Assembly (NCBI RefSeq): GCF_041956535.1
Contig: NW_027192208.1
Coordinates: forward strand, 211,036 to 275,035
Source: Calcarisporiella thermophila CBS 279.70
Taxonomy: Eukaryota > Fungi > Calcarisporiellomycota
DNA: 64,000 nt
Direction of reading: 5' to 3'
The first letter of the stretch is position 1, and each line of letters opens with the position of its first letter. The position numbers and the translations under genes were made by a program. Of this stretch, positions 1 through 64,000 are shown in pieces. The notes under the pieces were generated by a model. That model worked only from the letters and a program-made list of their open reading frames with translations, was not told the origin of the DNA and did not search any database.

Positions 1-1457
1 GCAAACATTTCGGGATTGTTTTTTGGACATGAAATATCCCACTCAAACTGATCCACGAGCGCAACATTGCCCACGGTGATGTCCAGCTATGAACACCGAA
101 AACGTGTAAAAAAAAAAAGGAAATAAAGATAGAAAAGTGCACCCCTTACCTTGATCAATATACGCAATTCTTCCGCGCGTATTCTCTTGGTAGGGCGTTC
201 GTCCGCCGACTTTTCGTGCTTCACCTCCGAATCACCCAGGTCCACTCCCTGCTCTGTATAGGCTTCTAGTTCCTCAACGGTAAAGCTGGGGGCATGGGTG
301 TGATAGTCTTGCACCTGTTCGTGAATTGACTTGGCAATGGCAGACGTGAAGCTCGAGGGTGGAAGCTTCATATCCTCGCAGAGGACTTCAGCAAAATGTT
401 CAGGAGTGACAAGGTTTTCTAAACAATAGTAAAAACGGGCCGGTTAACGGGGACTCTGACTCAAAACCGTAGAATGCTCTATAGGGGTACCATTTAAATT
501 CCATGTAAACGTGTCTCGCAGCTTATACCCATCGAACTCGAGTTCCAACCGTATTGGCACTAGATTCTCCTCCTTTAAGGAGAGTTCGCTCACCGCATCA
601 TCCGTAAACCTAAATTCTCGCGATCTTCGGGTCCGCTTCCTCTCCCCAGGGAGAATGATAGCAAATCGACGACCTGTGGTTCCATTGCCATATCCAGCAT
701 AGCCGTATCCAAACGGAAGCGCTCCAGGGAGAGCTCGCTCGTGTTTTTCCGCGTTGGCAATTTCAATTTCACGCTTCTTCTGGTTTGCAAGCTCGCAGAA
801 GCGCCGGTGTTGCTCGTCAAGTGTGTGCTGATAGAGAGAATCACGGCGCATATAAGCTTCAAGTTCGCGCTTTTGCATCGGGTTGAGTTCAGGTGTCTCA
901 GGCTGGGTAGTTTGCGCAGTGGCAGTAGGCGTAGAGGAGGAATGCTGCGATGGAGCCTGTGCCTCACTGGAATTAGCTGCCGGATCGGTAGAGGATGAAG
1001 AAGGTGATGGAGGGACCGAAGGTTTTGAAGTTTTAGGTATAAATGGACGTGAAAGCTGTTGGCCGGGTGAGGAAGGAGCATTGAGTTGTGTCTGTTGCGG
1101 TTGCTGTGGTGGCAGCCGTTGCTGGAATTTATGTGATGGAGGAGAATGTTGTTGCTGCTGCTGGTGTTGTTGCTGCTGCTGCTGGTGTTGTTGTTGTAAT
1201 TGTTGCTGCTGTAACAACTGGGATTGTTGTGTTTGTTGCATATTTAGAGTGGCGTTTTGTTGATGTGAAAGAGAAAAAGATTGCGACATGGAGAGACTCT
1301 TAGATGATGGTATAGAGGACTCCAAACCTGTGGAATTTTGTTGTGCCAGCTGCATTAATGGAAAACTTACTGCATTAGCATTGTTAGGTGCGATCGAGGG
1401 GAAAGAAGAAAGGAAGTTGTTCGGCTGCTGATGATTTGATTGCTGATGGTGATCCAT
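1..1457 (-). CDS. SNF5: SWI/SNF chromatin-remodelling subunit SNF5 (3' part runs off window start)
   Basis: ATG at 1457, Q-rich N-terminus, then SNF5 repeat motifs LVPIRLELEFDGYKLRDTFTWNLN / ENLVTPEHFAEVLCEDM / ELRILIKLDITVGNVALVDQFEWDI after removing GT-AG introns 419-490 and 87-149. Confidence 0.93.
1148..1218 (-). repeat. CAG/CAA poly-glutamine tract within SNF5
   Basis: tgc/tgt runs on + strand encode QQQQQLQQQHQQQQQQHQQQQQH. Confidence 0.85.
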
Positions 1458-1763
1458 GGTCAAATAAAAATATAAAAAACTATGGATCTAAGGTATATGA
1501 AGATCAGCGTAGATGTTAGTGATTTGGACACTGTGGCCGAGCAAATACCACTGACAGTGTTGAAAGAAAAGATCGATTGCAACCCCCTCGGAATTGATTA
1601 AGATCTATGAAAAAATAGCTTCTCTCTCGCTACGTGTACTGCGTCACCAGCCCTCGTCCAATAATCAAAATTCCCTAGGATTAGAAATCCCACAACTCCT
1701 AAGCCATGGAATTTCCCTCAAACTGATATAAAATGAAGCGTGTTGCGCGTGTCTAGATTCCTC

Positions 1764-1916
1764 ATACTTACCTGGGCAGAAGTCGATGTGGTCAAGACGG
1801 CGTCGGCTTCATCAGTGTCTGCTGACATTGCACAACCGTTCGGCGGACACTGGTGCGAACGCCCTCCGGGGCGTCTCGGTGCCATAATTTTTGTTAGTGG
1901 GGAGTTCTCTCCCCCG
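1764..1916 (+). ncRNA. U1: U1 spliceosomal snRNA
   Basis: 5' ATACTTACCTGG at 1764; stem-loop I gaagtcgatgt/ggcgtcggcttc; stem-loop II with ATTGCAC loop (U1A site); stem-loop III cgccc-tccg-gggcg; Sm site AATTTTTG 1886-1893; terminal hairpin ggggag-ttct-ctcccc; TATA-like gatataaaa ~35 nt upstream. 3' end approximate. Confidence 0.93.
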
Positions 1917-2377
1917 AAATCACTACTATAAAAGAAAAAGATAGAGAATAATCAATATTTATTTGATATTGATACTCTAAAGAAGGTCCGGTTTCTTTAG
2001 AAAAGTATTATTTTACGGAAACTCCTTCGTATAGTTTTATTTCCTCATGATCTATCGATTATGAATAAGCTTGTACAATTTGCTACCTCTATATTTATAT
2101 TTAATAGCACAGGAATGAATGGACTCACCAATATTAATGACTTTACGAAAACTGTTCTTTGTGGCGCAGCATAAATAGCTGAGAGGATTGTTTCCTGATT
2201 GGCTAGCTTTTCTCTCCTGAGGTTATTCAACCCTTTAGTTTGCTATGCTTCATATTTTATCTGAAAAAGTTAAATAAATTGTACGATTTTCTTTTCACTT
2301 TATCTCCTCTTCTATTCTGTAATATTGCCGAAGCTCAGTACTAATCTTAGATATCATTGTTTTTACGTATTACTTAA

Positions 2378-5300
2378 ATGACGAGCTTCGAAAACGATAC
2401 ATACCTTTCTCAGCTCCATCCTCCGGACCTGCATGGGTTACAAGATCTGCTCATGTGCGAGTCTTTTTTTGATGAGTTCACAACCGCCATTCGCCAAGAC
2501 GGGGCCATGGGCGGTGACGACGGGGAAATAAACAACCAGACTACCCCAGCAGAAAGTAGCCCGGATAGAAATTCAAGTTTACCGTCTGAAGATCCTATGT
2601 TGGCCACCGCACAGATATTTCTCGAATTCGATCCAGATAATGAGGTATTCATGTTTCTCCATGGAATCGGTCCAGATAATGTTGTCTAAATTTCTCTTAT
2701 AATAGAAAAAGGAAGCACTTTCTTCCTCTCCTCAGACCTTGTCCGAATCTATCAGTTCTTCACCCGATAACCATCTTATAACCCTTAATTCTCCCGAACA
2801 TGCTACAGACACACTTCATTTTCCTGTCTCACCAGTTTCGCCATCAGCTGCTCCTCATACATTCTCCGCCGATAATACCTTCCAGCAACTCATGTTTGAC
2901 AGCTTGCTTTCGAATCTCACCCTGCCTTCTCCCCCACCTCAACCACTTGAGATGACCTCCCCATCGCCCCATCAGCAAAACGAAACTGCGATACCAGGGG
3001 AGGGCACAGGAAGAGCGACCAAGCGGAAGAAGAATGACGGGCGTGCATCTGGCGTAAATCCAGCGGATGCAAAAACAAAGAAGCGAAAGCAGAAAAGTTC
3101 ACCCTCCAACTCAGCAAAGTCAAGCTCCACCTCCACCGTCAGCAAAAGCAATGCCAAAAAACAAACTGGCGCAAAGAAAAGAGCTTCTCTTACCGACCCG
3201 AATACCGGAGCTCTTGATGTACCAAACCCATCGCTCGGCATCAGTGCGCAGCATGAGTTTGCCCCTGCAATCAACCTCCCCACATCCACCGCTCTCTCCT
3301 CAGCTGGTCAATCCTCTGCAACTGAGCCCATGCTCAAGGCTCTGTTGATGCTAAATAATGGTATATGGCCTGCCCCTTCAGCTGATAGCAACCCAACGTC
3401 CCTCCCTCTTCTCCCCACCCCTACCAATCAAGCCCCCCCACAACCCAACAAAATTGCTATTCCACGCATTCGAAAACCCATCGCCCCGCCTCAACCTCAT
3501 CCTTCATTTACCCCACTCATGAAGCAGCAAAAAAAGGTGGCGCACAACGCAATTGAACGCCGCTATCGCAATAACATCAATGACCGTATCACGGATCTAA
3601 AGAATGCCGTTCCAGCGCTTTGTAATCTTCGTTCAAAAGATTCGGTGGAAGAAATCGATGGAGTGGTAGCAGCCACCAAGCTAAACAAGGCCACCATTCT
3701 TAGAAAAGCCACAGAATATATCCACTATTTGAGGAAAAGCAACGGTGAACTACGAGAAGAGGTGGATATGCTCCGTGGCGCATTGCGAACCCTACCGGGC
3801 GGGAAAGAGCTCTTAGAGAAGTGTTTGGCAGAGATGGAAATGAAAAGGCAGGCAAATATTGCTGCCTCCGCTGCGGCAGGAGAGATGGGCTCGACCGACG
3901 ACGATATCGGCTCGGACGAGGACATCCTCTCCGACCGTGAGTCTGTGTCTCCTTCTCCTTCGAGCATTAGCCCCTCCACCAGCGAGAAATCGGAGAGTGG
4001 ATCCTCGTCCAAATTGCTGCTTGCAGCGTTCCTTTCCGTTACCCTGTTCTATTCGCCCTCGATGATAGGTGAAAAAGGCGGAATTGGATCCGAACACCCT
4101 CATCACCACGACGAGAAGGCAATTGGTGGAGGATCTTACCTGAGTGGAGGCAGTGGGATGGACGTAACTTGGGGATGGTGGTTGGCGAGAGCATGCTTTT
4201 TCCTAGTGTGCCTCTTATATCTATCGCGATACGGGAGCAGTTCATCTTCTACTCGTCGACACCGCCGTCGGACCGAAGAACACCACGCCCATGGCACAAA
4301 ATCTCAAGGAAAGCGGGCACCCAAAATAGCCGGTTTACCCCCGCGACAAGTGTACAGCACATTAATGGACTCTTTACAGATACCCCACTCTACTTCACAA
4401 CAATCATGGCGCCTCGTTCTGGGAATATTTCTGGAAGGCTCTAGATTTCTTTTGCGGCGCTGCTTTTCTGTAGACTTTGCCCCGTGGGAGAAAGAGCCTA
4501 ATGAGGCGGTTGCAGCGGGGCGCTGGCTCCGCATTAGCGAGGCAGAACTCTGCGGAGGCAATCCAAATGTAACACGACTCTCTGTACTATATTCGGCATT
4601 ACGTACTCTAAACCTGGCGGAGCTAGTATCCTCCGATCGAGACCAGATTTCGAGCTCGCTCGCTAGAGTGTATGCCACAGTAGCAATGCAAATAGAAATT
4701 GCCGTCCCGGTTGCGAACCTTGCACGCAGCCTTGCGCAATATTTCTGGCAATCGGCCGTCAATACGTTACCAAAGCAGGCTATGCTCGAGGCTGATGAGG
4801 GCAATCTTGGGCTGAAATGGTTCAAGGGAATCATCTCGGAAGAAACCATGAGGGACGAGCAAGAGGCTGCGCATGAGGGCACGAACGAGAGTAGAAATGA
4901 GTGTGGGAAGAAGGGCTCGGAGGGATTAGTCGGCAGTATTATGTGGGAAGAGGCCCTTTATACGTTTAAGCACACTTCCGGCCTAATTTCTACGCTCGAG
5001 GAGCCTTTGCTGACGCATGATGATGATGATGAGGCCAAGTTGCCCCCATGGAACCGACCCAACAGCTCAACCATCCCCCTTGCTTTGCTTGCCAATCTCC
5101 ACGCCCTGCATAAACTTCGTGGTGTGTACATGAGATTGCTCTCTACGATAGGCTCCACCCCCAAAATTGTTGGCTCAGATGAGGCCGATATGTCCGAGCA
5201 GCATCTGGTTGATGAAGAAAACATGCTCTCCTCGATTATGCACACAACCGATCCATTCTCAACCGCATACTGGTATGCTCTAGTGGCAGCCGCCGTCGAG

Positions 5301-6269
5301 GCCTACCATTTCGGTCATCTCGAAATGGGTGAATCCCTCATTTTACGGCTTAAGGAGATTGAGCCGCGTCACCACCCCCATTGTTCACAGCAGGGTGGGG
5401 CGGAAAAACACAATCCACACGAGAGCATTGCAGGGCTTGAGTGCGCTCATTCAGATATGACTAAGCAGATTATTGCATTCACATTTGTCGGAATAGCATT
5501 GTTGAGGCGGGGGAAGCCACAGGAAGCATTACGAGTGCTGGCGAAGTCAAGAACAGTCGCGGAGCAAAGAAGGAATATAGAGGTCCAGCTTCTTGTGCTT
5601 ACCGGCGAGATAGAGGATGAGATCTCTTTGCTGCAGGATCGACCGGTAGGAGGTGAGATAGATGCGGCGAGGGAAGAGGAGGAGGATCTATTCAACCAGG
5701 ATGCGGATTATGGCGAGGAAAGCGTCGACGATATATTTGCCCCTCGAAAATCCAAATCCAGCACAATGGACGAGCGAAAAGAAGCGTGTAGGGAGAAGAC
5801 ATGCTCCCCTCTGAGAGAGCTAGAGCGCGAGGTGGAGACCATTGCCGATTTTCTCGTGGGCATGTGGGGTTTCGAGGCCTGGATTGATCTATCGCGGGCC
5901 ATGCCCATCTCTCCCTCTGTCGCCTCTCCTTCAGCCACAACCGGATCCTCAGAGGGGCCGACTCTTCCCCCTACCCCGCCCAGTATCTCCCAGCCCGAGT
6001 TCACCAGCATTCTTGCCTCCTATCTTCTCTATCTCCGCCGGCTCATCTCGCATCCTCCCCTCGTTTCCCATAGCACGGTTGGCGAGATGCTTGAACGACT
6101 TTGCCGAGTCAATCGGATAATTCGAGAGGCTGGGGGTGACGGGGCGGATTCCGGTTGTGAGTGTTGCGAGGAAGATAGTGTAGTCGTAGAGCCCGGACGT
6201 CCACACGAGAGTGAGCAAAAATTGCGGAATGTGGAGAGGGCATGGAGGGTGCTTAAGGGAGTTTGCTAA
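2378..6269 (+). CDS. SREBP: SREBP-family membrane-bound bHLH transcription factor, copy A
   Basis: Exon 1 2378-2644 + 61-nt GT-AG intron 2645-2705 joins in frame to ORF ending 6269. bHLH KKVAHNAIERRYRNNINDRI with the SREBP-diagnostic Tyr; two TM segments (LLLAAFLSVTLFYSP; WWLARACFFLVCLLYL); long C-terminal regulatory domain (ALRTLNLAE). Confidence 0.92.
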
Positions 6270-6496
6270 TCCACTTTAGTGTTTGTAATTTACATGTCAT
6301 TTCAAATATCAACATTTTTTAATTTTTATTATAACCTAATAACAAAAAACTATTTAAAATGGCCGGTGGAAAAAAAAAGAAAGTAAGAAAACTATCTCAA
6401 CATAATATAACAACTCTTTTGAAACAAAAGAAATAATTTTAAACAGCAAAGGGAAAAAGAGATGAGTGCATATGTCATAGTGATAGGCAGCGGAAT

Positions 6497-6700
6497 TTAA
6501 CTAGCTTCGTTAAGCCTCATTAGCGTCATCACGGCATCCACGTCCATGGTCGTACGGCCTTTCTCTTTGACCTTGTCTGCGTCTTTCTTTTCAACCCCCG
6601 TATCACCTTCACCGCGCTCAGCGGCCGGCGTCGTGGTCCCAGATGGAGATGACGGAGACGAGGAGGAGGACGAGGAGGCCTGGTTAGTATTTTCTCCTCC

Positions 6701-6736
<36 letters not shown>

Positions 6737-7500
6737 TGGCTGCTCCCCCACGGTCTGGATCTGCCCATGATGACCTCTTTCCGAAACGTACGCATTTGCA
6801 GCCGCCGCCAGGGCCGCAACCATCAAGCGATCTCCACTCTGCCCTGCCACTTGAGCCAAATGATGTAGCCGCGCTACTAGAGCACTTGAGTCAGCATGCT
6901 GCCCCTGAAGCTGCGAGTCCTCCTTTGCTTCTGTGCCAGAGAGGTTGCCATTGTCCACGTTTGCTGGACCTTCGTTTAGAAGTTCTTTTAACAGCCCGGG
7001 TGTGAAGCCATGCTTTGAAGAGGCTGTGTGCTCGCCCGTTCCCGAGGCATTGAACGGTGACGAGACATTGTATGAGGATTCGATGGCGTTTTGCACATGT
7101 GTGGAATTATCGGCCATACTGGCCGCGGAGTTGCCGCCTTGTGTTGTGGCAACTCCAGCAATCGCCTTTTTACGCAGTTCCTTCTCTTGCCTCTTCATTC
7201 GGCGCTTGTTGTACTCTGCTTCAACCCACCGTCGCTTCTCTTCCGTTTCTTCCACACCAAAAATCTTGTTTGCTCGCTTATTGACACGACAGCGAAGGTC
7301 ATTGTCCTTATCTATCCAAATAGGTGGAGAAATGAGGCATGAATGGTTAGAGAATGGAAAGGATGACACCCACTTCGCTCCTCGTTTAATTCTCGCCAGC
7401 GTTTTTTCCGCTCCCTATTATCCTGACGTATCTTCTCGACGTCCACCGGCCTCTTCTGCTTATGCACCATGGCCGGAATGTCATTCACTTGGATGGGCAT
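6497..7500 (-). CDS. DUF3020-type fungal basic-domain protein
   Basis: ATG 7500; intron 7312-7373 joins KIRQDNRERKKRWRELNEER to NKDNDLRCRVNKRANKIFG, the characteristic DUF3020 motif; poly-Q and poly-S tail. Confidence 0.8.
6703..6738 (-). repeat. (CAG)n microsatellite / poly-Q in DUF3020 gene
   Basis: Tandem tgc/tgt units encoding Q12. Confidence 0.85.
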
Positions 7501-8097
7501 GGGTGAGTTTGAAAATGATAAGTGATAAAAAAGGAAAGCGGAGAGAAGGTAGGGAGAAAAAAAAAATCCGGAAATGTGAAATAAAAAAACTGAAAAGTAT
7601 TTAATGGACAGATATATCGAATGGAAAACCAAAAGAAATGGGTGAGAAATCCTCTTCCTCACATCAATATACACTCCCTCTTTCTTGCGGACCCTACTCA
7701 AGAAAAGAAAGGTTGAGCTGCAAAGTTATAACTAGTCGATGGGAATCAATGGTTTAGCCATGATTTTCATCTTAACAGGAGGATAAGCATACCCTTGTAT
7801 GGAATTGAGAGCAAAAGCAATCCTTATCTCTTCGAGGCGCTGCGGTTCCTGTGCGCACGATGTAAGCTGGTGAAGAAAATGAGTATTTCGGAGGAAAAGC
7901 AGGACAAAATGAGACTGCTGACGGACTGCTTCAACAGAAAAAGAAGTCAAAATATGATGACGTCGTCAATCGCCAACAATTAGATTTTGTGTGACTGGCG
8001 GGCGCCATTTATGTGGTTTTAGGGCATTTCTCGTTTTCTCTTGGCTCTCCTGCATTTCCGTTAGATTCACAAATATACTTACGCGCTCGTGATTGTC

Positions 8098-9432
8098 ATG
8101 CGATTTTCTATCCTACCCCTTGCTCTCGCCACCGTGTTCGTGGCGGTAGCAAATGCCGATCCATTCAAGTAAGATTACAGCCTTATCATTTGTGACTAAT
8201 ATACTTATGGTTTACCTCCGATGATTCCCCCTTATAGGATATCCCTCAAGAAATTCAAGGAGGATCCGACCCAATATACTCGGCGCCTCTCCTACACGGC
8301 TGAATACCTCACTCAGAAGTATATTAGCCCTATCCGGCAGTCGACCATCCAGCAAGTGTATGTTCCTGCTTCGGTGCCCGAGCATGGCGTTCCTCTCTCC
8401 AATTACTTGAACGCTCAGGTAGGTATAGTTAAGTTTCTCCTGGCGCTTCTCTCCTACTCACATTTGTTTCCTATGGGATAGTATTATGGAGAAATCTCCC
8501 TCGGTACCCCCCCGCAAACTTTTACCGTTGTGTTTGACACCGGCTCCTCCAACCTCTGGGTTCCCTCGACACACTGCAACTCCTTGGCGTGTCTTCTCCA
8601 TCGCCGCTACGATGGATCGCAGTCAACCACCTTCAAAGAGAATGGCACTGAATTTGCCATTCAGTACGGCACAGGCTCGCTAGAGGGCATCATCTCGAAT
8701 GATGTGCTGAAGGTCGGAGATATTGAGGTGAAAGGGCAAGATTTTGGAGAGTCTACCAAAGAACCCGGCCTGACCTTTGCTTTTGGAAAATTCGACGGAA
8801 TTTTTGGGCTCGGGTATGACCGTATTGCTGTGCAGCACGTGGTGCCTCCATTCTACAAAATGCTGGAGCAGAAGCTCTTGGACGAGCCGATCTTCTCCGT
8901 CTGGCTAAACGGAGGCGCAGAGGGCGAGGACAGCAATGGAGGAGAGTTAGTGTTTGGCGGCACGGATCCCGCACACTACTCCGGCGACATCCACTGGGCT
9001 CCTGTGCGCCGCAAGGGGTATTGGGAGGTGGAGCTCGAGGGGGTCCGATTTGGCGACGAAAAGATCGATCTTGAACCGACGGGGGCCGCCATCGATACTG
9101 GCTCGTCACTCCTTGCCATGCCCTCAGTCCTCGCCGGACTGCTTAACAGTGCCATTGGAGCCAAGCGAACGTGGTCGGGGCAGTACACCATTGACTGCGA
9201 GCGTGTCTCTTCGCTTCCCGAGCTTTGCCTTACCTTCAACGGGAAAGAGTTCTGCCTCCGTGGCGAGGACTACATCCTCCAGGTGCAGAAGCAATGCATC
9301 AGTGGGTTCACCGGGTTGGATATCCCCCCCCCCATGGGCCCGATTTTCATCGTAGGAGACGTATTCCTCCGCAAATTCTATACCATCTATGATCTCGGGA
9401 AAGATCGTGTTGGATTTGCCACCTCGAAATAG
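8098..9432 (+). CDS. PEP4: Vacuolar aspartic protease (proteinase A / cathepsin D-like)
   Basis: Signal peptide MRFSILPLALATVFVAVANA; introns 8169-8237 and 8419-8481; [20 protein letters not shown], two catalytic DTGS motifs, FIVGDVFLRKFYTIYD. Confidence 0.95.
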
Positions 9433-10198
9433 ACCTTGCTCGATCCCTGACATATAAGAGTCCTCCCTATGCATATTTGGCTTTAATTTTTTTAGGGAGC
9501 ACATGTTGTTCCCGGTTAGATAGGCAAACTTTAATTCAGTGTCAATCTTCTCCTATATCAGCACGATCAGTTTAATTTATATACACAATATATATTACCA
9601 ACTCTTTATGTTGTATGGTTCAATAGCACTGAGGAACTTGATAAGAGATTCCACGACTCTATATTCTGTTATTCTATTTGGTATGGTTCATAAATAAATC
9701 TGTTTATTTATTTGCTGTTCTTTGCTTAAAAAACTACGCTATGTCGGAATGGCCCACCACTTAAGGGCGATGGATTAAAACTCATGCATGTAGCTACCTA
9801 TTTTGTAGGATAGCATAGTTAGTTCTACTCTTAGACCCAAATTAAGCTTAGCAACGTCAATAGCAGATCCGAGAGGGGTGATAATAAAGAGTGATGGCAT
9901 AGGCGGTCGGGTTGAGTTAAATCACATTAGCACGGTTAGGCGAGCGTTCTCTCTTTAACATTTCTTTCAATAATTCCATTTTCACTCAGCGAAAGTGTAA
10001 AAAATAAAAAAAAATTAAAAAATATTTATTCAGTGCATATCGAATGACATTTAGTGAGTGGGACATTAGTGTATTAGAAGATTAGTGTGTATAGTATTCA
10101 TAAGAAGGATAAAGTATGCTTGGAAACCATGTGGGTATGAGACAATTAGTATATAGATGGTGGCAGCTATTGTAACAACAGAATTTACGTCCCAACAT

Positions 10199-13095
10199 TC
10201 AAATTCTACTAAACATGATGCGCAATTTAATGTCACCGGTCCCGGCAACCACGTGTCGGAATTTGGAGTTTGGCTGGTTAAAGGGTGGGGCGGGATTGGA
10301 AGTGGGACCGAACGAAGAGTGCGGAGAGGTCGAGATCGAAGGTGTATCTGGGGATTCAACTATGGTGGTGGCGCTGGCTGTATTGGCGGTTCCCGGGCTG
10401 CTTCCATTGGAGTAGAGCGAGTGATGAGGGGAGTCTGAATTTTCTCTGCGGTTTCCCTCTGCCTCGGGGAGCCCGGCGATCCCTATGCTCCCATCTGCCT
10501 GCAGCACCGCCAGGATCGAGGTCCGCGCCCCTGGTCTATTAATATCGCCTCTAAGATTGGAAGGAGCAACAGGCGGAGCTGGAAGAGGAGATTCCACAAC
10601 ATGATTTGTTCGTGACCGCCGCTCTGCCTCGGGCAAAGAAGGGGTAGATATCTTCTCATCCAACTGCTTCTCCGAACGACGGGCTCGCTTAATTCTGCAG
10701 AGCGGCCGCGTAAATTCCCAGATACGCCCGGCCTTTTCTGGTTGGCAATATCGGCGGCCATGCACGCGGATTTCGCCGAGGAGCTCGTCAGGGAGGAGAA
10801 GGCGCTGGCGGAAGCACTGGATGACAACGCCGATTTTCTCGGGGTGCCTTGCATAAAACAGGTAATCCACGTCGTAAAAGGGCTGCGCGGTGTTGCGACA
10901 CTTGGGCGTGATAAACTCCTCGACGATATTGCCGGTGCGGGCGTGCACAAATATCAGCCGGCAATAAGTATCGAACCCATCGGCCACCATCTTCCCACCC
11001 GCTCTCTGGGATCTCTCGTTAAGTTGGAGGCTGTCGCTCTGGAGGGTAGAGGTGCCGTTTGTAGATTTTGGTGATTCCTTGATCGGCCGTTCTTTGATTC
11101 CGCGTGGTAGTTTGAGCCTCGCGCTCACGATCGACACCCGGAAGGACCCGCGATAGTAGTCCTTTCCTCCATATAACCACCTCGGGTACCACCAGGGACT
11201 TGGCATCGCAACCTGCTCCAGCTCCTTCACTTTACTCTTTTCCGATGAGAAGTATATTCGCAGGTAGAACTCTCCCTCCTCGTTTGGCTGGAAAGTAGAG
11301 GGGACGATCACAAACCGGCCGGCCGGGAGCAGGAACCTCGCCGATACCTCGCATGCATCCGTGAAGGTCACCTTCCCCACCACATCGTACCGTGGGTTAG
11401 TAATGCGCTGTTTACGATTCATCTCCACACGTAGCACTACAAACCCGATGGTAAGGTTGTTGCGGGTGTTGAGGATGGGGTGAAGTTCGCGACGCCGATC
11501 ACGCTGCATCAGCGAGATGAGGATATAGGATTCTTCGCGAAGTGTGAAGATATACTGATGATTCAGATGGAAGGTCCCAAGATGATTGATGCAACCCCCG
11601 GTGGTGTTGGCCACTTTGGACCAAAGGCCACGAAATGCAAACGCTCTCCACCGTATTTTGCCAAGGCCGAAGGGGGATGTATTCAACTCGCGAGCAATAA
11701 TGAGATGAGTGAACTGCGCGCAAAAATCGTCAAATGACTGGTAAAAAAAAAGATAACGGCCCGTTAAAGTAGGAATACACTCCACAAAGTGGGATCCAAT
11801 GTCTCCTACCATCCAAAAGTCGCCATTGTCGCCCGATTTCGCGCCCCACTTGCGACGCTTGGCCTTGCTCAGAAGTTTCCACTCTTCAGAGTTATCCGCC
11901 CAAGCTCCATTCCATTCACGCATGCCCCACGGATTATGCAAGCGAACTAGACATATATCCCGTTTCTTCCATGGAGCGTACCAGGGTGTGCCAATGTGTC
12001 GTAGATCTGTAATGCTATAAGAGTGCTGTGGGCACAAAAAGTACATGCATTAAAATTATAGCACCATGATCCCATGAATTTAGGTTGATCTGCTAATCAG
12101 AGAGTTACCCCAATAATTAATCCGTTTGGAAGGGTTTCGTCTATTAAGTCATGTAGGGATGCCCTATTTCCGGTTTTCTGCAGATGCTCGGGGGATATAC
12201 AGGAGCTCATCAATGCGCTGGCGCGATGAGCCTTTTTTAGATGTTTAAACAACTCTCCATTCGTGGCGCGCATTTTGATATGCGGCCCAAACATCTCGAT
12301 GGTCTCGGAGACCCGGCCGGTAAATTCGATGAACGCCATCGAGGCGCTCCCTGTTTCCAGGGACTCATAGGATCCACATAGTTTGGCGTAGGCCTTCTCT
12401 AGTAGGGAGGGCCAAAATTCACGCGGATTCGATGAGCGCGCATACACGAGCTGCCCGTCGCAAGTGGGGAGATAGTCATCGACCACTACCTCTACCCATT
12501 CTCCGAAATGATAGAAGCGAAATCGAAATACGCCTACCATCACAGTTTGCGAATTAAAACCCATAATCCTCGTCAATGAGAAACTCAAATCAAAGAGATA
12601 CCTGGATGCTCATCCAGCGTGCGGTATCTCTCCTCCCCAATTATCGTCTGCGGAAACTCAAGATTGTACTCCCAACCCTGTTGTCGCCAGTAGGGAACAA
12701 CCTTGTCCACCAGAGGCGGATGAATGCGCAGCACCGTCATTCCGGCAATAAGCCAGCAGTTGCCAACAGCGCCCTGTATCACATCATTGCCGATAGTGCC
12801 GTCCTCCTTGAGCTGAACCAAGATGGGATTTGGACATATATCCTGTTCCAGAACCAATAATGCCAACATTAAACCATGGAGAGAGTCAAGCGAGCTGGAA
12901 AGCAGCAGGGAGACGGATGAAGATGCTCACCTTGATTCTCTTCCACTCGATGTTCCCCTCTCCCAGCTCAGGCAATCGCGTTCCAAGCGAGAGGGCCCCA
13001 GGTGGGAAACGTTCGTCAATGAAGTGAGCGCCCTTCTTTGTATATGCTCTGAAAATGGAGTGGTAATCTTGTTGGTATAGCTGCCGGGTTGGCAT
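10199..13095 (-). CDS. Calpain-family cysteine protease, CysPc + domain III + C2 (TRA-3/calpain-5-like architecture)
   Basis: ATG 13095; introns 12843-12930, 12534-12601, 12026-12108, 11738-11809. Catalytic triad QGAVGNCW, GHSYSIT, LHNPWG; WVEVVVDDYLP, EFWPSLLEKAYAKL; domain III TTGGCINH...FVIVPSTFQPNEEGEFYLRI; C2-like RVSIVSA...DTYCRL...TAQPFYD...DELLGEIRV. Confidence 0.9.
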
Positions 13096-13524
13096 GGTTT
13101 CACCGTTCCGATGAAAGGAGGCGCGAGGGGGTAACAATCGCCAGTCAATAACAAAGGTGCAGATGGACAAAAATCAAAAAAAAAAAAAAATTTCCCCACT
13201 TTTGGATGGAGCACATGTATATTTCGCGATTTGGATATTCAAGCCACGAGCAGGCGGTGGCAAGAAGCTTAAGTGAATCAAGCGAAAATGCAAACAAACT
13301 AATACCTTTACTTCAGTAGAGTGTATGTGGGAAAAAGTAAGTCAAATCGCAATACAGGATAGAAAAGAAAGTATACAAGATTGAAAAGGGAGAAAAATGA
13401 ATGTTAATATCATATAAAAATAAAAATATCAAAGTGTTTCAAAATTAGTATTCTAGTTTGAGACAAATATAAAAAAGAAATAAGGGAAGAAAACTACTTT
13501 TTTTTTTTTAATTTAGAATGGTAT

Positions 13525-16500
13525 TTAGCAAACCCCTTTGAGGATTCGCCATGCTCTTTCTACACTTTTGACCTTCTCTTGCTCGTGATCGGAGGGCTCA
13601 TCATCGCAGCATTCGCAGCCCGAATCCGCCCCATCACCGCCCGCCTCCTTGATGATTCGATTCATCCGGCATAAGCGCTCCAGCACCTCTCCGACAACGC
13701 CGTGCGACATGAGCGGAGGCCGCGACACCAGCCGGCGCAGATAAAGGATATAGGCCGAGAGGATGTCCGCGAAATCTCTGCCCTTCATGGTGTGGGTCGG
13801 GGGTTGCGTTGCGATAGGGCACGACTCGGTCACGCGCCATACGTCAATCCAGGACTCTACGCCGCACAGCCCAACCAAGAAGTCGGCAAGCGTCTCGATC
13901 TCGCGCTCGAGGCGTGCCACGGGATCGATGTAGTAGGACTTCCGGCCGCCAGCTCGGCAGAAAGGCGACGTCTCCACCTCCTCGTCCTTCTCCTCCTCCT
14001 CATCCTCCTCGTCCTCGACGCTCTCAATCGCCCTCACTAGGGCCAATTTGGCGTCCACCTCGCGACGCTGCTCGGCAACCGCTCGCGATTTCGACAGCAC
14101 CCGCACAGCCTCCTGCACCTTCCCCCGCTTGAGCAGCGCCGTGCCCACCAGGGTGAACGCGATGATCTTCTTCGTCATGTCGGAGTATGTGCATGCGAGG
14201 CCCTCGGGGTCCTCGCCCAGACAGCCGCTCTCCTCCTCCTCCAGAATGTGCTGATGACAGTGGGGATGGTGCCTCGGCTCCACCTCCTTTAGCTTCACCA
14301 CAATGGCATCCCCAAGCTCCACGCTGCCGAAATAGTACGCCTCTACAGCAGCGGCAACGAGCGCATACCAATAGGCAGGGGTTGCGGGGTCGGCTCGGGC
14401 GACCACGCGGGATATGACGGGCTCATCGTAGCTGCTGCTCACGGGGTCTCTCTTTTTGTTGGCGGAGTTGGTGAGGGGAGAGGAGATCAGACTCATCAGG
14501 TGCACGTACGCGACGCGGAGATGATGTAGGGCCTGCAGGTTGGAAAGCAGGGCCAGAGGAACCGCCTGGAGGTTGAATACAGAGGAGGGCTCGGAAAAGC
14601 CCAGCTTCTTTTTGGGGCCCGCAGCGTCGCGGCCAAGTCGCACCGCATGGTTGAGGGTGATGAGCGCGTCCCTCCAAACCGCGCTAGTGACCATAGTCTC
14701 CCGCATCCGCTCCATATTGACGCTGCCACAACCATCCGTGGACACCTCTTCATCCTCTTCGTCCCGCTGCTCCGACACGGCTAGCGCGTGCTGCAGCCAC
14801 CTCCCACCCACACTTTCGTCCTGCTCGGTCTGAGCCGTCCTGACCGCCAACTCCCAAAAGTATTTCGGGATCGCTCTCGAGCCCATCATCCCCTTGGGCA
14901 ACGCAATCGCAAACTGGATGGCGGCGGTGACATACACGCGGGCAAGGCTGGAATCGGACGAATACTCCTCGGTTTCGGCAAGCTCCGCCAGATTAAGTGT
15001 GCGCAGGGCTGAGTACAAAATGGAGAGACGCGAGGCCCTGGGGTTGCCTCCGCAGCACTCGGCCTCGCCCATGTGGAGCCAGCGCGCAACCGCAGCCGTC
15101 TCATCCAACTCAGTTTCCCACGGTGCTATGTCGACGCAAATAAGTCGGCGTACAATAAAGCGGAGAGCCTCGGCCACCACTCCAAACACCAGCCGCCAAC
15201 CGCCAGTAGGAAGGGCATGCATGGACTCTGAGAGCGTTCGGTACACTTGCTGAGGCGTTCTCGACTCGGAAACGGATGTGACCATCGAGTGCTGTCGGTT
15301 GCGATCGCTATTCACCCGGCGGGCCCTTGTATCAGCGATATTACCGTCAGTGCGCGAGAAATACACGAGGCATGCGAAGAGGATCGCGGTGCGCACGGCC
15401 CACCAGATCCAAGAGAGATTGAACCAAGCGCTGGCGCCGCCCGTTCCCAGCGGAACACCCCCGAGGGTCTTCTCCTCGGGGTGGTAGTGGCGGTGCTCCC
15501 GACCGCCAAACACGTTGTAGGGCGAATAGAATAAGGACACCGAGAGGAAGACGCCCATCAGTGCCTTGCCAGACTTGCGACCACGACCACGTGACGGAGG
15601 GGGAGGGGACAACGAGTCACGGTCGGAGGACTCGGAGGACGACATAGACCTGTCGCGTCCTTTTCGTTTGGTGCCTGTGGCTTGCTGCTTCTCCTTCTCT
15701 TTTTCAAGCATAAACCTCTGCAGCAGGTCTCCACCGCCAGGCAACAGCTTCACCATTGCCCGTAGGGTGGAGTTTTCCCCCCGCAGCTCCTCGTTGCTCC
15801 TCTTCAGATAGATGATGTACTCGGTCGCCTTTCGTAGAATGGTGGCCTTGTTCAGTTTTGTAGCCGCTACAACCCCATCGATTTCCTCCTCGGAGTCGTG
15901 CTTGGATCGCAGATGACACAGTGCCGGGACCACGTTTTTGAGGTCGGCAATCCGGTCGTTGATGTTGTTGCGGTAGCGGCGTTCGATGGCATTATGCGCC
16001 ACTTTTTTCTGCTTTTTCATTTCCAGCGGTTCGGGCTCGGGTCCAGGGGAAGGCTCAGAGGGGACGGAGTGATTTGCGGTCATGGAGGGTGGCGGGGTGA
16101 CGGAACGGTGGTAGTGCTGCTGCTCACAAGCTGAAGTTGACATCGTGTCCATGTTGAGGAGCCCGCTGTCCCCCCACTGGTCGTTGTTGAGCAGCATTAG
16201 TGCCTTCAGGAACGGCTCGCCGTTGGGTAGGTTTGCCGGGGCAGGGGCCGAGAAAGGAGTCACGGGCGACGAAAGATCCTCACTATTAGGGATTTTGATG
16301 GCGGGGGCAAAGTACGAGCCCTTCGCCATGCTCTCGTCCACCAGCGGCCCAGAATCACTAGGCTTCGCTGGTTGATCCCTGGTCTGTTTTGTTTCCCTGG
16401 TTGGCTGTGTTGGCTGCCGCTGTTTACGTGATTTTCCGGTTGCATCCTCGTTATTCCGGCGGCGTTTCGTGTTCCGCGCATCGGCATCGGTCTGCCCATT

Positions 16501-17154
16501 AGCCTCCGTGTTCAACGCGTTGATCATTCCAGGGTCCTTTCGATCGGGCTGTTGGGCGCCCAACATGACTAGGCCGGACAAGAAATTGTCGAACATGGCC
16601 TGATTGTAGATTGGTTTCCCGTCATGAATAGGGAATGCGGCGCTACCGTGCATTTCGGGAGAGCTGAGGGCAGCCATGATGTCGTTTGGAGAGCTGAGTA
16701 GGGAATCGGTCGTCGTGGACAGGGGAGTGGTGGAGAAAGAGGCACTAGGGGTTTCCGGGTGCACGTCCTCACGAGTCATCTATGAGAGAGGGTTGGGAAG
16801 GGTTAGCAACGTATTCATGCAGCAGCCGAATTAGGAGGAAAAACAGATATTTACATGATAACCTTTGGCGGCATTGTCTTTATCGCCATACATGGAATCT
16901 CGTTGGTATCCAAAGAAGAGCTGTGCGGGAGACACTACATTATCGCCGGTGGCTGCGAGAGTGGGAAGTTGTGCGGGCTTCACCGGGGGGCTATCGGCGG
17001 TCATGCTGCTGCTGCTGCTGCTATCGTCATTCTGGTGGCCAGAGGATGTGGTGAATTCATCGAAAAACGATTCACACATTAATAGATCCTGGAGATCTGA
17101 GGGCTGCAGCGAGACGTGATCGAGATAGCTTTCGTTTTCGAAGCAGCCCGTCAT
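13525..17154 (-). CDS. SREBP: SREBP-family membrane-bound bHLH transcription factor, copy B
   Basis: Exon 1 17154-16855 + phase-0 intron 16780-16854 + ORF 16779-13525. Same bHLH (HNAIERRYRNNINDRI), two TM segments and C-terminal domain as copy A. Confidence 0.92.
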
Positions 17155-18008
17155 TAGTAGGATGAGAGTAAATCAAGAAACGGTTCACAATTTAACAGGA
17201 AATAAGCATGAAACTATAAATTCGAAAAAAAAAAAAATTGCGTGTTGTGGAAAATGCGGATTAGTACTATTTAATTTTAGTGTTGAGTAGATTAAAAAAA
17301 AATAATAGAATAAAAGTAGTGAGAAGATTCGACCAAGTATAAGCGAAAACAAAAAGTGGCATGATTTTATCATTTTCAATCTAATCTGGTACATCGGGCA
17401 TCAGAAATGTTTCAGACGGTGGTGTACAAATCGAAGCAACCGCGCAGGCATCTCATGACACTGAATTCGAATTGTCAGGCAACATTTTCCGATTCTCACC
17501 CATTTTGCACTGAATCGTACGAGCCAGACTCGATTCCGGCTCCCCATTTCCCCTGCCTCTCCTCGCCAACCATAGAATAGAGCTCCTTTTTTGCGAGCAT
17601 CGCCACCTCATCTCCTCTTGCTGATAACTCCTCTCCGCCCACTCGCTTACCCTAGCCCGTGCTCGGCCACTTCATCGATAGTCCCCTGGTGCTCGTCAAA
17701 TGGAGCCGGTTCAAGGCACGGTGGGCAAGATGCGAATCGATTCGGATTCATATTAACAACCCATATTTATTTCTCTTGCTCGTCATTAAATATGACGACA
17801 CATAGCACCTGGAAAAGAAATTCAGCTGAGGATTCAGCTAATTTTACACGAGTCAATGCATCCCATTCCGGTGGAAGGGGTGGAATAACTAGGGAAAACT
17901 AGGGGAGAGTCAAAACAAAAGCTAGGAGAAGATAGAGGGTAATAAAAACAACAGGAGCCCATTCATGTGATGGTGACGGAAGTGAGCCAAAATGGATTAG
18001 GAGACGCT

Positions 18009-19665
18009 TCATTCAACTTGCATCCCATTTTCTTCCTCCTCTTCCTCGTCAACCATCTCATCCACCTCGTCTAGATCTTCATCTTCATCTTCTAAATCCT
18101 CCTCCACATTGGTGGCCGCATTGGCCCACATTGCACCGGAGGTAACAGCTTGAGGCATAGCCTGTGGCAACGATCCGGGCCGCTGTCCCTGCTGCTCCGT
18201 AGGGCCTGGCGGCGGTGGCTGAGCGACCGAAAGGTCGCCACTACTGTCTGGGTAGTCGGCTTCATGCGCGCCCGACGGATGGTGATTGCCTGCACCGTTG
18301 ATATGGGCAACCGGATGTGGGCTATCTGCAGAGTCTGCCACAGTGGCGGGAGCAGAGCCCGGGGTAGAGCCGTGGGCCGCGCCGGGAGACGTCGCCAGCG
18401 GAGAATTCTGGGGAGGGACCCCCGAGGTAAGCTTCTGGTCGGTCATTTGGAAATCCTGCCAGATGTAGTTGCGGCAGAGGTTGGCGTTCGGAAGGTCCTG
18501 GATCATCTTTGAGATGGTCGGGTGGGTGAACCCGTAGTAGTCGGGGCCGGACGCCGAATTCGAGTGTTCTCTCTTCCGTATTGCGTTGGCTTCGCGTACC
18601 ACGGACGTCCATGCTCCCGTCGCCGAGTTGGCAATGATCGGACGATCGCGCCTATCGTCCGGGGTAATGATGAATTTGGGGGCGTCTCCGCCGTCGACGA
18701 TTTCGCAGTGGTAGATGACCTGCTTATCGGGGTCGAGGGTGCTCATATAGGGTCGTGATACGCGGAAGCCCACAGGCCACAGGTAGCGGGCCGAATGAAA
18801 AGTGTCCCGGTCATACACGATGTGGCCGAGGCTATGCACCGTCAGGATCCCGATCTGAACGGGGAGAATGTAGTTGCCACTCTCGTCCTTGTCAACAGGG
18901 TGTGCACGACGTATTCGCCCGCGAACGGGGCGCGCAGCTTTACTTTTTGCCTTTTCGAGTGCCTCTGCAGTAGGAAGCGGCACATCTGGTACCGCGGTGT
19001 GGTGAGAATAGTGTAGGGATTGCGATGAGGTCTGGGAGGGGTGCCTTTTCCCAGAGGGTGCTTTTCTAGTATGCAGCGATGAAGGGTTGATTAACGATGG
19101 AGCAGAGGTGGGCGGAGGCGAGCTTTTTGGTGTGCTGGTGAATGCGGCTAATGGAGGGGGGGAGGGGAGGACGGGTGTGAATAAAGATTTGCTTTCCAAA
19201 AATGAGCAAAGCTGACATTTTAAAACCTACGTGTCATTTCTCCGGTCTCTGCTTCGGACGGCGACATATGCGACTCGCCCTCCTCTGCCGAGCCCCAGCC
19301 TTCCACCTGCGTCAGCCGATCCAAAATAACACTACAAAGCGATTATCCAGCCATTAATGATCCGATCACACTCCTGGAATCAGCCCAAGCAGCCCTTACC
19401 TCTTTTCCTTCTTCAACTGCCTGATTTTCTTTTGCGCCCTGGCCAATTCCTCTGCTAAGACGTCATTATGCTATGTAATGGTAGAATTTTCAATTTGCCA
19501 GCTGTGACAGTAGAAATAAAATAATCCGCTAGTCACCTGCAACACCTCTTTCAATTTTCGTTTCAACTGTTTATATTTTTCCTCGGAAAATCCGCTCTGC
19601 TCCTTTGAATGGCTCCGGGCGCTGGAAGTGGGTGTGAGTCGCTGAGAAGATGATGTGGGTGACAT
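18009..19665 (-). CDS. FYRN/FYRC-domain chromatin protein (TBRG1-like)
   Basis: N-terminal coiled coil EKYKQLKRKLKEVLQ...EELARAQKKIRQLKKEK across short introns; FYRN LPVQIGILTVHSLGHI...LWPVGFRVSRPY; FYRC YHCEIVDGGDAPKF...SGPDYYGFTHPTISKMIQDLPNANLCRNY; acidic tail. Confidence 0.85.
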
Positions 19666-20965
19666 TTTGATTATCTAGATTCTTTGCGGGCGATCACTGC
19701 GTGTTTCTTGATCAAAGGATTTTTTTAGGAATGCGATTAAAATGAAAAAAAAAATAGTCTGGGAGGAAAATAAAGAACACTACGGGATTATACAACAGAG
19801 TACAGCGGGATTAATTAAGAGACTCGTCAAGGCGATGGCGTCTAGGAGAACGAGGGCTGTTTATGGCCAGGGAAAGATGAGGGTTTGGCGCAGGTTGAAA
19901 TGAAAACAAAAAAACCCGCGAGGGGAAGCAAAGTCAGGGGTCGTCTTGGTCAACTTGCCGACTAAGCCAACCTGTCACGCACTCTATTGAAGGCTAGTCC
20001 CAATAATTTCGCGGTCTGGCTGCACTCAAATTGGATGCGTTTTCAAAATTTGACACATTTTACAAGTTAGATGAGATGTGAAAACTGATTTTTATTTAAT
20101 GCAATGTCAGATTCAACAATAAAAAACAAGGGCATCGGCTCCATCGTCATTCCTAATCGTGATAGAATGAGGGTCATTAGTCATTGCTCAACACAAAAAA
20201 AAATGTTGGCAGGATCAAGTGAAAAAATGGCTTGATCAGAGATTCAAAGTCTTCGACACAATGGTTAAGACAGGGATAACTTAATTTTTCTTAAAGAAAA
20301 ATGGCACATCATATGCATTTCCCTTGAAGAGAGAACCAAAAACACTTCGTGGATAGCCTACCTAGAAGGATGGATGGATGGGGTGGACACCGGAAAACGC
20401 GAAAAAAAAAGGAAATAAGGAAACGCACGAAGTAGAGAGAGCAAAAGAAGATGGGCCTCCTAGAATCGACCTCTTGGATTATTTATTCTGAAAGATGAGC
20501 TGTCACATATACGGTCACGCTTACCAATTCTGTGACGGCTCTAGGAGGTCGGAATGCGGCCTCCAATTCCACGCAACACGTCCAGCAGGGCTTAGCCCTG
20601 CTCGAATGGAGCCCCCGCTCTTCAGCACTCTATCTGTGGTCAGAGGCGCCGTGACAAAATGAGGGAGGGGGGTACGGGGGGAGAATTCGATTAGGTCCTG
20701 TAATCCTGTTTTAATTAACCTGGTCCGACCGATTGGTCCTCATGGATCACCCGCATTGGTGAAACTCGGGTACAGTCACATCTTCGATTAGAAAACCAAG
20801 TCCATCGTCCCTGCCTCTCTTCTTTGTTTGCAACTCTCTCCTGGCCGCCGGCTCCTCTCCTCTTCTCTCCTTCCTCAACACGCACGCTCCACACATCTCC
20901 TTGTCCCGCCCGTTGATGCGCTGTTTCTTGCTATCGGCTTGACGTTTTGCATGCATCTATAAGAT

Positions 20966-21785
20966 ATGCGAAGGGCCCACTTTTTGCTTCTTCTCCTGAT
21001 CACCCTGACCCTCTTCACGGCGACGCACGCCGCCATTTTCGACGACATCCTGGATGGGCTGGTTCCAAAAGATGGGGATGGAAACAACGGAGGTGGCAAT
21101 GGCGGGGGCGACGACGGATCCAACAACGGCGGCGGAGGCAACAGCAGCGGCGGAAAGCCTACTGCGCAACCCTCCCAAGATACCCCCCCCAACGCTTCAC
21201 AGCAACCCGATTCCAAGTCCCCCGACTCAAAACCAACCGCGACGAGCGCTGCAGAAGCCTCGTCGCCCAGCGCTGCCCCGCCAACTCCCCCACCCTCCCC
21301 CTCCTCTCCCGCGCAACCCTCGCCCCCGGCCTCTTCAGCATCCCAGGTCGCCTCGCCATCCCGGGCGACCTCGGCCCCAGAGAGCAATACCGCCAAAGCC
21401 TCCGCGTCCGCCACCAATATTCTGTCCCTCCTGACTCAGCTTCCACCCCCCTCCTTCACGCAGAGCTATGGGTTTGTCCCCGCGGGAACCCTCATGCCGG
21501 GATCACGTGCGTGCAAGGAGTATATGAACCATTGCCGAGATCAAACGTGTATGTTTTCGATGTACCGCGCCATGTGTGACGAAAACGGAGTTGGCCACTG
21601 GTAAGTCGAGCTCGTCCCCTCCAGCGGTGCGATTGTTCAAGAAGCGGAACCGAAATGGTTTTAATTTCCCTTGTGACTTTAGTGAATGTTTAGGAACAAA
21701 CGGGGGTCCCTTTACGAAATCGCTTGGGCTGTCAGTCCTCGGAGGTGTCGGGAGCCTGGCTGTAGCCGGGCTTGTTGCATTGTAA
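20966..21785 (+). CDS. Secreted Ser/Pro-rich, probably GPI-anchored cell-surface protein with small Cys-rich domain
   Basis: Signal peptide MRRAHFLLLLLITLTLFTATHA; G/N then S/P/A low-complexity stalk; intron 21601-21682 restores CKEYMNHCRDQTC...MCDENGVGHCEC; hydrophobic C-terminus LGLSVLGGVGSLAVAGLVAL. Confidence 0.8.
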
Positions 21786-22331
21786 TTTTTTTTGCATTTC
21801 TTTTGGTGATTTCATTTCATTTATATCAATGCATTATGCCATCTCTTCCCTTCTTCTGCTGCTTGCCAAGTCCTATCACCCGCTTTCTCTTCTAAATAGC
21901 TTTTGCCGATATTTGCATTTGCCCTTAATAACATATATATATTTTACAGACAAACAGAAAAAGTGCAGCTGGTGGGCAGAAAAATGAGGAGAAAAAAAAA
22001 ATCAAAAGAAAGAAAGGGCAAGAAGTGGGAAGAGAAATAGAAGAACAACAAAGGATCATTTCACAAATCCACTGCAAGAGAAAGAAAATAAAAAAAAAGA
22101 AAGAAAAATGCAAACATTATGTAACAGGGATAAATGAGTCAACAAGAGAAGAACCTTATAAAAAAAAAGACAATCTTTGATCATTATAACAATTAAGGGA
22201 AGAGAAACAAAACAAGAAGGGGATGGAAGAAAAAAAAAAAAGTAATATGACGATGAGCTGGGCGATGTACAAACGCAAAAGGAAAAAAAAAAGGAATGGG
22301 CGGAGACGAGCACTAGAGGAAGCTTGCGTAT

Positions 22332-23453
22332 TTATCCAATATAACATCTCTCTATTTGTCCGCTGACCCCCTCTCTCGCATTCTGCAGCAGTTGCTGAGA
22401 ATAAAGAGGCCCGCTAGCCGAGCTGAGCACGGAGGGGTAGGGCTCCGCAGCATCGCCCGCGCTGTTCCCAGCAGTCCAGCCGGGGCTGGGTGCGGTGGAG
22501 GAGGGTGGATTGCTAACGGAATAATATCCTCCCGCCAGATACGGCGCCGAGGACAGGTATCCATAGTAGTCCGCCAGCGAGGGCTCGAGAGCATAGGGGT
22601 GGTAATAGTAGCCGCTGGAGTAGGGGGTATTGGAGAAGGGGCCGGGGGTGCCGCCGGCGTTTGGCGTGTAGTTGCGGGGGCGGGCGGGGGCGTGGGGGGA
22701 CACGAGGTTGGGGGTTGGGGCGGACGAGGAGCGGCGGGGGCGGCGGATGGGGCCGGCGGCCGGGAAGGTGCGCGGCGAGTCCTTGGCGGTGTAGTCGATG
22801 GTCCAGTAGCCGCCCTTGCCGGGCTCGGTGGCGGACTTGTCGGCGCGGATGAAGATGCTCTTCATCGTGAGGTTGTGGCGGATCGAGTTCTTCCACGTGG
22901 GCTGCGCGTTGTGGAAGTAAGGGTAGTGGGTGAGGAAGTACTCGTAGATCTCCGAGACGGTCATGCGCTTGCTGGGGCTCGACTCGATCGCGTTGACGAT
23001 CAGCGTCGCGTAGGACATGGGGGGGCGGCCGTTGGACTTGATGGTGGTGGTGGGCTCCACGAGCACGGCGGGGGCGGCCACCTTGGGCGCGAGCGGCTGC
23101 GGGGTCTCCTTGGTGGGGGTGGAGGAGGGGGTGGTGGAGGCGGAGGGCGAGGTGAGGGAGGCGGCCGTGGACGAGCCCGGCGTGTTCAGCGAGGGATAGG
23201 CCGGGTACCCGGCGACGGCGGGATAGCTCCACGCGTGGACCTCCAGCCCGGACGCGGCGGACGCGGGGGCGCCGATGGCGGCGGAGGGGGGGGCGTCGGG
23301 CTTTTCCGGCGTGTGCGGCCCCGCGGAATGCGGATGGGCGAGCACGGAATTAGCGAGGGGCGCGAGGTTGGTCGCGGAGGGTTGCTGGTGGGCGAACGCC
23401 GAGTCTTTCCAGTCGAAGTGCAGCTTATTGATACCGTAGTCAACCGAGGCCAT
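22332..23453 (-). CDS. Forkhead-box transcription factor (no FHA domain seen)
   Basis: ATG 23453; RPPMSYATLIVNAIESSPSKRMTVSEIYEYF...WKNSIRHNLT...PGKGGYWTID. Confidence 0.92.
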   Translation of the reverse strand: MASVDYGINKLHFDWKDSAFAHQQPSATNLAPLANSVLAHPHSAGPHTPEKPDAPPSAAIGAPASAASGLEVHAWSYPAVAGYPAYPSLNTPGSSTAASLTSPSASTTPSSTPTKETPQPLAPKVAAPAVLVEPTTTIKSNGRPPMSYATLIVNAIESSPSKRMTVSEIYEYFLTHYPYFHNAQPTWKNSIRHNLTMKSIFIRADKSATEPGKGGYWTIDYTAKDSPRTFPAAGPIRRPRRSSSAPTPNLVSPHAPARPRNYTPNAGGTPGPFSNTPYSSGYYYHPYALEPSLADYYGYLSSAPYLAGGYYSVSNPPSSTAPSPGWTAGNSAGDAAEPYPSVLSSASGPLYSQQLLQNAREGVSGQIERCYIG

Positions 23454-25339
23454 CAAAGTGCTCCTGACTGTTAACACGCTGTGACGGGGGGGGGGGGGAG
23501 AGGGGGCGGCGGGGGGGAGGGGTGCGAAGGTCTGAAGAGCGCGTGGGGGGGGGGATAAGCCGTGGGACAGACGGGGGAGGGCAAGCGATAGCTTTGATTA
23601 GGACGGGGGGATAGTGTTCACGTTGGCAGCAATGGCGGCAGCAGGAGGAAAAAGAAGCACCGCGGGATCCGAGGGGAAGAGCTGGGGAGGTGTGAAAAAA
23701 AAACAGGATAAAGTGGGGAGGGGGGATTTGTCCGAGCGCTTTTATAACCAAAAACAATGACAGCCCGAACTGCAGCAAGTATGAGACTCAATATACGTTT
23801 AGAGGGAATTAAAAAAAAAAGATGGGCCAGCATTGGAGGGCCGGCACCCGGTGGAGGGCAACCGTTTGACAAGAACCAGGCGCGCTGTAACCGTAACAAG
23901 TAAATGCCAACGAGCGTCCAAGAGAAAATAAAAGAGAAGAAGAGAAAACAAAAAAAGCCTGCATGGACCATCTTAGGCTTGCACAACATTTCGGGAATCC
24001 AATGGCCGCTCGACAAGGGCCAGCGCGGGCAGCATTTGGAAGGCTCAATCAAGGGCAACTGATGGTATTTAATTACCGTGCAGATACGTCGCAACTTTAA
24101 TATATGCAAGTGACGTGCGCTCGTTTCCCTATTGCGGCGATGCCTTGCGCTCCTCCTCTGTTCCCCCCCCCCCCCCTGCCCTCGCCTCTGATGGAAGGCT
24201 GCGCGATCTCTACTCTCAGCACTCGCAGTCACGTCGTCGGCTTTTCCTTTTTGCGTTGTGACCTAAAACCGACAGGCGCACGCTCCAAGGGGAGCAGGGC
24301 GGATTTCAGATGCCCCCGCCTCTCCCTGGCGGCCAGCGCTGGTAACATGACTCGCCCGGTGGAGATTGGCCCCGTTTCCCTTAAGGTGGGCCGCCTGAGC
24401 CGAGGGTGGAGAGGCTGTGCCCGGGGTGGCTCTCTCCACGGAACAAGGGTCAGGTGCGGGAGAGATCGGTATGCAATCTCACCAACGGCCTGGACATTAG
24501 CGTTATTCATGTCGCCCGTCTGTCCGCCCTAACAAATTACCTGCATATCAACAAAAACAATGGCATCGCGCCCGCCGTCCAACCAGCCTCCTCCCCCGGC
24601 CTTTTCCAGAAGCTCGGGATCGATTGCCGCCGGCCAATCGCGTGCGATCGTTTGTGCACGATATCGTAATGGATTGCGAATCGCCGGTGGCGATGGGAGG
24701 CGCGCGACGGGAGCTGACCAAAACAGATCTGGGCCGGTTCGAGTGCTCCTATCAGGGCCGGCCCACGCTCGCGCGTGCTCCCGGCGGCCGCGGGTGGGAA
24801 AACAGGCCACAACCACCCTGGGCCGCCGCCTTACGAAGGCAGGGGAAAACAGGGCGGGCGCGCTGGAAACCTTGTGGAGTTAGAGTTGCGCCCCACGCGC
24901 CCCCCCCCCCCCTCCACCCTTCCCCTTCGAAGCTCCGCCCGGCAGCGCAAATGGGCCCCCGGGCAAGCATGCATGCGGCACGGATTAGGAGGATTTGCGT
25001 AAGGAGAGAAGGGCCGGCCGTCGCAGGCGCTGCAAAGGGGAGCAGAGCGGATCTCTGCCAGCAGCATGCGCGTGTATGTCGCCGTCAGCCTGTTCTGCCG
25101 GGCCGGAACTGGCGAGGAGGAGCAGCTACGGGCTGTCACTCAGAACAGACACTCGGGGCGCTAGCCTCAGCAGCGGATTGTATATGGCAGTCAGTTTTAT
25201 AGCGTGTGGGAGACAAAAGCAGCACGGAAGATGGAAAGGCGACAGCGAACAGGAGGAGAGGGGGAAGGAGAAAAAAAAGAAGAAATGGAAAAATACAAAG
25301 AAGAGAACAATAAACACAATCCCAACTAATGAATCAGCA

Positions 25340-27999
25340 CTAATCTACTTTGAGGGTTTTTTGCAAATGCCATCGGGCGCCAACCACCCCCAGCACAGAG
25401 GCCGCCAAGATGCCAAGGCCAATCCCAAGCTCAGCGTATTGCGCTGACGGCGGCTGGTACTGGAAGAGCCTTAGCGTCACTTGGTCCCACACGCTCTCCG
25501 TCCAGGTGGCCCTGCTCGGATCGACCACCTCATAGCTCCCGTCTCTCTTTCGGCGCAAGCCCATCCCGTACGCATCGTGGAAGCGCGTTAGAGACGCGAC
25601 ACATCGCCCCGCAATGCAAAACCTTCCTTCGGGGCACTCATCAATGCGATTGCAGGCGGGCGCTGCAGGATCCGGGAGAGCAGTGAGATTGGCAAGCACG
25701 GTATGCACAAAGGATGAAATGTAGCTGATTTGCCGTGGGTCATAGACGGAGCTGTAATGGCTAATGGGGCCGATGGGATCGGAATCCGATGATCCTAATG
25801 CAAGATGCAGTCAATGGGTCAATTCGCGCAAGGGCCTCGATTCAGTGCATCCACTCTTACGGTTGTAAAACTGCCCGAAATAGGAGCACGAAAAGTTGGT
25901 AGTCAAGCAGCCCAGCAGCTCCGTCACCAGCGTGCAATTGGCCGAAATCTGCGCAAGGCTAGACTGCGCTCCTTGTGCATGAGTCCAGACCCCCCGGGCC
26001 ACCGTGGTCGCTAGTGAGCACATCGCACTCGCCGTTTTGTCTTGGTCGAGGTAGTCGTCCAGTTCGCTGCTATAAAACCTGTGGAATATCAATGGGCAAG
26101 CCTAGGTTAGGGCGGCTCTGCTACGCCTCTTTGAGAAACAAACGGGGGCTACTACTTGTTCAGCGCCTTCTGATAGTCGGTGATGACGACCGCCGGGATG
26201 CTTCGCTTCCGTTGCAAAAACGCTTGCGCTGCCGCAGGCGGAAGCTTTCGATCCACCCCGTCGGAGCTTGCCCGGTCCATCGCGATGGCCGGTTGAGTCG
26301 GCGGCGGAGAGCCAGCGGGCGGGGAATTGGCCGCAAGGAGCGTGGCGACGAGGTTTTGGTTCCCAGGAAGGGCCTGATCATCCACGTGCAAAAAATACTT
26401 GCCGTCGCTCGCATTGGTGAGCGCCACGGCCCCAAGCTCGATCACCGAGTCGATGTTGTCGAAGTTGATCCGCTTGAAGTCGCGATCTGCAACACACGGA
26501 TCCATACACGCGGGTTTCGCGTAGGGGCACGCGCCGCTGTTCTCCGACGCACACTCGAAGGGGGTGGCGATATCATGTACAAACCGCTGCGAGCCCGAGT
26601 GGCCCCAGGCTTCCCCCGTGAACACCGTGTAGAGGATATGTTTGGAGAGAGACTGGGGAGGCTGGGGCGCCTAAATAACAAATCGAGGCGGGTAGGGGTT
26701 AGCGTCACATGGGGAGTGGAGCCATTTCGGCTTGCTCACCTTGCTTAGTGCGTCCGCCACCGCCAACAGGGTCACCACCCCCGATATACTGCTCTCAACC
26801 CCCATGGTCAGTTCATGGAAGAGGGATCGGCTATCCATGACGGCCGAGAGGACTAGGATCGGCTTGCTCTCTTCCGGCTTGAGGTCGGAGGAAGGGGTGG
26901 AATACACAGATTTCCCGCCCACAGGGCCGCACCAGCCTGAAATGGGGGAGGGGCCAACAAAAAGCAAAATGGTAGTGTCCATACAGCAGGCTGGCATCAA
27001 AGAATCATTTACCTCTTCTCAAGCAGGTCGAAGAATCGACGGCTGCCCACATAAATGAACTGAACTCGGCAGCCACAAGGGGCCACTGCTTAAACTTCTT
27101 GGATTGGTTGTCGGTGGCGAATTGTGCAATAGTGTCGTAAGACGACGCAGTCGAGTTGTCTTGTATTCTGATAGCATACACCGGGAAATTAAAGCTGTCA
27201 TAGATCAAACCAGAGCCCTAGCCGGGACACAAACATGGGGGTTTCCACAAGTATAAGAGGGGGGCTATCCAAAGCAACGGACGTATCCGAAAATAAGGCC
27301 ACTTACGATGGGATTCCAATTATAACGATTGCTGTCGTTGGCATAGAGCCCAAATTCGCAATTAGGACATAGACTATCTGGCGAGTATTCAACCGGCCTT
27401 GGGCCAGAGCCAATAGACGTATTGGCATTCACCACTGCTATTACGCCTCCCAGTCTCCCAGCCGACTCCAGATTAAGCAAGTTTTGTCTGATCCACAGTT
27501 TTAGTGGAAATGGTGCAATGGGGGGAGGGGTGTGATATGGGGATAATTTACCTGGTGAGCAAGCCATAAGGCATAATCACAGCATACTGTAGGTCACTCC
27601 CCGCTGGCGGATTGTCTATTAATGATTGAATATCGGCCTCGCTCTGAACAGGGTAAAGAATTCCAATGCGTGGTTCTCGAGCTATCCAATGACAAGAATG
27701 ACATGAAAATCAATGCGTGGAACCGAATCAACCAAGGCATCTGGTGCACTCACACTGACAACCAATGACCCCTGTGCTGTTTAGAAGGCGCACACATGGC
27801 CAATTCGACAGGTCTTTATAGATGGTATTCTGTATAGAATCATATTGCGCAAATGCTGGGATGGGGGAGGGGAAGAGGAGGGGGGATTAGGAGCTAGTGA
27901 ATAATGGCATGAAAACAAGGCAGCCAACGAAAGAATCTCACCACATGTAAAAACTGTCCCTAGGAAAGCAATCCACGGGATGGCTCGCTTTAACCGCAT
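25340..27999 (-). CDS. NCSTN: Nicastrin (gamma-secretase subunit), multi-exon
   Basis: Signal peptide at 27999; exon motifs CVRLLNSTGVIGC, YSPDSLCPNCEFGLY, WNPIGSGLIYDSFNFPVY, AVDSSTCLRR-GWCGPVGGKSVY, AVMDSRSLFH, FTGEAWGHSGSQRFVHDI, LPPAAAQAFL, TWTESVW followed by a C-terminal TM helix. Confidence 0.92.
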
Positions 28000-28664
28000 C
28001 TTCTTCTTCCGCGTCGTGGACCTAATTCCACTACTTGAGTGTATATAAATGGGAAGAGCAGTTATCGAATTACGAGGCGCAGTGAATTAACGCGGAGAAT
28101 AGCACATTAGTGGGACCTTGTGATATGGGGCTTGGGGACGTCACCTTTTTTTCTTCTTTTCTTTTTTCTTGTTCTATAGTGATGTGGAAAGAGGAGAGTC
28201 TCATCAACTTATCTAGACCAATTTGATCTTGTATATTGTTTTGAATTTCTTTCTTTGACTATAGTTTTCTTTTATTTTTTTCTGGGCTTTGGTCATAAAA
28301 CCTTAAAGGTTGAGATTTTATCCTGTTCCCACCCCCCACCCCCATCCACGGCTCTAACGCTCTGTTACTCCTTGTTCTACGCAATCTTTTGTGGAAATCG
28401 CTACCTTAACGAATCCCTTCTCACCCCCGGTAGGTGCTTTTTCCGGTTGTCATTGTTTCTACTCTGCCCCCGTGTTGGATGGCCGGCAAACTCCTAATTT
28501 CTGCGAGATTTGCCCATTGCCATTGACACTGGAGAGCGGTTTGCATTGCTATTCATCGCATTGATAATCGGTTGGTTAAATCTTTCGTGACTAAGCGCTG
28601 AATTCTATTCTCCCTCCGTACAGAGACCAGATAGAAGCTATTTTTAGCTTGTAGAGAACAAATA

Positions 28665-31600
28665 ATGGCGGACGATGGTAGGGCTGGTTCTCTAGGACAA
28701 TCCCCCCCTCTCCTATGGCTTACACTAAATTGTTTCTCTCCTCGCCCTCCGCCCCCTCTTTTACTACTAGATCCTTCGTCTACGCTTGATTTATTGAAGA
28801 GATCAGTGGAGAACGCTGCGATGGCGGCAAGCTCTCGTGGCTCTCCTACCCTCGGCAATGGCAAAGAGCCTCCCTCATTTCTTGCAGTCCGACGCCCGCG
28901 CGCCGGCACCATGCCATCACGCTCCTCGACTTCCCTCTTTTCCCCGCTCGGTGAATCGGCATCCTCTCCATCTAAGGCACCACCGCCAGCGCTCCGCATC
29001 TCTCCCTCGCCATCCTCGAAGCTCGCCCTAGGAATGGACGACAACGCTCAGGATGCTCCCACCGATAACTCCCGCCTAAGTGCCAACCGCAATCGCTCTA
29101 CCTCTCTCAGTCAACCGTCGCCTCGAACTCTGTCAAACGCATTCGGCCCGTCCCTCTTTGCCTCCGGATGGACTGACCCTCGCGTTGACCCGCTCTCCCC
29201 TATCGGGAACGGCGGCGAACTCTATGTCGACGACGGCAGCACCACGATTGCACGCACACTCGACTACCTCGGACTAGAAGAGGCCGGCCACCACTCTTTA
29301 TCGGCGAGCGCGGGAGCCATCCGGCGGCCTGCTAGCGAGACTCTGCAAGACCTGAGCATGAATGAGCCATCGGATACGGCAAAGCCCGTCTCCCTCGTCT
29401 CCCGATTGCCCCATATAACCAATAGGGTTCGCTCCTGGTCGACTTCGGCCACCAACCGGTACGAGGGGGACGAGGACTCGGCCTCAACCGCCCTGGGAGC
29501 TACCCGAGTGCACAGCTCTTCGGGTTCCTCCTCCGCCTCTCCCTCTGCGGGCGCTTTCGTTGCCCCAGGAGGGGTGCACCAGTTCCACCGTACACACTCA
29601 AATCGCCCTCGTGCTATCTCGGTGGGCGTCCTGGACTCGCCCGATCACCGCGGCCTGCAGCCTCAGCAGTCCACCTCGTCCTCGGCTGCGCCGTCTCGTT
29701 CCACTTCACCACCCCTTCGCTATGACGCTGAGAGCGTTGAGCTCGCCGGCACGCTATCCGGCCTCCCTCTCGCCTCCTCCACCGGAGCCGAGGCTGACCT
29801 CAACAATTCGGCCGCCCTGCACACCTCTTTGAGCGGTAACGATCTACTCAACCTGCTTGTCAATGGGGTTGTGGAGGGCGGGAAGAAGGCGCCCACGAAA
29901 CACTCCCTGGGCCATATCCGGCACAAGTTCGTGGACATCACGGATGACGCTTCCCCCGTGTACAACTCTCGCTCGCCTTCTCCCCCCATTAGCGACACCT
30001 ACTACTCCTCCCCCTCCACCGGGCAGCCCTCGCTCGCCGCAAGTCCTTCGATTGCCGGGACGATGACCCAGAACCCCACCCGCTCCCTTTGGATCGGTAA
30101 CCTCGATCGCAGCGTGTCCGCCGACGACTTGATGCGCATATTCGCTCCCTTTGGAAGCATCGAGAGTCTGCGTGTGATTCCGGAGCGCGAGTGCGGGTTT
30201 GTCAATTTTATCCGACTGGAAGATGCGGTGCGCGCGAAAGAAGAGGTCATGGGTCGAATGGGCGGGTATATTGGAGGAGGCCCCGTTCGGATCGGCTTTG
30301 GCAAAACGGAGGCCATTTCAAGCCCAAGCGAAGTGAGTGGGGGTAAACCCACGCGTGCGCTATGTAAGTGCTCCTACGGCCGAGCTCCGTACTCATTTGT
30401 AGAGATCTGCGAACCCTCATGCTAACTGAGATGTTTTTTCTGCTGTAGGGATCGGAAATATTCCCGCGTCAACGACCTCGGCGCAACTACACAGTCTCTT
30501 TAGTCAGTTTGGCGCCATCGAATCGGCTCGTATTCTCGCCCACAAAAATTGTGGGTTTGTCAACTTTGAACGTGTCGAGGATGCGATTCGTGCCAAGAAA
30601 GCCATCCAGGGCAAGGATATCTTGGGCGTGAACGCAAGTATTGTGCGCGTGGGCTTCGCCAAGGTTCCGCCGCGTAACTCAAGCGGCTCTCCGCCCCTCT
30701 CCTCGGAGCCTGAGCAGCCTTCCTCCCCGACGCCGTCTCCCCCCCTCCAACAACCGAGCCAACCCTCGCAGCAGGCACCACCCCCCTCCTCCACCCAGCC
30801 CAAATCACAACACCAGGAACAACCACCACAGCATACGCAAACTCAGCCACAGCCACCCCAGAAGGTGGGACTGGGCGTGGAAATGGGAGCGATGATGAAT
30901 CCCTCTATTGAGAGCTATCATGCCAACCTCATTATGATGATGGCGGCTGCAAACGCGAATGCTCTTCAACACGAGCGGGTGATTATGCTACGAGAGCTTG
31001 GAGACAATGATGGGGATATTGACGAGCCACCTCGCCCCCCCTTTAATTACTTCTCCATGATCCCTCCGGTGGCAGAGCCCAACCCACGCCGCCGCGTGGA
31101 TACGGTGCGTCTCCGGGAGATGCGTAAGCGATTCGACAGTGGACACTGCACGGTGAAAGAAGCGGAGGCCATGGCGCATGAATGTATGGAGGAGATTGTG
31201 GAGTTGAGCAGCGGTAAGCCATTCAGCCATGTCCATCTGTGACGAGTCTTGGATCTTGATTTTTCTTTTTATTCACATCTGCTTACCCCTCTATTAGATT
31301 ACTTGGGCAATACAATTGTTCAGCGACTTTTCGAGCGTTGCTCTGAGAACGTCAAAACACGAATGCTCGAGCGGATCGCCCCTCACCTGGCCACCCTCGG
31401 GGTCCATAAAAATGGCACTTGGGCGGCCCAGAAGATTATTGACTGCGCGAAAACCTCTGCTCAGATCTCGCTCATTTGCACCCATCTCAAGCCCTACGCG
31501 CCCCCCCTTCTCCTAGATCAGTTCGGAAATTACGTGATCCAGTGCACCCTTCGCTTCGGCCCCGCACGCAACCAATACGCATTCGAAGCGATGGTGGACC

Positions 31601-32817
31601 GACTCTGGGAGATTGCCCAGGGCCGATTTGGTGCCCGTGGGATGCGCACTTGCCTGGAGAACCCGAACGCTTCGCGCCGGCAGCAGAAACAAGTCGCGGT
31701 TGCCATCATCCAAAACTCACTGCTGCTCGCCACCAATCCCAACGGCTCCCTCATGCTAACTTGGCTGCTCGACACCTCCAACCTGCCGGGCCGCTACCGG
31801 GTGCTTGCTCCGCGGTTGGCCCCGCATCTTGCCCACCTCTGTACGCACAAGCTGGCCTCGCAGACCGTGCTCAAGATTGTGAATCAGAGGCAGGATGCCG
31901 TCGCTAGAAATCTCATTCTCGCTTCGCTCTTCTTCTCCCCCGGCGACCAGGTCCTTGAGGAGGTGTTGGGCGACCAAGTCAACGGTGTCACGGTGGTGCA
32001 GAAGATTTTGACGGGCCACTTCGACGAGCAGACCGAGCGGCAACGTATTGCCGAGAAGACGCGCCAGATGATGGAGAAATTGAACCTGCAAAACTCGACC
32101 GTGTCGGTGTACAAGAAACTCCAAGAGGAGCTAGCCAATATTCCCAGCATATCGCTTACCTCGTCCGTAACGATGCCCTCTTTGCCCTCCTACTACCCCG
32201 GCGGAATCGACTATGCCGCGTTGGCTGCCCAGAGCTTTATGCCCTCAGCAACCCCAATCGTGACGGGCCAGCCCTTGCCCCCCGCCTCCCAGCAGGAGCA
32301 AGCGGGGCACACCGCTTCCAAGCCCGCGGGAGACGACAAGGCGGAGAAGCCCGCGCCCCCGTCTGCTGGTGCAGCAACGTCTGAGGAAGAGAGCACAGTC
32401 ACCTCTCCAACCTCGGCACCTCCCGTCCAGCCGGCTCCAGTCGCCCCACATGCTGCCTATCCTCAGCCCATGGCCTGGAATATGTCGCCCATGCCTTATC
32501 CAATACCATTCCCACCCATGATGCCGCCACCGCCCATGAACGCCCCCTACTCGGTTCCGCGATTGCCTTCTGGCCAACCCGGTATAGCTCCGCCCTACAT
32601 GATGTTCCCGCATTTAGCGGCAATGATGTACGCCCCATACGGAGGACCACACCCGATCCCAACCACCTCCACGGCTGGCTATCCTCAGGCATCCCCTGTT
32701 GCAACTGCCCCGGGAGGGCCACCGGCCGAAGGGGGCGATGCAAGGCCGGAGGAGAGCGATAAAAAGGACGACGCAGATAAAGCAGAAGCAACAAGCGCCG
32801 CGGCGGAAAAGAGCTAA
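28665..32817 (+). CDS. JSN1: RRM + Pumilio-repeat RNA-binding protein (Jsn1/Puf2-like)
   Basis: Introns 28678-28770 (in frame, stop-free), 30364-30448, 31214-31297; two RRMs (TRSLWIGNL...CGFVNF; TRALWIGNI...NCGFVNF); PUF repeats (DYLGNTIVQRLFE, HKNGTWAAQKII, DQFGNYVIQC, RFGARGMRTCLE). Confidence 0.9.
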
Positions 32818-33510
32818 TTCTTCCATCCTGTTTAAATATGTTTTTTTCTTTCCTCCTTTTCTTCTTTTTTATTGGCGCCGGTCGCTGCTGCGTTTGTTTT
32901 TTATACTTGAAGGGGGAGGAGTTTGTGATAGACTTCATTGGGGTTTGGAACGGCACAGAGCATTGGATAGGGTTCTGGTTTTTGTGGTATACATTATTCT
33001 CTATGAAAATTTTTGGAAAAGCCTATTTTTTATCTTCTTTTCTCTCTCCTACTCACTCATTCTGCACTCAATTCTCTTGGTAAAAATACTCTTAAAAAGG
33101 TTGTTTTTTATTTTTTTTTTTCGCACTTTGATTCTAAAAAACAAATCCTTTACTCTCTCTTTCTCTCCTATGTGTGCGTGTGTTAGATCTTCGTCTTCTT
33201 TTATGTCATAGGGTTTTTATACTTTCTTCTTTATATATTATTATCTTTTCTTTTATATTTCTTTACGGAGTACGGGATTATTCTTTTTTTTTTTCTCTTG
33301 TGTGCAAATAAAATCTCTTCCATGTGTCTCTAGTCGAATCTTGCAAAAGTGGCAAAGTCAAAGTTACCTGCCTATTGCTCTTTTCGGCTGATGACGTATC
33401 GAGAGATCCCAAACCTTTTATCCTCGGAGGTTCCATTCCAGCTATTAGTATTTTTCCCCTCTCTTCTTATTTGTCCCATTCTTGTTCATATAGATTAGCA
33501 CCCTATACAA

Positions 33511-35833
33511 ATGACCACTCATTTCATTCCTTCCCTCGGCAATGGGAAAAAACCCAGCTTCATACTGGGCGACGGCTCCTACAAGATCATTAATGATCCC
33601 ATTCATGTAAGCCTCCACTTGCTCCCCTCCTGGAAATTCAACCCCTTCTCCCTCCCCTCCAATTCATCCTTCTGTACGACCCGTGCTCTAATGTGCATAT
33701 AAACCTTCTTTCGATGTATAAAGGGCCACATAAAGTTAGACGACTACTGCATAGAAATGATAGACACGGTGCAATTCCAGCGTCTCCGTGATCTCAAACA
33801 ACTCGGGAGCGCCTACTTTGTGTTCCCCGGTGCTTCTCACAATCGCTTCGAGCATTCCATCGGTAAGCTTTTGCAACAGTGAGAAATTCCACTCGGCTCT
33901 GAACAATGTTTTTGCTTTCCCCTGCATGGGGCGCTTGCTTATACACCAGGTGTATGTTATCTTGCGGGAAATATGATAGAGCGCTTTCAATTGAGTCAGC
34001 CGGAGCTTGACATTACTGATCGAGAGGTCAGATGCGTGAAGCTGGCGGGGTTATGCCACGATTTGGGTACGTGTATGCTCATTAGCTCAACGTTTTTTCC
34101 CACTATTTTACGGTTATAGGTTTTTGAATCCGCTTATTCATGCATACTGCTATTATTTGTAATCTCTCACTAATAGGGCACGGCCCCTTCTCGCACGTAT
34201 TTGATAACGAGTTCATCCCCAAAGCTCGGTATGTAATTCTCTATGGCTGGCCCCCCAGTCTCCGTTGCTTAGACTGTTTGCTGATTAAGATTTATTGATT
34301 TGTTTAATTGATTGTTTTGTTGCGGGCTACTTATTTGTTAAACATAGCCCGGGGCTGACATGGTCGCACGAACAGGCCTCAGAAATGATGTTGGAGTATC
34401 TTGTTGACGATAATCACATCGATATTGAAAAGGACGATCTCAATCTTGTCAAAGATCTTATTTCGGGAAAGCCAAGAGGGCAAAGGCAAGCACCCTTGTA
34501 CCACTTTTAATTAACCATTCGTCATAAATGTATATAGTTCATTTCTCACTGAACTCTATTTTTTGGTTTTCACGAAAACAGCTACCGGAATGAGCACGCC
34601 TTCCTCTTTGATATTGTCGCCAACCGGCGTAACTCGGTGGACGTCGACAAATTTGATTACATTGAGCGCGACAGCTATAATCTCGGCATCAAAACCTCCT
34701 ACGACTGCTCCCGTCTCATGACCTTCTCACGCGTCGTCGACAACCAAGTATGCTTCCACTACAAGGAGGTGTACAATATCTACGAGATGTTCCACACACG
34801 CTTTAGTCTGTTTAAGCGGATATATACGCACCGAGTTGGTATGTCATTGAGATTGTCCCTCTTTGTTCGTTGTCGGTTAATGATGAACTTATATTCGGCG
34901 CGCTAAAACAATTAGGCAAGGCCGTTGAATACATGATCGTAGATTGTCTTCTGGCTGCGGATCCGTACCTCAACATCTCCTCCGCGATCGACCGGCCCGA
35001 AGACTACGAGATGTTGACGGACGATATCTTGCGGGAAATCGAGCGTTCAAAGGAAGAGGAGCTAGCCCCGGCTAGACACATCATTAAGCGATTGCGGCGT
35101 CGTGACCTCTACAAGCTAGTAGACGAATGCTTGGTCCCTGCCGACTTGTTACCCTATCTCTCCAAGGTAACTGCTCGATGTCCGGAAGGAGTAAATACTC
35201 CATGACGTTTGACGTTGCTTTTATTACTTAGGACAAGATCACTCCCCGGGAAATCATAGCCCACCAAAAGGACAATGACCATTTGAAGGAGGATGACGTG
35301 ATTGTAGAGTGGCTGAAAAACAACTACGGAATGAAGGGAGGCCGCAACCCAGTGGATTATATACGATTTTACTCAAAATTTAGCGAAGAAGGTACATGCA
35401 TTTCATTATATCGCTAAGTTGGCTGCGCGCATTCTTGACCACGATTCTCTTTCTGGTAGAATCTTTCCATATTCCAAAAGATAAGGTCAGCTATCTGGTG
35501 CCAGCCTATTTCGAGGAGACAATGATACGTGTGTTTGCTAGGGACAGCGAAAAGGTGAATGGGAGGAGTTTCCAGCGCAACGCCTTTCTTTTCGGCTAAC
35601 CTTGCTCTTTATAGATCAAACCAATCCAAAAGGCCTTCCGCGCTTTAATGGAAACATTCCGCCGAATCGAGGTCGTACGCACCCCCAATTCAGCACCCCC
35701 CGCTCTGTTGCTCACCCCCAATCCTGCTTTGACACTACCCGGCAACTATCAGAGCCCTCCTCGAAAACGACGCTATGTCAGCCCCGGGTTGGAGGACAAT
35801 GGCTGTTCGATCGTGAAGGCATGGGGCAAGTGA
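33511..35833 (+). CDS. SAMHD1: SAMHD1-like HD-domain dNTP triphosphohydrolase (no SAM domain), multi-exon
   Basis: Spliced motifs [91 protein letters not shown]. Confidence 0.92.
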
Positions 35834-36537
35834 TATCCCATAAAGAAGCTATTCTTTACTCATGGCATGGATATCGGTGGAAAAATGGGGCCTCTTTTAT
35901 ACCGATGACTTTTCATTTGAGCATACATATATACATATATATATATATATTTAACTTCTTTTCGTTTTTTTTTTTTTGTTCGCGCTCCAATCTTGAAGCC
36001 CCTACTAGAGGTGTACTTGTAATATTCTATTTCTTCCAACCCCACTTGTATTTTTTATACTTATATATTACGTATGCTTTCAACCCAGAGAATAATAGAG
36101 CATCCGAATAAGTTTGCACACCCAACCTCATTGACTTTAATAGGCATGGCTTCTTATACCATAATTTTTATTATGTTGTTGTTCAATAGGATGCTGATCA
36201 AAGAGCAGAGTTAATGCTAAGAGTACACTCAAAGGGTTTGTATTGTATGTTTAGAGCAGTGATCAGCTTCGAGCCGTCTCCTCTACGTGTCTGAAGGAGG
36301 AAGCTAGAGTAATAAGAACTAAACCACTCGAATTTTTCAGAAAACGCGGGGTCCTTATTCTTACATCTACAAAATGAACAAGTTTTGTCATTTCTAACCC
36401 AGTGGCTGATTCGGTGCTCAGCTTTCTATAGAAGCTTTTTATTTCACTTAGGCTCACTATATCACTTTATCAGTTGATTTAAATCTACTTAGCGACCGTT
36501 CATTCGTGCATTATCCATCATATCACCGACTGTCTCG

Positions 36538-38191
36538 ATGGGCGAGGTGAAATTAGCTTCTTTAACTTAATGTAGTATTCCTTTGTTTTTGCTGACGCTA
36601 TCCTCTTTTGTGCTGTTTTCATTCCCACCCCATTCCAACCCTCCAGTGGGAAAAGCTCCTGAAACTTGCTTCAACCTATACTGATGCTACAGAGCGACTC
36701 CTCAAGACTCGACAGCGTGAACATAAAGAAGAAGAGGAGCGTAAACGGCGAGAGGAGGAGGAACGCCAGCGAATCGAACGCGAATCGCGCCAAATTTTCA
36801 TCAACCTAACCAGGAAAGAAGAGGAGCTGAAGCGAAAAGCACAGGAGGAAGAGAAACGACGGAGAGAATTGAGAGAAGAGAGAAGAAAAGAGAGGGAGAT
36901 TGAGCGATTCTTAAAAGGTCCTTCAGGAAGTAAACAAGCTAAGACTGGTCTTTCAAGGATCAGCCAGGACCCAGTAGGAGATCCACCTGCAAAAAAGGTA
37001 CTTTCGATTGTAATGATAAATTAATAATTCATGCCTATGCTATTGCGATTTACCGGCTCTGATCTGATTTTGCCCTGGTGAATGTAGAAACGACGCGAGG
37101 AGCCATCCTTTGATGAGCTGATGCGTCAAGCTTCCAGTGTAGATGCATCAGCGTTTAGCCTTGCGCCTGTCCTTGTTAGCAAAAAACTGCCGGCCTCTTC
37201 AGCACCCGCACGAAATGATAAATCTGCCACTAATTCGGGTAGATCTACGGCAGAGATCACTAAAAGTAACTACAGTTCTTCAAGACCTAAAGAGTCAGCT
37301 ATCGAACGTGCTCTGGCTAGTGGGTCAAGCGCCCTTTCTGCCATCAAGAATGCTCGCCGCTACTCCTCCCCTGGCACGAAATCCCTTAATTCGACGGATA
37401 CAGCCACTGGCCGTGGCCAGAGTCGCTCGAACATTTCCAGCACTATTACTAATAAATCGAATGCCGCCAAACCTAACGGCAACGAGCATCTTTCTGCGCG
37501 CGAACGCCTAACCAAGGAGATTAGAAATAACAACCGACCGGTTCCCCTACAGACTAAAAAGCGGGATTTGAGATCTGTAGAAGAGATACAGATGGACTTG
37601 TGGCGGCGAAGAGGTAAAAACATTTCCCCCGACACATCTTCTGCTCCTCGTGACCGTAATGGCATGGCTCGTCCCCCATCTGCCCCCAAAAGCAAAACTC
37701 CACCCACCTCAGCCTCATATAGGAGTAGATACTCTGCCTCACCCAATCCAACCAAATCGAATCTTGAAAGTGCTCGCTCTTCGATGCGACGTCCTCGTTC
37801 CTACGAGGAAGAGGAAGAGGAGGACGATGATTTAGATGACTTCATAGATGACGAAGAAGAGGAGGACTATCACGGAGACTATCGTGGTAGAAGCCAAGTG
37901 TCAAGTGTCATATCACAGATTTTCAGAAGAAGGCAACCGCAATACGATGATTACGGCGACTCGGACGATGACATGGAGGCGTCCGCAGCCGACGTTTACA
38001 TGGAAGAAAGGAGAAGGTTAGACATGCTGCCGTTTTATTTGGCATAGCTCAAGCTTGAATAACTGACGCTTTATTTTTAATAAATTAGTGCGAAGATTGC
38101 TAAATTGGAAGATGAGCGTGAAGAGGAGCTTGAGCGGCAGGAAAAGGAGCGTTTGCGCCAAAGAAAGCTGGCGCGAATGGGAAAGCGTTGA
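36538..38191 (+). CDS. SPT2: SPT2-family histone chaperone/chromatin protein
   Basis: Charged coiled-coil N-terminus, KRDLRSVEEIQ, DDLDDFIDDEE and C-terminal DDDMEASAADVYMEERR-SAKIAKLEDEREEELE (SPT2 domain) across short introns; start exon (ATG GGC GAG|gt) inferred. Confidence 0.85.
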
Positions 38192-38483
38192 AATTTGGGT
38201 CGATTCAAGGAACACTGTTCCATATTTATTATTTTGTTTTTTCATTGTTGCGGTTAGATCCACCATGTTATTTATTTCCATCAACCTGAATCCATTCGTA
38301 TTATGCCCCTTTCGCTCCCCCTTCCCCCCCAATTCATTTGAAAGCCTTAATTTTCCGACGGACTTTGCTCAATCTTCGATTTCCTCCTATTTTGCCCTTC
38401 AACTTGTTTCAGAAATACATCAGACTTTATATTTTTGCAATGTGACTTGAAAATTGCCTTCGAGTATAGAAGTTCCACTTTAA

Positions 38484-39534
38484 ATGCTATATTTTGTGCG
38501 GCAGCGTTGTCTCTGGCTTTCCGGTTGCAATTTGCGAAGAGCAGCAGTTCAACCTAGAACAGGTTAGCCGAAGCGATCCTGTTGCTTACTGACTTTCTTT
38601 TGGTACTAAGTTGCATGGTTGCCTATAGGCTTTTTCAATCGCGCCTTTGCATCCCAGTCCACCCCACAAGCCCCTCCTCCACTTTCTTCAATCGTCAAAA
38701 ACCTCAAGACAACACTTGCTCAACGCGATGTGTTGTTCTATGAGGCGCCGCAGTCGTCTCACAGGATAATTACGATTCTGTATTTGAGCGCTGGAGTGCA
38801 ACTAGTGTTTTGGTAGGGTTTGATATGGTATTGGCTGGTGATGTAATGATTCTACTAACTCTATGGTCATCAGGGGAAATATCTCCAATTTGATGTATTT
38901 AACATATGGAGAGAAGAAGAGGTAATATGCACTCGCCGGTTCGTTTTTTGACTCTTCTAATTAACCACAATAAAATCTCTAGTGATGAAGGCAATGAAGC
39001 GAGTCTTGCTCCTAAATCGAAACGCTTGGCCATATCACTTGGTCTCTTTACAATTGGATTGCTTGTATCTGGGGTAATGTGTGCTTATCCTTGGCGGTAG
39101 GTTTAAACTTTCCCATTATTCTAAAGTGCCAACTGACTGATCTCTGAACAAATATACTGTAGATATGTGAGCAAATTGACGCTACTCAAAGGGGGGAAAA
39201 ACATCCGTGTGCAGACTGCCTCATGGTATCCCCGCTTCTCTCGGGATTACCACATCGACGATCTGATGTGTAAACAGAAGCTATTTACTGGTAGAGGTAA
39301 CACTTAATTCAAATGCCATTTTTCCGCTTCTTCAGCTCTCACTGCTGGAATCTTTGACTGAGAGTTTAAATTATCGTAGGTGAACGCGGGACCGAAACGT
39401 TGTCTTCTTCTTCCCATATATTTATTAATGCGAAAAACGAGAAACTTGCTTATGTGCTTGACCGCCGAGGTACCTTCAGCGAGCCGCGGATCTTCGACGC
39501 GCTACTGCACAAACCTGGCAAATGGAAAAAATAA
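38484..39534 (+). CDS. TMEM223/Mrx15-like mitochondrial inner-membrane protein, multi-exon
   Basis: Arg-rich presequence-like N-terminus; two TM segments (ILYLSAGVQLVFW; LAISLGLFTIGLLVSGVM); LAPKSKRL, RYVSKLTLLKGG, YVLDRRGTFSEPRIFDALL. Confidence 0.75.
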
Positions 39535-40047
39535 CCCATGCTATACTTGTTTTGAGTTTAAATAGAATGCGTATTTCTTCTTTTCTACATATATGTTCAT
39601 GTCGGTTGAATCCCGAGGAAGAAAATGCTTTCCCTTTGATTTATTTCAATATGAGGGCGGCTCATTTGACTGCATCTAATTTACGAGAAAGTGATTAAAT
39701 TGGAGATACAGCCAATTTTTCTTGCGCAAATTTTGGTTTAGAAGAAGGCGTATGCCTCGAGTGGATACGTTTTTTTTCACACCTTATCGCAGTATACCTT
39801 CTTGGCTCATTCAAACTAATCTAGTCCATATTCTATACCCGAGCCCTCTCCGGACTTAGACTACCTTGGATCAGTTTTATTATATGACATTTACGTCTTA
39901 GGTTTAAGTGCCCTCCATTATACAGCTACTACGCCTGATTTTTCTTGATAGTACCCAATTGATATGCTAAACTTAAGTTTATTATATTTCCATACATTTC
40001 TGGTTCTAGAGACTTGTCTTTCGAGAATGAAATTCATGGAAGCCCCT

Positions 40048-40284
40048 TCAGCTTTTACGAACACAGCACAACTTTAGACACTTTTTGTAAGGAAGACCGG
40101 ATTGTCTACAGTCAAGCATGCAAATCGGAGGATAATAGCAGGTATATGCAGGAGAAGCGCTCTCAGTATCTGCTCCAGTCTGGACGGACGCGTCTTCCAA
40201 CGCTCTTTCCACAGTGGGGGCACCCTGTGAAAGCATGGCGAAGCAAAGAAGAGTAAAAGTAGTGGCGGTGGTAGTAATCTTCAT
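40048..40284 (-). CDS. Secreted prepropeptide, 6-Cys cationic mature peptide
   Basis: Signal MKITTTATTFTLLCFAMLSQG, acidic pro-region, C-terminal C-x5-C-x3-C-x9-C-x3-CC; TATA (tatatata) ~60 nt upstream. Confidence 0.8.
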   Translation of the reverse strand: MKITTTATTFTLLCFAMLSQGAPTVERALEDASVQTGADTESASPAYTCYYPPICMLDCRQSGLPYKKCLKLCCVRKS

Positions 40285-41753
40285 CTTGGTAGTTGATAGA
40301 ATGTAGTGTTATTTAGTTAACAGCTGAGAGAGTAACCAGGTATATATAGGCCAGAGACTTCTGCACGACATGAATTTATGAGCTGTTAGGAAATAAATCG
40401 GATAAAATCTTGGCTCCAACAAGGTAGAATGAATCATACGGACGTGAGAAAGAGCATGATACCAACAAGGGATAACCCATTGATCACTGTTGGCAAATGT
40501 CTCGGCCTCTTGAACTAAGCGATAGTAAACTTCAGTCAAAAAAGTTTGCTTTTTTATGTTGAAACCTAATTTCTAGTGAATAGCAAACTCTATCCGGTTA
40601 AACGAGTAAAATCCCTAACGAGTAGAGAATGTATAAGAGAAATGTACATTTTCCAAGATGATTTTAGTTAGCAATAGTGTCAAGATGTATTCTCTGACAA
40701 TATAGGGTAATTCATCTGTAATAATCTATATGTTTTCTTATGAGTGTTACCAAGCCTGGTATCTGTAAATTGGAAAAAATAAGGTTTATTAGCTGGCCTA
40801 GTGTTTGGTAACTTAAGTTTGCTCAAAAGGCCAGAAGATTACTCACTAATAACGTATGATTCACTTGCATATACAGCATCAACCCTTCGCGGGTAAAATT
40901 TCGGTGAATTCCTCCTTCAATTAGTTATTTGTGAATTTACTTAATAGCAACATCATGTACAAAAAGCGTTTTTTCTAAGAAATATGAATTAAACTAACAT
41001 CTCAAGTCTAAATATGAATTTAATTAATCTAAAACAAATGTATAAACTAATACCCTATCCAATTTTCATCAACCACACTATAATAATAATCTCTATTATT
41101 TTCATAGCATAGGGCACCTCTTGAAGTATATTTACTTGAGGCATGAAGGAAGATACCTCCCATCGCTGAAATTTTCCCCACAAGGGAAAAAGATATTAGA
41201 AATGAAAAAAAAGGGGGAAAAAAGCTTTCAAACCCAATTTTTCCTTATTCTAGTTAAAATTTCCTATAGTGGCATAAGGAAAACTACAAGCAAGATATTT
41301 CAACCACGATATCAGTAATTTTTTTCTATTGGATTCATATCTGTTGTGAATCTTGCTATTGCTACCTAATTTTTAAACAAAATTCATAATTCACTTAATT
41401 TTCATTATACACGTGTATAAAACAGTTCGGCCTGATTGAGCCTCTTAACCTAAGAACTGAGGATATCCTCAGACTGCTATGGTCTTCTAATTTGTGCTCG
41501 ACAGTGAAAGCAGTTAATTGAGAATGCAGCAAGACAAAACAATAAAAAGATGGTGGGTAAGATATTAAGCCTCTGTCCTCAGACAAAACATTTAAGAAAA
41601 AATTTAATAAGCAACAGCAAATAATAGGTATGATTAATAAGTAAACTTTTGGATAAATTGCTTGTCCCGAAAATGATCACAAGATAAAGTGAGTCATGAA
41701 AGCGTGAGAAAGTTGAAAAGACCCCAATTAAACAAAGTGTAGAGTTGTGTGAA

Positions 41754-42014
41754 ATGAGTTGGATGCCTGCTATTCCTTTCATCCTTATACGTCTTCTAGC
41801 CCTCCATAGTTACAGATATTTTTAGTGCGGTCCGTAGGCCGAAGAGAAGACTTAGGGGAATTTGAAATAGCGAATCCGGTATGCAGCTGGGTACAGTGCT
41901 GTATATTCCATGGGAAATGTGATCGTAGAATGCAAACCAGAAAACCTGCCGGCCTTCCGAGATATGTATTGCATAAATGAGAGATCATGCAGGTCGAGAT
42001 GCCTTCTTACATAA
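41754..42014 (+). pseudogene. Probable decayed paralogue of the 8-Cys peptide at 42822-43085
   Basis: Signal-like MSWMPAIPFILIRLLALHS; two frameshifts recover VCSWVQC...VECKPENLPAFRDMYC...RC with similar Cys spacing; 261 nt vs 264 nt. Confidence 0.5.
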
Positions 42015-42821
42015 TACAAAGTATCGATTGAGCATATAAAGTATACTGGACTATCTCTAAAAAACGAATTGATCGCACTAGGTTGAAGCCAATTTTTAAT
42101 TGAGAACAAAAATATGATTGTCTGATAATAGTGATCCTATTCTTTATTCCAATTCCGTTGAATAAAATAAAAATAAAATAAAATTGAATACTAAGCGAAA
42201 CTCGATATCGTTTGATAGGATAGATGAGAGAATTATGTAAGGACTGGCCAGTTAGGATCTCGTAGTGAAAGGATGAGAATTCTTACCTGAACCTAATGGA
42301 GTAGAGACCGATGTGCTAACAGGTCCAGCCACTCTATAGGCTCTGCTATCGTGTGAAATAATTGCTGACGCGGCTGTCGAATGCAATTTCATGTATATGA
42401 ATTTTGAGTCGAGTGTATATAATGTATTGAAGACGACTGAAGATGATTTCATTGTAATAAATCGTATCGTTACTCTGCTCAGCTATATTTTAATATCATC
42501 CAATATTTTGCATTATATTACTGAAAGCGGTAAATGATGAGGTCATTGAGCTTAGTATTTATTTTAATCATGCATAGCAAAGTACTTCGGATTCGAGGGT
42601 CGGAAAGGAAATACTGGCCGTTTTTAGCGCGCTTGTTTACTTCTCAAGTTTTATATTACTATATCTTCATCTTTCAAAACTTAAGATATTATGCTTCGAC
42701 GGAGAACTGCTCATAGGTAATCAGAACGCATTAAAATAAAATAACATTTCTAGGATAGAATCTTCCTAATATAACTATTACTAATTACACTTTACAATAG
42801 ATTGATCTATTACAATTAAAT

Positions 42822-43085
42822 TTAAGGATAACAATGAGCATCCACCCCACGTCTGTTACAGCACTTCATGAACTTGTCAATATTATCATTAATGCAATCC
42901 CAGTATTTATCATTCCTCTCGTACCACCCGCAAATATTTTCACCACAAATATAGGTTGGCCACTTTCCAGGCAACTTTTTGCTATTGCTACAGAAGCATC
43001 TTAAACGCTCAGCCCCTGCCATTCCGCAGAGTGCAATGGCTACTGACAGGAGGAATATGAACTTAAAAATATTGTACTTGAACAT
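42822..43085 (-). CDS. Small secreted 8-Cys protein (87 aa)
   Basis: ATG 43085; signal MFKYNIFKFIFLLSVAIALCGMAGA; CxC-x14-C-x4-C-x11-C-x10-CC-x8-C; 5'-UTR intron 43093-43164; TATA at 43237-43247. Confidence 0.85.
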   Translation of the reverse strand: MFKYNIFKFIFLLSVAIALCGMAGAERLRCFCSNSKKLPGKWPTYICGENICGWYERNDKYWDCINDNIDKFMKCCNRRGVDAHCYP

Positions 43086-43089
43086 TTTA

Positions 43090-44140
43090 GCCCTAGAACA
43101 ATAATACGAGTGGAGTATTAGTTGTAATAGAGAAAGGCACACTATTTTCAGTTTGTATACATACCAGAATAAGGTGAATAATAAGAGGAGGAGAATTAGG
43201 CGTATTAACGAGTGGCTTCCTTTAAGGAAAATGAGGCCTTTATATAGTCTTTCAGAGGATACAAGTGCCTAGAATCTTAGCGTATTATTAGCCGAATTTC
43301 ATCTCCATTTTGCCATTAGTTAAGCCAAAAAAGGGTACTCAATCTCGATCATTAACGACTCTATAACGCAAGCCCCCGGTGATTTTTCGTAGGCTTCAGC
43401 TTCTCCGGCTCCCGAATCTCAGCTCCTCTATTCTTACTGTTAGACATGGACAAAATCTCGACTAAATAACTCCGCTCAAATACAATTCCTCTCGCCACTA
43501 GCCACCTTTGCTTATGGCGTGTACGAATACACCCCGATATATTAAATCAGGTTCCATGCATTACAAGCATTTCTATACTCGCTCCATACAAAGGGTAACG
43601 GGAGATTGATCGTGACAATGTGTAAAAGAGAAAAGATTGCGCCTCCCGCCTGATTGGTCAAACATAAAATTCTAACTCAACTACCAAAGACATACTCGGC
43701 ACTGTTGATTATCTATATATTTAGTTAGAGTGTTCGTTTAATTTATTGTACCGGATTTTGACTGACTTTCTCAGTTGCTGTATTGCGATCCAGTAAAGTA
43801 AAAGATCAAACGAAGTTTAGCAATGACGTGGCTTCTGCGGAGCTAATATTTGTAATAAAAAAACAAAGAGGCTTAATAATAACGCAGCTGCATATAGATC
43901 CTCCTATATTGGCATGGGAAGCTATGTCATATCTTTGCATTTTGTCAGTACTAGCTCGGAATAAATTTGAAGCAATTTTATTTCCTGTGTTGAGAACTAA
44001 TGGGGGACTGACGTGCTGAGTTGAGTTGGGTCGAAATTTGTCTTCTACGCTAATGTTCGGATCAAAAAAGAGAACTGGTTTGTAAAGAGATTAGATACTG
44101 AAACGAAGGAGCTAAGTTTTTCCATTCCAAATCCATGATA
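43090..44140 (-). promoter_or_regulatory. Promoter/5'-UTR cassette copy 1 (homologous to 45090-46040)
   Basis: Collinear blocks shared with copy 2: cctttatatag, ccaaaaaagggt, tcaatctcgatc, taggcttcagct, cgccactagccacc, cgctccatac. Confidence 0.8.
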
Positions 44141-44705
44141 TTATCGAATATTCCCACGTACCCCCAAAAAATCAACAAAGTAACCGACAATTGACATTTG
44201 TGCCCAGTTCATTCGAAAAAATTTACAACCGTTATATCGATATATGCCTCTACTATTCAAAGATATCACTTTTAAAGTTTCAGCTTTCTATTAGCATACT
44301 ATAAATTATAAATGTAGTCAAGTAGAAGTCAATTTATGAAAATCAGTTTAAACAGAGTTTTTTTAAATATGGTAAAGCTCTAATACTGAGGCTCTCAATA
44401 CAAATCACATCAGGCTGAATAATCTATTATAATGTATATAAGAGAGTGTATATTGGACAATGAAACGGCAAAAATTATTGAAAGATAACCGCTATTTCAG
44501 TGTTAAACCCTTGAAAGTAGGGCGAAATAAGCATCACTCTTGTATACTACACTACGTTTTCCAGCAAATAAGTTCAGATTCACACGTTAGAGATGCTTGC
44601 AAAATCAAGGCTCATTATAAGAATAAACAGATACAATTTGGAATGCATTTTGGTATTATGTAGCTCTTTTATTAATATTATAAATTATATCATTATAGGT
44701 ACTAA

Positions 44706-45089
44706 TTACTTCTTACAGGTGTTAACATCAAGTTCAGTAATACAGCCTTGAATTTTAAAGCTCTTCAAGGTCCTGCCCTTTTTGCTTGTCTCGGGTTTTG
44801 ACCAGCTTCCGTCAGAATGTCCCAAATCATTGTTCCTGCAGAGAGGGTCCGAATGCAAGGTAATAACACAGCGGCTAAAGGGGGTCAAAGTGCAAAACTG
44901 GAACGACCTCACGCCTTTATCCGTAATGCTCTTAGCCAATGCATAGCAGTCGTTCTTGGCAGAGGTTGATTTCCACTCCTGGTACTTTCCAGTGTAATCA
45001 GTTCCTGTATAAACACCCATAAACCATGCGTCTGCAACATTAGACAAAAGTGCCAAGGCACAAAGGAAGATACAAAATGCGAATTTCAT
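44706..45089 (-). CDS. Small secreted protein, beta/gamma-crystallin-like Greek-key pattern (127 aa)
   Basis: ATG 45089; signal MKFAFCIFLCALALLSNVADA; VYTGTDYTG...CYAL...VRSF and ITLHSDPLC...LKSFKI; 6 Cys in mature part; 5'-UTR intron with GTATGT donor at 45175. Confidence 0.85.
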   Translation of the reverse strand: MKFAFCIFLCALALLSNVADAWFMGVYTGTDYTGKYQEWKSTSAKNDCYALAKSITDKGVRSFQFCTLTPFSRCVITLHSDPLCRNNDLGHSDGSWSKPETSKKGRTLKSFKIQGCITELDVNTCKK

Positions 45090-46040
45090 TGTTCTATAGT
45101 GAATTTGAGCCAACTATTGAGATGTACAATTAGATAAGACAGGGGATGGAGCTTTCCATCTTATTTTCTACATACCTAGGTGGTTTGTGTAGATAGTTGA
45201 GGGGAATGATTAGGAGTTCTATTAATTTATGGCGTCCACAAACGAGATCAAGCCCTTTATATAGCCTTTTCAAGGATCCCAGGATTCTTAGCATACCATT
45301 AGCCGTATTTCATTTCTATTTTGCCGTTTAGTTAAACCAAAAAAGGGTGATCAATCTCGATCCTTTCGCAACTCCGCGACACGAGCCCCAGGTGAGTAAT
45401 CCTCGAGCATAGGCTTCAGCTCCTTTGTCTTCCGAAATCTCAGCATTTACTTCTTGAACGCTAAAAATATTTCTCCGCCTTAATTTAAATTCATTCGCCA
45501 CTAGCCACCATTCGACATATTGAGAGTACAATACTTTCCTGTATATTGAACTATCTTCGACCTATTAAAGGCGCAACCATGTCCGCTCCATACGAGAATG
45601 ATTGAGAGATTTAGTGTGACACAATAAAATACCCTCAACAAATTACGCCTCGCGTCTGATTCGCCAACAATGCAATTCCGACTTGACTTCCAAAGATTTG
45701 CTAGCAAAATCTCTGGCGTTTTGAAAATAGTTCATGAAATTTATTGATTGCAATGGGTTTGGACAGACTTTCTAAGCAATTTTTGTGGCACAGTTGAGTA
45801 AACAGTAAAATGAAGCCAGACAATGGAATGGAACCTATGGAGTTAATATCTGTGAGTAAACTACAGACTATATCGCCCTTAACCAAATAAGCCCTAATCG
45901 TATGCAAAATATTGTAAGAGCCAAGAGTCATGGCAAACGTCGAGTTCTACGTTGAAGCTCTAATCAAGGCGTTCAAAAATTTAGATGCAACATAATCATG
46001 ATTAGAAGAACCAAGGTTCTCCATTCAAAATCTGTAATAT
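45090..46040 (-). promoter_or_regulatory. Promoter/5'-UTR cassette copy 2 (homologous to 43090-44140)
   Basis: Same collinear blocks at 45254, 45337, 45351, 45410, 45496; TATA at 45254-45264. Confidence 0.8.
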
Positions 46041-46499
46041 GCAATACGATTGGCACCTATGCATATTCCAAACAAAACAGATGAAATGTGCAGTGGTAAA
46101 TCAATACAGAGTGCTACCAATCTAAATTTTCATTTACGGACCCCCGAACATCAAAAGCTGTATTTCTGTACATTAACATGATATCGGTGATACCAATACA
46201 CCAATGCATATTGTTTTAGTTGTTGTCCCAAAAAGATAAATTTAAAATATTAGCCTCTAAGTATGTGGCCTTCATAGCACATTTCAGGTTCCGCAATTCG
46301 TCCATATTTCTATTGATTACGTCAACGTAACGTAAACTAGCAGATAGATATAAAAGTATTAGTGAGTGGGAAACATTGAAAAAGAAGTTGTATTTTGGAA
46401 TCAAAGTTGAGTGAATTTTACGGCATACATATTCTAGGCTACGTTCCTACATTTATACGTCGCTTAATCTGCCCACCAGTGATATTCCGGCGTTTTTTT

Positions 46500-47345
46500 A
46501 ATATGGTATGAAACGAGAAATAAAAGTGTTTTGATACATTTTGGGATTATTTGGCTCTTTTATGATAAAAATTCATATCATTGCAGAAAATAATCGCTCT
46601 CCTCACGTTTTAACATCAATATCAGTAATGCAAGGCTTGAACTTTTAAAGCACCTCTTGATCCTATATTTTTGTGAATCTCACATTTCCATCATCTTCTA
46701 AGGTCACCTGTGACCGTTCCTGTAGAAAGAATCCAATAACCTTAATGATAATTTCTACTTCTTCTGTGTTCACTTCCAATCACCCAGCAAATGAGACAGC
46801 ATTTCTCGAGCGATCAGTCGGGATCTTCGATCCTCGAACCGTTGTCAAATTTTCCAATCACATTACCAGTATGCACCATTGAATCCTCCTCTGTCTTATT
46901 ACGAATCTCCAAGTTACTATAGACCACCTCTCCCCAAAAAACATCCCATGTAGATTTAGCAAAATGAAATTCAAAGACGAAGATAAAGATAGATATACTC
47001 CTTTCCCAGCAAGGCCTCGCCAGATCCAGCCCTACCAGAAATTCCTTCTTGTCATTAAAATCAATGAGTCATTATCCTAGAAAAATTCATGTAGCATGCC
47101 TTCATTTGCTATTGAATAAAAAGGTAAATATTCCAATCTGCAACATCATGCGGAGCATTCTACTTCCTCTATCCGACTTAAATATTGGCGACACTAGCTC
47201 TAAACTCAAGAAGCGGATTTGATGCAAATTTTTACACTCCATCTACGTGAGGCAATTAGTTATACTTCCAAATCAATACGTTCTTTAACCATTTCCTGTT
47301 GTAGTTTACTCCTCCTTATTTTTAATTCTCTCAGTTTGACATCGG
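46500..47345 (-). pseudogene. Degraded coding-like sequence of unknown family
   Basis: One minus frame reads as protein-like text interrupted by several stops (…LEVNTEEVEIIIKVIGFFLQERSQVTLEDDGNVRFTKI*DQEVL*KF…); no family recognised. Confidence 0.25.
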
Positions 47346-48391
47346 ATAAAATTACGTTTTACACAATCTTTTTGGCATATTTTGAGCTTTTTTTTAATTA
47401 TATTGATAAAGATTAGATAAAAAGTTCTGAGAAGATACATAGGCCAGATATAATAGAGGAAAGAGATTTGGCGAAAAATGTTAGACATAAAATTTAGTTG
47501 AGAGAGCATAGCTTAGTTATATAATATACAAATTAAAGCGTGGCTTACCCACTCATGACTTTTCCATCTAGCAATATTTATATCGTATTCCTTCCACTAA
47601 TTTAAACGTGATTACTCCAGGGACTGCAATTGCATTCCTCAATCTGTTTACTAATGAATTTAGCTGCGCCACTAAACATTTAGATGGTGTGACATTCTAG
47701 AGAATTGTTTGGAAATACCAAGTGAGCATTTGCCGAACATTTAACGAATTAAAAGCTTCCCATTAATATACTAGTTTCTAAAAGTATGTGGTATGTACCA
47801 AATATTAAAGCAATAAAGATGTCGGTTACATCGATTGTCAGAATAAGACTGCCAACGAATGAGTTATTATTTCGATTACAATACATGGTATGACTCTGCT
47901 TAACAAAGTTATTATTAGTGTGGATTTCGGTCGCCACATTATTAATTAAGCTATCTGTACTATCTATTTAATGCAACCATAAACCACAGGCTGAACATAG
48001 CCGAAAAAAAATCTTTGATTTAAGTCTAATTGGATTACATTTCGTTACTAAGCTCAGTGTTTGTGGCTGCTTAGTAAAAGATCACAGTCCTTGCTTCACA
48101 ATGAAGAGGTCGCTCCTTAAATATACGTATGCTGATCCCGGAGATCAAATACAAATTCAACAAAGAAGAAAGAAAACGCGTTTGTAACTAACCACATCAC
48201 CTTGCGGAATAGACCGTCGAAGTCCGCAGTCCATTATATTCTCATTGGCATCAAGCTAAAAGCACTATATAAGCTACGAGATTTTCAATTTACTACTAAA
48301 GATTTTACTCAGTGTCTTTGCTATTTCCAAGCCAATCTCTAAATAGAAGATTACTTTTATATATAGAACCTTTTATTAATTTATACTCAAT

Positions 48392-48706
48392 ATGAAGCTC
48401 TCTGTTTTTGTCGCTCTTATTGCCTCGACTCTCACCATTTCCAGTGCCTGTACTGTTGATATCATCAGAAACGGCAGAGTTGCCTACACCCATGGCAGTG
48501 ATAAATGCCAGTCTGTTGATTCAACCGTTTCCCATGCAGTGTTTCGCAATTGCCCAAAGTGCGCAGCGATTGGATTCCATTGCGCAAATGGAGAGGTATG
48601 GGGTTATGGCCTCGAAAAAGCGGAAAAAGAACTTACTATTGCCCCAGTTCCCAAATCTTGCAAGGTTGTGAAGACTTGTTTCAAGTTGAACGACTGCAGA
48701 AAGTAA
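48392..48706 (+). CDS. Small secreted 8-Cys protein (104 aa), copy 1
   Basis: Signal MKLSVFVALIASTLTISSA; 8 Cys all conserved in copy 2; TATA ctatataag ~48265. Confidence 0.88.
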   Translation: MKLSVFVALIASTLTISSACTVDIIRNGRVAYTHGSDKCQSVDSTVSHAVFRNCPKCAAIGFHCANGEVWGYGLEKAEKELTIAPVPKSCKVVKTCFKLNDCRK

Positions 48707-50278
48707 TTGTAAAGATATGGAGTGTTTTATTTGATTAAGATATATTTTGAAAATATAAATAAATATAATTCAAATCCTCTAACTGGAATTGCATTCGAAA
48801 AAACTAAGTTGCATATTGAACATTTTAATAGAAAGTGAAAAAGATCAAACTATAAATAGTGTTTATAGTGTTTTAAGGGAATAAAATAAAATCGACTGAA
48901 AATAGAGTATATGCAAAGTAAAGTTTTATTTGCATGAGATTGCTTCGGAATAGCGCATCTATATATATAATGAAATGTATTCGTTTTTCTTTGACAGAAA
49001 CTCTTGTTGAACAGCATTATGTACTATATTCAGAGTAGGCTTCTTCGTCAATATTACCCAGTAGGTCCAAATGATCTGGCATATAAGGTCGTGAATTTTT
49101 TAAAGAATAAATAATTCGAATCAAAATTCCGCTGCTTTCGTGCATATATAATTTCCATATACAGAATGCTACAGAAAAAGAAAGTGCTCGGTATTATCTA
49201 ATTTAAGTTAATATTAGTATTATTCTTAACTATTTTTACATACATTTTGACATAAACTAAGACTTTTTCTCTTATCTTAATTACCTAGGCAGAGATTGGT
49301 GGGGTTATACTAAGAAGATATGTAAAAAATTTGATGGAAAAAGATAAACTATGATACTAATATAGCGAATAATGATAGATTCATTGTTCAAATGGGAACT
49401 CATAATTATGTTAAATATTTTACAGGCATGACTTCCCCACTCTTAATACCACTACACCTTAATCTTTCCACCTTGGCAAAAATAGATCGCGCCCCTACCA
49501 TTCATTGAGGTTTAATCAACCTACTGCTATTGCATCATTCAATTCCGTTTAAAGAAATATCAGCTGCGCCACTATTCGTATAAATGGCCTGATATTTAAG
49601 AATACTTTTGGGAAATATCAAGAGAAACCTACGTATTAAACTAATTAATTAAAATTTTCCCAATAGTATACTAGCTCCTACTTAAAACATGTGGTACATA
49701 CTAATATGGAATAAATAAAGTAAAGGTATCGGTGTCAGCGATTGTCAGAATAAGAAGATGTATGGTTGTCGTGGTTACAATTCACAGTATGATTATGCCT
49801 AGCGTAACAATTATTAGCGTGAATTTCAGTCGCTGCGCTGCAAATTAGGCTATCTATTTAATGCACTCATAAACCACCGGCCGATATAGCCGAAAAAAAA
49901 TGCTTGATTCAAGTCTGATTGGATTACTTTTTGGTTCTTAGCTTAGTTTTTGTGATAGCTTAGTAGAAGTGTGTGGTTCTTGCCTCACGATGAAGAGGTC
50001 GCTCCTTAAAATATATGTGCTGACCCCTAAGTTTAAACGTAAATATAACAAAAACAGAAAGAAATCACGTTTGTGATCAACCACATCACCTTGCGGAATA
50101 GACAGCCATAGTCAGCAGTCCAGTTTATTCCCATAGGCACATAGCTAAAATCACTATAAATGTTATGAAATTTTTGACTTGCTACCAAAGTTTTTACTCA
50201 GTGTCTTTGCTATTTCCTAGTCAATCTCTAGTTAGAGATTATCTTTGTATATAGAATCTTAGTTGATTATTACTCAAT

Positions 50279-50594
50279 ATGAAGCTCTCTTGTTTTTGTC
50301 GCTCTTATTGCCTCGACTCTCACCATTTCCAGTGCCTGTACTGTTGATATCATCAGAAACGGCAGAGTTGCCTACACCCATGGCAGTGATAAATGCCAGT
50401 CTGTTGATTCAACCGTTTCCCATGCAGTGTTTCGCAATTGCCCGAAGTGCGCAGCAATTGCATTCAAGTGCGCAGATGGAGGGCAATATGGATATCGTCT
50501 CGAAAAAGCGGAAAAGGAACTTGGTCTTGCCCCAGTTCCTAAATCTTGTAAAGTTGTGAAGACTTGTTTCATTTTGAACGAATGTAAAAAGTAA
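50279..50594 (+). pseudogene. Small secreted 8-Cys protein copy 2 with +1 frameshift (pseudogene or sequencing indel)
   Basis: atgaagctctctTgttttt vs atgaagctctctgttttt in copy 1; removing one T gives an intact 104-aa ORF ending TAA 50592-50594. Confidence 0.8.
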
Positions 50595-51868
50595 AATTAC
50601 ATCAAAATTTTGGAATGTATGTCATCTGGTTAAATAGTTTGAAAATAAAATCATTTACAAAAATTTATTCTTATTCATCAAGGATAAAAAGGTTTGAAAA
50701 TGCTGACTTAGGTGAAAATTCGTATTAAAGGTGAGAGTTTGTATCCACACGCAGTTTACAGAGGAGTATCTATATGATATATTTGTATATGCAAAACCTC
50801 AAATATATTTTATGATGCTCACTGCAAAGAGCTGTCACTAATATAATATCTGTATATTTAGATTTAAGCATTTCCGAAATAAATTAACATTTCAGTTGAA
50901 GAGTTAGTAACGAGTATACTGTATACGAATAATAGTAGTTTATGTTTTTCAAATATTTAATTGTTTTATATGGGGGTTGTTCGTAAATGTAGAGGTAAAT
51001 GTAATAATAAAAGGCATCCCGAAACTTTTCTGAGATATTTTATGATTATTTTATGTTTTATCGAATGAAATAAACCATGACATATAAAGACACGCTATCA
51101 TATATGGCCAAATTGCAAATAATCCAAACTAAATTTAAAGAACCTAAAATGTTGGGTGAATTGATCAATCCATCTCTTGGCTGTATAGAATTTATTAAAC
51201 TAATGTTAATTATATATAATTTTCTCAAAAAAAAAAAGACTAAATAAAGCCCTGCGTAGAGAATCGTGCACGACAAATTGCCTCATAGGTATTAAGGATT
51301 CCGCAAGAGATATGTTAATGTTAATCATGACTATTATCACAACCATTCATGCTAGTAAGTTAATCTTATGTCAATATGAACATACCATTTGTAGTGTTTT
51401 GACATACATTTCTCTATATCTGGTGTTGGAGATGTAGAGTTTATCAGGAAGAATTAAGTCTGTTCTTATTTTTACACATTTTAATCGTATGCAGATATAT
51501 ATATGAGCAGTATGAATTGGCCTGTATCCACCTGCCTTAGTCCTCGAAAATTCATGCAACCACCTCCGAAATACATGCAATCAATTTGCAGCTCAATTTT
51601 AGTTTCTAAAAGTATGGCGCAGAAACGATTTCATTTCGACTGCAGCACAAAGGCGGCTTAGCATCGAATCTGATTCCCTTTTTAACACCTATTTCTGAGC
51701 GGAAGGACCTCTCTTCTTATCCTTTATTCTTCTTTTCATCCAACCATCCATCCATCTTTCTTGTATTGAAAACCTATTCAATCCAAGCAGAAAAGAATCA
51801 TAAGCAAAATCAGCGCATCTCTTATTCTATCTGTATCAGAGGTTTAGAAGCAAGTAGCATTATCTTTT

Positions 51869-52643
51869 ATGTCCGAAATTCAAAACTTGAAGACTTTTGG
51901 TAAGTGATTTTGATGGGATAATCGGTAACAATAATAGTCAATCTCACCTTTTCACTCTTGCCTATAGACCCCTTTGCTGATACTGGGGAAGACAACTCTG
52001 CCGGATCTTTTGATCAACAACAATATATTCGTATCCTCTTACTATAATGTTTATTTTTTGATAATCTCCCCAAATTGTTTTAATGTTTTTTATATGATGA
52101 TACCATTTGTTTTACTGTTGAGTGGGGAATAGAGATTAATCTCTTTCCTTTGGCTTTTGTCGTCTTCGTTTTGAAGTGCGGCATGCTGCTTCCACGGTGC
52201 TGTTTTATATAGTCATAGTTACACTGATTATATACATTAAAATTCTTTGGGGAGATTATTTTCTATTTTTTTTTGCTTTTCCTCATTTTTATTATCCATA
52301 ACCACCATCTCCCTTTCTCTGCGCATTATAGATATCCGCATTCAGCAACGTAACGGTCGCAAGGCCTTGACGACCTTGCAAGGTCTTCCCTCCGAATTCG
52401 ATAGGAAGAAACTCCTCAAGGCCTTCAAGAAGGAGTTCGCTTGCAATGGCACCATTGTAGCGGATGAAGAGCTTGGCGAGGTGAATGTCGTTTTTCCTGC
52501 CACGATTATTTCCTTCCATTCCTCACACGTTTTTCTTTATATAGGTCATCCAACTGCAAGGCGACCAGCGCACAAAGATTGTACAGTTTTTGGTTGAACA
52601 AGCCAATATCCCTAAGAAGCAGTTCAAAGTCCATGGGTTCTAA
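51869..52643 (+). CDS. SUI1: Translation initiation factor eIF1
   Basis: Introns 51900-51967, 52031-52331, 52481-52544; MSEIQNLKTFDPFAD...YIHIRIQQRNGRKALTTLQG...KKEFACNGTIV...GEVIQLQGDQR...KVHGF. Confidence 0.97.
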
Positions 52644-53151
52644 TGGCAGGGTTATTTTAAATCTTTTCTGTATCATGTTTTTATTTTCATAGTCTTTTAT
52701 ATGTAAGCCTTACTTTAAAGACTTGTAATAGTCCTTTTCCCCTTTTTTCCCCTCTCATAATATTTTCATTTCTATGTAAAAAAGGAAAACAAAGGGAAGA
52801 TTGCGATTGGTATTTTCTTCATTAAATTCAATTCATGTTTATACTTTTGTTTTTCTTTTGCTCGATTTCTTTTCTCAACAATAATACTATTTCGCTTTTT
52901 GTTTTGAAATATGAATCAACTAAAAAAAAAAAGAAAAAGAGAGGGGAAAAAAGGAGGAGGTAGTGGCAAGAGGTCTCTGTAGGGGAAAAATGTTCATGAT
53001 TCAGAGATTAGAAAGAAGTAAGTATACGTCTATGGCTTGATTTGCAATTACATCAATTAAGAATAAAAGATGAGCTGAGAATAAGAGAATAAGAATGCTA
53101 ATGAATACACTACAACAAAAAAATAAAGTAAATCAAAGCGATCATGAACTA

Positions 53152-53418
53152 CTACCACTTAAATGTCACAAGGGCATTGGTCTTGTATTTCTCTCCGTCC
53201 TCATCATGGATTGTTGAAAATAAGGCTAGCGCCCTTGCAAAGAAATCCTCCTCCTCGGCCGTCGATGTTGCTGATGAAGAGGGCGTGGCTGGTGCAGGCG
53301 GTGGCGCGGAGATGGGCTTGGAGTCGTTTGTGGATGAGGAGGAGGTGGAGTCGGGTGCGGAGAGAGGGCAGGGCGTGTGCAGAAGTGCAGGCTCAATGTC
53401 GTTGTAGAAGAATGCCAT
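53152..53418 (-). CDS. Small hypothetical protein (88 aa)
   Basis: ATG-started GC-rich ORF between AT-rich UTR-like flanks; S/P/T-rich middle, helical-looking C-terminus EEEDFFARALALFSTIHD. Confidence 0.5.
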   Translation of the reverse strand: MAFFYNDIEPALLHTPCPLSAPDSTSSSSTNDSKPISAPPPAPATPSSSATSTAEEEDFFARALALFSTIHDEDGEKYKTNALVTFKW

Positions 53419-53895
53419 TGCGAGAGGAGGGATGCGAAAGTCGAGGGGAGAGGGCTTTTTTAATGTGTTTGGTTTTGGGAGGAGTGGATCGAAGAAGTTG
53501 CTTGTACGGTTAAAGAGAAATTGCCCATTGAGAAAGAGGGAAATTGATTCGGTTTTAAAAAATTCTTTTTCTAAAAACAGCCTGCACCAGTGGTTTGCAT
53601 TCGTAACTTCAACGTGGCCAGTCTCGATGCAAATTCACTTTTGATTTTTTCTTACACTTTTTTTTTTTCCTTTTTCCCACTGGTGTCTTAAACAAAATCA
53701 AGGCAATCACTACAAATGGTCCCGAGTACATATCCCCTTGCTGGGAGAATTCTAGCATATGATTTAGTAAAATAGAGAGGCTGGTGAAATAGAAATGAAA
53801 ATGGTCTTATCAAAACTAAATAGGAATAACAATAAATGAATCGATAGAAAACAAAAAATATTTGGCTGTTGATGCTGCCCAGCCTTCTGCCAACA

Positions 53896-56800
53896 TCACT
53901 CCAGCCGCATCATGAAATTCGACGGGATTAACCCATTGATGCCTGGCGGGCAAGGGCCAGATGCGTCTTCTCGCATTTCCGCTTCCCACCAGCCGTCCTC
54001 CTGTTCAACAGTGACGGCAAATACGTCTCCGCGCCGGAATGAGAGCTCTTCGGGGATAGATGCGTTGAAATCGTACAGTGCTCGTGCTATTGTATGATAG
54101 AGTGATTAATAAATGTATTCCTGGGCTCTCTGCCGTTTTTTATTTTCAAGAGGGATTACCCCAAAACAAAATGGGTCTGCCGTTTCCGGCAAGTTGTCCG
54201 TGGGACGGCGAGCGCATCATTTGCATAGAAGGGCTTCGCATCATGGCCTGGGGTGGTGGCGCAAACACAGCCGAAGGTCTGCGTTGTGGTTCGCCGCCCT
54301 GAAGAGGCATTGGTGACATGGGCGGATTGGAATATCGCCGCATGGAGGGGTCTGTGTGATAGCCTGCAAGGGTATAGTCTTGACCAACGGGAATGGTATT
54401 GTTGCGCGGGGGTGCTGGAGACGGTTGTCGCGCCGGAGGGCCTGTATACTGCATGGGTGCGGGGGATACAGCGCGAGGAGGATAAACATTCGGCGCAGGA
54501 GAAACTGTACGCTGGTAAGCAACAGGTCCCGGAGGACCGCCAAAACTTGGCTGGCGGGATATAGTAGGGGGGGGTGCGCCATATAGGGAGGGGGGATGCT
54601 GCGAAAGGGAGCGCTGGTAACCTACTCCACCATTGCTTAAAGCGTAGCCGGATGCGGGTGATGATGCCCGCTGCTGGCGGAAACCCATTGCCTGAGGCGG
54701 CGGGCCTTGATGGTGATTGGAGTAGTTAGAGTGCATGGAGGGTGATCGATTCATTGCAGAAATGGGCCGCCCAGCAGCATACTGGTCGGAGGGAGGCAAG
54801 AGGGGCGACGGGCTGCGAAACAGTGCTTGAGTGGGTGGAGGGGCAGAGACAAAGCTTGGCTGCGTTTCTCCTGCCAATGACCCGTTCACCAGCCGCCCGT
54901 GTGCATCCAATTGAATACCAAACGAATTTGCCGTTGTGGTCCCTCCATATCCTTCGCCATTTTGAGGAGAAAGACCGCGCATGGGTGCGGGTGGGTAGTT
55001 TTGTGGAAGAGCTTGCATGGGGGATGTCGGCCGTTGCATGATATTCGGTGAAGGGCTTCGGGTTATTTGTGAACGAGCAGGTGCAGCTGCAGGTGATGGC
55101 GCTCGTGCTCCTGACCATTGTGTCGCGCTAGCAACCGAAGTCGAGGGCGGTAGTCCATTCGCTTGGTAGGGGGAAATGTTGCGTGGGCGAGACTGGGTTG
55201 CATACTCTGATGGAGGCTGAGGTTGAGGCTGTGGTGAGTGCCTTGCAGAGATGTCATGTTCGTCACTGGCTTTTCGCGTCAGCTCCGTAGGTGTAGGGTG
55301 GGTGGATGAAGCCGCTAGAGGAGCGCTGTTCTGAAGATGAGGTCGCGGGGATTTTGCACGAGGTATCATCCTTTCAATGGTATTATCTTCGGAGGGTTGG
55401 GTGGGTGTTCTACTTCGGAAGTCCATTGCGCGGCGGTTTTGCGACTCTGTCTGAGGAGAATCTATTCGCTTGGGGAATGCTCCGAGTTGGTCAAAGCTGG
55501 AATGGCTTGAGGGTGTACGCTTCATCCACGTCGAATCTTCTACGTTACTCTTCGTGTGATTCACGGCCGCGGTAGAGGAGGATGAGGTAGTGGCGGGGAT
55601 AGGAGTTGTGGTAGGTGGAGCGGAGGAATAGTTGTCCTTCGGTGGTACCATTGGAGCGACCCTTTTATCGTCGTCTGGCGTAGTGGTAGAGCGTCGGTTG
55701 TTTGCCTGCTGATCAAGTCGTGCAAGTAAGGCTGCGATCGATTTACGCTTGGTCCATGTGGCAGAGTTATTTTGCGAACCGTCTCGGTCACCGTGGTTAT
55801 TGTTGATGATCTGCTTCACTTCCTCCAGTGGAGGCAGCTTGTACATGGCCTCACTGCTCTCTGAGGTGAAATCATCACCAGCCGAGCGTTGGTTTTTCGT
55901 GTCCACATCGAACATATTTCCTCCGATTTGCAGTACTTCGCGTGCTCTAGGGTCAATTAGATTATCATCTTCTTCCATATTTGCTGTCCCTTCCTCTCCT
56001 TCCGGATCCTCCGCCGGTAAATCAGGTAGCCGATCCTTGCGAATAACGCCGTTGGTGACGACGGCAGGGGAAGAATAGAGCTTTGCTCGACGCTCAAGGA
56101 TGGAGGTGGTGGATGGGTCTGGAAGAGTATCCGGGTCGATAGGTTCCGTATTCGTCGAAAATGATCGCGAGGTATTGGCACTAATGCTAGTGGTGCGATT
56201 GGAAGGTGTGTAGTTCCGGTCACCGTTGACAAGAGCATTGGGTTTGACGGGAGACGAGAGCGGGGAAGGAGATTCTGATCGTCGATCGAAGGTTCGCGTA
56301 GGCTTGGACTCGATACTGCGGGGAGAGCTTGAAGAAAAATTAGCCTTGCGAACGGTGGGGCCACTCACGTCCAACGGGCCATTGAAGAAATTGATGTATT
56401 TCGGAGGATCTATATTGGGGTTAAAGCAGGGTGAGTATATGAGTTAAGCTTGACCGGGTAATATGAACAGCTCATACCTGGGATTTCATTTCCTGTTCCT
56501 TTCTCGCGAACAAACGTAGTAATATCTTTCTCTATCTCACAACCTTCTAAGGATACGCGAATACGTTCACTAGACTAAAAATCTAAAAGCGTAAGCATTA
56601 TGGCTAGAAAGCAAAAAATGCCTATTAATTCCTTACCTCATCGTCTGATACGCACGCGGCCGATAGCACATTGGCATAGTTCCATAGGCTGTTGCGTAAA
56701 AACTCGATTCTTTCTTCTTCCAAATTTTGAAACACCTTTAAAAAACTTAGGGCTTCAGAATGTCATGTTTGATGCTTGGAAAAGAATAGTCTCTTACATC

Positions 56801-57841
56801 GCACGCGACCTTCCATCCCGAATTCCATGCGTCTGTCGCTGCCTCTAGTGCTTTGAGAGCACACTGGTATTCTTGATCTAAAATAAAAAAGGTTAAATCG
56901 TTGTAAGATTGAATATATGTGGTTGGAGGTCGTACCTGCATGTTGGACCAGTTGTTGCGACTTTTGCAGTTTCATCTTCGCCTAAACATAGGATCAAAAA
57001 TCAAATAAAAGAGAGGGGATGGGTTATTGTAAATTCATCAGCCATACCCTCTCGAGTTCACGCCCCGAGACCGAGGATTGTTGGGAATCCAATGTATTCG
57101 CTTTAATACACTCCGAATCGTATTTCTCTTTTGCTTTAATGACATTGGAGGTATAGAGCTGCTTATTACGATGGGTCTTCTCTACTATTCCTTGTTGCTA
57201 TTGAGGAAGGGAATTGCTTTAAAAGTTGGTAACCAGCAATTCATTGTAGGAACTTGGAATAATACCACTCGACGTTTTTCACGCTGTGAGGCTATAAAAT
57301 CACCTAATTGCACTTCGAGTTCGTCACGTATCTGCTGAGCAAGATTAATGCGTACCTTGGCGGTTGCTTCGAGCTCTTTTCGCACAGTATCAATAGAGTC
57401 TTTTAGCGTGCTGTAGCAAACATGGAAATAAGAATGAATCAATTCCATGCTTAAGGCTTTGTTGGCAATATGTGAGCCAACACTTACCCGGTTTCGTCTT
57501 TGCCTACACTTGTTTTGGCGAGTCGTAGAAGCTGTCTTCCATATTCTTCTTCTATCCTAGCCCTGACACCACAGCGCAAGATAAGCGGCCTACTTAACTT
57601 CAAGCTGACAAAGGAGAAAGTTACCTTGAAATGTAGAATTGCTTCACTTCCTCGCAGGTCTGTTTTGCCTGACGCATTCTGTTCAATAATGCGTCCAGTC
57701 CTGCATCGTCGCGTCCCTAATAGTGATTAAAGATTGTTTATTCGACCACCGACTTAATGACGCGTTGTCGTGAGCAAGTCCTACCCAGAAGTTATTGCAG
57801 AAGAGTATATCTGTAGGCCTTTCTGTATCGCTACGTGCCAT
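53896..57841 (-). CDS. HOF1: F-BAR + SH3 cytokinesis protein (Hof1/Cdc15/Imp2 family), multi-exon
   Basis: N-terminal FCH/F-BAR FCNNFWGRDDAGLDALLNRMRQAKQTCEE...RARIEEEYGRQL; long S/P-rich linker; C-terminal SH3 ARALYDFNASIPEELSFRRGD...DGWWEAE...GLIPSNF. Confidence 0.9.
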
Positions 57842-58135
57842 GTATGAATTTCTCTAGTGTATGAAGGGTGTTGTCATAAAACAAAGTAGGAAAATATCCT
57901 AAAATTATTAGTGACCAGAACGCGTCAAGCTGATCATTTTAAGCGGAAATAATGTGGAATTTGCTCCGGCATTTCAGAACATTTTATTTTCTGAAACCCC
58001 GACCGTCTCCCTCGTTTCATTAATTTAACTTGTGGGGAACATTATTTCATTTTTTATGAGCCTATAATTCACTGCAATTTTAAGAACATTAATCTTGTCG
58101 CCGATTATTTTGAAGTGTTTTATTGTCTTCAAGAA

Positions 58136-58871
58136 ATGAGCTCTTATACATTCATCACCAATCTTTCCATTGTGCATTTTACTACACTCCTTGGCTCTGC
58201 TCTAAGCCTTGGATGTTTCAAGACACAGGAACCGGTGGTTGCAACCGGAGGCAAGACAACAGCACTTGATTACATCCCAGCTTCAACATTTAATTTTGCA
58301 ATAGGAATAAGGTCAGTAATGCAGAGATGACGTTGTTCTGTGGGAATATCATCATTCATGAAAGCTCATCATCAAAATGGTCTTCATATCAAAAGTGGCT
58401 TGAGCGGTGCATTTGCTCTATTCTTTTTGATCACAAACTTTTACATGTGGAAAAAATATGCAAAAAAGTCCAAGTGGATGCATATTGCAGTAAGTCATTA
58501 TCATATACTTTTATCGAGGCTCCAGTTCTAAATCTTTTGGTTCTTTTCCAAAATTCCATAGGTGCTGGGGATAGCTGCCTTTTTAATGCTGTTTGTTTGG
58601 ATAGCGGCTGCCACCATGGGCTCTCAGCTATCCCAATTCTGTGGAAGAGCAGGAGCTGACTGTGGAAAAACACTTAGCACAGCCGGCAAAAACATCGATA
58701 TTATCTATGCTGGGGTGGGCTCTGCGGCTATCGCGGGTGTTCTCTGGGTATGGAATAGTGCACTAATAGAGCTGAAATGAGCCTAACTGTTTCTATCTTT
58801 TGTACCAGGCTATCTACCTTGTGGTGGAAATCTATCAGTACAGAGCACGCTTTGCAGCAAATCGATTTTAA
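58136..58871 (+). CDS. Small four-TM membrane protein (MARVEL-like), 4 exons
   Basis: Four hydrophobic segments after splicing (first intron 58312-58395); LFVWIAAAT followed by Cys pair FCGRAGADC in the second loop; ends AIYLVVEIYQYRARFAANRF*. Confidence 0.6.
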
Positions 58872-59228
58872 TACCTTAGTCCTCCATTTGCTCGTTATTT
58901 TCCCCAATAATGACTTCCTCCAACCACTATTCCTCTCCTCCAAACTCTCTTGATTTTATTGGCTCCATTTCTCAACTCTAAGCTAGACCCAATTTTATTT
59001 ATTCACAACCATAAAATTATTGACCGATCTCTTGTTTTGTTAATATGTTTTTGGCATCCTTTAGCTGTTTTTTTTTGACATTAATGTATTAGGTTTTGTC
59101 TTTAGACAAAATGAGCAACAATATATTATTAGGTGTATTTGGTGTATTTGGTGTATTTTTTGATTAGGCAAAAGAAAAAGAAAGATATGTATACAAAATG
59201 CAGGATAAATATATACGGGAAAGGGACA

Positions 59229-61807
<2,579 letters not shown>

Positions 61808-62004
61808 GGTTTTTCTTGAGCAAAGAAGTAATACCAACTCTTAACATTCACTTTAAATTATCGGGATTTGGCTGCGCCACTCTATATGTACCTAAGAAAT
61901 CGAAGTTTCATTTTTTTTTTTTTCAAACTCTAAGCTTTATATTAATAGAATCTATGGATGGACAATTATCTGCCTGGATTGGGGATAAGCTAGGTGGAAC
62001 AACA

Positions 62005-63603
62005 ATGGCCGCAAAAGAAGGGGCGGCAATGGCGGCATTGGTGGTTCCTCTCTATTATCGCTCCCTTATTCTTGTGATTGTTGCCATAGTAGGATGGGGA
62101 TTGAATATTCAGATATTGGGCTATTACCACATTGACGTTCCCTCCCTGGTTTATTCTCCACGATATGGCAAATCAATAACTCGGAATCCGCATCGAGCCA
62201 TGTATATCATTGGAACTGCCATGACAATATTTGTCGGATTAAGCAGCTGGTTCTTTTGGAACACTGTCAGGAACCGTTTTACACTTGCCTTTGTCGATGC
62301 ACCAGCCGGAAAGCCTCCTGTATTAGACGTTGGATCGCGTTGGTTGCCGATGACATGCTACTTAATTATCCTATTCATCGCTGCATGCCCTCTTAATGTT
62401 CTGTTCAGAAATGAGCGTATACAGTTTTGGAGGTGAGTCTAACTACCAGCATTTTGGAGTTCAGTTCGATATTCATTGTTTTATTTGTTTCTGTAGAGCA
62501 CTCTTTCGATGTTTCTCTTTAAGCCTGCGTCAGGAGATCTATTTTGCTGATATTTTATTTGCTGATTATCTCACAAGCTTTGCTCGGGTATTCGCGGATT
62601 TGTACGGAACTGGGTGTGCATTTGTATCTCTCAACCGTAACGCTAACGATATCCTTGACCCAAGTTCGAATTATTGCCATCAACGAGTGGTTGGGCCTAT
62701 TCTTATGGCGTAGGTACCCTCCTTTATGTCTCCCCCGCATTTATCTAATGTGCAAGCGGAATGAATTTAATGATTCGTTTTCTGTTTTCCCATAGCGTCC
62801 CATATTTAATTCGCCTCCGCCAATGTATATGCGAATATCGTGCTTCGCGATATGCGAACCAGCGCCACTTATATAACGCAATTAAGTATGCCACTTCGCT
62901 GCCCGTCATCCTATTTTCCGCGCTCCAAACTAGTGAAGGTAGCAGCGGGAGGGTGGTGCTCGATGGGGGTGAGGAGGCCATGGTTTCAACATCAACCACT
63001 TTTTATCTTTGGTATGTGGCTCATTGAGTGCAAGAGTCCTTCTGCTTGATCCTATATCAGCTAACTCCTTTTTCCATTTCCAGGCTCTTTTTCGTTTGCA
63101 TTAATTCAGCCTACTCGTTTTATTGGGATGTTTTCGTGGATTGGAGCGCTCTAGTTCCGGCTGATCCTGCCTATGACGCCACCCCCAATAATAGCCCGGC
63201 TACCGAGCTGATGGATACTTCTGCCTCGGGCACTTCCATCACTATCTCGTCGACCTCGCCCACCCCTCGATATTCCCACGACCGGCAAGATTACTTCAAG
63301 CCTGCAAAGAGCAACCTGGGCTCGAAGGGCAGCTCACGGGGAAGATGGTGGCTAAGGCTTCGGCCAAATCTTCAATTCGGTGATCCGGTAATATATTACC
63401 TAGCGATCGTGTCGAACTTTCTGCTGCGCACAACATGGAGTTTAAAACTCTCCACGCACTTGCGTATCGAAAATCTGGAGGGCGGCGTGTTTTTCATGGA
63501 GCTGCTGGAGATTGTGAGAAGGTGGATGTGGATCTTCTTCCGCATAGAAAATGCATACTTGTCTCGGCCAGGGACGCTCATAGAAATACCAACCATTAGA
63601 TAG
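62005..63603 (+). CDS. ERD1: EXS-family membrane protein (Erd1-like), multi-exon
   Basis: IYFADILFADYLTSFARV, VPYLIRLRQCICEY, HLYNAIKYATSLP, INSAYSFYWDVFVDW, LLRTTWSLKLS, LEIVRRWMWIFFRIE; no SPX domain; alternative in-frame ATG at 61954. Confidence 0.9.
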
Positions 63604-64000
63604 CCTGTAATAAAAGTTTCCTGACGTTTTGCTTTTAGTTTTATGGTCCTGCGGCTCCTCCATTTGAGCTGCCGCCTGTCTAGCGGCCTTAACTTCTTTC
63701 TTAAATTCTGAGAATAATCCGGGTCAATGCGAGAAGCCAAAAACGTGGGGATGCTTGATGGGGCATGATAGTCGATCGGGAAAAGATCCGATGGGCAGAA
63801 GATTAGGGCCTGCTTAAGTAAACAAAGGGCGCAAGGTTGGAGCGCCGGCGCCTGGGCTAAGGCCGGTGGGGCGCCATCGATGGGGCTGTTCTGGCCGGGC
63901 GGAGGCGGGGGGGGGGGGCCTTGCGTGCTGCGAGTTATCGCTGGTGCATTTGGAGCCATTATCTAAGGTTTCAGATACGAAAAATTTTGATCGCGAAGTT

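Follow-up and report, generated by a model that had tools for sequence, protein, structure and literature searches.

An AT-rich island in Calcarisporiella thermophila carrying four unrelated families of small cysteine-rich proteins, predicted to be secreted, with local duplication and decay

Layout and composition of the island

The stretch of DNA analysed here (the window, 64,000 nucleotides) had been assigned to an early-diverging fungus by a sequence-only reading, and this proved right: a paralog ORF is identical to a protein of Calcarisporiella thermophila. The features found at the locus are as follows (window coordinates, with strand).

39540..51900, no strand: AT-rich, gene-sparse island, from the stop codon of the left gene (39532-39534) to the SUI1 gene
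40048..40284, minus: F1, ORF for a 78-aa pre-pro-peptide (signal peptide, acidic propeptide, mature part of about 30 aa)
42822..43085, minus: F2, 87-aa protein with 8 Cys, presumably secreted, predicted KP6 killer-toxin fold
43086..43865, minus: promoter/5'UTR cassette, copy A, upstream of F2, homologous to 45090-45865
44706..45089, minus: F3, 127-aa protein with 6 Cys, presumably secreted, predicted single beta-gamma-crystallin domain
45090..45865, minus: promoter/5'UTR cassette, copy B, upstream of F3, homologous to copy A
46534..46760, minus: decayed F3-like remnant, 3' third of the coding sequence plus 3'UTR, 68% identical to 44643-44850
48392..48706, plus: F4, ORF for a 104-aa orphan protein with 7 Cys, presumably secreted, within duplication unit 47418-48758
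50279..50594, plus: F4b, frameshifted tandem copy of F4, within duplication unit 49311-50650
50841..51047, plus: 3'-end fragment (about 205 bp) of a Tc1/mariner DNA transposon; at least 11 copies, dispersed and 70-75% identical to it
52247..52597, plus: exon of SUI1 (translation initiation factor), the right flank; Pfam PF01253, E 1.4e-15

The earlier reading had overlooked the remnant at 46534-46760, the fragment at 50841-51047 and the two cassettes.

Per 1 kb, GC content over 39.5-52 kb was 0.29-0.40, the minimum of the window, so the sliding-window check proposed earlier came out as expected. Intergenic GC of the island was 34.2%; stretches elsewhere in the window that lack long ORFs had 41.5-47%, and the island ORFs stand out from the 34% background with a coding GC of 41-48%. 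F3 is the sole ORF of at least 110 aa from 38450 to 52247. The island can therefore be called AT-rich and gene-sparse, as first described. Its right flank is indeed SUI1, but the name TMEM223-like given to the left gene is unconfirmed, since an exon-by-exon Pfam scan returned nothing at E<=10. The island lies in the interior of a 688-kb contig with ordinary genes on either side. Apart from 50841-51047 its DNA is single-copy in its own genome. Searches of the island for Rfam families, tRNA and intact transposons gave none, and there was no RIP signature ((CpA+TpG)/(ApC+GpT) = 1.26). The families of F2 and F3 are found mostly in other AT-rich stretches of the genome, which lie near contig ends; the label 'subtelomeric' is not used, because no telomere repeats were seen at those contig starts that bear paralogs.

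The island contains four intact single-exon ATG-ORFs, each with a hydrophobic N-terminus, followed by small residues at positions -3/-1 and by 6-8 Cys in the mature protein. These ORFs are the four short, intron-free, Cys-rich ORFs with signal peptides named previously (at 40048, 42822, 44706 and 48392). When the island was dinucleotide-shuffled 500 times, such ORFs occurred at a mean of 0.01 (maximum 1), and therefore the four are not products of chance. Their products are probably secreted. F1, F2, F3 and F4 are mutually unrelated in sequence, and the four Cys frameworks reported before thus belong to four families. A broken copy claimed at 41754 was not recovered: it contains three in-frame stops and has no significant similarity to any family (tblastn with 11 family proteins, E>1; family HMM, E 2.6, within noise; tblastx, nothing), and is only a local GC peak. 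No further relics were detected when the gaps at 40300-41500, 45870-46530, 46700-47450, 49000-49320 and 50650-51900 were searched by tblastx.

Gene families and predicted structures

F1 would release a peptide of about 30 residues with six Cys in the pattern C-x5-C-x3-C-x10-C-x3-CC. Its single paralog in the genome (G000:C16:391-606) is 42% identical, keeps 6/6 Cys and has a KR site ahead of the mature part; for the pair, pN was 0.38 against a pS of 0.72 (omega about 0.2). An exhaustive HMMER search of 1.84 billion representatives found no true relative outside the genome. Three long repetitive proteins that it retrieved match the propeptide only and are no homologs, and an ESM Atlas feature match of 0.85 is under the useful range. 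The pre-pro-mature layout is common to F1 and fungal defensin-like peptides. As read from the sequence, both F1 copies carry CX3C-X10-CX3C plus an outer Cys pair, which resembles the alpha-hairpinin arrangement (CX3C-Xn-CX3C). In contrast, CS-alpha/beta defensins and toxins need CX3C and a downstream CXC, and the C-terminal CX3CC of F1 does not fit; sequence matches to scorpion alpha-KTx were non-significant (E about 1-3).

The confident model of F2 is an alpha/beta sandwich with a four-stranded antiparallel sheet against two helices. Compared with the whole PDB, its clear structural neighbours were only the killer toxin KP6 and the antifungal Zt-KP6-1, with middling Z values for KP6 (<8) of a kind that may reflect a common arrangement. 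On the strength of this model, F2 is a single-domain KP6-fold protein. Its identity to KP6-fold proteins (Ustilago maydis virus KP6 alpha/beta, PDB 1kp6 and 4gvb; Zymoseptoria tritici Zt-KP6-1, 6qpk) is only 13-20%, and no homology to them in sequence was detected by Pfam or by a PDB profile search. The viral KP6 toxin is made as an alpha-gamma-beta polyprotein, whereas F2 is not such a polyprotein. Two other candidates were discarded: the Pfam DB module (E 0.04) misses the cut-off, and a profile match to the designed repeat protein SAKe6BE, in which no stretch passes, is spurious. The N-terminus of F2 is signal-peptide-like, 5/8 of its mature Cys are invariant within the family, and at least nine intact single-exon family members are present in the genome. 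It was reported that Zt-KP6-1 suppresses fungal growth and that KP6-fold proteins are common across fungi and widespread in Dikarya (PMC12382754). The family in that survey comes from ascomycetes and basidiomycetes, whereas F2 comes from Mucoromycota.

F3 is predicted with confidence to form two Greek-key motifs in an eight-stranded beta sandwich, that is, a single beta-gamma-crystallin domain. By sequence it matched no Pfam family at E<=1 (Crystall included) and no PDB sequence at E<=5, so that its kinship to the superfamily of yeast killer toxin WmKT, Myxococcus Protein S and Physarum spherulin 3a is one of fold, not of sequence. The structural matches listed include Protein S, spherulin 3a and microbial Ca-binding crystallins but not WmKT, and the likeness is to the superfamily fold rather than to the killer toxin specifically. 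In the alignment, motif 1 reads W22-x4-Y27-x-G29, corresponding to the crystallin signature (Y/F/W)-x4-(Y/F)-x-G; motif 2 appears as F-x4-C-x-G in homologs and as a degenerate H-x4-C-x-N in the window copy. Ser110 is invariant, and the signature expects a conserved Ser per motif. A canonical Ca-binding motif was not evident by eye. At least five intact single-exon copies of the family exist in the genome. Relatives in Ascomycota are 31-57% identical, and subtypes shared by Mucoromycota and Ascomycota reach 41-57%. In orphan candidate effectors, the WmKT-like beta-gamma-crystallin fold ranks with the KP6 fold among the most frequent ones (PMC10462633).

F4 has no relative in the genome except F4b, and a word search among 5.8 billion proteins returned only F4 itself, which is present in NCBI/UniRef. 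It had no Pfam or PDB sequence match. The ESM Atlas model (pTM 0.70) gave only weak neighbours (TM 0.5-0.58), one of them a peptidase-inhibitor-I36-like cluster, and these may be taken as leads only. A hit to Pfam VP_N-CPKC (E 0.06) reflects chance agreement in CPKC, and in hhalign comparisons with the F2 and F3 profiles the signal peptide alone was aligned. Exact look-ups of F3 and F4 in public contigs gave no match.

Duplication and decay within the island

The island shows three local duplications at an offset of about 1.9-2.0 kb. It also shows a tract of gene conversion, a copy with a frameshift and a decayed remnant. The F4 and F4b units are 74% identical over 1371 columns. Nucleotides 1-160 of the F4b coding sequence equal those of F4 but for an extra T after codon 4; the frame is otherwise open, but an in-frame ATG with signal peptide is no longer present. 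The broken copy noted before at 50279 is thus a tandem duplicate with a 1-nt frameshift. In the 3' half, the two copies differ by a dS of 0.35 and a dN of 0.16 (omega 0.45) and all Cys are kept. The F3-like remnant aligns with 44643-44850 over 212 columns (E 6.6e-20) at an offset of 1890 bp; in the alignment it has lost a Cys codon and gained a frame-shifting indel, and nhmmer detected no promoter cassette upstream of it.

The third duplication is the cassette of about 780 bp that lies before both F2 and F3. Copies A and B are 63% identical over 703 columns (blastn, E 1.6e-58), score 618 and 623 bits with nhmmer, and have in common 15-mer and 26-mer blocks that are absent elsewhere. Copy A carries a TATA-like TATATAAAGG at 43246 and, judging from its splice signals, a putative 72-nt 5'UTR intron at 43164-43093; in copy B the TATA-like box is at 45263 and the putative intron begins at 45175. 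A DNA search of the own genome for the cassette recovered only the query itself, and nhmmer found none at the loci of the paralogs, nor any in front of F1 or F4. Since the same cassette precedes two unrelated genes, F2 and F3 should be co-regulated, and the pair represents a clean natural promoter duplication.

The sequence-only reading, which saw no intact transposon, was correct on that point, but missed the Tc1/mariner fragment. The aligned dispersed copies of this fragment run leftwards into a transposase reading frame, and the ORF of one copy (L025 802-1845) contains DDE_3 and HTH_Tnp_Tc3_2.

Turnover of the island by duplication and decay is supported by these data. The locus may expand and decay through unequal crossing-over, each step spanning about 1.9-2.0 kb. 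One such step would have duplicated the entire F4 unit, whose 5' coding half was probably homogenised later by gene conversion, copy 2 being frameshifted thereafter; another would have duplicated an F3 unit, now reduced to the remnant; and a third would have set the promoter/5'UTR cassette before F2 and F3. The birth-and-death process proposed earlier is in keeping with the duplications, conversion, frameshift and remnant, but not with families that are young or lineage-specific in the case of F2 and F3. F3 in particular is an old family shared with Ascomycota, and therefore fits poorly with a purely fast-turnover picture.

Possible roles of the cluster

The island is a real gene cluster, shaped by duplication and decay, whose four unrelated families encode small disulfide-rich proteins that are presumably secreted. 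It seems rather probable that these serve interference competition. The products would most likely inhibit fungi or other microbes in the hot, crowded substrates of this saprotroph. Both the KP6 and the beta-gamma-crystallin folds occur in fungal killer toxins and antifungal effectors already known, and the predicted folds of F2 and F3 suggest a toxin or antimicrobial role for the island proteins. The earlier notion of a toxin/effector locus can be retained to that extent; F1 and F4 provide no functional lead.

Alternatively, the proteins might be secreted without being weapons, serving in the wall, the spores or the stress response of the fungus itself, or as signalling peptides. Beta-gamma-crystallin domains also occur in spore-coat and stress proteins, such as the Protein S and spherulin 3a matched by F3, the cross-phylum identity of the F3 subtypes suits a conserved cellular role, and no pathogenicity is known for C. 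thermophila. However, F2 has clear PDB neighbours only in KP6 and Zt-KP6-1, and the families are multi-copy, patchy and non-syntenic and sit in AT-rich decaying loci, which is the pattern of conflict genes; we regard a structural role as possible but unlikely. Host-directed effectors, manipulating a host or partner among plants, animals or fungi, seem quite improbable. The compartment does look like effector islands, and the KP6 fold includes the plant-pathogen proteins AvrLm6, AvrLm10A, SIX5, BAS4 and ECP28 (PMC12382754), but nothing in the locus indicates a host target. This thermophilic saprotroph has no known host association. Finally, it is very improbable that the ORFs, or some of them, are silent relics or arose by chance in junk DNA. 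F1 and F2 are unannotated, a look-up of sequencing runs for 40000-49999 listed none of RNA, and the island does hold two decayed copies and a transposon fragment; however, ORFs of this kind are nearly absent from shuffles, all four are intact, and F2 and F3 give confident models of known folds. Moreover, the omega values below 1 (about 0.2 for F1, 0.45 for the F4 pair) and the Cys and motifs invariant across diverged paralogs indicate selection.

A more specific form of the competition reading is that the island encodes a modular, co-regulated killer set, with one cassette placed before a KP6-like and a crystallin-like fold and with F1 and F4 as undescribed scaffolds. This is a tentative proposal that we think is doubtful; if true, the set would be a source of heat-stable antifungal proteins, and proteins of a thermophile may be unusually stable as antifungals. 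In kind, the island is unsurprising, a genuine 'arsenal' locus of a sort that is fairly ordinary in fungi. Like the 'two-speed' effector compartments of filamentous fungi, it is AT-rich and gene-sparse, with GC and gene density below its surroundings, and holds unrelated genes for presumably secreted Cys-rich proteins together with tandem duplicates, pseudogenes and a transposon remnant. Unlike them, it has no transposon enrichment (about 205 bp only) and no RIP signature, and it is found between ordinary flanking genes in a saprotrophic early-diverging fungus. Clusters of small secreted Cys-rich proteins are, as far as we know, well studied in plant-pathogenic Dikarya and hardly in Mucoromycota.

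The value of the island lies in a well-defined candidate set. If the KP6 assignment of F2 is true, this killer-protein fold reaches an early-diverging lineage, beyond the Dikarya (ascomycetes and basidiomycetes only) covered by the survey (PMC12382754). F1 and F2 are missing from the public annotation, and F1 also from public protein sets, a sign that gene calling in this genome passes over short secreted genes.

Composition and borders of the island

The island, a stretch between about 39.5 and 52 kb of the window, had been described from sequence alone as AT-rich, gene-sparse DNA between a TMEM223-like gene and SUI1. GC per kb is 0.29-0.40 in this stretch, the minimum of the window. With the small genes masked its GC is 34.2%, as against 41.5-47% in the other window stretches without long ORFs and 50-61% in the long ORFs of the window, and only one ORF of at least 110 aa is present within 38450-52247, which bears out the description. 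SUI1 is indeed the right neighbour (Pfam E 1.4e-15). To the left, a gene of several exons, as read from the sequence, ends at 39534; none of its exons, each searched singly, matched a Pfam family, which gave the TMEM223-like name no confirmation.

Features in and beside the island (window positions)
37121-38047, plus strand: ordinary gene, the second to the left of the island, whose ORF carries a domain of the SPT2 chromatin protein (Pfam E 6.9e-12)
40048-40284, minus strand: F1, signal-peptide-like start and Cys
42822-43085, minus strand: F2, signal-peptide-like start and Cys
44706-45089, minus strand: F3, signal-peptide-like start and Cys
48392-48706, plus strand: F4, signal-peptide-like start and Cys
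50841-51047: 3'-end copy of a Tc1/mariner element, 70-75% identical

When the genome (28.2 Mb) was searched, the island DNA outside its internal duplications (below) proved to be single-copy with the exception of the Tc1/mariner segment at 50841-51047, whose full copies elsewhere encode a DDE_3/HTH_Tnp_Tc3_2 transposase. An apparently intact 347-aa transposase ORF of this family, with both domains, lies on contig 7 (G000:C7:774701-775745), and the family occurs in at least 10 other places; since the aligned copies look close to each other, it may have been active recently. No RIP signature, Rfam family or tRNA was found in the island. Outside it, a 212-aa ORF at 20966-21604 (plus strand) begins with a clear signal-peptide-like segment, continues as a long low-complexity region rich in Gly, Ser and Pro, and closes with a short C-terminal part that contains Cys; its product resembles a secreted protein or a wall protein.

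F1 to F4, the four intact small Cys-rich ORFs of the island, are not chance ORFs. Four of the five ATG-ORFs of at least 70 aa in the island combine a hydrophobic N-terminus with small residues at −3/−1 and 6-8 Cys in the remainder; in 500 dinucleotide-preserving shuffles, such ORFs numbered 0.01 per island on average and 1 at most. Their GC is 41-48% vs 34% for the background. Each can be aligned with its paralogs over the full length as one ORF, so that no coding intron is needed, as had been proposed. The four are unrelated to one another in sequence, and none matched a Pfam family. F3 and F4 are present among the NCBI/UniRef predicted proteins; F1, F2 and several paralogs are absent. The ORF of one paralog in the genome is identical to a predicted protein of Calcarisporiella thermophila, which assigns the DNA to this thermophilic species of the Mucoromycota or to a strain nearly identical to it. 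Selection is visible in two pairs: F1 and its sole paralog keep six of six Cys (pN 0.38 vs a saturated pS of 0.72), and F4 and its tandem copy retain all Cys, with omega 0.45 in the diverged half.

Duplication and decay

A sensitive self-comparison of the island revealed three duplications, each offset by 1.9-2.0 kb. The F4 unit at 47418-48758 is 74% identical to 49311-50650, which contains F4b (50279-50594, plus strand), the tandem duplicate of F4. Coding nucleotides 1-160 of the two are identical save for an extra T after codon 4 of F4b, while both flanks of this tract show 70-85% identity, a pattern that points to recent gene conversion and a later frameshift, through which F4b has no signal peptide. 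The broken copy claimed at 50279 is thus real, although the extra T may be an assembly error.

A remnant of an F3-like gene, overlooked in the sequence-only reading, lies at 46534-46734 (68% identity to 44643-44850, E 6.6e-20). It consists of the last third of the gene plus the 3'UTR, with a Cys codon lost and a frame-breaking indel. From one stop codon to the next, the distance is 1884 and 1890 bp in the series F2, F3 and remnant, and 1888 bp in the F4 pair. The other proposed broken copy, at 41754, was rejected: it contains three stops, resembles none of the tested families significantly, and is only a GC peak. Local GC at 41700-41999 reaches 0.455, comparable to coding sequence, and no ORF of interest is intact there.

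The self-comparison also aligned 43185-43865 with 45199-45865 (63% identity, E 1.6e-58), upstream of F2 and F3. By profile search and alignment this homology reaches the start codons, giving a promoter/5'UTR cassette of ~780 bp with a shared TATA-like box, behind which the two coding sequences are unrelated. Conserved GTATGT, CTAAT and TAG in both copies are putative signals of a short 5'UTR intron, and F2 and F3 would be co-regulated. No further copies were found in a DNA search of the same genome or in a profile search of the paralog loci and the regions upstream of F1 and F4.

Families and predicted folds

F1 is a predicted pre-pro-peptide with the mature-part pattern C-x5-C-x3-C-x10-C-x3-CC. 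No true relative emerged when 1.84 billion representatives were searched exhaustively with HMMER, and matches to scorpion K-channel toxins in the PDB were not significant. For F4, the tandem copy is the sole relative found; the ESM Atlas's own model of F4 (pTM 0.70) has structural neighbours only at TM 0.5-0.58.

Relatives of F1 and F2 elsewhere in the genome
C16:391-606: sole F1 paralog, 42% identical, KR before the mature part
G000:C41:15957-16211: intact KP6-like F2-family gene
G000:C41:17562-17813: intact KP6-like F2-family gene, the three on this contig lying within 7 kb
G000:C41:22435-22692: intact KP6-like F2-family gene
C16:26527-26793, plus strand: F2-family gene, one of a pair
C16:28048-28290, minus strand: F2-family gene, the other of the pair

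The C. thermophila genome carries at least nine intact F2-family genes, each of a single exon, and two proteins from other eukaryotic assemblies are further relatives. The contig 41 trio and contig 16 pair are mostly missing from public annotation. An AlphaFold model of F2 from six sequences (pLDDT 78.7) was compared with the PDB by Foldseek; the best three matches were to KP6 beta and KP6 alpha (prob 1.0), and Zt-KP6-1 came 12th. In a Foldseek-independent scan of 48,161 PDB representatives, KP6 alpha, KP6 beta and Zt-KP6-1 took ranks 1-3, and the first chain after them scored 5.9. Zt-KP6-1 inhibits fungal growth, and KP6-fold proteins are reported to be widespread in ascomycetes and basidiomycetes (PMC12382754).

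F3, with a predicted beta-gamma-crystallin domain, belongs to a family of at least five genes in this genome, with homologs in Aspergillus, Ilyonectria and Pleosporales (E 1e-18 to 1e-23). Its fold, which the yeast killer toxin WmKT also has, is named together with that of KP6 among the commonest of orphan candidate effectors (PMC10462633). The paralog at G000:C21:503442-503837 is 50-57% identical to Aspergillus/Pleosporales proteins but only 22-38% to its in-genome paralogs, which suggests that the subtypes are ancient or that genes passed from one fungal phylum to another. The closest proteins to F3 itself, at 41%, are from Ilyonectria and Aspergillus tanneri, and these identities together suggest either a great age of the F3 subtypes or their movement among fungi. 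No synteny with the island is seen at the ascomycete loci.

The island among similar compartments

The sequence-only reading was largely right. Birth and death at this locus is supported by the three duplications, the conversion tract, the frameshift and the remnant; a pseudogene at 41754 does not stand, and the F2 and F3 families are old and common to Dikarya. For two of the four genes, predicted folds are the basis of the label "toxin". Taken alone, the part of the reading that concerns genome and structure is very probably correct. The whole reading, in which a small set of secreted proteins of antimicrobial type, in part under common regulation, would serve in competition, we regard as somewhat favoured. 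This type of locus is already known, and the island adds one member to the class.

Other stretches, with a GC of 27-40%, house paralogs of F1, F2 and F3; therefore, the island is one of several such compartments. Several of these stretches are within 30 kb of contig starts (contigs 18, 16 and 39), and no telomere repeats were seen at the starts of paralog-bearing contigs. The island is unusual among them because ordinary genes flank it and it is far from the ends of its contig. On contig 39, in a stretch of 33-47% GC, a gene at G000:C39:1051-1512 that precedes a member of the F3 family by 2.6 kb encodes a secreted-looking, Ser/Asn/Arg-rich protein of 153 aa with four Cys.

Follow-up and report, generated by a model that had tools for sequence, protein, structure and literature searches.

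Two neighbouring genes for unrelated small secreted peptides, A and B, were found behind two copies of the same upstream DNA in Calcarisporiella thermophila, a thermophilic early-diverging soil fungus of the Mucoromycota. Taken as a whole, the explanation which we favour, with fair but not high confidence, is that a tandem duplication rewired an ancestral pair made of a crystallin-like gene and a KP6-fold gene, and that the two peptides would now be deployed jointly. The stretch of DNA that was analysed (64,000 nucleotides, here called the window) corresponds to C18:211036-275035 of the 28 Mb assembly. Both coding sequences are single-exon and lie in an AT-rich island (34-41% GC, approximately 39.5 to 53 kb) which holds several small secreted-protein genes and is flanked by an SPT2 gene and by a gene which, judged by eye, ends in an SH3-like domain. 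The homology between B and a decayed remnant (C) had been missed earlier, and the adjacency of the closest relatives of A and B in a second organism is a new result. The coordinates of all features are given in Table 1.

Table 1. Features of the A/B region, in window positions
Feature	Positions	Strand	Description
Gene A CDS	42822..43085	-	87 aa; predicted signal 1-25; mature 62 aa, 8 Cys; predicted KP6 fold
Predicted 5'-UTR intron of A	43093..43164	-	72 nt; GTATGT donor, CTAAT branch, TAG acceptor; ends 7 nt before ATG
Promoter copy before A	43165..43866	-	TATA box 43246-43239 and 5'-UTR exon; putative original
Isolated spacer anchor, downstream copy	44109..44142	-	25/33 identical to partner 46008-46041; offset 1899; z ~3, marginal
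3' third of B CDS and 3' UTR	44618..44851	-	homologous to remnant C, offset 1888; nhmmer E 5.6e-15
Gene B CDS	44706..45089	-	127 aa; signal 1-21; mature 106 aa, 6 Cys; candidate of WmKT/SKLP/MiAMP1 type
Predicted 5'-UTR intron of B	45114..45175	-	62 nt; alternative acceptor 45096-45094 gives 82 nt
Promoter copy before B	45177..45866	-	TATA box 45263-45256; putative captured copy
Isolated spacer anchor, upstream copy	46008..46041	-	match to 44109-44142
Remnant C	46507..46735	-	decayed 3' end and 3' UTR of a B-type gene; stops and frameshifts; 5' two-thirds unrecognisable

The DNA upstream of A and B was homologous over a continuous block of approximately 0.7 kb, from 43866/45866 down to the intron donors at 43164/45175. 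Alignment of the block before A with that before B gave 453 identical columns out of 663 (68%). Compared with shuffled sequences, the promoter segments produced z scores of 9-16, the TATA-to-donor segment 4.4 and the intron 2.3, and the proximal 200 bp of the block produced an E value of 7e-27 with blastn. All six anchor matches of the original prediction were recovered at the same positions. The collinear homology which it had described is real, but its length of about 0.9 kb was too long: the outermost anchor at 44121/46020 is present, but as a lone 33 bp match of marginal z score (~3) with an offset of 1899 and not 2000-2017, and the DNA between this anchor and the continuous block was at background level (z 0.5). 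Matches within the promoter alignment were no more clustered than by chance (p 0.11-0.43), identical stretches were no longer than expected at 68% identity, and selected motif blocks were rejected as a candidate. Homology of the 27 nt that follow the intron was also rejected (p 0.095).

Copy number was determined by a pattern search allowing three mismatches; a whole-genome DNA search with each copy was insensitive and missed the sister copy. Two diagnostic patterns matched just two sites in the 28 Mb genome, one before A and one before B. A profile of both promoter copies produced no further match in the window or in approximately 170 kb of paralogue regions, which were partly masked. In addition, the block was absent from the eight A paralogues, the four B paralogues and the other secreted genes examined.

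Both genes showed a predicted intron with a GTATGT donor, a CTAAT branch and an AG acceptor just before the ATG, in agreement with the original prediction. A distant TATA box combined with a predicted 5'-UTR intron was found in four of the nine A-family genes under strict rules and in six of the nine when canonical donors were counted; three of the A paralogues that carry the intron are recent duplicates of each other. The layout was absent from ten other secreted genes and from the four B paralogues, in which the TATA box lies 59-85 nt from the ATG.

The AF2 model of A was confident, with a pLDDT of 92 and a pTM of 0.77. Its three best structural matches were 1kp6 (Z 7.1), 4gvb_B (Z 6.4) and 6qpk (Z 6.0), corresponding to KP6 alpha, KP6 beta and Zt-KP6-1. 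These Z scores of 6-7 are modest, yet they are above those of unrelated entries (5.1 and lower), and Foldseek gave the same family order with KP6 first. The modelled chain forms an alpha/beta sandwich of two helices on a four-stranded sheet, as in KP6 alpha and beta. Compared with KP6 of the Ustilago maydis virus and with Zt-KP6-1, A would share the fold over approximately 60 residues at 12-20% identity. However, A is not a KP6 toxin proper: it is a single domain of 62 aa, with neither a precursor that is split into alpha and beta subunits nor a Kex2 linker, and its neighbour has another predicted fold. A is small, disulfide-rich and of secreted type, with a hydrophobic N-terminus, its signal being judged from the sequence. 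No Pfam match was found for A or for its relatives. The A family has nine members in the genome (A and eight paralogues) and approximately 30 representatives outside it, in Mucorales, Mortierella, Basidiobolus, an agaric, an ascomycete and Physarum. A possible pseudo-paralogue of A at 41754-42014 was rejected. The member from Physarum polycephalum (P0008) comes from a slime-mould transcriptome and, together with the members from early-diverging fungi, lies beyond the Dikarya range stressed in PMC12382754.

B is probably a beta/gamma-crystallin-like protein, as judged from its Atlas model (pTM 0.73). This model showed TM scores of 0.51-0.60 to Crystall/Inhibitor_I36 clusters, and feature matches were 0.85 for MiAMP1 and 0.84 for Crystall. 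The AF2 model of B produced in this analysis was poor (pLDDT 44) and the fold search with it was uninformative. B resembles WmKT, Streptomyces SKLP and MiAMP1 in being of secreted type, in its length of approximately 106 aa and in its Atlas neighbours (Crystall, Inhibitor_I36 and MiAMP1 clusters), but it has no Pfam or PDB sequence match, and its putative crystallin fold is that of the Atlas model. The B family has five members in the genome (B and four paralogues), with relatives in Aspergillus, Pleosporales and Ilyonectria. One B paralogue, L009:1453-1860 (C21), has a GC3 of 68% and grouped with Aspergillus and Pleosporales proteins and not with B; a separate horizontal transfer of this gene is possible.

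The mature products of A and B had been described as unalignable, and this was borne out. Their mature regions gave no alignment at the DNA level (z -0.1), and hhalign of the two family profiles gave a probability of 8%, over the signal peptide only. The models also differ, with an alpha/beta KP6 fold for A and a predicted all-beta mature chain for B, and no common fold was found; both mature peptides are cationic. Given that the two profiles match in the signal peptide alone and that the mature DNA cannot be aligned, A and B are judged never to have been paralogues. The pattern of conserved non-coding and unconserved coding DNA, which had been read as the reverse of normal paralogue decay, is that of two genes from different families. 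A weak likeness of the signal peptides does exist as noted originally, but it is generic: as DNA, the A/B pair ranks 108th among 276 signal-peptide pairs, and a signal peptide common to A and B was rejected on this rank. The signal of B matched that of its outside relative P0046 (see below). By these comparisons the signal peptide is outside the shared unit and B's signal is its own, not taken from A.

The earlier-missed homology links the 3' end of B with remnant C (46735-46507), which lies 1.89 kb upstream of that end. It covers the last approximately 48 codons of B and its 3' UTR, with identities of 70% and 78% (z 9.7 and 7.3). For the 5' two-thirds of C, homology to B was not detected (z 1.4-1.6; N-half profile score 13.6 against a null of 16.9), and similarity in the spacer was close to background or at it. 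Three homologies are thus collinear with a drifting offset of 1888 for B/C, 1899 for the anchor and 2000-2017 for the promoter, and the minus-strand order of C, anchor and B's promoter copy maps onto B's 3' end, anchor and A's promoter copy. Divergence was also alike, with 67-77% identity per segment between the promoter copies and 70-78% between B and C. Since C, the anchor and the promoter copies are collinear, one direct duplication of approximately 2 kb is suggested, and because the B/C match is collinear with the promoter match, local duplication would explain the shared promoter. A collinear direct duplicate over the 3' part of an upstream gene and the 5' region of a downstream gene is a hallmark of promoter capture by tandem duplication, and such a duplicate was observed here. 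The promoter capture mentioned in the original prediction is in line with these results, with two unrelated predicted folds behind homologous upstream DNA.

In the proposed sequence of events, a crystallin-like gene and the KP6-fold gene A would already have been neighbours in the same orientation in the ancestor. One old local duplication of approximately 1.9-2.0 kb would then have copied the crystallin coding sequence, its 3' UTR, the spacer, and the promoter and 5'-UTR intron of A. With the junction in the intron or 5' UTR just before the ATG of B, the new crystallin copy B would have come under the copy of A's promoter, while the original crystallin copy C, now redundant, would have decayed. 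The outcome would be two secreted peptides, unrelated to each other, both cationic and rich in disulfides, which would probably be expressed in the same pattern. The direction from A to B is proposed because the UTR-intron layout occurs in the family of A and not in that of B. Overall, a single duplication event in this direction, in which B captured A's promoter, appears likely, and B most likely took the promoter and intron of A only and not its signal. Of the parent genes, A is intact and the crystallin original C is recognisable in its 3' third only; the loss of its 5' two-thirds requires a second event, either deletion or replacement. Upstream of C, at 46736-47010 (minus strand), a signal-peptide-like stretch lies near the expected offset and ranks 14th of 276, without significant homology to B.

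Rearrangement of regulatory elements by tandem duplication, with altered expression as a result, is documented (PMC5460883). The chimeric genes of Drosophila yakuba described there resemble the A/B case in that a partial tandem duplication joins 5' regulatory DNA to the coding sequence of a neighbour. They differ from it in that the A/B junction would lie before the ATG, the protein is not chimeric and the event is old. The A/B region would be a readable example of a local duplication that rewires the expression of a fungal secreted peptide.

The closest relative of A among 1.84 billion representatives was P0011 (52% identity; 87 bits, with the second-best match at 27), and the best-scoring relative of B was P0046 (45% identity; 82.5 bits, with the second-best match at 70). 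The P0046 gene lies 92 nt upstream of the P0011 gene on the same strand, which is the order and orientation seen in the window. Three samples (SRR32745548/50/51) contained this pair, on short Logan contigs with a GC content of 16-19%. Neither identity is exceeded by the Calcarisporiella paralogues, which show 23-35% to A and 22-40% to B. GC3 was approximately 12% in the AT-rich contigs against 48-51% for A and B, which indicates a very different genome, and the A-B spacing is approximately 20-fold larger in Calcarisporiella. Tree support for A with P0011 was 96/76, and the grouping of B with P0046 was not resolved in the tree. No partner gene was found nearby at eight other B-family loci (three of them on contigs shorter than 5 kb), at two Mucorales A-family loci or at the same-genome paralogues. 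In addition, no relatives of A or B were found in the viral contigs and prokaryotic genomes searched, and the JGI metagenomes contained no A relative and two B relatives without a partner. Across the loci covered, the pairing is specific to the A/B subfamily and is known from one outside organism. A and B look like a conserved pair, a fixed team rather than swappable cargo.

The 10-mer AAATTGAATT occurs exactly twice in the 1748-nt contig: at L047:125-134, 33 nt before the ATG of the B-like gene, and at L047:617-626, 32 nt before that of the A-like gene. It is possibly a common promoter motif of the two genes, and its two occurrences could be due to chance in such AT-rich DNA. The motif may be reminiscent of those in the early promoters of giant viruses and of linear plasmids of the cytoplasm. 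A bolder reading, which we consider rather unlikely, is that A and B form a hitherto undescribed two-component antimicrobial module of a KP6 and a crystallin fold. Such a module would be exchanged either among distantly related eukaryotes or between a fungus and an AT-rich element, cytoplasmic or viral, and would be selected for co-expression. If so, the AT-rich organism would achieve co-expression through the 92-nt spacing and AAATTGAATT, and Calcarisporiella through copying of a whole promoter.

In Zymoseptoria, proteins with the KP6 fold are inhibitors of fungal growth (PMC12382754). AvrLm10A and SIX5, which have the same fold and belong to KP6 structural group 1 (PMC12382754), act together with unrelated neighbours that are co-regulated with them (PMC10346447). 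On these two precedents, A and B are suggested to be an antimicrobial pair that is deployed jointly. The duplicated promoter makes co-expression of A and B reasonably probable, and an antimicrobial role, as antifungal or antimicrobial weapons of a saprotroph, is by analogy about equally probable. Physical or functional cooperation between the two may occur, but on the same analogy we would put it somewhat below even chances. As in AvrLm10A/AvrLm10B and SIX5/AVR2, a KP6-fold gene stands beside an unrelated secreted gene in an AT-rich region and the adjacency is kept across species. However, the known pairs are divergently transcribed, whereas A and B are head-to-tail in both organisms, with duplicated promoters in the window, and their co-regulation is proposed to come from promoter copying instead of a bidirectional promoter. 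Furthermore, the known pairs belong to plant-pathogenic ascomycetes and their co-expression and binding were shown, while A and B, with their crystallin-like partner, belong to a saprotrophic member of the Mucoromycota and are known from sequence and models. A and B represent a concrete candidate pair of unrelated toxin folds which may act together. If a cooperating KP6 pair in a saprotrophic early-diverging fungus is true, such cooperation would seem to be older and to have begun in microbial competition.

The strongest competing explanation accepts the duplication and the capture but takes them as a neutral accident, with A and B not cooperating and the AT-rich adjacency being the hitch-hiking of one transferred or inherited fragment. 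The absence of motif-level selection in the promoter alignment agrees with it, as do the many members of the A and B families that stand alone (most of them) and an island full of duplications and broken copies. Against this, both ORFs are intact in both organisms despite approximately 50% protein divergence, the difference in GC3 and the 20-fold difference in spacing, and the captured copy B survived while the original C decayed. We regard the accident as a serious but minority alternative, roughly one case in three at most in our judgement.

The same local duplication could also have started from a promoter native to the crystallin gene, so that an array of promoter and crystallin gene was formed and a later deletion put A under the last copy. 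Collinear offsets would result from this as well, and if the pair arrived in the compact form seen in L047, A would have needed a promoter. It requires, however, that two duplications and one deletion took place and that the first promoter was lost; upstream of C no trace of a promoter was found (z at most 2.2), and the UTR-intron layout is that of the A family. A crystallin-native promoter is therefore improbable compared with capture from A.

The original prediction had favoured an expression and secretion cassette with exchangeable payloads, that is, a reusable unit of promoter, intron and signal whose payloads are swapped by a dedicated process. A parallel for such a unit may be seen in a block of 150 bp which precedes an SH3b gene and is duplicated 1282 bp away. 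The A/B block, by the pattern search, exists as two adjacent copies in the whole genome, is absent before the paralogues and the other secreted genes examined, and has no terminal repeats. The secretion part of the proposal failed with the signal peptide, which is not common to A and B, and the payload part with the second organism, in which the same two subfamilies are neighbours, so that the payloads are not arbitrary. The cassette is thus very improbable. The mimp-associated SIX promoters of Fusarium oxysporum (PMC3599309) are similar to the A/B case in having common upstream DNA before unrelated secreted genes, but mimp is a dispersed MITE and the A/B block a local duplicate.

Least probable of all, to the point of being negligible, is that A and B are extremely diverged paralogues or that the upstream block represents a transposon, an RNA gene or former coding DNA: the tandem arrangement with common upstream DNA does look paralogue-like, but the two families are separate, each with its own paralogues and outside relatives and with different predicted folds, and the block was rejected as a transposon or MITE (not dispersed, terminal repeats absent), as an RNA gene (no Rfam match) and as old coding sequence (5 of 20 indels in multiples of three).

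Other features were observed in the window and in the genome. A second tandem duplication in the island is located at 47466-48759 and 49350-50651 (plus strand). It carries a 104 aa secreted gene with eight Cys at 48392-48706; in the copy at 50279-50594, one nucleotide is inserted in the early part of the sequence that codes for the signal. The offset of this duplication, 1888-1890, equals that of B/C; the ages of the two differ and the equality is probably a coincidence. The 8-mer CGCCACTA was found at 43493, 45496, 47667 and 49567, upstream of all four duplicated units, which have two independent origins; it occurs four more times in the window. At 40048-40284 (minus strand) a secreted prepropeptide of 78 aa is encoded, which has a short C-terminus rich in Cys and no Pfam match, and a similar gene is present at C16:391-606. 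The product of the SH3b gene (L044:1408-1710, C25:84.6 kb), a secreted protein of 100 aa, has an SH3b domain of bacterial type; the gene is intronless and neighbours a hydrophobin gene (C25:89.1 kb). The second copy of the 150 bp block upstream of the SH3b gene lies downstream and not before the hydrophobin, and no gene was seen behind it. Finally, 3519-6175 and 13598-16020 form an inverted paralogous pair, the first of which is a 1176 aa ORF that resembles, by eye, an SREBP-type bHLH membrane-bound transcription factor.
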